The notes under the pieces are model-generated. The model was not told the origin of the DNA, did no database searches, and saw only the letters and a list, made by a program, of their open reading frames with translations. This document shows, in pieces, positions 1 to 20,000 of a DNA stretch of 20,000 nucleotides. The translations under genes were made by a program, and so were the position numbers. The DNA comes from an uncultured virus (IMG/VR IMGVR_UViG_3300047481_002482) (taxonomy: Duplodnaviria > Heunggongvirae > Uroviricota > Caudoviricetes). The DNA lies in the IMG/VR virus record IMGVR_UViG_3300047481_002482; one strand, written 5' to 3'. Position 1 is the first letter of the stretch; each line of letters starts with the position of its first letter.

Positions 1-1166
1 TGTTTGCCTGGTTCGCAAGGCGTTTGCGAGAAAACCAACCTCTTGGATTTACTCTTTCAGGGTATGTGAAACACAAATTTGGTGAACGAGTTCAATCGTT
101 GTTTTTGATTGAAAGCAGTGTGTTAGCAATCTGCGCGGTCGCCATCAATGTGCTGGCTGGCAGCAAGGCCATTGAAACTATCACAGGCATGAGTTATCAT
201 GCTGCTAGTGCGGTATTGACCTTGTTGGCATTGGCATACGTGCTACGGGGTGGACTCAAAGCCTCTGTCGTGACTGAAATTTTCAAAATCACCATACTGT
301 GGATTGGTATTGCGATTCTGGTGCCATGGGCCTGGAACGCCGGCGGCGGTATCGATTCCGTGATTGCAGGCCTGGGTGGTATCACCGGCCAGGGCAACAG
401 TCTATTTGGGAACGATTTCGTGTTAGGAATTTTCATGGGCATGGGTTTGAGTACCGTGCTGGGACATCTTGGTGCGCCTTGGGCAGACAACAGCTTTTAT
501 CAAAGAGCTTTCAGTATCAAGCAAAACAGCATCATTCCAGCATTCATTTTTGGAGCACTAATATTCCTGTTTATTCCTTTGACGATGGGCAGCCTTGGAT
601 TTCTGGCAGCTGGCACCGGACTCGAAATCGCCAAGGATGCAGTGGGTATGACTGCTATCATAGCAGTAGGATCGGTATTGCCAAGCTGGACCTTGATTGT
701 TCTGATATTCATGACCTTTGCGGGTTTGGTCTCAGTGATAGACGGACATCTCAGTTCGGCGTCGTCCATCGTTGGACACGATGTCAGGTCAAGATTCCGA
801 GATAAAAATGACGAACCCAGCACAGTGACCTGGGCTAGATCGGGCATGATAGCTGTGGCCGCCATTGGCCTGATTATTGCTAATTGGCCTGGAATGACCT
901 TGCTCACGATCTTTCTGTTCTTCGCAGTAATGCGTGCCACTGTTTGGTGGCCAATGATGTTGCACCTGGCTAGGCCGGCTCTACTAAACGAACGAGGGGT
1001 GTTCTGGGGAATCCTATTGGCATTTTTGATTGGCATGCCAATATACCTCTTTGGTCAGTTTGTTGGTCAAAAAGATCTTATAATGATTGGTACATTGACA
1101 GCGGTGTTTGGTAGTGCTGCGCTCAGTCTACTCATAACCAAACTAACCAGCAACACAACAAAATGA
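1..1166 (+). CDS. Sodium:solute symporter (SSS) family transporter, urea/DUR3-like; 5'-truncated by window edge
   Basis: Frame is open from position 3. Many hydrophobic TM segments; SSS-type motifs YVLRGGLKASVVTE, DNSFYQRAFS and AGLVSVIDGHLSSASSIVGHD. Confidence 0.85.
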   Translation, partial: FAWFARRLRENQPLGFTLSGYVKHKFGERVQSLFLIESSVLAICAVAINVLAGSKAIETITGMSYHAASAVLTLLALAYVLRGGLKASVVTEIFKITILWIGIAILVPWAWNAGGGIDSVIAGLGGITGQGNSLFGNDFVLGIFMGMGLSTVLGHLGAPWADNSFYQRAFSIKQNSIIPAFIFGALIFLFIPLTMGSLGFLAAGTGLEIAKDAVGMTAIIAVGSVLPSWTLIVLIFMTFAGLVSVIDGHLSSASSIVGHDVRSRFRDKNDEPSTVTWARSGMIAVAAIGLIIANWPGMTLLTIFLFFAVMRATVWWPMMLHLARPALLNERGVFWGILLAFLIGMPIYLFGQFVGQKDLIMIGTLTAVFGSAALSLLITKLTSNTTK

Positions 1167-1747
1167 CTACCGACGATCAAACTTTTTTCTGGGGTGGAGA
1201 CGCCAAATTTGCAGTGGTGCAGCGCAATAATGGCAGGATCTGGATGATCGATGACAGGATCCCTTACCTATCATCCATACCTGCAGTGTTTCAGAGCAAG
1301 ATTCCGTTGATGCTGCTGGATATATCCACTGTCAAAAACAATCGGAACTCAATCATTGACAATAGCTGTTGTTACAACTGGACGATCAAGTTCCAAGATC
1401 AACAGGTGCCAGTGCCCATGAAAAAACTCAGCAGCCGTTGGGTTGATTACGACAAGGTTTATGTTTGTTCCGAAAATTCAGTATTATCAGAGCATGTACA
1501 TGATGCAGATCCAATCGAGATCGATCTACGCCGGCAGCTCTTCCTGTATTACAATCTAGTTCGCGATGCATATCATTACTTTGATCAACCCGGCTCCGAC
1601 CTCGCCACGATCATGACAACAATGTGTGAAATCTTCGGATCTAATCTTTACATCCAGGACATATATGAAGCATTGGTCTACCATAGACGAGATATGTTCC
1701 ACGACCGGGTACTCAAATACATAGAAAGGGATCTCAAATATGCATGA
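1163..1747 (+). CDS. Hypothetical protein (194 aa)
   Basis: ATGA overlap with the upstream stop and overlap with the downstream start, consistent with translational coupling; no recognisable motif. Confidence 0.7.
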   Translation: MTTDDQTFFWGGDAKFAVVQRNNGRIWMIDDRIPYLSSIPAVFQSKIPLMLLDISTVKNNRNSIIDNSCCYNWTIKFQDQQVPVPMKKLSSRWVDYDKVYVCSENSVLSEHVHDADPIEIDLRRQLFLYYNLVRDAYHYFDQPGSDLATIMTTMCEIFGSNLYIQDIYEALVYHRRDMFHDRVLKYIERDLKYA

Positions 1748-2891
1748 CATAGTGTATGTGAACTGGACTCTGATCAAAATGTATGATTGGAACCTGCTGG
1801 ACAGCCAAGATCTGCTGCCAGAAGTGCGAAAAGCCCTTGAACTCTCAGATCTGCCCAATCTAGAAGGTTATCTTTTTGATAGACATCGCAAGATCAGTGT
1901 TGGCCCTATCAAATCGAACAAGACAGCCCCTTATGTCGTGCCACCGTTGCCTGATCGTGAACTGACGTTTTCTCATTGCCTAGACGAAGTCGTGACAGAG
2001 ATATTGCACACGCACAAAAATTCTAAGATATATCTGGCTTGGTCTGGGGGCGTAGACAGCACCACATTGGTGTGCGCTATGCTGCGTAATGCCACCAAAG
2101 ACATGTTGGATCGTGTCACGATACTTTGTTCTAATGACAGTGTGCTGGAAAATCAATATTTTTTTTATAGGATCATCAAGCCCATGTTGCAGGTGGCCGA
2201 CATCAATGAATTCAAGATCGACAGCCAATTTGTTAGCAACGGTTCAATTATGATGGACGGAGAATGTGGCAACCAAATCAATCTTGGATATTGGACATAT
2301 GATTTGATATCATCTGACCAGTGGGACTTGCTCGAGGCCCCGTTCAAAGATGCACCGTTGCACAAAATAATGGGTGTTGATGCTAACAGTCCTGGACTAA
2401 AAAACTTACAAGAAATTCTATTTGACAGCGCAGAATCTGCTCCGGTGGACATAAAAACAGTGTACGATCTGGCCTGGTGGAGCAATTTCAATTTCAAGCT
2501 GGACTATGTGATGTATCGTAAAGCCATGCCGACTTACACTAAGCATTTGACCCAATCCGAAACCAAAATATTTTTTGAAAAAAACCTGGTGCATGCTTAC
2601 GCTCATACTTTGATGCAACAGTGGGCAATGTCCTCTTTGTTGCAAAGGAGAACATTCGATCGATCAAAGACCGCAAAGTATTTCCAGAAAGACTATATCT
2701 ATCAGATTGATAAAAATCCCTACTATTTCCGGTTCAAGCCAGAACAGAGCAGCATGGCAACATACTATACCTGTTATGGTAAAGGAATTCCTACGATGTC
2801 GGATCTGTTCGCGGTGACTGACTCATTCAAGAAACTGTCTTTTTTTAATGCGGAGGACCGCCAAACATTGAAGAAATGGTTATTCGGATAA
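1740..2891 (+). CDS. PP-loop (adenine nucleotide alpha hydrolase) protein, asparagine synthetase C-terminal-like
   Basis: LAWSGGVDST PP-loop motif and MDGECGNQI, similar to the asparagine synthetase GEGxDE motif; no N-terminal glutaminase domain apparent. Confidence 0.75.
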   Translation: MHDIVYVNWTLIKMYDWNLLDSQDLLPEVRKALELSDLPNLEGYLFDRHRKISVGPIKSNKTAPYVVPPLPDRELTFSHCLDEVVTEILHTHKNSKIYLAWSGGVDSTTLVCAMLRNATKDMLDRVTILCSNDSVLENQYFFYRIIKPMLQVADINEFKIDSQFVSNGSIMMDGECGNQINLGYWTYDLISSDQWDLLEAPFKDAPLHKIMGVDANSPGLKNLQEILFDSAESAPVDIKTVYDLAWWSNFNFKLDYVMYRKAMPTYTKHLTQSETKIFFEKNLVHAYAHTLMQQWAMSSLLQRRTFDRSKTAKYFQKDYIYQIDKNPYYFRFKPEQSSMATYYTCYGKGIPTMSDLFAVTDSFKKLSFFNAEDRQTLKKWLFG

Positions 2892-2916
2892 GGCGTGATA
2901 AGTTACAAAAAAACAG

Positions 2917-2945
2917 TTGACAAGGTATAAATAAACCTATACAAT
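2917..2945 (+). promoter_or_regulatory. Sigma70-type promoter with an embedded T4-late-like TATAAATA
   Basis: TTGACA 2917-2922, 17-bp spacer, TACAAT 2940-2945; TATAAATA at 2926-2933. Confidence 0.85.
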
Positions 2946-2952
2946 AGACACT

Positions 2953-3084
2953 ATGATGACTCAACAATTATCACCCATATCGATGCATTTGCCTAAGATG
3001 CTAGGTTGCCAGACCACATGGTTTGGATCCCTATCAGTCTATCTCCAGGCGATCGAGAACAGTGATAGTGGAGGGTCCGAGTAG
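2953..3084 (+). CDS. Putative leaderless attenuator leader peptide (43 aa, MMTQQLSPISMHLPKMLGCQTTWFGSLSVYLQAIENSDSGGSE)
   Basis: ATG lies 7 nt after the -10 box, i.e. at the expected start site; its last codons and TAG overlap the 5' arm of the antiterminator hairpin. Not in the supplied ORF track. Confidence 0.6.
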   Translation: MMTQQLSPISMHLPKMLGCQTTWFGSLSVYLQAIENSDSGGSE

Positions 3085-3145
3085 ATCAAGTTGTAACTAG
3101 ATTTTATCTACAAGGACCCTGGATCGAAAGATACCAGGGTTTTTT
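3072..3145 (+). terminator. Overlapping antiterminator / intrinsic terminator (attenuator)
   Basis: Terminator: ACCCTGG-ATC-GAAA-GAT-A-CCAGGGT plus T run (3116-3145). Antiterminator: AGGGTCC(3072-78)/GGACCCT(3114-20) plus GTAGAT(3081-86)/ATCTAC(3106-11). The two share 3116-3120. Confidence 0.8.
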
Positions 3146-3149
3146 GTTA

Positions 3150-3290
3150 TACGCCAGGCAACGAGGGCCAAGTCAGCGTACAATAAAAAGACGAACGGGC
3201 GGAGTCCAGGATGAAGTCTCTCTTGTGAGACGAAAGATTGGCAGGCAGGGGATGGCCCTGCGATATGGCAGCCACGAGAGTGGCTCTATA
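3150..3290 (+). ncRNA. Candidate structured RNA of unknown family
   Basis: Series of hairpins: TACGC/GCGTA (3150-3180), GTCTC/GAGAC (3216-3231), GCAGGG/CCCTGC (3245-3261), AGCCAC-GAGA-GTGGCT (3270-3285, GNRA loop). No credible ORF. Confidence 0.45.
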
Positions 3291-3395
3291 TTTGAACACA
3301 TTACTCTCAGCAACAACGAGCATCCGCGGAGAGGACACGATCAGGCTCGATTCGAATCGAGGCTGCACGGTCGCCGACTCAGTAGTGTGTTCAAA
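3291..3395 (+). ncRNA. Stem-closed tRNA-like element (unknown ncRNA)
   Basis: 15-bp closing stem TTTGAACACATTACT/AGTAGTGTGTTCAAA (one G-U); internal T-loop-like hairpin CTCGA-TTCGAA-TCGAG at 3346-3361. Confidence 0.5.
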
Positions 3396-3398
3396 CAT

Positions 3399-3487
3399 GG
3401 TTCCTGTTCCTCGCGATGGTCTGTAAAACCGTTGCCTTTAATATGCGGGGTGGCGGCAGTTAGGTTCGATTCCCTGATCATCCACCA
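3399..3487 (+). pseudogene. Atypical or chimeric tRNA-Tyr(GTA)-like element
   Basis: 8-bp anticodon stem with CTGTAAA loop (GTA 3423-25), GGTTCGATTCC T-loop and 3' ACCA; no D arm, and the acceptor strands do not match. Confidence 0.55.
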
Positions 3488-3494
3488 GTTTCAT

Positions 3495-3572
3495 GCACCG
3501 TTCGTCTAGCTGGTCAAGGACATCTCCCTTTCACGGAGAAGATCAGGGGTTCGAATCCCCTACGGTGTACCA
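3495..3572 (+). tRNA. tRNA-Glu(TTC)
   Basis: Full cloverleaf: GCACCGT/ACGGTGT acceptor, TCTCC-CTTTCAC-GGAGA anticodon arm, AGGGG-TTCGAAT-CCCCT, encoded CCA. Confidence 0.95.
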
Positions 3573-3578
3573 GTTCCG

Positions 3579-3948
3579 GGTGCCAAAGTGTTCATGGACG
3601 CACACTTTTAAAAAACTGTAAGCTAATTTTTAAGCTCTGCAGGACCCATTTCGTGATAAGTACCTGATGCCGCGCATACATCAACTGCTGACTCTCTTGC
3701 CCATGCCTCTGTTTGTCATAGGATTTATTCTGTCCCTGCTCTCTCCGCAGTCTATCTGCACACAGTTTCCCTATGAAATGACCATAATGTGGGCTGTAAT
3801 GGCCCTGGCACACACATCACCTTGGCTGTTATTCTATCAACAGCACTTTGCCCGGAATGCTTAGACAGCAGTGATAACTGCCCTGTAACACTGCCCAAGA
3901 GAGCCTGTCACGCTGGAAGAAGGGGATCGTTACCCCTTGGTACCGCCA
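3579..3948 (+). tRNA. Interrupted tRNA-Asp(GTC): 5' part 3579-3606, 3' part 3902-3948, 295-bp insert
   Basis: GGTGCCA(3579-85) pairs with TGGTACC(3938-44). D arm GTGT/GCAC is in the 5' part; the CTGTCAC anticodon loop, T arm, G73 and CCA are in the 3' part. Joined length is 75 nt. Confidence 0.8.
3667..3864 (+). CDS. Small membrane protein (65 aa) inside the tRNA-Asp insert
   Basis: Two hydrophobic stretches; preceded by TAAGTA (3657-62), which resembles the TAAATA promoter motif seen elsewhere in the window. Confidence 0.6.
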   Translation: MPRIHQLLTLLPMPLFVIGFILSLLSPQSICTQFPYEMTIMWAVMALAHTSPWLLFYQQHFARNA

Positions 3949-3954
3949 ATGCAA

Positions 3955-4029
3955 GCCCTTGTAGCTCAGCTGGCAGAGCAGCGCACTCGTAATGCGTGGG
4001 TCGGGAGTTCGATCCTCTCCGGGGCACCA
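3955..4029 (+). tRNA. tRNA-Thr(CGT)
   Basis: GCTC/GAGC D arm, GCGCA-CTCGTAA-TGCGT, T arm and ACCA; the 3' acceptor strand looks one base short. Confidence 0.85.
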
Positions 4030-4034
4030 CACAT

Positions 4035-4109
4035 GTATCGGTAGTGTCAACGGTAGCACGGCAGCCTCCAAATCTGCTTGTGAGGGTTCGAATCCTTCCC
4101 GGTACGCCA
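4035..4109 (+). tRNA. tRNA-Trp(CCA)
   Basis: GTATCGG/CCGGTAC acceptor, CTCCAAA loop (CCA 4068-70), GAGGG-TTCGAAT-CCTTC, G73-CCA. Confidence 0.92.
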
Positions 4110-4123
4110 ATTGTAGTTGACTT

Positions 4124-4201
4124 AGTGAGGTGGCCGAGTGGTCCAAGGCAACCGGTTGCAACCCGGTAAAATCGTGAGTTCGAATCTCACCCTCACTTCC
4201 A
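4124..4201 (+). tRNA. tRNA-Cys(GCA)
   Basis: AGTGAGG/CCTCACT acceptor, ACCGG-TTGCAAC-CCGGT, GTGAG-TTCGAAT-CTCAC, U73-CCA. Confidence 0.95.
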
Positions 4202-4282
4202 TTTTTTTATTAAGGAGAAGATCATGACCCAGGAAGAACGCTGGCAGTGGATCTAAGACAATGTGCAATGATCTCAAAGCAA

Positions 4283-4311
4283 TTGACATCTCATATGATC
4301 AATGCTAGAAT
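4283..4311 (+). promoter_or_regulatory. Sigma70-type promoter upstream of rpoZ
   Basis: TTGACA 4283-88, 17-bp spacer, TGC-TAGAAT (extended -10; hexamer 4306-11). Confidence 0.8.
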
Positions 4312-4336
4312 GTTGTTTTAATTATTGGAACATGAA

Positions 4337-4573
4337 ATGGCACGAATATCTAGCGAAATTGCCGCCCAAAAGGTCGGCCGGTATGATCTTATCCTTATCG
4401 GTGCTCGCAGGGCCCGAGAGCTCAATCGCGGATGGCGACCCACCGTATCCGGTAACAACGGCATAGTGGTCACTGCCATCCGCGAGATCGAAGCCGGCAC
4501 GATCGGCCGAGATTATCTCTTGAAGCCACCTAATCTGGATCGCAGAGAGCGACCGCCAGAATCGGATCGATAA
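4337..4573 (+). CDS. rpoZ: RNA polymerase omega subunit homolog
   Basis: MARISSE...RYDLILIGARRAREL...VTAIREIEAG matches the omega pattern MARVT...NRFxLVLxAAxRARQL...VxALREIxxG; ATG at 4337 preferred over TTG at 4325. Confidence 0.85.
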   Translation: MARISSEIAAQKVGRYDLILIGARRARELNRGWRPTVSGNNGIVVTAIREIEAGTIGRDYLLKPPNLDRRERPPESDR

Positions 4574-4791
4574 TCCATGGTCAAGCCTGTGAGCGAAAGC
4601 AGGCCAGCCACCATCCCAACTGTGAGGGAAGCACTACCACCCTGGGCCTCTGTAGCCGCAATAGGCCGCGCTCCATGGCATGGAGATGAACACGCATCAG
4701 GGGATCGCGAGGCTGGGTTGGTAGCCCAGCAAAGGCCGGTTGGGCCGGCATCGTGGATCTTAAACACAGCACAGTGGGTTTGACCATGGAT
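4573..4791 (+). ncRNA. Highly structured ~220-nt RNA of unidentified family
   Basis: 15-bp terminal stem ATCCATGGTCAAGCC/GGTTTGACCATGGAT, GC-GAAA-GC tetraloop and several internal GC-rich hairpins; G-U pairs favour the + strand. Confidence 0.65.
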
Positions 4792-4946
4792 CAACGGTGA
4801 TGCCGTAACGCGCCTTGTAAGCCAGCCTCTCATCGCCATGACATATATACAGAACATGGATCAACAGCGATGTAAGGGCCTGCAACGCCCGCAGGTGTGT
4901 TAGAAACATCGACCTCTCGCTGCCATGCCCCAACCCGGAGATCGCA

Positions 4947-5108
4947 ATGAGCATAAAAGGACTGAAAGAAGCACTGGCCCGTAAACAGGCACAACAAAAC
5001 CCAGACACCAAATCCACGGAAGGTGCTGAAGTCAAGGTAACTGCTACCACTCCTGTGCGGGTAGGTGGCAGCAAGCCGCAGAAAAAAGTTACTGGCCGAG
5101 GTCGATAA
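4947..5108 (+). CDS. Small basic protein (53 aa, MSIKGLKEALARKQAQQNP...KPQKKVTGRGR)
   Basis: GGAG RBS 6 nt upstream; Lys/Arg-rich; fills the gap before the next gene. Not in the ORF track. Confidence 0.6.
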   Translation: MSIKGLKEALARKQAQQNPDTKSTEGAEVKVTATTPVRVGGSKPQKKVTGRGR

Positions 5109-5129
5109 CACAATAGAAAGGAGGGCACG

Positions 5130-5735
5130 ATGCCAGCAGTATGGTTAGTATCAGACACACATTTTGGTCATGCTGGCGTTTGCCGATTCACCCGAGATGA
5201 TGGTAGCAAACTCCGTCCGTGGGACGATCCTGCGGAGATGGATGAACATCTCGTGCGTGTGTGGAACGAGCGTGTGAGGCCGCAGGACAAAGTGTATCAT
5301 TTGGGGGACGTGGTGATCAACAGAAAGGCCATGAAAACTCTAGGTCGACTCAACGGAGACAAGGTCCTGATCCGTGGCAACCACGACATCTTCCGAGACG
5401 ATGAGTATCGTGAGTACTTCCGTGAGCTGCGTGCTTACCATGTGATGAACGGAATGATCCTGAGCCACATACCGGTGCATGAGGCCAGCCTTGGCAGATT
5501 TGGTACCAACATCCATGGCCACACACACTATCAGCGTGTGAAACGGGCTCATGGTGTAGATGCACGCACCGGCGAAATGTTGTACTCAGACGAGATCGAT
5601 ACGAGATATCATTGTGTGTGCGTGGAGCAACTTCCAGACTTTGCTCCTATCCTGTTTGAAGATGTGATCCGGCGTATCGAGACCGAAGGTGGCACCGTGG
5701 GGTTCCGCAGCGGCAATGGTCCCATGGTGGACTGA
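5130..5735 (+). CDS. Calcineurin-like metallophosphoesterase
   Basis: Motifs SDTHFGH, HLGD, GNHD, SH and HGHTH; strong RBS AAGGAGG. Confidence 0.92.
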   Translation: MPAVWLVSDTHFGHAGVCRFTRDDGSKLRPWDDPAEMDEHLVRVWNERVRPQDKVYHLGDVVINRKAMKTLGRLNGDKVLIRGNHDIFRDDEYREYFRELRAYHVMNGMILSHIPVHEASLGRFGTNIHGHTHYQRVKRAHGVDARTGEMLYSDEIDTRYHCVCVEQLPDFAPILFEDVIRRIETEGGTVGFRSGNGPMVD

Positions 5736-5737
5736 TC

Positions 5738-5896
5738 ATGAAACTTTGGGAAGCCACCATTAGACAACCAGGACCCGGTACCGCGGAATTCAAGGTCCGG
5801 ATTGGTGCCGAAAATGCTGAAGAAGCCCGGAGATTATTACAGCAACTACACGGACCAAGATCGGTACCTTATCTACCTCGACAGGTACCACAGTAA
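5738..5896 (+). CDS. Hypothetical protein (52 aa, MKLWEATIRQ...YLPRQVPQ)
   Basis: Starts 2 nt after the upstream stop and ends just before the TAAATA motif of the tmRNA gene. Not in the ORF track. Confidence 0.6.
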   Translation: MKLWEATIRQPGPGTAEFKVRIGAENAEEARRLLQQLHGPRSVPYLPRQVPQ

Positions 5897-5904
5897 TAAA
5901 TATC

Positions 5905-6273
5905 AGGATTGTTGTATGAAGCGAGTGGAACAACGGGCAAGACAGGGGTTCGATTCCCCTCTGGTCCACCATAAGGAGACTGACAATGCTAGAAACTCTA
6001 TTTTGGCTGGCGATAGGTGCTTTCATAGGTTGGAATTTCCCCCAACCCGAATTCGCAAAAAGCATCCAGGCTCGAGTGATAGATATGTTCAGGAAAAAAT
6101 CTTAGTCTCTTTATGATGGGCCAGCCATGGTATCGATTGACGGTCTATTACACGAGTGGACAACAGGTCAGGCGAAGGACCTAATCCTAGCAAAACCACA
6201 AACGCCAACGACAGCGTTTACGCAATGGCCGCTTGAGCCTGCTGAGGGTGGAAGCCCAAGAAACAGAACTTCC
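5905..6273 (+). ncRNA. ssrA: Circularly permuted (two-piece) tmRNA; acceptor piece ~5905-5971, coding piece 6118-~6273, tag ANDSVYAMAA
   Basis: T arm AGGGG-TTCGATT-CCCCT, then CTGGTCC-A-CCA (5961-71), which pairs with the downstream GGGCCAG (6118-24) including the G3-U70 Ala determinant. PK1-like GGTC/GACC plus AGG/CCT. Tag ORF 6204-6236. Confidence 0.92.
5986..6105 (+). CDS. Small membrane protein (39 aa, MLETLFWLAIGAFIGWNFPQPEFAKSIQARVIDMFRKKS) in the tmRNA intervening segment
   Basis: TAAGGAG RBS directly after the CCA; N-terminal TM helix and basic tail. Not in the ORF track. Confidence 0.7.
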   Translation: MLETLFWLAIGAFIGWNFPQPEFAKSIQARVIDMFRKKS

Positions 6274-6302
6274 AAAAGCCCGCTACCCGCGGGCTTTTTT
6301 TT
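6274..6302 (+). terminator. Intrinsic terminator after tmRNA
   Basis: AAAAGCCCGC-TACCC-GCGGGC followed by a T run. Confidence 0.9.
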
Positions 6303-6373
6303 GGCCGCGGTATGGGCCTACTAAATATCTCAAGCAGCGCCGGTATCATGCCGACGCCGGATCAAATCGACGC

Positions 6374-6402
6374 TTGACATAGCAATGTCTTTACTGTATT
6401 AT
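6374..6402 (+). promoter_or_regulatory. Sigma70-type promoter upstream of the Bug/TctC gene
   Basis: TTGACA 6374-79, 17-bp spacer, TATTAT 6397-6402; each box overlaps a palindrome. Confidence 0.55.
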
Positions 6403-6466
6403 CAATACAGAACGCCGTCCGTAAGCATCTTTGCTAGCACAACTACTCAAGTGATATGGAGACACA

Positions 6467-7375
6467 ATGATCCGTTTCTTTACGATGGTGTTATTATTCG
6501 CATTCTTTGTGCCCTCGCATGCAAAAACCATTCCAATAATCATACCATTCAGCGCAGGGGGCGTGACAGCTTTGACCTGGCAGATCATAGAACCCTATGC
6601 TAATCAAAAACTCAAACAAAACGGTATTGTTCTACGCACAGAGCATCTGCCCGGGGCTGGCGGAGGGATCGGAGCGGCTGCTGCCTTAAGGCGGCAAGAA
6701 GGTACCTTAGTTTTCACATCTACCAGTGTGGCATTGTTGCCATTGATCAATCCTGCTTTTGATTACCAATTAAGTGATTTTTCTCTGGTGAATCATGTGG
6801 GCCAATATCCATTGGTATTGTTTGCATCGACCCAAATTAACACGTGGCAAAATCTCTTGGTCAAATGCCGTAAAGGCCCAGTTAGTTTTGGCAACAGTGG
6901 ACATGGCAGCATGACGGCGGTGACCGGTGAGGCCATATTTAGATCAATGGGTTGTAAAAGCGAAATGATACCATATAAAAGTGCCAGCCAGGCCATGCCG
7001 GATTTGGTCCAAGGAGTGATAGATACAGTGGTAGATCATCCCACGTTGCCAAACCTGGACCTGGCGCGCACTGAGAGAATCAGACCTATCATGGTGTTAT
7101 GCCAAAACAGAATTTCTGTGCTTCCTCATGTACCTTGTCACGGAGAACTTGCCATAGACACCGATTTCGCTAACTGGCATGTGCTTTTGGCCAATCAACT
7201 CATTGATCGTAGAGATATGGAAATGGTAAAACATGCGGTCAATCAAACTTTGCAAGATCAAGAGGTGCGCAGAGCTCTGCAGAAAATGGGCATGAACAAC
7301 ATAGGCGGCACCGTACCGACTGACTTTTTATTACGAGAGCAGCATAAATTCAGACAGAGTTTAACAACTCAATGA
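6467..7375 (+). CDS. Bug/TctC family tripartite tricarboxylate transporter substrate-binding protein
   Basis: Signal peptide; motifs IIPFSAGG, PGAGGGIG, GNSGHGS and IPYKS...DLVQG typical of Bug/TctC; GGAG RBS. Confidence 0.88.
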   Translation: MIRFFTMVLLFAFFVPSHAKTIPIIIPFSAGGVTALTWQIIEPYANQKLKQNGIVLRTEHLPGAGGGIGAAAALRRQEGTLVFTSTSVALLPLINPAFDYQLSDFSLVNHVGQYPLVLFASTQINTWQNLLVKCRKGPVSFGNSGHGSMTAVTGEAIFRSMGCKSEMIPYKSASQAMPDLVQGVIDTVVDHPTLPNLDLARTERIRPIMVLCQNRISVLPHVPCHGELAIDTDFANWHVLLANQLIDRRDMEMVKHAVNQTLQDQEVRRALQKMGMNNIGGTVPTDFLLREQHKFRQSLTTQ

Positions 7376-8505
7376 CTCCGAGATCAATCATCCCGCATCC
7401 AGATAAGTTTGGTTTTTATCAGGTAGGCGATCGTAAATCTTACAGTAAGATCGAAGCATTAGAATGGCAAAGATCCACTGGACTCTGGCCTCAATGGAAT
7501 TTCAATGCCGAGATATTTGGAAATTTTGATTGGAAAAATGAGCCAACTACTGATCTCTGGTCGCTTTATAAAATACGGGCAAGGCAGATCAGAGAAGCAT
7601 ACGACTATTGTGTGATTTTTTACAGCGGTGGTTCTGACAGCCATAATCTCTTGTCGGCCTGGTTAGACGCCGGTTGCAAAGTGGACGAAATTGCCACTTT
7701 CCATTATTACTCTGGCAGCAGAGACAAGTTATCTTTCATGAACGCAGAAATTACTTTGGTTGCCTTGCCTTTCATCCAAGAACTGCAAAAAAAAATTGAC
7801 TTTGAGTTCCGCCTCATCGACCTCAGCCAAGATATCATAGATTTGGTTAGAAACTTCTCTCATGATTATGGTTACATGGTGTCAAAAAATCTCTCGCCTA
7901 ACAACCATGCCAAAGTGTTTTGGAGAGATCGGATTGAGGAATATCGTCGGCGTATTAGTCGCGGAGAACGCGTGTGTTTTGTCTGGGGCAGCGACAAACC
8001 TATGGTGCATTACGATGGTAGATTCTACGTGAGATTTTTGGATATAATTGATAACTGTGTGGGACCTTATTGTCAACAGAATTTCCACAATGGTTATTTC
8101 GATGAACTGTTTTACTGGAGCGCGGATCTACCTGCCTTGATTTCTAAGCAGGCACATGTAATCCGAAGATTTTGCACGACTGTTAACGATCACCAATGGT
8201 ACCAATCCAGTTTCAGCGAATTTGGATTCAATCCTGTTATACAAAAATATCTTACCGCGGATGCTGTCAAACAAATACTTTATCCAAGATGGAATGCTGA
8301 CACTTTTTGTGATGGCAAGAGTCGCAGCTTTATCTGGAGCGATCGTGACATGTGGTTCATCAACGGAAACATCAACGAAACACAGAAATTTCGTGCTTTA
8401 AGTTTGGACATCATGACAACATTGCATCCCCAGTGGCTAAACGATCAAAACGACAAACTCAAAGGCATAAAATCTCATGTGAGCCCAAATTACTACATAG
8501 AGTAA
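7372..8505 (+). CDS. PP-loop (adenine nucleotide alpha hydrolase-like) protein
   Basis: IFYSGGSDSHN PP-loop and WGSDKP; ATGA overlap with the upstream gene. Confidence 0.7.
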   Translation: MTPRSIIPHPDKFGFYQVGDRKSYSKIEALEWQRSTGLWPQWNFNAEIFGNFDWKNEPTTDLWSLYKIRARQIREAYDYCVIFYSGGSDSHNLLSAWLDAGCKVDEIATFHYYSGSRDKLSFMNAEITLVALPFIQELQKKIDFEFRLIDLSQDIIDLVRNFSHDYGYMVSKNLSPNNHAKVFWRDRIEEYRRRISRGERVCFVWGSDKPMVHYDGRFYVRFLDIIDNCVGPYCQQNFHNGYFDELFYWSADLPALISKQAHVIRRFCTTVNDHQWYQSSFSEFGFNPVIQKYLTADAVKQILYPRWNADTFCDGKSRSFIWSDRDMWFINGNINETQKFRALSLDIMTTLHPQWLNDQNDKLKGIKSHVSPNYYIE

Positions 8506-8514
8506 ACCAAGAGG

Positions 8515-8543
8515 TTGACCGATAAATCGTTTTTTCTTACAAT
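8515..8543 (+). promoter_or_regulatory. Sigma70-type promoter
   Basis: TTGACC 8515-20, 17-bp spacer, TACAAT 8538-43. Confidence 0.75.
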
Positions 8544-8578
8544 AATTTAAGTTTGTAAACAACCGAAAGGAAAGCCCT

Positions 8579-9670
8579 ATGTCCGTAGAACATCGCACCG
8601 TTACCGCGGTTGGTGCCCGCCGAGCAGTGATGAAGTGTTTCGCCAAACGCCGCCCCATGTTCCTGTGGGGTCCTCCCGGTATTGGCAAGAGTGAAGTGGT
8701 AGCCCAGATCACCCGAGAACTAGGTGGCTTCATGATCGATCTACGACTGGGCCAGATGGATCCCACTGATATCCGGGGTATCCCGTTCTATAACAAAGAG
8801 CTGGGCAAGATGGACTGGGCTCCACCCATCGACTTGCCGGATGCAGACCTGGCCAGCCAGTATCCCATCGTGGTCTTGTTCATGGACGAAATGAACTCGG
8901 CGGCTCCGGCTGTGCAGGCTGCGGCTTACCAGCTGGTGCTTAACCGACGAATTGGCAAATATGTGCTGCCTGACAATGTTGTGATGGTGGCCGCCGGCAA
9001 CCGTGAATCGGACAAAGGCGTGACCTATCGCATGCCCACACCGCTAGCCAATCGTTTCGTCCACGTTGAGATGCGCGCGGATTTTGCTACCTGGCAAGAC
9101 TGGGCCGTGCTTAATGGCATCCACAAAGATGTGGTAGGCTATCTTTCGTTTGCCAAACAAGATCTCTATGACTTTGATGCTAAATCGTCAAGCCGTGCGT
9201 TCGCTACGCCACGATCGTGGTGTTTTGTAAGCGAACTGCTTGAAGACGAAGATCTAGACGATGTCACTGCCACTGATCTCATCGCTGGTACCATTGGCGA
9301 GGGTTTGGCAGTTAAATTCCAGGCCCATCGTCGGATTTCCGGCAAATTGCCACGGCCCGAAGATATACTGTCGGGCAAGGAGAAAGAACTGCAGGTCAAA
9401 GAAGTTTCAGCCATGTACAGCCTGGTGATCAGCCTGTGCTACGAGCTTAAAGATGCGCTAGAAGTGCGCAAGGTCACTGACAAAGAGTTCCACACCATGG
9501 CAGACAATTTCTTTGGCTACATGATGAAGAACTTCGAGACTGAGCTTGTGGTTATGGGTGCCCGTATCGCGCTCACGACCTACAACCTGCCGTTCCAACC
9601 TACCAAGCTCAAGAACTTCGACGAGTTCCATCAGCGGTACGGCAAGTACATCCTCCAAGCCAACTCTTAA
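8579..9670 (+). CDS. MoxR-like / dynein-related AAA+ ATPase
   Basis: Walker A GPPGIGKS, Walker B VLFMDE, AAGN sensor and LANRF arginine finger. Confidence 0.92.
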   Translation: MSVEHRTVTAVGARRAVMKCFAKRRPMFLWGPPGIGKSEVVAQITRELGGFMIDLRLGQMDPTDIRGIPFYNKELGKMDWAPPIDLPDADLASQYPIVVLFMDEMNSAAPAVQAAAYQLVLNRRIGKYVLPDNVVMVAAGNRESDKGVTYRMPTPLANRFVHVEMRADFATWQDWAVLNGIHKDVVGYLSFAKQDLYDFDAKSSSRAFATPRSWCFVSELLEDEDLDDVTATDLIAGTIGEGLAVKFQAHRRISGKLPRPEDILSGKEKELQVKEVSAMYSLVISLCYELKDALEVRKVTDKEFHTMADNFFGYMMKNFETELVVMGARIALTTYNLPFQPTKLKNFDEFHQRYGKYILQANS

Positions 9671-9712
9671 CTGTCAACAGGGTGGGATCCATACCGCAAG
9701 GGACATAGGGCT

Positions 9713-9952
9713 ATGTCGGATCCTGCCCTCCCCACATCCATAGTCCGGATCGAGTTCCGGCCATATAGCCATCAAGAAGTTCAAGATCTACTACGCGAGG
9801 TCACTCTGGATTTTGGTCCACCGGGCAGTCAGCGGAGATGGCAGTTTGTCACTGCCCAGACTCCGGATACCCAGACCAATCTCTGGATCGTGGATTTCCA
9901 TTTCCGCGACGCCAATGATGCTGTGATATTCGGCCTTAAGTATCAGAAATGA
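9713..9952 (+). CDS. Hypothetical protein (79 aa)
   Basis: Fills the gap after the ATPase; C-terminal [16 protein letters not shown] resembles small phage proteins. Confidence 0.6.
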
Positions 9953-9953
9953 T

Positions 9954-11114
9954 CTAGCGGAGCAATATTTTTTTAACCAATGGTAGGTTCTGTGGTAACA
10001 CGACTTCTCTACCATCCACTCTGCCATTGTTCCAGATTCTTAGGCAAGTATCAAAATTGTTCACTAACTCTTCCACGATTGTTTGCCGGAATTCATTGAA
10101 GAAATGCTGTTTGTTAAATAATAAGACAGGCAGCATGTCTTGGTACAAATCATCCAATTCTTTCCTAGACAGAGCACACAATTTTTCTATGATGTTTACA
10201 ATCATGTCTGATCTCCGATCGACATCGGCTACCGAATCATAGGATTCATCCCACCAACGATCAAAAGTTTTGAATCCATAACTGCGTAAATAAGCCAGAT
10301 TGCCCGGAGCCGCTGCCAATACAAAAGGTCTCAAAGCCACAATAGGTTTGAAAACTTTTTCTGTGAGATGTAATTTAGAGTGGTAAAAAACTGTCTCATT
10401 TACAACATGTACAAATGAATTTTGCCATAGTGCATAGGTTCGATGATTAAAACATGCACTACTGGTTCCATCTATCTCTACCTTGTCTACTATCAATGGC
10501 CATTGCTTCGCCATCTCTGCACATTGCGACATCAGTTTTTTATCATTGTCTGTGATCAAACTAGATGGACAATTGATTTCTTGTTGTAAATCGGATTGAT
10601 TGGCGTGTAAACTTATGTCGCCAAAAGGGTGCAGTTGTTTCAGCAAAAATCTGCATACCAGGGACATTCGATAGGCTCGAAAATTTCGTGACAGATGATT
10701 AAGGCTGCAGAATACCTTGGTTGGTTGTATGTTAGTGTCAATAAATCTGCTGTCCGCAAACCAATCAAGTGCTGCGAACCCATGATAGAAAAAGTACCAA
10801 TCCATCATTCCGTATTGTCGACAAATCTTTTTTTTGATGGCAGAATGCTCGCTGTTGGCAAGGATAGTAACAATTTTACTGGGTGATGTTCTCAAGAGGC
10901 TGAGATACAACACTCCAAGGTCGTCTGACCAGATTGGTTCCTGATCGAAATGATATAGCACATGGTGCTCCTGCTTGCACTCAGGTCTACCGCTGTATTG
11001 AAACTGACTAAGTCGGTCTTTTGTACCAAAAGGATAGTAATACCAAGTATCCAGACCCGATGGTTTGAGAAGATTACTGTGCAAAATCCAGTATAAATTT
11101 TCAATCGAAGGCAT
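9954..11114 (-). CDS. Glycosyltransferase-like phage protein (paralog of 18294-19337)
   Basis: C-terminal HVVNETVF...LHLTEKVFKPI...PF...GNLAYLRSYGFKTF...WDESYD, reminiscent of the GT10/GT-B nucleotide-sugar-binding region. Confidence 0.6.
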   Translation of the reverse strand: MPSIENLYWILHSNLLKPSGLDTWYYYPFGTKDRLSQFQYSGRPECKQEHHVLYHFDQEPIWSDDLGVLYLSLLRTSPSKIVTILANSEHSAIKKKICRQYGMMDWYFFYHGFAALDWFADSRFIDTNIQPTKVFCSLNHLSRNFRAYRMSLVCRFLLKQLHPFGDISLHANQSDLQQEINCPSSLITDNDKKLMSQCAEMAKQWPLIVDKVEIDGTSSACFNHRTYALWQNSFVHVVNETVFYHSKLHLTEKVFKPIVALRPFVLAAAPGNLAYLRSYGFKTFDRWWDESYDSVADVDRRSDMIVNIIEKLCALSRKELDDLYQDMLPVLLFNKQHFFNEFRQTIVEELVNNFDTCLRIWNNGRVDGREVVLPQNLPLVKKILLR

Positions 11115-11156
11115 ATCGTATGTATTTCACTTGATTCCTGCCTGCATTTATCCAGG

Positions 11157-11185
11157 TTGACCGGAAATTACTGAAATCGTATAAT
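11157..11185 (+). promoter_or_regulatory. Sigma70-type promoter
   Basis: TTGACC 11157-62, 17-bp spacer, TATAAT 11180-85; TAAGGAG RBS follows. Confidence 0.8.
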
Positions 11186-11206
11186 AATTAAAATTAAGGA
11201 GCAATC

Positions 11207-12490
11207 ATGACAACACCATCCGCAGTAGATACCGCCAATCGAGATGATGCCAAACGGTTCGCCAATCTCATCGGCCCTATGGATTCCAAATTAGATCGCG
11301 AAGTGCGCGAGATGCTGGTCACTGCCCGGGTGGGTATGTTGCTCCGTGCTTCGTTCTTTGGTAATCTGGCCACCCGACTACGACTGGTCAATGCAGATGA
11401 ATGGTGTGCCACGGCTGCTACCGATGGAAGGAATTTCTATTACAACAGCCGATTCATCAAGATGCTCAAACCCAAAGAGATCGAGTTCTTGTTTGGTCAT
11501 GAAGTGCTCCATTGTGTGTATGACCACTTTGGCCGCAGAGGTGAGCGTGACCCGCAGTTATGGAACATCGCCAACGATTTCTGCGTAAATGGTGATCTCA
11601 AGAAGCACCGTGTGGGTGAGTTTATCACTTCGGTGCCTTGCCTGTATGATCAAAAATACGAAGGCAAAAGCTCCGAAGAGATCTACGACATCTTGTACGA
11701 AAACGCCGAAAAGATCTCCATAGATGATCTCATCGATCGAGTGTTGGACGAGCATATGGGTGATGATGAAGGCGAAGGTGGAGCAGCGGGCGAAAACACA
11801 GGCAAAGGCAAAGGACGGCCGAAACTGTCTGACGAAGAACGCCAAAAGATCCGTGATGAGATCAAGGAAGCCATGCTGTCGGCGGCCCAGACATGTGATG
11901 CTGGTAATCTTCCAGCGGGGGTCAAACGACTGATACAAAACCTTACCGAACCCAAAATGAACTGGCTAGAATTGCTCCGCATGCAGTTAGAATCTACGAT
12001 CAAGAGTGACTACACCTGGTTGCGATCGAGCCGTAAGGGTTGGCATGTAGATGCAGTGATGCCAGGCATGAAGACCACCGATGCTATCGACATCGTTGTC
12101 GGCATAGATATGTCTGGTTCGATCACAGATGCCCAGGGCCGAGACTTCCTGGCCGAGGTCAAGGGTATCATGGAGGCCTTTGATTCATATCGTATCCACG
12201 TGGTATGCTTTGACACCGAAGTCTACAATCCTCAACAATTTGACAGTGACAATCTCGAAGATATAACGGGCTATGAACTCAAGGGCGGTGGTGGTACAGA
12301 TTTTGAGTGTGTATTCAACTATCTCAAAGACAACGACATCGAGCCCAAAAAACTGGTGATGTTCACGGATGGCTACCCATTTGGTGCCTGGGGAGATCCC
12401 AACTACGCGGACACGGTATGGATCATCCATGGCAATCCCAACCCCGATCCCCCGTTTGGTGTGTGGGCCAAGTACGGCGACACTGACTGA
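11207..12490 (+). CDS. DUF2201-type metallopeptidase with a VWA-like domain (MoxR partner)
   Basis: TAATDG, HEVLH (HExxH), WNIAND, MIDAS DMSGS, GGGGTDF and FTDG. Confidence 0.9.
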   Translation: MTTPSAVDTANRDDAKRFANLIGPMDSKLDREVREMLVTARVGMLLRASFFGNLATRLRLVNADEWCATAATDGRNFYYNSRFIKMLKPKEIEFLFGHEVLHCVYDHFGRRGERDPQLWNIANDFCVNGDLKKHRVGEFITSVPCLYDQKYEGKSSEEIYDILYENAEKISIDDLIDRVLDEHMGDDEGEGGAAGENTGKGKGRPKLSDEERQKIRDEIKEAMLSAAQTCDAGNLPAGVKRLIQNLTEPKMNWLELLRMQLESTIKSDYTWLRSSRKGWHVDAVMPGMKTTDAIDIVVGIDMSGSITDAQGRDFLAEVKGIMEAFDSYRIHVVCFDTEVYNPQQFDSDNLEDITGYELKGGGGTDFECVFNYLKDNDIEPKKLVMFTDGYPFGAWGDPNYADTVWIIHGNPNPDPPFGVWAKYGDTD

Positions 12491-12506
12491 TTTCGCCAGA
12501 ATCGTC

Positions 12507-12542
12507 AAAAACCCTGTGGATTTCCATCCACAGGGTTTTTTT
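12507..12542. terminator. Bidirectional intrinsic terminator
   Basis: AAAAACCCTGTGGAT-TTCC-ATCCACAGGGTTTTTTT. Confidence 0.9.
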
Positions 12543-12559
12543 GTGGCGTAAATATCTAC

Positions 12560-12763
12560 ATGGAAAATGGATCCACACAACTTTCGATCACTGATCTAGC
12601 AGTGATCAAAAACGCCATCGATCTCGCCTGTAGCAGAGGAGCATTCCGTGCTCCAGAGATGAAGGCAGTGGGAGAAGTTTATGACAAACTTTCCACATTC
12701 CTAGACACAGTGATCAAACAGGCCGAGGCAGAAATGCAGGCAGGCCAACAAGGAGACGCATAA
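12560..12763 (+). CDS. Hypothetical phage protein (67 aa)
   Basis: Follows TAAATA (12549-54); helical protein with an RGAF motif; TAATG overlap with the next gene. Confidence 0.75.
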   Translation: MENGSTQLSITDLAVIKNAIDLACSRGAFRAPEMKAVGEVYDKLSTFLDTVIKQAEAEMQAGQQGDA

Positions 12764-13449
12764 TGATCAAACATATTGGTAAACATGGTGACCGCAAAGT
12801 GGCCATCGTTTTCAGGGAAGTACCGGGGGAAGAGCACATGTGCTTGGTAGTGTATCCAGATGTATTGCCAGTGGCCATGCACGATGCCATGATGAAGGTG
12901 ATAGAATCGGAACCTGGACAGGCTGCCGAAAATCTCGGTGATGCCTTGTTCCGCAGCCTTTTCAACGATGGTAGGCCCATGTTGCAGACTTTGCATGTGG
13001 AAGGTATGATCAAAAAGGTGCAGTGCCGCCAGGTCACTGTGACGCCCACAGCCACCAGCCATGTGAATCTAGAAGAGATGAACGGCATCATCCGCAAGAT
13101 GAAACTGGGCGAGGATGCTATACGCGAAATGGCGGACCTTGATGCCAATCGCGGCATGACTGGTCGTGTGCGACAGAAGGATGACTTTGGCCGCGAAGTA
13201 GGTGCGCCTAACGAGTTCGTGCGTGGTGCCAGTGTGGCTGGTAGTGATGCTGCCCGTGCTTTAGATGATTTGGCCATCGCCCGAGATCTACAGACACAGG
13301 CTACACGCATGGCAGCGGAAGCCAAATCATTGCTGGCCGAAAGTGAACGCCTAATGAAAGAAGCAGCCACGATGGGCGTTGGGTCCGAAACTGCACCGGC
13401 CAAAAAAGCCGGGCGTGTGAAAAAGGCCCGGGCTACAGATGTTGCTTGA
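12763..13449 (+). CDS. Hypothetical phage protein (228 aa)
   Basis: AGGAG RBS; coupled start; C-terminal coiled coil and basic tail. Confidence 0.8.
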   Translation: MIKHIGKHGDRKVAIVFREVPGEEHMCLVVYPDVLPVAMHDAMMKVIESEPGQAAENLGDALFRSLFNDGRPMLQTLHVEGMIKKVQCRQVTVTPTATSHVNLEEMNGIIRKMKLGEDAIREMADLDANRGMTGRVRQKDDFGREVGAPNEFVRGASVAGSDAARALDDLAIARDLQTQATRMAAEAKSLLAESERLMKEAATMGVGSETAPAKKAGRVKKARATDVA

Positions 13450-13738
13450 TCATGATTTCCTGACGAGATGGGAAGAGATAGTCAACGCCGTAGACAAAGA
13501 TCACTGTCCAATCGCTGTGGTAAAAAAAGTAATCTTCCGTACCCATGGTGGACAAAAGACTATCAATCTCAAAAATCTGCGCAGGCAAGGCATAGATGAT
13601 GAAGGAATAGAGCAGGCAGTTAGTTCTTTCATCGAAAACAACGAACATCAGATCAAAAGCATGGAACTGGTGTTAGATGTGGAAGCAGTGGCCGGAATCA
13701 TACAACCAGAAACCGACAAATTGTTGAAAGACATGTGA
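13439..13738 (+). CDS. Hypothetical phage protein (99 aa)
   Basis: Overlaps both neighbours in operon fashion. Confidence 0.7.
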   Translation: MLLDHDFLTRWEEIVNAVDKDHCPIAVVKKVIFRTHGGQKTINLKNLRRQGIDDEGIEQAVSSFIENNEHQIKSMELVLDVEAVAGIIQPETDKLLKDM

Positions 13739-14421
13739 TGCATGTTCGCTTGGTTTCCTATTCAAGACCCACTGAGGGATTTGCCGATCACGGTATCACG
13801 GATGCGCAGGATCTCGTGGCCTTTTGCGCCCGTGTCAGCAACCCATCGAATCAGTTCAACACAGAGACATCAGAACGGCTCATCCGATACCTTGTACGAC
13901 ATCAGCACTGGTCACCCTTGGAGATGGTTTCGGCCTGCATGGAAGTCACCACCACCCGAGATATCGCCAGACAGATCTTGCGACATCGGTCTTTTTCTTT
14001 CCAAGAGTTCAGTCAGCGATACGCAAACCCTGTTCGAGGCCTTGAGTTCGAGCTTCGACCAGCGAGGCTGCAGGACACCACAGACCGACAGAATAGTGTG
14101 GAACTGAATCTCCGCGACCCAGAGCACAGAGAACTGTCTGACATATGGATTGAAAAACAACAAGATGTCATTAGAGCCGCTCGAGAAGCCTACAGTTGGG
14201 CTATCCTTAATGGCATAGCCAAGGAGCAGGCCCGCTGTGTGCTGCCGGAAGGAAACACGCAGAGCAGGCTCTACATGAACGGCACCTTACGATCGTGGGT
14301 ACATTTTATCGAGCTAAGGAGTGCCAATGGCACACAAAAAGAACACCAAGACATAGCCCGTGCTTGTGCTGAGGTCATAGCCACTGTGTTTCCTATGGCT
14401 ACCGAATTCGTAGGCGAATAG
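13738..14421 (+). CDS. thyX: FAD-dependent thymidylate synthase
   Basis: ThyX signature RHRSFSFQEFSQRY, plus HWSPLE, AKEQARCVLP and LRSWVHFIELR; start at GTG 13735 or ATG 13738. Confidence 0.97.
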   Translation: MHVRLVSYSRPTEGFADHGITDAQDLVAFCARVSNPSNQFNTETSERLIRYLVRHQHWSPLEMVSACMEVTTTRDIARQILRHRSFSFQEFSQRYANPVRGLEFELRPARLQDTTDRQNSVELNLRDPEHRELSDIWIEKQQDVIRAAREAYSWAILNGIAKEQARCVLPEGNTQSRLYMNGTLRSWVHFIELRSANGTQKEHQDIARACAEVIATVFPMATEFVGE

Positions 14422-14430
14422 ATCCTATCC

Positions 14431-14439
14431 TGCTATAAT
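14431..14439 (+). promoter_or_regulatory. Extended -10 promoter (probably leaderless transcript)
   Basis: TGCTATAAT lies 5 nt before ATG 14445; no RBS. Confidence 0.6.
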
Positions 14440-14444
14440 CAGGT

Positions 14445-14696
14445 ATGAAGATCAATTTCCATTCTTTTACCATGGGCGATGTTGATGATGTAGATATCTA
14501 TGCCGCCCAGCCCATCTATGAATGGCAACAGACTGATCATGGTCGATGGGTCATGGAAAACGCACACAATCTCACCTATCATACAGTGCCGGACCAAGCC
14601 TTGATGGGACATAGGGTAGTAATAAGAGGTGAGATCACAGATTCACGAAAAGTCACGGAGTATTATCTAAGATGGCCAAAACAACAAAAATACTAG
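14445..14696 (+). CDS. Hypothetical phage protein (83 aa)
   Basis: ORF directly after the promoter, overlapping the next gene. Confidence 0.7.
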   Translation: MKINFHSFTMGDVDDVDIYAAQPIYEWQQTDHGRWVMENAHNLTYHTVPDQALMGHRVVIRGEITDSRKVTEYYLRWPKQQKY

Positions 14697-15655
14697 TAAC
14701 AGGTGGACTCGGTCTTATCGGCCATAATGTGGTACAACGATTGCAAGCACAAGCACACGAGATCATCATCACGGATATATGCACCAACTATGGTATCGTG
14801 CCACAGAGCGAAATAGATTATCTTGCAGCGGAACGACGGAAGAAAATAGATCCTGCTACCAAGATCTATGACGTTGACATCGCAGATCAGGTAGGCATGG
14901 ACAATCTCCTGCGTAGCCATAGACCTCACACTGTGATACACATGGCCAGTTTTCCCAGGCAGAAAGTGGTCAATGCCGATCCAATGCTGGGCAGCAGGAC
15001 CATGAGCGAAGGACTACTGAATCTTTTGGAACTGTCAGCTCGCCACGGCGTGGATAGGTTTGTCTATATCTCAAGCAGCATGGTGTACGGTAATTTCGTC
15101 GATGATGTTCGCGAAGATGCTGAGTGTAGGCCACAAGGACAATACGGAATAATGAAATTGGCAGGAGAATGGCTGGTTCGTGACTACACCCGGAGAGGTC
15201 GGCTGGATCACGTGATCATCCGTCCCTCTGCTGTGTACGGTGAGCTAGATGTCGAAGATCGGGTGGTTTCGAAATTCATGTCAACGGCACTGCGAGATGG
15301 TGTGTTGGAAGTGAATGGAGCCCAAGAGACTTTAGATTTTACCTATGTTGATGATGCAGCTGATGGCATAGTGGCCGCTGCCGTGGTACCTGTGGCTCGT
15401 AACCAGACTTATAACATGACCAAGAGCCACTCATGGCGCTTGTTGGATGCAGCCAATCTAGCAGTGAAGATAGCCGGTCGTGGCACGGTAGAGGTACGGG
15501 ACCGAGATCTAGACTTTCCTAGCCGTGGTGCTCTAAACATTGATGCCGCACGACGAGATCTAGGATTCAATCCTAAAGTAGACATAGAAGAAGGATTTCA
15601 AAGGTATCATGACTGGCTTAAAGATAGCATTTACTGGTCTCCAAAAACAATATAA
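14672..15655 (+). CDS. NAD-dependent NDP-sugar epimerase/dehydratase (extended SDR)
   Basis: TGGLGLIG, SSSMVYG, YGIMK (YxxxK) and DFTYVDD. Confidence 0.93.
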   Translation: MAKTTKILVTGGLGLIGHNVVQRLQAQAHEIIITDICTNYGIVPQSEIDYLAAERRKKIDPATKIYDVDIADQVGMDNLLRSHRPHTVIHMASFPRQKVVNADPMLGSRTMSEGLLNLLELSARHGVDRFVYISSSMVYGNFVDDVREDAECRPQGQYGIMKLAGEWLVRDYTRRGRLDHVIIRPSAVYGELDVEDRVVSKFMSTALRDGVLEVNGAQETLDFTYVDDAADGIVAAAVVPVARNQTYNMTKSHSWRLLDAANLAVKIAGRGTVEVRDRDLDFPSRGALNIDAARRDLGFNPKVDIEEGFQRYHDWLKDSIYWSPKTI

Positions 15656-16709
15656 CAATCACCGATCTGAGATCTTGGATGCCACGGATGAGGTGCTTAG
15701 GTCGGGCCAACTCATGGATGGAAATTTTACCGCAGAGTTTGAAAACTGGCTGTCACGACGTAACGGTACCAAATATGCAGTGACCTGCCACTCGGGCACG
15801 CAGGCCCTGGAGATTATCGCCGCTTATTATGCCACTGAACGTGGTGCTCCCAATCCTCCCACTGTGTTGATACCTGCTGTCACCTATGTGGCCACTGCCA
15901 ACGCATTCATGCGCGCAGGCTGGGACGTGCATTTCGTTGATGTGGATGCCTTGGGTATCTTTGACATGCGAAGTATACCTGATGTGAGCTATCAGGCCAT
16001 GGTGCTGGTAGGACTGTATGGTGCCGCGATCACTCATATCGGCGATACCAAGATATGGCGTCAGACCGTGCTGCGCGATGGATTGGTCATAGAGGATGCC
16101 GCACAGCACTGGCTCTCCGGTGGATCTATCAGGATCGGTCAAGCGGCTGCCATAAGTTTTGATCCTATGAAGAATCTGGCTGCCTATGGCAACGGTGGCG
16201 CTGTTGTGACCAATGATGCTGATCTCTATAGGTACGCACAATCGATGCGCAACAACGGCAAACCCCATCATCACGATGCGGGTACCAATAGCAGGATGAG
16301 CGAGATAGACTGTGCCACCTTGCTGGTCAAAACTCGATATATCGATCAATGGCAACAGCGCAGAGGCAAGATAGCACAGTTTTGGATGGAAAAACTACAA
16401 ATACCAGGTCTGCGATGCCTTATCACGCGTGACAATTGTCACGATCATTCATATCACAAATTTGTGATAGATGTAGAGGCTCGCGACATCTTGCAGAAGA
16501 ATCTGGCCATACGAGGCATAGAGACACGTGTGCATTACGCACAGCCCTTGCATGAAATCGACATCTATCGGCAGTGGCCTGGACCTAATTTCCTTAGTTC
16601 AGCCTCTGCGCTGTGCCGCAGGGTGTTGAGCCTGCCTATCTACCCCGAACTCACCGACCTGCAGGTAGAATATATTGCGGATCAAGTACGCGACTGCGTG
16701 ATGAGTTGA
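15609..16709 (+). CDS. DegT/DnrJ/EryC1/StrS PLP-dependent sugar aminotransferase
   Basis: SGTQAL, IEDAAQ, SFDPMKNLAAYGNGG (PLP lysine) and LSLPIYP. Confidence 0.93.
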   Translation: MTGLKIAFTGLQKQYNNHRSEILDATDEVLRSGQLMDGNFTAEFENWLSRRNGTKYAVTCHSGTQALEIIAAYYATERGAPNPPTVLIPAVTYVATANAFMRAGWDVHFVDVDALGIFDMRSIPDVSYQAMVLVGLYGAAITHIGDTKIWRQTVLRDGLVIEDAAQHWLSGGSIRIGQAAAISFDPMKNLAAYGNGGAVVTNDADLYRYAQSMRNNGKPHHHDAGTNSRMSEIDCATLLVKTRYIDQWQQRRGKIAQFWMEKLQIPGLRCLITRDNCHDHSYHKFVIDVEARDILQKNLAIRGIETRVHYAQPLHEIDIYRQWPGPNFLSSASALCRRVLSLPIYPELTDLQVEYIADQVRDCVMS

Positions 16710-18295
16710 GGATGGATCATCATGGCATATGATGCCAACCAAGACCATTCATAACTTTTTTTCAGCGCATCAAAGTCGCCTGACACCTCTTCATAATACC
16801 TCACAGCATCGTTGGCTCCTGTGATGCTCCAGTGACCATTCGTGCCATCACCCGCATGTAGCCATCGCTCTAATCTATAGTCATTTTCCACATCAGGCAG
16901 GCTATGGCGTAACTTAAGGGCCTCTCGGAAGGCGGTGCGCCAGCAGGTCCAAGGATCGTTGTCGTAATAGGCTGTTCCGGAAACGATAGGGATCACTTCG
17001 TGTGGCTGGTCAAGCGTGAAATCTAGACCACGACCGGTATTCTCTAACACCAATTTACGATTGTAGGCTATCATGGCCTGATGGCCATAAACAAGATGGT
17101 TCACAGGATTGTAGGCATGGAAGATATAGTGTTTGGCCTTCTGCAGACGATCAGGTTGCCACCGCCAATCAAAATCTTCATTGACCTGCAGTTTGGCAAA
17201 CACGGCGAAGAACCAGTCAGTGTCACTGGCTCGAGCCGCTGCTTGGTAACAGGCCACACGACCTTTCACATCATCCACGCGGTGCAATCGATTTGCAGCC
17301 TGATGCTGTGCCAGACATTGTTGCAGCACATCGTGATGATGTTCGCCACCAGATTCTCCATTGGAGATAAACACGATATCTAAGGGTCGACCATGCACTA
17401 GATCCCATGATCGATCTATCGCCGGATAGTCATAGACCTGTGTGCGCAGATGATTCTTTACTTCTCTAGGCACTAAGACTGATTCTGCTCCGTGGCGCAA
17501 TGGAGTCACTGCCTTGGTCTCTTGTCGCCAGAGATTAACGGTGGGTCTTAGATTCTGCTGATCGTAACGAGAGAACTCCACCACTGGATCTTTGAAATCA
17601 TGTGCCCATATCGCGGGCACCACGCTGTCGGTATCATAGATCACCACCGGCGGTGAATCACGTGGTACATGGCAATCTTCTACGAAATGCAAGGTATCAA
17701 ACCACTCTAACAATACGAGATCCTGGCTCTGTGCTAGGAATGTAGGTACATGCACATAGAATGTATCTCCAAATTTTTGATCGTTGCTGGGGAATACATG
17801 TAACATGCGATCTTGCCATTCACTGGGATGCCAGGTAAAATCAAAATCTTGATAATCACATACATCTGCCGTGACCCAGCAATATTCCCAGTCTCGTCGA
17901 GATAGCGCCCGGCGCAGGGTACCTAGATAATCTGCGATGTATCGAGTGTTGAGATCTCCTTGATCCTCGCTGTGAGATCGGTGTTTGATATGCAGTCTTG
18001 GTACGGCTTGCTGCCTCGTTATCCTTGAGTGATCCCTATTGATATCTCGATAACCGCTCTTAGGTATCAACCATGTGCCCCCGTTGGCTTGATGTTGGCT
18101 GGGCCACACATGTGCCTGATTGTCCTGCCATGGTGAAGGCTCCCAAAGGAAATCAAATCCAGAATAGTCGTTGAGACCATTGACTACCCATAAGTATCTG
18201 GTGCGACTGAGAAATTGGGCATGTTCCACCGAATCGGCAGGTTTTTCATGTGCAAACATTCCGGTGGGTTGGTCAATATAAAAAATATCAAACAT
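16682..18295 (-). CDS. Putative glycosyltransferase-like phage protein (537 aa)
   Basis: Long ORF with repeated DF(D)F/WxWxP units and a C-terminal DIVFISNGE...WRTAFRE region; sits in the sugar cluster. Function inferred. Confidence 0.55.
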   Translation of the reverse strand: MFDIFYIDQPTGMFAHEKPADSVEHAQFLSRTRYLWVVNGLNDYSGFDFLWEPSPWQDNQAHVWPSQHQANGGTWLIPKSGYRDINRDHSRITRQQAVPRLHIKHRSHSEDQGDLNTRYIADYLGTLRRALSRRDWEYCWVTADVCDYQDFDFTWHPSEWQDRMLHVFPSNDQKFGDTFYVHVPTFLAQSQDLVLLEWFDTLHFVEDCHVPRDSPPVVIYDTDSVVPAIWAHDFKDPVVEFSRYDQQNLRPTVNLWRQETKAVTPLRHGAESVLVPREVKNHLRTQVYDYPAIDRSWDLVHGRPLDIVFISNGESGGEHHHDVLQQCLAQHQAANRLHRVDDVKGRVACYQAAARASDTDWFFAVFAKLQVNEDFDWRWQPDRLQKAKHYIFHAYNPVNHLVYGHQAMIAYNRKLVLENTGRGLDFTLDQPHEVIPIVSGTAYYDNDPWTCWRTAFREALKLRHSLPDVENDYRLERWLHAGDGTNGHWSITGANDAVRYYEEVSGDFDALKKSYEWSWLASYAMMIHPQLITQSRT

Positions 18296-19337
18296 GATAA
18301 GGATAGATGAAATCTATAGTAATGTGTTTTTGCCTCGAGTGCAAGGCAAACGGACAGTAGGATTGCATTGGTTTGATCCATTTGGCAGTGTGGATATTAG
18401 AGACATGGTAAATCTACCTCCGATAGATGGTCGAGCTGAGACACGCATAGTTTTTTGGGATCAAGAACCTCTACAACGAAACATATTCATGGCTTTCATG
18501 GATCAATTTGCTCCGGTTTACGAAGGACCGTTGCTGCTGGTCACCAGTGAACAGGCCAGTGATGAAGTAGCATGGGCTCGAGATACTTATGGGTTAGATT
18601 CTACCTACTATTTCTTCCATGGCTGGGCTGCGTTGGATTGGTATCGTGGGTATAATCACTCTTTTCTCTGGCCAGACTGGAATACCAGAACGATCCAGCG
18701 TAGGTTATTTTGCCCCAATAACATTATCGGTGGTACCCGGCAGCATCGACTGCGTCTAGTGTCAGGCATGGCTGAGAAACAACTACTGGAAGGAAACTAT
18801 ATCAGTTGTCCGGATCGGTGTCCATTTAGTTTAGAATCCGCGGCAGATATATGTGACAATCTCGGTATTGATCGCATACAAGGTTTGCCTTTTATGATAG
18901 ATCAGTCAACCAACCATGCCAAAGACAGCCACCGTATAGATTTTGGACAACACGCTATAGAGTGTTTTTGTCATGTGGTAACAGAGACTGTGTACGAGGG
19001 TAACAAATTGCATCTTACCGAAAAGACTTTTAAACCCATAGTGCTGCAACAACCATTTGTCTTGGTAGCTCCGCGCGGCAGCCTTGCTTACATGCGTTCT
19101 TATGGATTCAAGACCTTTGATCACATATGGGATGAAAGCTATGATACCTTGGATGATAACCATCGTCTGGCAGCTATTCTAGAGCTGTTGCAACAAATTA
19201 ACAGCTGGTCGTCTCAGACTATGGAACAAAATCAGTCCAAGATATCTGAGGTAGTTCTGTTCAATTACGCCTGGTTCTACGGTGGGTTCCAAGATATGTT
19301 GTGGCGCGAACTCTGTGATATGGTCCAACACTGGTGA
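18294..19337 (+). CDS. Glycosyltransferase-like phage protein (paralog of 9954-11114)
   Basis: Shares PFG, DQEP, YFFHGxAALDW and HVVTETV...LHLTEKTFKPI...RSYGFKTF...WDESYD with 9954-11114. Confidence 0.65.
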   Translation: MIRIDEIYSNVFLPRVQGKRTVGLHWFDPFGSVDIRDMVNLPPIDGRAETRIVFWDQEPLQRNIFMAFMDQFAPVYEGPLLLVTSEQASDEVAWARDTYGLDSTYYFFHGWAALDWYRGYNHSFLWPDWNTRTIQRRLFCPNNIIGGTRQHRLRLVSGMAEKQLLEGNYISCPDRCPFSLESAADICDNLGIDRIQGLPFMIDQSTNHAKDSHRIDFGQHAIECFCHVVTETVYEGNKLHLTEKTFKPIVLQQPFVLVAPRGSLAYMRSYGFKTFDHIWDESYDTLDDNHRLAAILELLQQINSWSSQTMEQNQSKISEVVLFNYAWFYGGFQDMLWRELCDMVQHW

Positions 19338-20000
19338 TACATTTTTGTTTTGATGATCTAGGGCCTAATCCTGATCTTGGTTATCCTAATCTTGCGCAAC
19401 ACAATCTCGCATCGGATCAGTTCGATACCACCTGGCCTCGATCAATACCTTTGCGGCTGATGATGTACTTCCAGTATGCTGGCATACCTTTCAAGTCTTG
19501 GTTGGTGGGGGCATGTCCTCGGGGATCATGGTATCCAGTGGCTCTGAGCTGGCATGACCATTCCATAGATTATTTTTCGCTGATGTCACCCCAAATCTTG
19601 CAAGCCTTGCGTCGTAAACATATCAAAGTGCTGTTTTATTATCATGAAGGTGATAACCCTGCTGTAATTAAACATCTTATGGACCAGCATACCCAAATCA
19701 ATCGATTGCCTCCGGATTGCTATCACTTTATCAGTGCTAACAGCCGCGCAGACCAGATTGCAAACTTTCGATATTTTTCTGACCACGAACATTTTTTCCA
19801 ATACATTAACCGCAGACAGAAAGCTCCTGAATTAGATTTGTCCCTGCGCTCCAAACAATTTGTTGCATTGAACCGCACACACAAATGGTGGCGTGCATCT
19901 ATAATGGCCGATCTCTGGCACCGAGATCTATTAAAAAATAGCTTGTGGAGTTACAACACCGAATGTACGATAGATGATGCTATGGATCATAATCCTCTGA
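19334..20000 (+). CDS. Hypothetical, probably the same glycosyltransferase-like family; 3'-truncated
   Basis: GTGA overlap with the upstream stop; frame open to the window end (222 codons); FVALNRTHKWWR resembles the FCSLN..R segment of the paralogs. Not in the ORF track. Confidence 0.7.
   Translation, partial: MIHFCFDDLGPNPDLGYPNLAQHNLASDQFDTTWPRSIPLRLMMYFQYAGIPFKSWLVGACPRGSWYPVALSWHDHSIDYFSLMSPQILQALRRKHIKVLFYYHEGDNPAVIKHLMDQHTQINRLPPDCYHFISANSRADQIANFRYFSDHEHFFQYINRRQKAPELDLSLRSKQFVALNRTHKWWRASIMADLWHRDLLKNSLWSYNTECTIDDAMDHNPL

What the first reader, a model, noticed from the sequence alone, without database searches (positions are those of the whole stretch)
2917..3145. Leader-peptide attenuator that may switch on the tRNA array when translation fails
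Seen: a near-consensus promoter, an ATG at the predicted +1, and a 43-codon ORF whose last codons and stop (3072-3086) form the 5' arm of a hairpin. That hairpin excludes the intrinsic terminator (3116-3145) located directly ahead of the ncRNA/tRNA array. Known: this is the logic of trp/his-type ribosome-mediated attenuation. Inference: a ribosome reaching the stop masks the antiterminator, so transcription terminates; a stalled or absent ribosome permits read-through. Unlike classical leaders there is no run of a single codon. It uses 19 of 20 amino acids (no Arg) and 32 distinct codons, and includes Cys, Thr, Trp, Tyr, Glu and Asp, the specificities encoded downstream. It could therefore be a general sensor of tRNA depletion, for example by host anticodon-nuclease defences.
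Basis: partly seen in the sequence, partly recalled or inferred. Interest (0 to 1): 0.9.

Follow-up and report, generated by a model that had tools for sequence, protein, structure and literature searches.

The report
Leader-peptide attenuator before phage tRNAs
Between a strong promoter and the tRNA genes of many uncultured freshwater phages lies a short translated reading frame whose end sits inside one of two mutually exclusive RNA hairpins, an arrangement that probably lets ribosome performance decide whether the tRNA genes are transcribed.

Summary
Window 2917-3145 holds a near-consensus promoter, an ATG 7 nt after the -10 box, a 43-codon ORF, a hairpin that contains the stop codon, and an intrinsic terminator.

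Pattern scans found the same architecture in 45 viral contigs and 11 metagenome stretches (38 distinct sequences analysed).
- The ORF is open in every evaluable copy (38-48 codons), although the peptides diverge strongly.
- The G-run that pairs with the terminator's C-run is read in all three frames in different subfamilies.
- Both alternative helices, antiterminator 2:3 and terminator 3:4, show compensatory changes. One shared nucleotide covaries with both of its partners.
- tRNA genes follow on the same strand within 1.5 kb in 38 of 45 contigs.

The best reading is a ribosome-mediated transcription attenuator of the phage tRNA operon.

Three things are not supported or not shown:
- any match between the leader's codons and the downstream tRNAs;
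- covariation for the 1:2 "anti-antiterminator" helix;
- any expression or termination, since no RNA data were available.

The trigger (general translation failure, tRNA-cleaving defences) remains speculation. No Rfam family and no cultured phage matches, and three literature searches found no description.

The parts
2917..2945 (+). Sigma-70-type promoter: TTGACA, 17-nt spacer holding the conserved TATAAATAAA, then TACAAT
   Evidence: 11 of 12 matches. The same promoter with the same spacing stands before the element in all relatives found through the 3' end. The spacer motif occurs once in the window.
2953..3084 (+). Leader ORF of 43 codons plus TAG. The ATG lies 7 nt after the -10 box, so the mRNA is leaderless.
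   Evidence: The ORF is open in 38 of 38 distinct elements, though the script's filter required an ORF. No copy with the hairpins lacked one. Pooled pN/pS is 0.42 in frame, against 1.72 and 0.70 out of frame.
2958..2974 (+). Region 1: predicted 5' partner of region 2 and of the GUGAUAG stretch (anti-antiterminator). Prediction only.
   Evidence: MFE. Covariation does not support it.
3072..3078 (+). Region 2: A-GGGUCC, the 5' strand of the antiterminator base helix, inside the last codons of the ORF
   Evidence: 95.1% of cells paired; 3 of 7 pairs with changes on both sides. The G-run is read in all three frames among subfamilies.
3081..3111 (+). Apical hairpin P of the antiterminator. Its 5' arm contains the stop codon 3082-3084.
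   Evidence: In 38 of 38 elements at least one stop-codon nucleotide is paired in the 5' arm; all three are paired in 30.
3114..3120 (+). Region 3: GGACCC-U, the strand shared by antiterminator and terminator
   Evidence: the CCC core pairs with G on both sides in 37 of 37. The next nucleotide (T3120) covaries with both partners: AUA 24, GCG 5, UGC 1.
3117..3145 (+). Intrinsic terminator: stem CCCUGGAU / AU-ACCAGGG and U6
   Evidence: 98.6% of cells paired, 3 of 6 pairs with changes on both sides, covariation score 0.287 against 0.157 +/- 0.016 (0 of 500 shuffles as high).
3148..3205 (+). Conserved post-terminator RNA motif: hairpin with the invariant loop AACGAGG, then AACGGGCGG. It is the first part of the read-through transcript.
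   Evidence: 31 of 38 distinct elements have it within 600 nt after the terminator.
3495..4201 (+). Downstream tRNA genes: Glu 3495-3572, Thr 3954-4028, Trp 4035-4109, Cys 4124-4201

Best explanation
This is the cis-acting leader of the phage's tRNA operon. It works as a ribosome-mediated transcription attenuator.

Proposed sequence of events:
1. RNA polymerase starts at a strong promoter. The RNA begins with, or within a few nucleotides of, AUG, and a ribosome translates a 38-48-codon frame.
2. The last part of that frame is the 5' strand (region 2, GGGUCC) of a long hairpin. The hairpin's tip holds the stop codon, and its 3' strand (region 3, GGACCC) is also the 5' strand of an intrinsic terminator.
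3. If no ribosome has reached the end of the frame when region 3 emerges, regions 2 and 3 pair. This antiterminator is -18 to -29 kcal/mol, against -10 to -13.5 for the terminator stem. The terminator cannot form, and polymerase runs on into the conserved non-coding RNA and the tRNA genes.
4. If a ribosome has kept pace and is translating or terminating at the end of the frame, it unwinds or occupies region 2 and the tip hairpin. Region 3 then pairs with region 4, and transcription stops at the U-run.

What is shown and what is inferred:
- Shown by sequence comparison: the frame, the two exclusive helices, the position of the stop codon, and the synteny with tRNA genes.
- Inferred: that the ribosome is the switch, the sign of the response, and the physiological signal, which is most simply the speed or availability of translation relative to transcription.
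For: (1) Conservation found from either end independently.
- The 3' patterns gave 15 stretches. Of these, 13 hold the 5' part, and 13 of 13 have the promoter, the ATG 7 nt after the -10 box and an open frame.
- The promoter-only pattern gave 51 stretches. Of these, 44 carry ORF, hairpins and terminator by script. L055 was missed only because its T-run is interrupted. L049 is cut off after 36 nt. Five are unrelated chance matches.

(2) Translation matters more than the peptide.
- The 38 distinct elements have ORFs of 38-48 codons. The other two frames have a median of 3 stops each.
- The peptides share little beyond M1 and one Trp.
- Pooled pN/pS is 0.42 in frame, against 1.72 and 0.70 out of frame.

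(3) The G-run of region 2 is conserved as RNA. It is read in frame 0, 1 or 2 in 16, 16 and 6 elements.

(4) Both helices covary on a structure-blind MAFFT alignment of 35 sequences.
- Helix 2:3: 95.1% of cells paired, 3 of 7 pairs with double changes, score 0.214 against 0.138 +/- 0.012 (0 of 500 shuffles).
- Helix 3:4: 98.6% paired, 3 of 6 pairs with double changes, 0.287 against 0.157 +/- 0.016 (0 of 500).
- The nucleotide after the CCC core changes together with both partners (AUA, GCG, UGC).
- Variant 2:3 helices include GGGUUG/CAACCC, GGGGUUCUG/CAGAGCCCC and a 13-bp form.

(5) Geometry.
- The stop codon lies in the 5' arm of the tip hairpin in 38 of 38 elements.
- It lies 47-56 nt before the terminator's G-run, although ORF length varies.

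(6) When region 4 is left out, the 3' domain folds into the antiterminator in 38 of 38. Eighteen representatives give z from -3.9 to -7.5. The segment ends were chosen at the outermost pair, which favours low energies.

(7) Same-strand tRNA genes follow within 1.5 kb in 38 of 45 contigs. In two of the other seven, longer loci show them at about 1.5 and 2 kb. In L013, L014, L019, L003 and L020 a gene with an SD starts 10-20 nt after the T-run, with no room for a promoter of its own; in L031 its ATG lies about 30 nt after the T-run.

(8) Equilibrium model with a 28-nt ribosome mask.
- With the stop codon in the A site, the terminator pairs have probability of at least 0.94 in 19 of 19.
- With the ribosome on the first two codons, the antiterminator has at least 0.6 in 19 of 19.
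- These results follow in part from how the mask is built.
Against: - No RNA data: no run on record as RNA holds the stretch, so neither the start, the 3' end at 3145 nor translation is shown.
- The host is unknown. The promoter is judged by the E. coli consensus, and whether the host translates leaderless mRNA well is unknown.
- The predicted 1:2 helix has no covariation support: 77.7% of cells paired, score 0.116 against 0.132 in shuffles, 434 of 500 shuffles at least as high. The behaviour without any ribosome is therefore open. Modelled terminator probability without a ribosome ranges from 0.05 to 0.96.
- In 16 of 38 elements the stop lies 20 nt or more after the first G of the region-2 G-run. 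A terminating ribosome would cover the upper hairpin but only the edge of region 2.
- Eight distinct elements (subfamily A) start the main ORF 43-48 nt after the -10 box, without a clear SD, behind a 2-3-codon mini-ORF.
- L024, L026 and L066 carry a second consensus promoter just after the terminator, and their U-runs are interrupted. There, tRNA transcription need not depend on read-through.
- There is no run of any codon and no match between leader codons and the locus's own tRNAs.
- pN/pS of 0.42 leaves room for a function of the peptide itself.
Confidence: 0.6

Rival explanations
1. This is a stand-alone small gene. The 38-48-residue peptide is the product, for example an early phage micro-protein. 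The terminator simply ends its transcript, and the tRNA genes are expressed from leak-through or from other promoters.
For: - Frame-specific excess of synonymous change: pN/pS 0.42 against 1.72 and 0.70 out of frame.
- An invariant Trp and, in the main clade, a conserved RAIENSDxGGS end.
- A second promoter after the terminator in L024, L026 and L066.
Against: - Peptides of different subfamilies share almost nothing.
- The conserved GGGUCC is read in three different frames.
- Covariation of a helix (2:3) that excludes the terminator has no role in this reading.
- Codon adaptation is at the 0.2 percentile of 42-codon windows taken from the window's own genes.
- The peptide is not called as a gene in the 15-billion-protein collection (0 of 4 exact look-ups) and has no Pfam or PHROG hit.
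Confidence: 0.12
2. The switch is operated by a trans-acting factor rather than by the ribosome. The factor could be a phage or host protein, a tRNA or a small molecule that binds the antiterminator hairpin or the polymerase (Q/N/put-like or T-box/riboswitch-like). The frame would be incidental to the mechanism.
For: - The promoter spacer TATAAATAAA is conserved like an operator. This is partly because the scans required it, but it is also present in all loci found through the 3' end.
- A constitutive promoter followed by a terminated RNA of about 190 nt ahead of an operon recalls lambda PR'-6S RNA-tR' (recalled, not from a call).
Against: - The frame is kept open in every copy across in-frame length changes, and all indels are multiples of three. 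A factor-only model does not predict this.
- The stop codon keeps its place in the hairpin arm in 38 of 38.
- No T-box or any other Rfam family matches.
Confidence: 0.12
3. The terminated RNA of about 193 nt is itself the functional product: a structured trans-acting sRNA, possibly dual-function with its peptide. Read-through is a side effect. This does not exclude the attenuator reading.
For: - Strong structure (z -4.78).
- A strong promoter together with a terminator gives an abundant discrete RNA.
- Precedent: the attenuator-derived sRNA rnTrpL and the peptide peTrpL in Sinorhizobium (PMC6614838, PMC7968998; search listing and start of the abstracts only).
Against: - The central domain varies freely in sequence and length.
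- No conserved single-stranded seed was found.
- An sRNA-only model does not explain the conserved frame or the conserved synteny with tRNA genes.
Confidence: 0.08
4. This is an ordinary promoter and terminator with a chance ORF.
For: A single 43-codon ORF in one sequence can arise by chance. One search lists 228 ORFs of at least 30 aa in 20 kb.
Against: - The frame is conserved in all copies, while the two other frames have a median of 3 stops.
- Both helices covary.
Confidence: 0.02

Closest known systems
Leader-peptide attenuators of amino-acid operons in enterobacteria (trp, his, leu, thr, ilv, pheA); recalled knowledge. pheL is also seen in the listing (PMC3082878, abstract start).
   Same: - A short translated frame lies directly behind the promoter.
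- An intrinsic terminator stands before the regulated genes.
- An antiterminator helix shares a strand with the terminator.
- The stop codon lies next to region 2, so a ribosome at the end of the frame favours termination.
   Different: - There is no run of codons for one amino acid.
- The frame is longer (38-48 codons) and covers region 2 itself.
- The mRNA is leaderless in 30 of 38 distinct elements (ATG 6-11 nt after the -10 box).
- The regulated genes are tRNAs and non-coding RNA, and the element belongs to phages.
Leaderless polycysteine short ORFs acting as cysteine-responsive attenuators in mycobacteria (bioRxiv 10.1101/834739; search listing and abstract start only)
   Same: A leaderless short ORF at the transcription start controls the genes downstream through its own translation.
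   Different: - Those ORFs carry a Cys-codon run and sense one amino acid.
- They are host genes.
- I did not read whether an intrinsic terminator switch is involved.
Antibiotic-responsive ribosome-stalling attenuators before resistance genes (e.g. vmlR, bmrCD, lmo0919; Term-seq study of Dar et al. 2016); recalled, not from a call
   Same: A leader ORF without amino-acid specificity reports general trouble of the ribosome by switching a terminator to an antiterminator.
   Different: - They are bacterial and control drug-response genes.
- Stalling is caused by the drug.
- No sequence or family relation was tested or found here.
Lambda PR' - 6S RNA - tR' with Q antitermination; recalled, not from a call
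   Same: In a phage, a strong promoter makes a short RNA of about 190 nt, ended by a strong terminator, ahead of an operon. A conserved promoter spacer could be a binding site.
   Different: The lambda system depends on a protein that modifies the polymerase. It has no conserved frame and no antiterminator helix sharing a strand with the terminator.
T-box riboswitch
   Same: It links tRNA status to a terminator/antiterminator choice.
   Different: - It senses uncharged tRNA by base pairing, without translation.
- No T-box model or any other Rfam model matches: at gathering thresholds, and at E-values up to 10 over 2850-4350.

Membership tests
Ribosome-mediated (leader-peptide) transcription attenuator | A short ORF in the promoter-proximal leader, kept open in relatives | tested here: met
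   open in every copy that has the hairpins, at 38-48 codons. The other frames have a median of 3 stops.
Ribosome-mediated (leader-peptide) transcription attenuator | An intrinsic terminator between the leader ORF and the regulated genes | tested here: met
   a GC-rich stem with covariation followed by a U-run. The U-run is interrupted in L024, L026, L066, L027, L041 and L053.
Ribosome-mediated (leader-peptide) transcription attenuator | An antiterminator helix mutually exclusive with the terminator | tested here: met
   the CCC core is shared, both helices covary, and one nucleotide covaries with both partners.
Ribosome-mediated (leader-peptide) transcription attenuator | The ribosome's position on the ORF overlaps a strand of the switch | tested here: met
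   region 2 lies inside the ORF, 9-26 nt before the stop. The stop lies in the hairpin's 5' arm in 38 of 38. In the 16 elements where the distance is 20-26 nt, the overlap with region 2 itself is marginal.
Ribosome-mediated (leader-peptide) transcription attenuator | A helix 1:2 that sequesters region 2 when the leader is not translated | tested here: inconclusive
   MFE predicts it in 16 of 19 and in the main clade. Covariation is no better than shuffles.
Amino-acid-specific attenuators (trp/his type) | A run of codons for the regulated amino acid in the part that controls the switch | tested here: not met
   there is no codon run, and a single Trp codon. There is no match to the locus's own tRNAs.
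Ribosome-mediated (leader-peptide) transcription attenuator | Read-through depends on translation of the leader (experiment) | not testable with these tools
   No RNA holder was listed, and contigs cannot show RNA ends.
Any Rfam family (T-box, riboswitches, known leaders, sRNAs) | A match to the covariance model | tested here: not met
   only tRNA and tmRNA models match in the window and in 13 related loci.

The most novel reading that the evidence does not exclude
Large freshwater phages carry a portable sensor of host translational capacity. It is a leaderless leader frame that measures whether a pioneer ribosome keeps up with RNA polymerase. When translation slows, whether through a codon-supply mismatch, host shut-off or tRNA-cleaving defence nucleases, the sensor opens transcription of the phage's own tRNA operon and the conserved non-coding RNA that precedes it. 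That would be a feedback loop in which a virus regulates its supply of tRNA by the demand for it.
Probability: 0.25. Interest if true: 0.9.

Novelty: new variant of a known kind. Interest (0 to 1): 0.75.

Why it matters
Phage tRNA arrays are usually discussed as constitutive helpers for codon usage, or as a counter to tRNA-targeting defences. How their expression is controlled is hardly known.

A conserved translation-coupled switch in front of them would mean that phages regulate tRNA supply by the state of the ribosome. It would also extend leader-peptide attenuation in three ways:
- to non-coding target genes;
- to leaderless mRNAs;
- to viruses.

The element is compact (about 230 bp), self-contained, and found before different downstream genes. 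It is therefore directly testable in reporter constructs, and it could serve as a sensor of translation rate.

Three full-text searches found no description of such an element. No Rfam family and no GenBank phage record matches it.

Tried and rejected
- Whole genome: none is held.
- Relatives through the upstream protein: only a contig identical to window 1-2028, which ends before the element.
- GenBank phages: window 1700-6500 gave only tRNA-sized matches. The leader of the window and of two other subfamilies gave no match.
- Prokaryote genomes: 16 stretches match the promoter pattern, all in other contexts, and 0 of 16 carry the element. No host could be named.
- Rfam: no family matches.
- Expression: no RNA holder was listed. 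The four runs laid are contigs, and the one labelled RNA is probably DNA. They show that variants of the element are common in freshwater samples but nothing about RNA ends.
- Exact look-up of four leader peptides in the protein collection: 0 of 4 present. Pfam and PHROGs: no hit for the peptide or for the small ORF family.
- Helix 1:2: covariation is not above shuffles.
- First small alignment (19 sequences): covariation of 2:3 and 3:4 was weak, with 1 and 2 pairs showing double changes. It became clear only with the 35-sequence set.
- Leader codons against the locus's own tRNAs: no enrichment. The test is weak because most arrays are cut off by the locus ends.
- Considered and dropped:
  - Type I toxin: the peptide has no long hydrophobic stretch (by eye).
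  - Arbitrium-type signal peptide: no signal sequence and no aimR context (recalled criteria).
  - A sigma-dependent pause element (AACAAT at +11 to +16): not conserved among relatives.
  - Self-cleaving ribozymes for the post-terminator motif: no Rfam hit at E-values up to 10.
Full report
**What is in the window.**
- Promoter: TTGACA (2917-2922), 17 nt, TACAAT (2940-2945). This is 11 of 12 consensus positions.
- An ATG stands at 2953, 7 nt after the -10 box. An RNA starting at T2952 or A2953 therefore has no leader and no Shine-Dalgarno sequence.
- The ORF runs 2953-3084 (43 codons).
- A-GGGUCC lies at 3072-3078.
- A hairpin pairs GUAGAU (3081-3086) with AUCUAC (3106-3111). Its 5' arm contains the stop codon UAG (3082-3084).
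- GGACCC-U lies at 3114-3120.
- The terminator pairs CCCUGG (3117-3122) with CCAGGG (3134-3139), followed by U6 (3140-3145).
- The 196-nt RNA folds far better than shuffles (-68.5 against -47.0 +/- 4.5 kcal/mol; z -4.78).
Region 3060-3130 folds into the antiterminator (-24.4). With 3070-3097 held single-stranded, the terminator forms. For the full leader, the terminator state (-68.5) and the antiterminator state (-65.1) differ by 3.4 kcal/mol.
- Downstream lie a 350-nt stretch without a known family, then tRNA-Glu, Thr, Trp and Cys and, further on, a permuted tmRNA.
- The flanking genes suggest part of a large phage: ThyX, a MoxR-type ATPase, DUF2201, a TctC-family receptor, an SSF-family symporter and sugar-modifying enzymes. 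No whole genome is held.

**Relatives.** GenBank phages hold nothing similar apart from tRNAs. Exact-pattern scans of uncultured collections did find relatives.
- The terminator pattern gave a viral contig that is 80% identical to window 2909-3203, while its flanks are unrelated.
- A 19-mer from region 2 gave 4 viral stretches.
- A pattern spanning region 2 and region 3 gave 11 metagenome stretches.

These scans fix the 3' end, so I judged the 5' end from them. Thirteen of the 15 stretches hold the 5' part. All 13 have the same promoter, the ATG 7 nt after the -10 box, and an open frame of 42-43 codons ending at the same TAG.

In the other direction, scans that fix only the promoter leave the 3' part free. 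Of the 51 stretches:
- 44 carry ORF, hairpins and terminator by script;
- L055 does too (its contig's ORF is shown), but its interrupted T-run escaped my expression;
- L049 is cut off after 36 nt;
- five are unrelated chance matches: L040, L064, L081, L054 and L073.

Sixteen matches to the same promoter pattern in prokaryote genomes all lie in other contexts. The contigs holding the element reach 346 kb. Altogether, 38 distinct elements entered the analysis.

**The frame is kept, the peptide is not.**
- ORF lengths are 38-48 codons.
- The ATG is 6-11 nt after the -10 box in 30 of 38 and 43-48 nt after it in 8. The latter are subfamily A, which has a 2-3-codon mini-ORF at the start.
- Stops are TAG in 22 and TAA in 16.
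- The two other frames have a median of 3 stops. Frame +1 is free of stops in 5 of 38 and frame +2 in 0 of 38. My script required an ORF, so the fair statement is that no copy with the hairpins lacked one.
- Peptides of different subfamilies share little beyond the first Met and one Trp.
- Within clades, pN/pS is 0.00-1.17, with most pairs at 0.2-0.6.
- Pooled over 40 ungapped pairs, which are not independent, pN/pS is 0.42 in frame against 1.72 and 0.70 in the shifted frames. The frame is thus read, under mild constraint on the residues.
- The window's leader has poor codon adaptation: 0.64 against 0.73-0.79 for 15 genes, which is the 0.2 percentile of 42-codon windows. This fits a frame shaped by RNA pairing, or one meant to be slow.
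- Gene callers have not recorded the peptide (0 of 4 exact look-ups).

**The RNA switch is conserved as RNA.**
- The G-run of region 2 is read in all three frames in different subfamilies (16, 16 and 6 elements). For example, GGG-UCC gives Gly-Ser in the main clade, and A-GG GUC C gives Arg-Val in others. Its conservation therefore cannot be due to the peptide.
- With region 4 left out, the 3' domain of all 38 folds into one long hairpin: base helix 2:3, sometimes a middle helix, and a tip hairpin. Energies are -17.9 to -29.3 kcal/mol, against -9.7 to -13.5 for the terminator stems.
- Eighteen representatives give z from -3.9 to -7.5. The segment ends were chosen at the outermost pair, which favours low energies.
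- An alignment-free table (37 sequences, one skipped) shows that the CCC core of region 3 pairs with G in region 2 and with G in region 4 in 37 of 37. The next nucleotide changes together with both partners: A-U-A in 24, G-C-G in 5 and U-G-C in 1; the remaining 7 are wobble combinations (5) or lack the region-2 partner (2).
- On a MAFFT alignment made without regard to structure (35 sequences):
  - Helix 2:3 has 95.1% of cells paired, 3 of 7 pairs with changes on both sides, and a covariation score of 0.214 against 0.138 +/- 0.012 (0 of 500 shuffles as high).
  - Helix 3:4 has 98.6% paired, 3 of 6 such pairs, and 0.287 against 0.157 +/- 0.016 (0 of 500).
  - Sliding the partners by one column drops pairing to about 65% in both.
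- The first 19-sequence set had been too uniform to show this.

Two helices that cannot coexist and that both covary are what a switch looks like.

**Geometry that ties the frame to the switch.**
- The stop codon has at least one nucleotide paired in the 5' arm of the tip hairpin in 38 of 38 elements, and all three in 30.
- It lies 47-56 nt before the terminator's G-run, although the ORFs differ by up to 10 codons.
- The first G of the region-2 G-run lies 9-13 nt before the stop in 22 elements and 20-26 nt before it in 16.
- A ribosome finishing the frame must therefore unwind the antiterminator. In the second class it covers the upper two thirds of the hairpin and only the edge of region 2.
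- An equilibrium model with a 28-nt mask gives the expected picture. With the stop in the A site, terminator probability is at least 0.94 in 19 of 19. With the ribosome on the first two codons, the antiterminator is at least 0.6 in 19 of 19. Without a ribosome, values run from 0.05 to 0.96. These numbers illustrate the balance of the two states; they do not prove the mechanism.

**What is weak.**
- The helix between the 5' end of the frame (2958-2974) and region 2 would make an untranslated leader terminate, as in trp superattenuation. MFE predicts it in 16 of 19 and for the main clade. Covariation does not support it, and in other subfamilies the predicted partner lies elsewhere.
- There is no evidence of expression.
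- Subfamily A lacks both a leaderless start and a clear SD for its main frame.
- L024, L026 and L066 have a second consensus promoter right after the terminator.

**Context.**
- Same-strand tRNA genes follow within 1.5 kb in 38 of 45 contigs.
- Of the other seven, three hold less than 650 nt downstream, two show tRNAs at about 1.5 and 2 kb in longer loci, and two (L041, L067) show none.
- Arrays of up to 23 tRNAs follow (L025).
- Directly after the terminator comes one of two things. The first is a conserved RNA motif: a hairpin with the invariant loop AACGAGG, then AACGGGCGG. It is present within 600 nt in 31 of 38 elements. The second is a 52-58-residue ORF with its own SD, with that motif after it.
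- In five of the six loci with such an ORF (L013, L014, L019, L003, L020) there is no room for a promoter between the U-run and the SD. This fits genes that depend on read-through. In L031 the gap is about 30 nt.
- In L076 the same promoter occurs twice: once directly before the small ORF and once before a leader.

The operon therefore reads: promoter, leader with switch, optional small ORF, conserved non-coding RNA, tRNAs.

**The proposed signal.**
In the window, 4 of 42 codons are readable by the four tRNAs. The Thr tRNA (CGU) reads none of the leader's Thr codons.
- Over the 20 of 38 elements with at least three tRNAs in the DNA held, the fraction readable by a locus's own tRNAs is 0.246, against 0.240 +/- 0.007 for permuted pairings (416 of 2000 at least as high). 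That test is blunt, because most arrays run off the loci.
- A tRNA-Trp is among the downstream tRNAs held in 12 of 38, although the Trp codon is universal.
- A response to general translation speed needs no such match and remains the simplest reading. A link to anticodon nucleases is conjecture.

**Comparison with what is known.**
- It works like the trp/his class of leader-peptide attenuators, and it meets the structural criteria I could test. It lacks their defining codon run.
- It differs in being leaderless, in controlling non-coding genes, and in belonging to phages.
- The nearest precedents I could find in print:
  - leaderless Cys-run ORFs in mycobacteria (10.1101/834739; listing and abstract start only);
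  - attenuator-derived rnTrpL/peTrpL (PMC6614838, PMC7968998; listing only).
- Drug-responsive stalling leaders and lambda's PR'-6S-tR'/Q system are recalled from knowledge, not from a call.
- Three searches returned no paper on an attenuator before phage tRNA genes. That is a statement about those searches, not about all literature.

**Verdict.**
- The interpretation as a leader-peptide attenuator of the tRNA operon is the best-supported reading (0.6).
- The specific trigger is open.
- It is a new variant of a known kind of regulation. It is widespread in uncultured freshwater phages and directly testable.

Noticed in passing
window 3148-3205; also L001, L004, L011, L013, L019, L020, L025, L048 and others: A conserved RNA motif follows the terminator. 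It has an outer helix, then an inner 3-5-bp helix that covaries (GGC/GCC, GGA/UCC, GGU/ACC, AGC/GCU) and closes an invariant 7-nt loop AACGAGG. A small hairpin follows, then (A/G)AACGGGCGG. It is present within 600 nt after the terminator in 31 of 38 distinct elements. No Rfam match. Function unknown; the loop resembles a Shine-Dalgarno sequence.
   Followed up: partly
window 3146-3494: The stretch between terminator and tRNA-Glu is a mosaic of modules shared in different combinations with other loci. Its 3' end looks like a degenerate tRNA-Tyr, with anticodon loop CUGUAAA at about 3424-3430 and ...UCAUCCACCA at 3481-3490. ARAGORN and Rfam do not call it. L004 has an intact tRNA-Tyr at the corresponding place. 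The whole stretch folds no better than shuffles (z -1.75).
   Followed up: partly
L013:2590-2763, L014:965-1135 (-), L019:2118-2294 (-), L003:1489-1647 (-), L020:3231-3389, L031:3267-3443, L076: A family of 52-58-residue ORFs sharing an L(I/F)xxK(I/L)xRAR motif sits, with an SD, directly after the terminator in some relatives. In L076 a second copy of the same promoter drives it directly. No Pfam or PHROG family matches. The window lacks it.
   Followed up: partly
window 4337-4573 (+), behind promoter-like site 4283-4311: A 78-residue ORF matches the RNA polymerase omega / Rpb6 family (PF01192; E 1.1e-9). A phage-borne omega subunit next to the tRNA genes is unusual.
   Followed up: no
window 3606-3901: Contigs of 4 of 4 runs laid join 3605 to about 3902 and skip this stretch, which holds the 65-codon ORF 3667-3864. 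It is therefore an insertion in the window relative to related phages.
   Followed up: no
window 5855-6299; L027/L055, L031/L078, L071, L038: A permuted (two-piece) tmRNA gene of the betaproteobacterial Rfam type lies 2.7 kb downstream in the window. In several relatives it lies upstream of the attenuator promoter: directly upstream in L027/L055 and L071, and about 1-1.6 kb upstream in L038 and L031/L078.
   Followed up: no
window 2923-2939 and all relatives: The promoter spacer TATAAATAAA is invariant in loci found through the 3' end alone. It occurs only once in the window. It could be an operator or a strength element; this is unexplained.
   Followed up: partly
L034, L036, L044, L045, L048, L050, L056, L079 (subfamily A): In this subfamily the RNA starts with a 2-3-codon mini-ORF (ATG CGC CAA TAA or ATG CGC TGA) at the predicted start. 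The main 46-48-codon frame begins 43-48 nt after the -10 box without a clear SD. How it is initiated is unclear.
   Followed up: no

Follow-up and report, generated by a model that had tools for sequence, protein, structure and literature searches.

Permuted tmRNA genes are found in Beta- and Gammaproteobacteria, Alphaproteobacteria, cyanobacteria and aquatic phages, and in all of them the acceptor piece is encoded first, followed by a spacer and then by the coding piece. The literature on two-piece tmRNA processing assigns roles in it to RNase P and a 3' nuclease (PMC3985003). Two-piece tmRNAs are common in aquatic phages, and the paper on Melnitz, a phage of OM43, gives 53 two-piece genes called by ARAGORN among phage genomes (PMC9004378). 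A tmRNA database paper of 2025 records spacers with a tRNA-Ala gene or a repetitive element, as well as homing-endonuclease genes in tmRNA introns; the terms "ORF" and "open reading" do not occur in its main text, and a full-text search of the literature turned up no account of a protein gene inside a tmRNA spacer.

Open reading frames within excised segments of stable RNAs are nevertheless known from other systems. The intervening sequence of the Coxiella burnetii 23S rRNA carries an S23p ORF and is reported to be excised by RNase III and rapidly degraded, with an ORF that is apparently untranslated and in decay (PMC4990558). Homing-endonuclease genes nest in group I introns, including those of tmRNA genes (PMC11915505).

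The locus described here lies in a stretch of 20,000 nucleotides from an uncultured virus (IMG/VR IMGVR_UViG_3300047481_002482), hereafter called the window. It has the usual order of acceptor piece, spacer and coding piece, and its spacer is stem-closed, with the same AAG...CTT and xGAT ends as in three bacterial permuted tmRNAs, but the bacterial spacers are only about 24-42 nt long, with no room for a gene, whereas that of the window has 146 nt. Like the Coxiella element, it is a stem-closed, ORF-holding segment of a stable-RNA precursor, with excision in the window deduced from tmRNA architecture; it differs in that tRNA-type processing is expected, the ribosome binding site is canonical and the frame is under strong purifying selection. 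Like the intron-nested genes, it places a protein gene in a part removed from the mature RNA. There is, however, no intron, removal would occur by end processing rather than splicing, and the product is a 39-residue membrane protein rather than a nuclease.

Two further kinds of system invite comparison. Dual-function RNAs such as SgrS/SgrT and RNAIII/hld supply a functional RNA and a small protein from one transcript, with the ORF in the mature RNA; the window ORF, unlike theirs, is confined to the portion that maturation removes. In mixed operons of tRNA and protein genes, such as E. coli tufB, genes lying side by side share a precursor and are separated by RNase P, whereas in the window the halves of a single RNA gene surround the protein gene, whose binding site lies in the processing helix. 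What is new here, within the searchable literature, is a selected protein gene in a tmRNA spacer.

The tmRNA gene of the window

In the window, ARAGORN identifies a permuted tmRNA (5879-6327) whose tag is ANDSVYAMAA. Two Rfam models match over their full length, RF04321 (tmRNA_permuted, model positions 1-213) with 118.4 bits against a cut-off of 47 and RF01850 (beta_tmRNA, model positions 1-331) with 103.9 bits against a cut-off of 84, and the Rfam alignment leaves about 138 bases without a model match between the CCA and the 5' acceptor strand. The elements follow one another in the permuted order, with the encoded CCA ahead of G1 (position 6118) and the tag (Table 1). The 7-bp acceptor stem pairs GGGCCAG with CTGGTCC and includes the alanine identity pair G3:U70 (G6120:U5965), and the tag frame runs through ANDSVYAMAA, with its hydrophobic ..AA tail, directly into a stop codon. 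No intron family, group I included, reaches the Rfam gathering threshold in the window.

Because the CCA ends at 5971 and the coding piece starts at G6118, the intervening segment has a length of 146 nt. An earlier reading of this DNA, made from the sequence alone, had given its span as 5971-6117; the end of that span stands, but position 5971 is the terminal A of the CCA, and the segment begins at 5972.

Table 1. Features of the permuted tmRNA gene and its spacer, in window coordinates.
Feature	Position	Strand	Basis or remark
Acceptor piece (3' half of tRNA-like domain)	5908..5971	+	Rfam, ARAGORN, sequence; homology to L007 begins at 5908
T-stem; T-loop	5944-5948/5956-5960; 5949-5955	+	within acceptor piece
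Acceptor 3' strand; discriminator A; encoded CCA	5961-5967; 5968; 5969-5971	+	
Intervening segment (146 nt), not part of the mature tmRNA	5972..6117	+	between encoded CCA and G1
Closing stem, 5' strand (includes AAGGAG, 5973-5978)	5972..5981	+	folds
39-codon small membrane protein gene	5986..6105	+	ORF list, relatives, invariant residues, dN/dS, AlphaFold2
Closing stem, 3' strand (overlaps last two stop-codon bases)	6104..6113	+	sequence, folds
TGAT leader before G1	6114..6117	+	folds; TGAT/TAAT leader also in most phage relatives
Coding piece	6118..6303	+	ARAGORN, Rfam; homology to L007 ends at 6303
5' acceptor strand; tag reading frame; 3' terminal hairpin with T-run	6118-6124; 6204-6236; ~6273-6300	+	

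The nearest relatives of the window are IMG/VR viral contigs, and its DNA occurs in freshwater metagenome runs; we take it to come from a freshwater phage. Among cultured phages, blastn returned no match to the tmRNA region, and no structural phage gene was seen within the window. Its auxiliary genes are of kinds typical of large phages, including ThyX, a MoxR-type ATPase with a VWA/DUF2201 partner, sugar-modifying enzymes and a phosphoesterase (phrog_547). An overlapping set of genes, at 24-1166, 6467-7375, 8579-12490 and 13735-16709, is unusual for a phage region: it comprises a sodium:solute symporter fragment, a TctC-type periplasmic receptor, the MoxR-type AAA ATPase with its DUF2201 metallopeptidase/VWA partner, ThyX, and a pair formed by an epimerase and a DegT-type aminotransferase.

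The spacer gene and its protein family

The spacer ORF starts with ATG, ends with TAG at 6103-6105, and is preceded at a distance of 7 nt by the Shine-Dalgarno sequence AAGGAG. Its 39-residue product is predicted to consist of one hydrophobic and one basic amphipathic helix. AlphaFold2, run on the alignment of relatives, places the helices at residues 2-17 and 21-38 on either side of a break at FPQ, with a mean pLDDT of 90, and the C-terminus is basic.

A database search with the frame, in which the query was the ORF plus one extra upstream codon, returned 93 related proteins of 29-61 residues (P0001-P0093) with E values from 6e-18 to 3e-5, and an exhaustive search found 87 relatives at E <= 0.001 among representatives at 50% identity. 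When the window protein was aligned with 39 of the 93, chosen so as to cover the range of identities, M1, G11, G15, W16, N17, P19, Q20, P21 and A24 proved invariant. At least 570 viral stretches encode a relative (570 of 600 candidates were confirmed, and 80 were retained), and so do 21 loci in species-representative genomes, mostly metagenome-assembled genomes of Methylococcales. The sole member from a cultured phage is a hypothetical protein of Pelagibacter phage Mosig, with 51% identity. This family of 36-48-residue phage proteins as yet has no name: neither Pfam nor NCBIfam gave a match, the best PHROGs hits (E = 0.016, then 0.19) were to families of unknown function, and the ESM Atlas returned unnamed clusters only.

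Since the same ORF occupies the same place in three further contigs and has these 93 database relatives, it goes beyond what chance would leave in a spacer. The sequence evidence, to which the substitution pattern discussed below belongs, marks it as a genuine, selected protein gene, and on this point the earlier reading, which had noticed a binding site and a complete 39-residue membrane-protein ORF in the segment to be excised, was right.

Nearly all members of the family lie outside tmRNAs. When ARAGORN was run on 101 loci, a tmRNA was found around the family gene at one of 80 viral loci (L030, which is the same contig as L007, the close relative of the window) and at none of 21 genome loci. 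The free-standing homologues have AAGGAG-type sites 6-8 nt before the ATG. What distinguishes the window gene from this norm is position: it has a binding site of its own, yet lies inside a tmRNA gene.

The neighbours of the free-standing genes vary. In a survey of neighbours at 39 loci, chosen to exclude duplicates, IscU/NifU_N was the next gene downstream at 11, the commonest arrangement in phages, and the other neighbours included a three-TM holin family (4 loci), glycoside hydrolase 19 (3), DUF4337 (3), Hc1 (3), superoxide dismutase (2), Bax1-I (2) and IscA (1). The phage loci that adjoin IscU (for example L009, L010 and L031) sometimes have IscA or superoxide dismutase upstream as well, and in two Methylococcales genome contigs (L019 and L021) the 39-residue gene lies just 3' of a Bax1-I (YccA-like) gene. 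Copies that stand free among such varied neighbours imply that the function of the family needs no tmRNA. Moreover, the family is far broader than its tmRNA-borne members, so the spacer gene most likely was captured from a pre-existing family rather than born in place.

Copies inside tmRNA genes

Further tmRNA-borne copies were sought with a pattern made up of the tmRNA 3' end (TCCACCA), 5-30 nt and the start of the family protein. Three were found besides that of the window, one in a viral contig (represented by L007, L030 and L232) and two in metagenome contigs (L241 and L237). Nine other pattern matches were dropped; they were 47-residue variants that followed a chance TCCACCA in an upstream coding gene, not tmRNAs. 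All four ORF-bearing tmRNAs have spacers of 146 nt. The L237 tmRNA is much diverged and scores 126.8 bits with Rfam; what sets it apart from the window tmRNA includes compensatory double changes, one at an acceptor-stem pair (A6:U to G:C) and two at T-stem pairs.

Substitutions within the ORF fall predominantly at synonymous sites. By the Nei-Gojobori method the window differs from L007 by 4 synonymous and 1 non-synonymous changes, from L241 by 2 and 1, and from L237 by 16.5 and 9.5 (pS 0.69, pN 0.10), and dN/dS is 0-0.13 in all six pairs of ORF-bearing copies, figures that rest on 39 codons and four sequences. This comparison of homologous spacers, which the sequence-only reading had proposed as a check, points to strong purifying selection on the ORF inside tmRNA genes. 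Contigs from four metagenome runs, belonging to four studies, join the CCA end to the ORF. Among the differences listed for them, the variants at 6012, 6039, 6042 and 6057 are third-position and synonymous, and those at 6079 and 6081 together change Ile32 to Leu. One contig, from run X6, has an extra A after 6093 and a T>A change at 6100, with the effect that its ORF ends at the TGA of the TGAT leader, which is the arrangement of a second tmRNA clade described below.

A working tmRNA is not the only way to read such a locus, as the insertion might have killed the tmRNA and left a protein gene flanked by RNA remnants. The 146-nt spacer is indeed the longest among those parsed, the others having 5-103 nt. 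That said, the Rfam scores of the window (118 bits) and L237 (127 bits) are at least as high as those of ORF-less relatives (about 108 bits), the G3:U70 pair, T-loop, CCA and tag frame are all intact, and the changes that separate the window from L237 are compensatory, so that decay of the tmRNA seems very improbable. We regard it as likely that the window belongs to a freshwater phage whose two-piece tmRNA gene works, and that a pre-existing small phage gene has come to occupy the spacer.

Window and L237 are identical at 113 of 146 spacer positions, compared with 43 of 62 and 80 of 139 in the two mature parts; the greater likeness of the spacer fits selection at the protein level, but would also fit lateral exchange of the spacer. 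A tree of mature tmRNAs (22 rows, leaving out L111, L126, L164, L178, L198 and L214, which have short or atypical spacers or parses) has a support of only 19/88 at the fork on which a sister relationship of the two ORF-bearing lineages depends, and given that value a single old capture looks the same as repeated capture or exchange. Homology between the window and L007 spans exactly 5908-6303 (1464-1860 in L007) and halts at both ends of the tmRNA gene; the ORF thus moves as part of a tmRNA module.

The closing stem

The sequence-only reading had described an 11-bp stem, 5971-5981 with 6104-6114, that extends the acceptor helix and buries the ribosome binding site, and the predicted folds agree. 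A5971-U5981 and A6104-U6114 form ten Watson-Crick pairs and one G.U pair. The leader in turn pairs with the ACCA end (U6114:A5971, G6115:C5970 and U6117:A5968), leaving the single mismatch of A6116 with C5969, across which the closing stem continues the acceptor helix. The fold of 5961-6124 has a predicted energy of -57 kcal/mol (z = -4.64), with none of 200 shuffled sequences equally stable, and the stem duplex alone contributes -14.7 kcal/mol. As for covariation, which had been suggested as a further check, window and L237 differ at four of the first ten stem positions, and all ten still pair.

To see how general the stem is, one can turn to a sample of 120 listed viral loci that show a tmRNA-type T-arm together with a CCA end, 21 of which ARAGORN calls permuted. 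When spacers are folded with their acceptor strands, most share one architecture: the acceptor stem is followed by a pair of A73 with base -1, one mismatch, pairs of C75 and A76 with bases -3 and -4 of the TGAT/TAAT leader, and then a long helix formed by the spacer ends. Among 20 distinct phage spacers of at least 30 nt, 16 pair at least nine of their first ten bases with their own 3' end at an offset of 4. The mean is 8.9 pairs with the own partner, compared with 6.8 with the partners of other sequences, a value that is high because AAAG...CTTT ends are common to many spacers. In the close relatives that lack the ORF (L001-L005 and L008), the spacer is a hairpin of 86 nt, and a stem of other sequence takes the same place. 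Seven of 151 Burkholderiales genomes lie above the cut-off, one of which (G029) contributed no sequence, and only three are strong (156-166 bits); the hairpin spacers of these three have AAG...CTT and xGAT ends.

By these comparisons the closing stem is a generic helix, common to the precursors of two-piece tmRNAs in phages and bacteria, and no adaptation to the gene. The notion of the stem as a device for the spacer gene has accordingly lost its footing, the helix being shared by ORF-less and bacterial relatives. Even the binding site asks for little that was not there before. In most sequences purines predominate in the 5' strand of the stem (GAAAG, AAAAG, TAAAG), and AAGGAG would be a small elaboration of this. 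The lock on the site comes along with the site itself, and need not have evolved for the gene. One sampled spacer, the 65-nt spacer of L171, looks ORF-less but has a stem starting with TAAGGG, followed by an ATG and a frame of 17 codons; this could be a coincidence, or could stand halfway between a simple hairpin and a spacer that codes.

A second clade with spacer ORFs

The four copies described above are not the only ORFs in phage tmRNA spacers. Two of the sampled loci, L181 and L209, contain hydrophobic ORFs of 28 and 30 codons led by Shine-Dalgarno sequences. A pattern taken from the 5' end of their coding pieces retrieved 23 loci (L243-L265), and the CCA is visible in 22. All 22 spacers hold an ATG-started membrane-peptide ORF of 26-30 hydrophobic codons that begins 7-12 nt after the CCA, and 21 of these ORFs end in the TGA of the leader. 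The spacers measure 95-103 nt and comprise 15 distinct sequences, and five of the loci were confirmed as permuted tmRNAs with Rfam. By blastn, the L209 tmRNA has only a 36-nt match in the T-arm, in mycobacteriophages.

Here too the reading frame leaves its mark on the substitutions. Across ten different 103-nt spacers, an in-frame pN/pS of 0.40 compares with 0.93 and 1.45 for the two remaining frames, these being pairwise sums that are phylogenetically non-independent, and comparisons of three 95-nt spacers give synonymous to non-synonymous counts of 9:5, 11:3 and 2:3 on 18 and 66 sites. The motif encoding the last 11 residues of the 30-residue peptide type was also searched for regardless of context; it turned up at 24 loci (L304-L327), and at every one a CCA lies 66-67 nt upstream and a tmRNA 5' end 4 nt downstream. 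This peptide is thus seen only within tmRNA spacers, whereas the 39-residue family is almost always free-standing. With the second clade, the suggestion of the earlier reading that the interiors of RNA genes may house small membrane genes gains support for tmRNA spacers.

The second clade also bears on the question of whether spacer frames are translated at all. The window spacer is strongly structured, as its z-score indicates, and constraint on RNA structure might by itself have held a frame open. Such constraint would not explain why substitutions cluster at synonymous sites, why the family exists outside tmRNAs with canonical binding sites, or why pN/pS in the second clade is reduced in frame but not out of frame, and an untranslated ORF is scarcely credible in the light of these patterns.

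Probable order of translation and maturation in the precursor

How, then, might a gene be expressed from within a tmRNA precursor? A promoter scan found no σ70-like promoter upstream of the window tmRNA, though the same scan also missed the 3' hairpin aligned by Rfam. With neither a promoter nor a terminator of its own within the module, the spacer gene would be transcribed in the tmRNA precursor. Promoters in front of tmRNA genes vary among the relatives. L237 has TTGACA-17-TATAGT directly upstream of its tmRNA (about 40 nt), and the ORF-less L001 and L227 likewise have consensus-like promoters (TTGACA-17-TAnnnT) right before theirs. No such promoter is seen in the window (5860-5907), L007 or L241, which may be read through from the upstream gene.

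Partition-function folds of transcripts starting at 5910 suggest when the binding site would be accessible. The unpaired probability of AAGGAG is 0.3-1.0 in transcripts that end at positions up to 6103, falls to 0.00 from 6117 onward and in the full precursor, and is at most 0.04 in the excised spacer alone; these values are thermodynamic, and kinetics, the helicase activity of the ribosome and proteins lie outside the model. Transcription reaches the 3' strand of the stem only some 130 nt past the binding site, so ribosomes would load only on the nascent transcript, during transcription. A ribosome that had translated the frame would terminate at the stop codon inside the stem 3' strand, 12 nt before the expected RNase P site; at that distance, the size of the ribosome footprint should make a terminating ribosome and processing mutually exclusive on any one molecule. 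Once the ribosome has left, the stem would form and block further initiation, and the formed stem would be a normal substrate for RNase P, cutting after 6117, and for 3' trimming. The spacer would then be thrown away with its binding site locked. A single transcript would thus probably serve as messenger first and as stable-RNA precursor afterwards, an order of translation and processing that we infer from the predicted folds.

The sequence-only reading had offered a different order, in which tmRNA maturation frees the 146-nt spacer as a mini-mRNA and the free fragment is what ribosomes translate. The excised fragment does carry the complete ORF, stop codon included, together with the binding site. 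This site is nevertheless predicted to be paired, as the folds of the spacer alone indicate, the ends of the fragment, a 14-nt leader and a 12-nt trailer, pair with each other, and in the nearest published analogue, that of Coxiella, the intervening sequence cut out of 23S rRNA is reported to be rapidly degraded (PMC4990558). Translation of the freed segment is therefore unlikely, and since its binding site is predicted to be locked, translation of the nascent precursor is the better reading.

The earlier reading had also envisaged a closer bond between the two products. Translation of the spacer gene and folding or processing of the tmRNA might compete by design, each regulating the other, with the protein acting in the same pathway. 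The placement of the stop codon 12 nt before the RNase P site and of the binding site inside the processing helix could be seen in this light, as could the ending of 21 of 22 second-clade ORFs in the leader TGA and the confinement of one peptide type to tmRNA spacers (24 of 24 loci). On the other hand, members of the 39-residue family stand alone in nearly all cases, among neighbours of many kinds, close tmRNA relatives manage without a spacer gene, and the closing stem is generic, all of which makes coupling by design rather doubtful. A related and still tentative possibility, to which we give somewhat more room, is that phage two-piece tmRNA precursors are programmed for two purposes, the spacer being a dedicated slot for small membrane proteins whose action is linked to ribosome rescue or to what becomes of tagged proteins at the membrane, with the stem as a timer that admits ribosomes only during synthesis of the transcript. 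It is kept open because the 30-residue peptide is found only in spacers (24 of 24 loci) and because chromosomal copies of the 39-residue family have a Bax1-I/YccA-type gene as neighbour at 2 of 39 loci.

The split tRNA-Asp gene

The window holds four tRNA genes (ARAGORN), and the sequence-only reading had drawn a parallel between the tmRNA spacer and a gene inside tRNA-Asp. An ORF within an RNA gene is indeed observed there, but the case is of a different kind. The tRNA-Asp gene is split into a 5' part (3579-3605) and a 3' part (3901-3948), which match the intact tRNA-Asp of L030 (2653-2727). The 295-nt insert between them (3606-3900) lies in the anticodon stem and contains a hydrophobic ORF of 65 codons (3667-3864). 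It bears no intron signature, and no group I intron or other RNA family matches it at E <= 1; the fold of the split tRNA is not significant (z = -1.5). Over its right 250 nt the insert shares about 90% identity with a locus that stands free in another phage (L297), and the ORF has three protein relatives and occurs at seven viral loci, none of them in a tRNA. A cassette was probably transplanted into this place, disrupting the tRNA.

Separately from the tmRNA, the window also shares homology with L007 in the tRNA-Glu/Asp region (3244-3605 and 3901-3948). The tRNA cluster precedes the tmRNA in the window, on its upstream side, but follows it in L007. With homology limited to the RNA genes, and their order swapped, these genes behave as mosaic modules.

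Significance

Genes for tmRNA are annotated as pure RNA and their spacers are regarded as trimmed junk, yet one such spacer holds a selected gene. Together with the peptide genes of the second clade, it indicates that one transcript can be both a messenger and the precursor of a stable RNA. One helix would serve here as a processing signal and as a translational lock, and the order of translation and maturation can be tested in a module of 400 bp. There are practical consequences for annotation as well, as gene callers that mask RNA genes will overlook such proteins, and RNA finders that penalise long insertions will overlook such tmRNAs. More generally, the locus provides a concrete example of how small genes gain expression in compact phage genomes.
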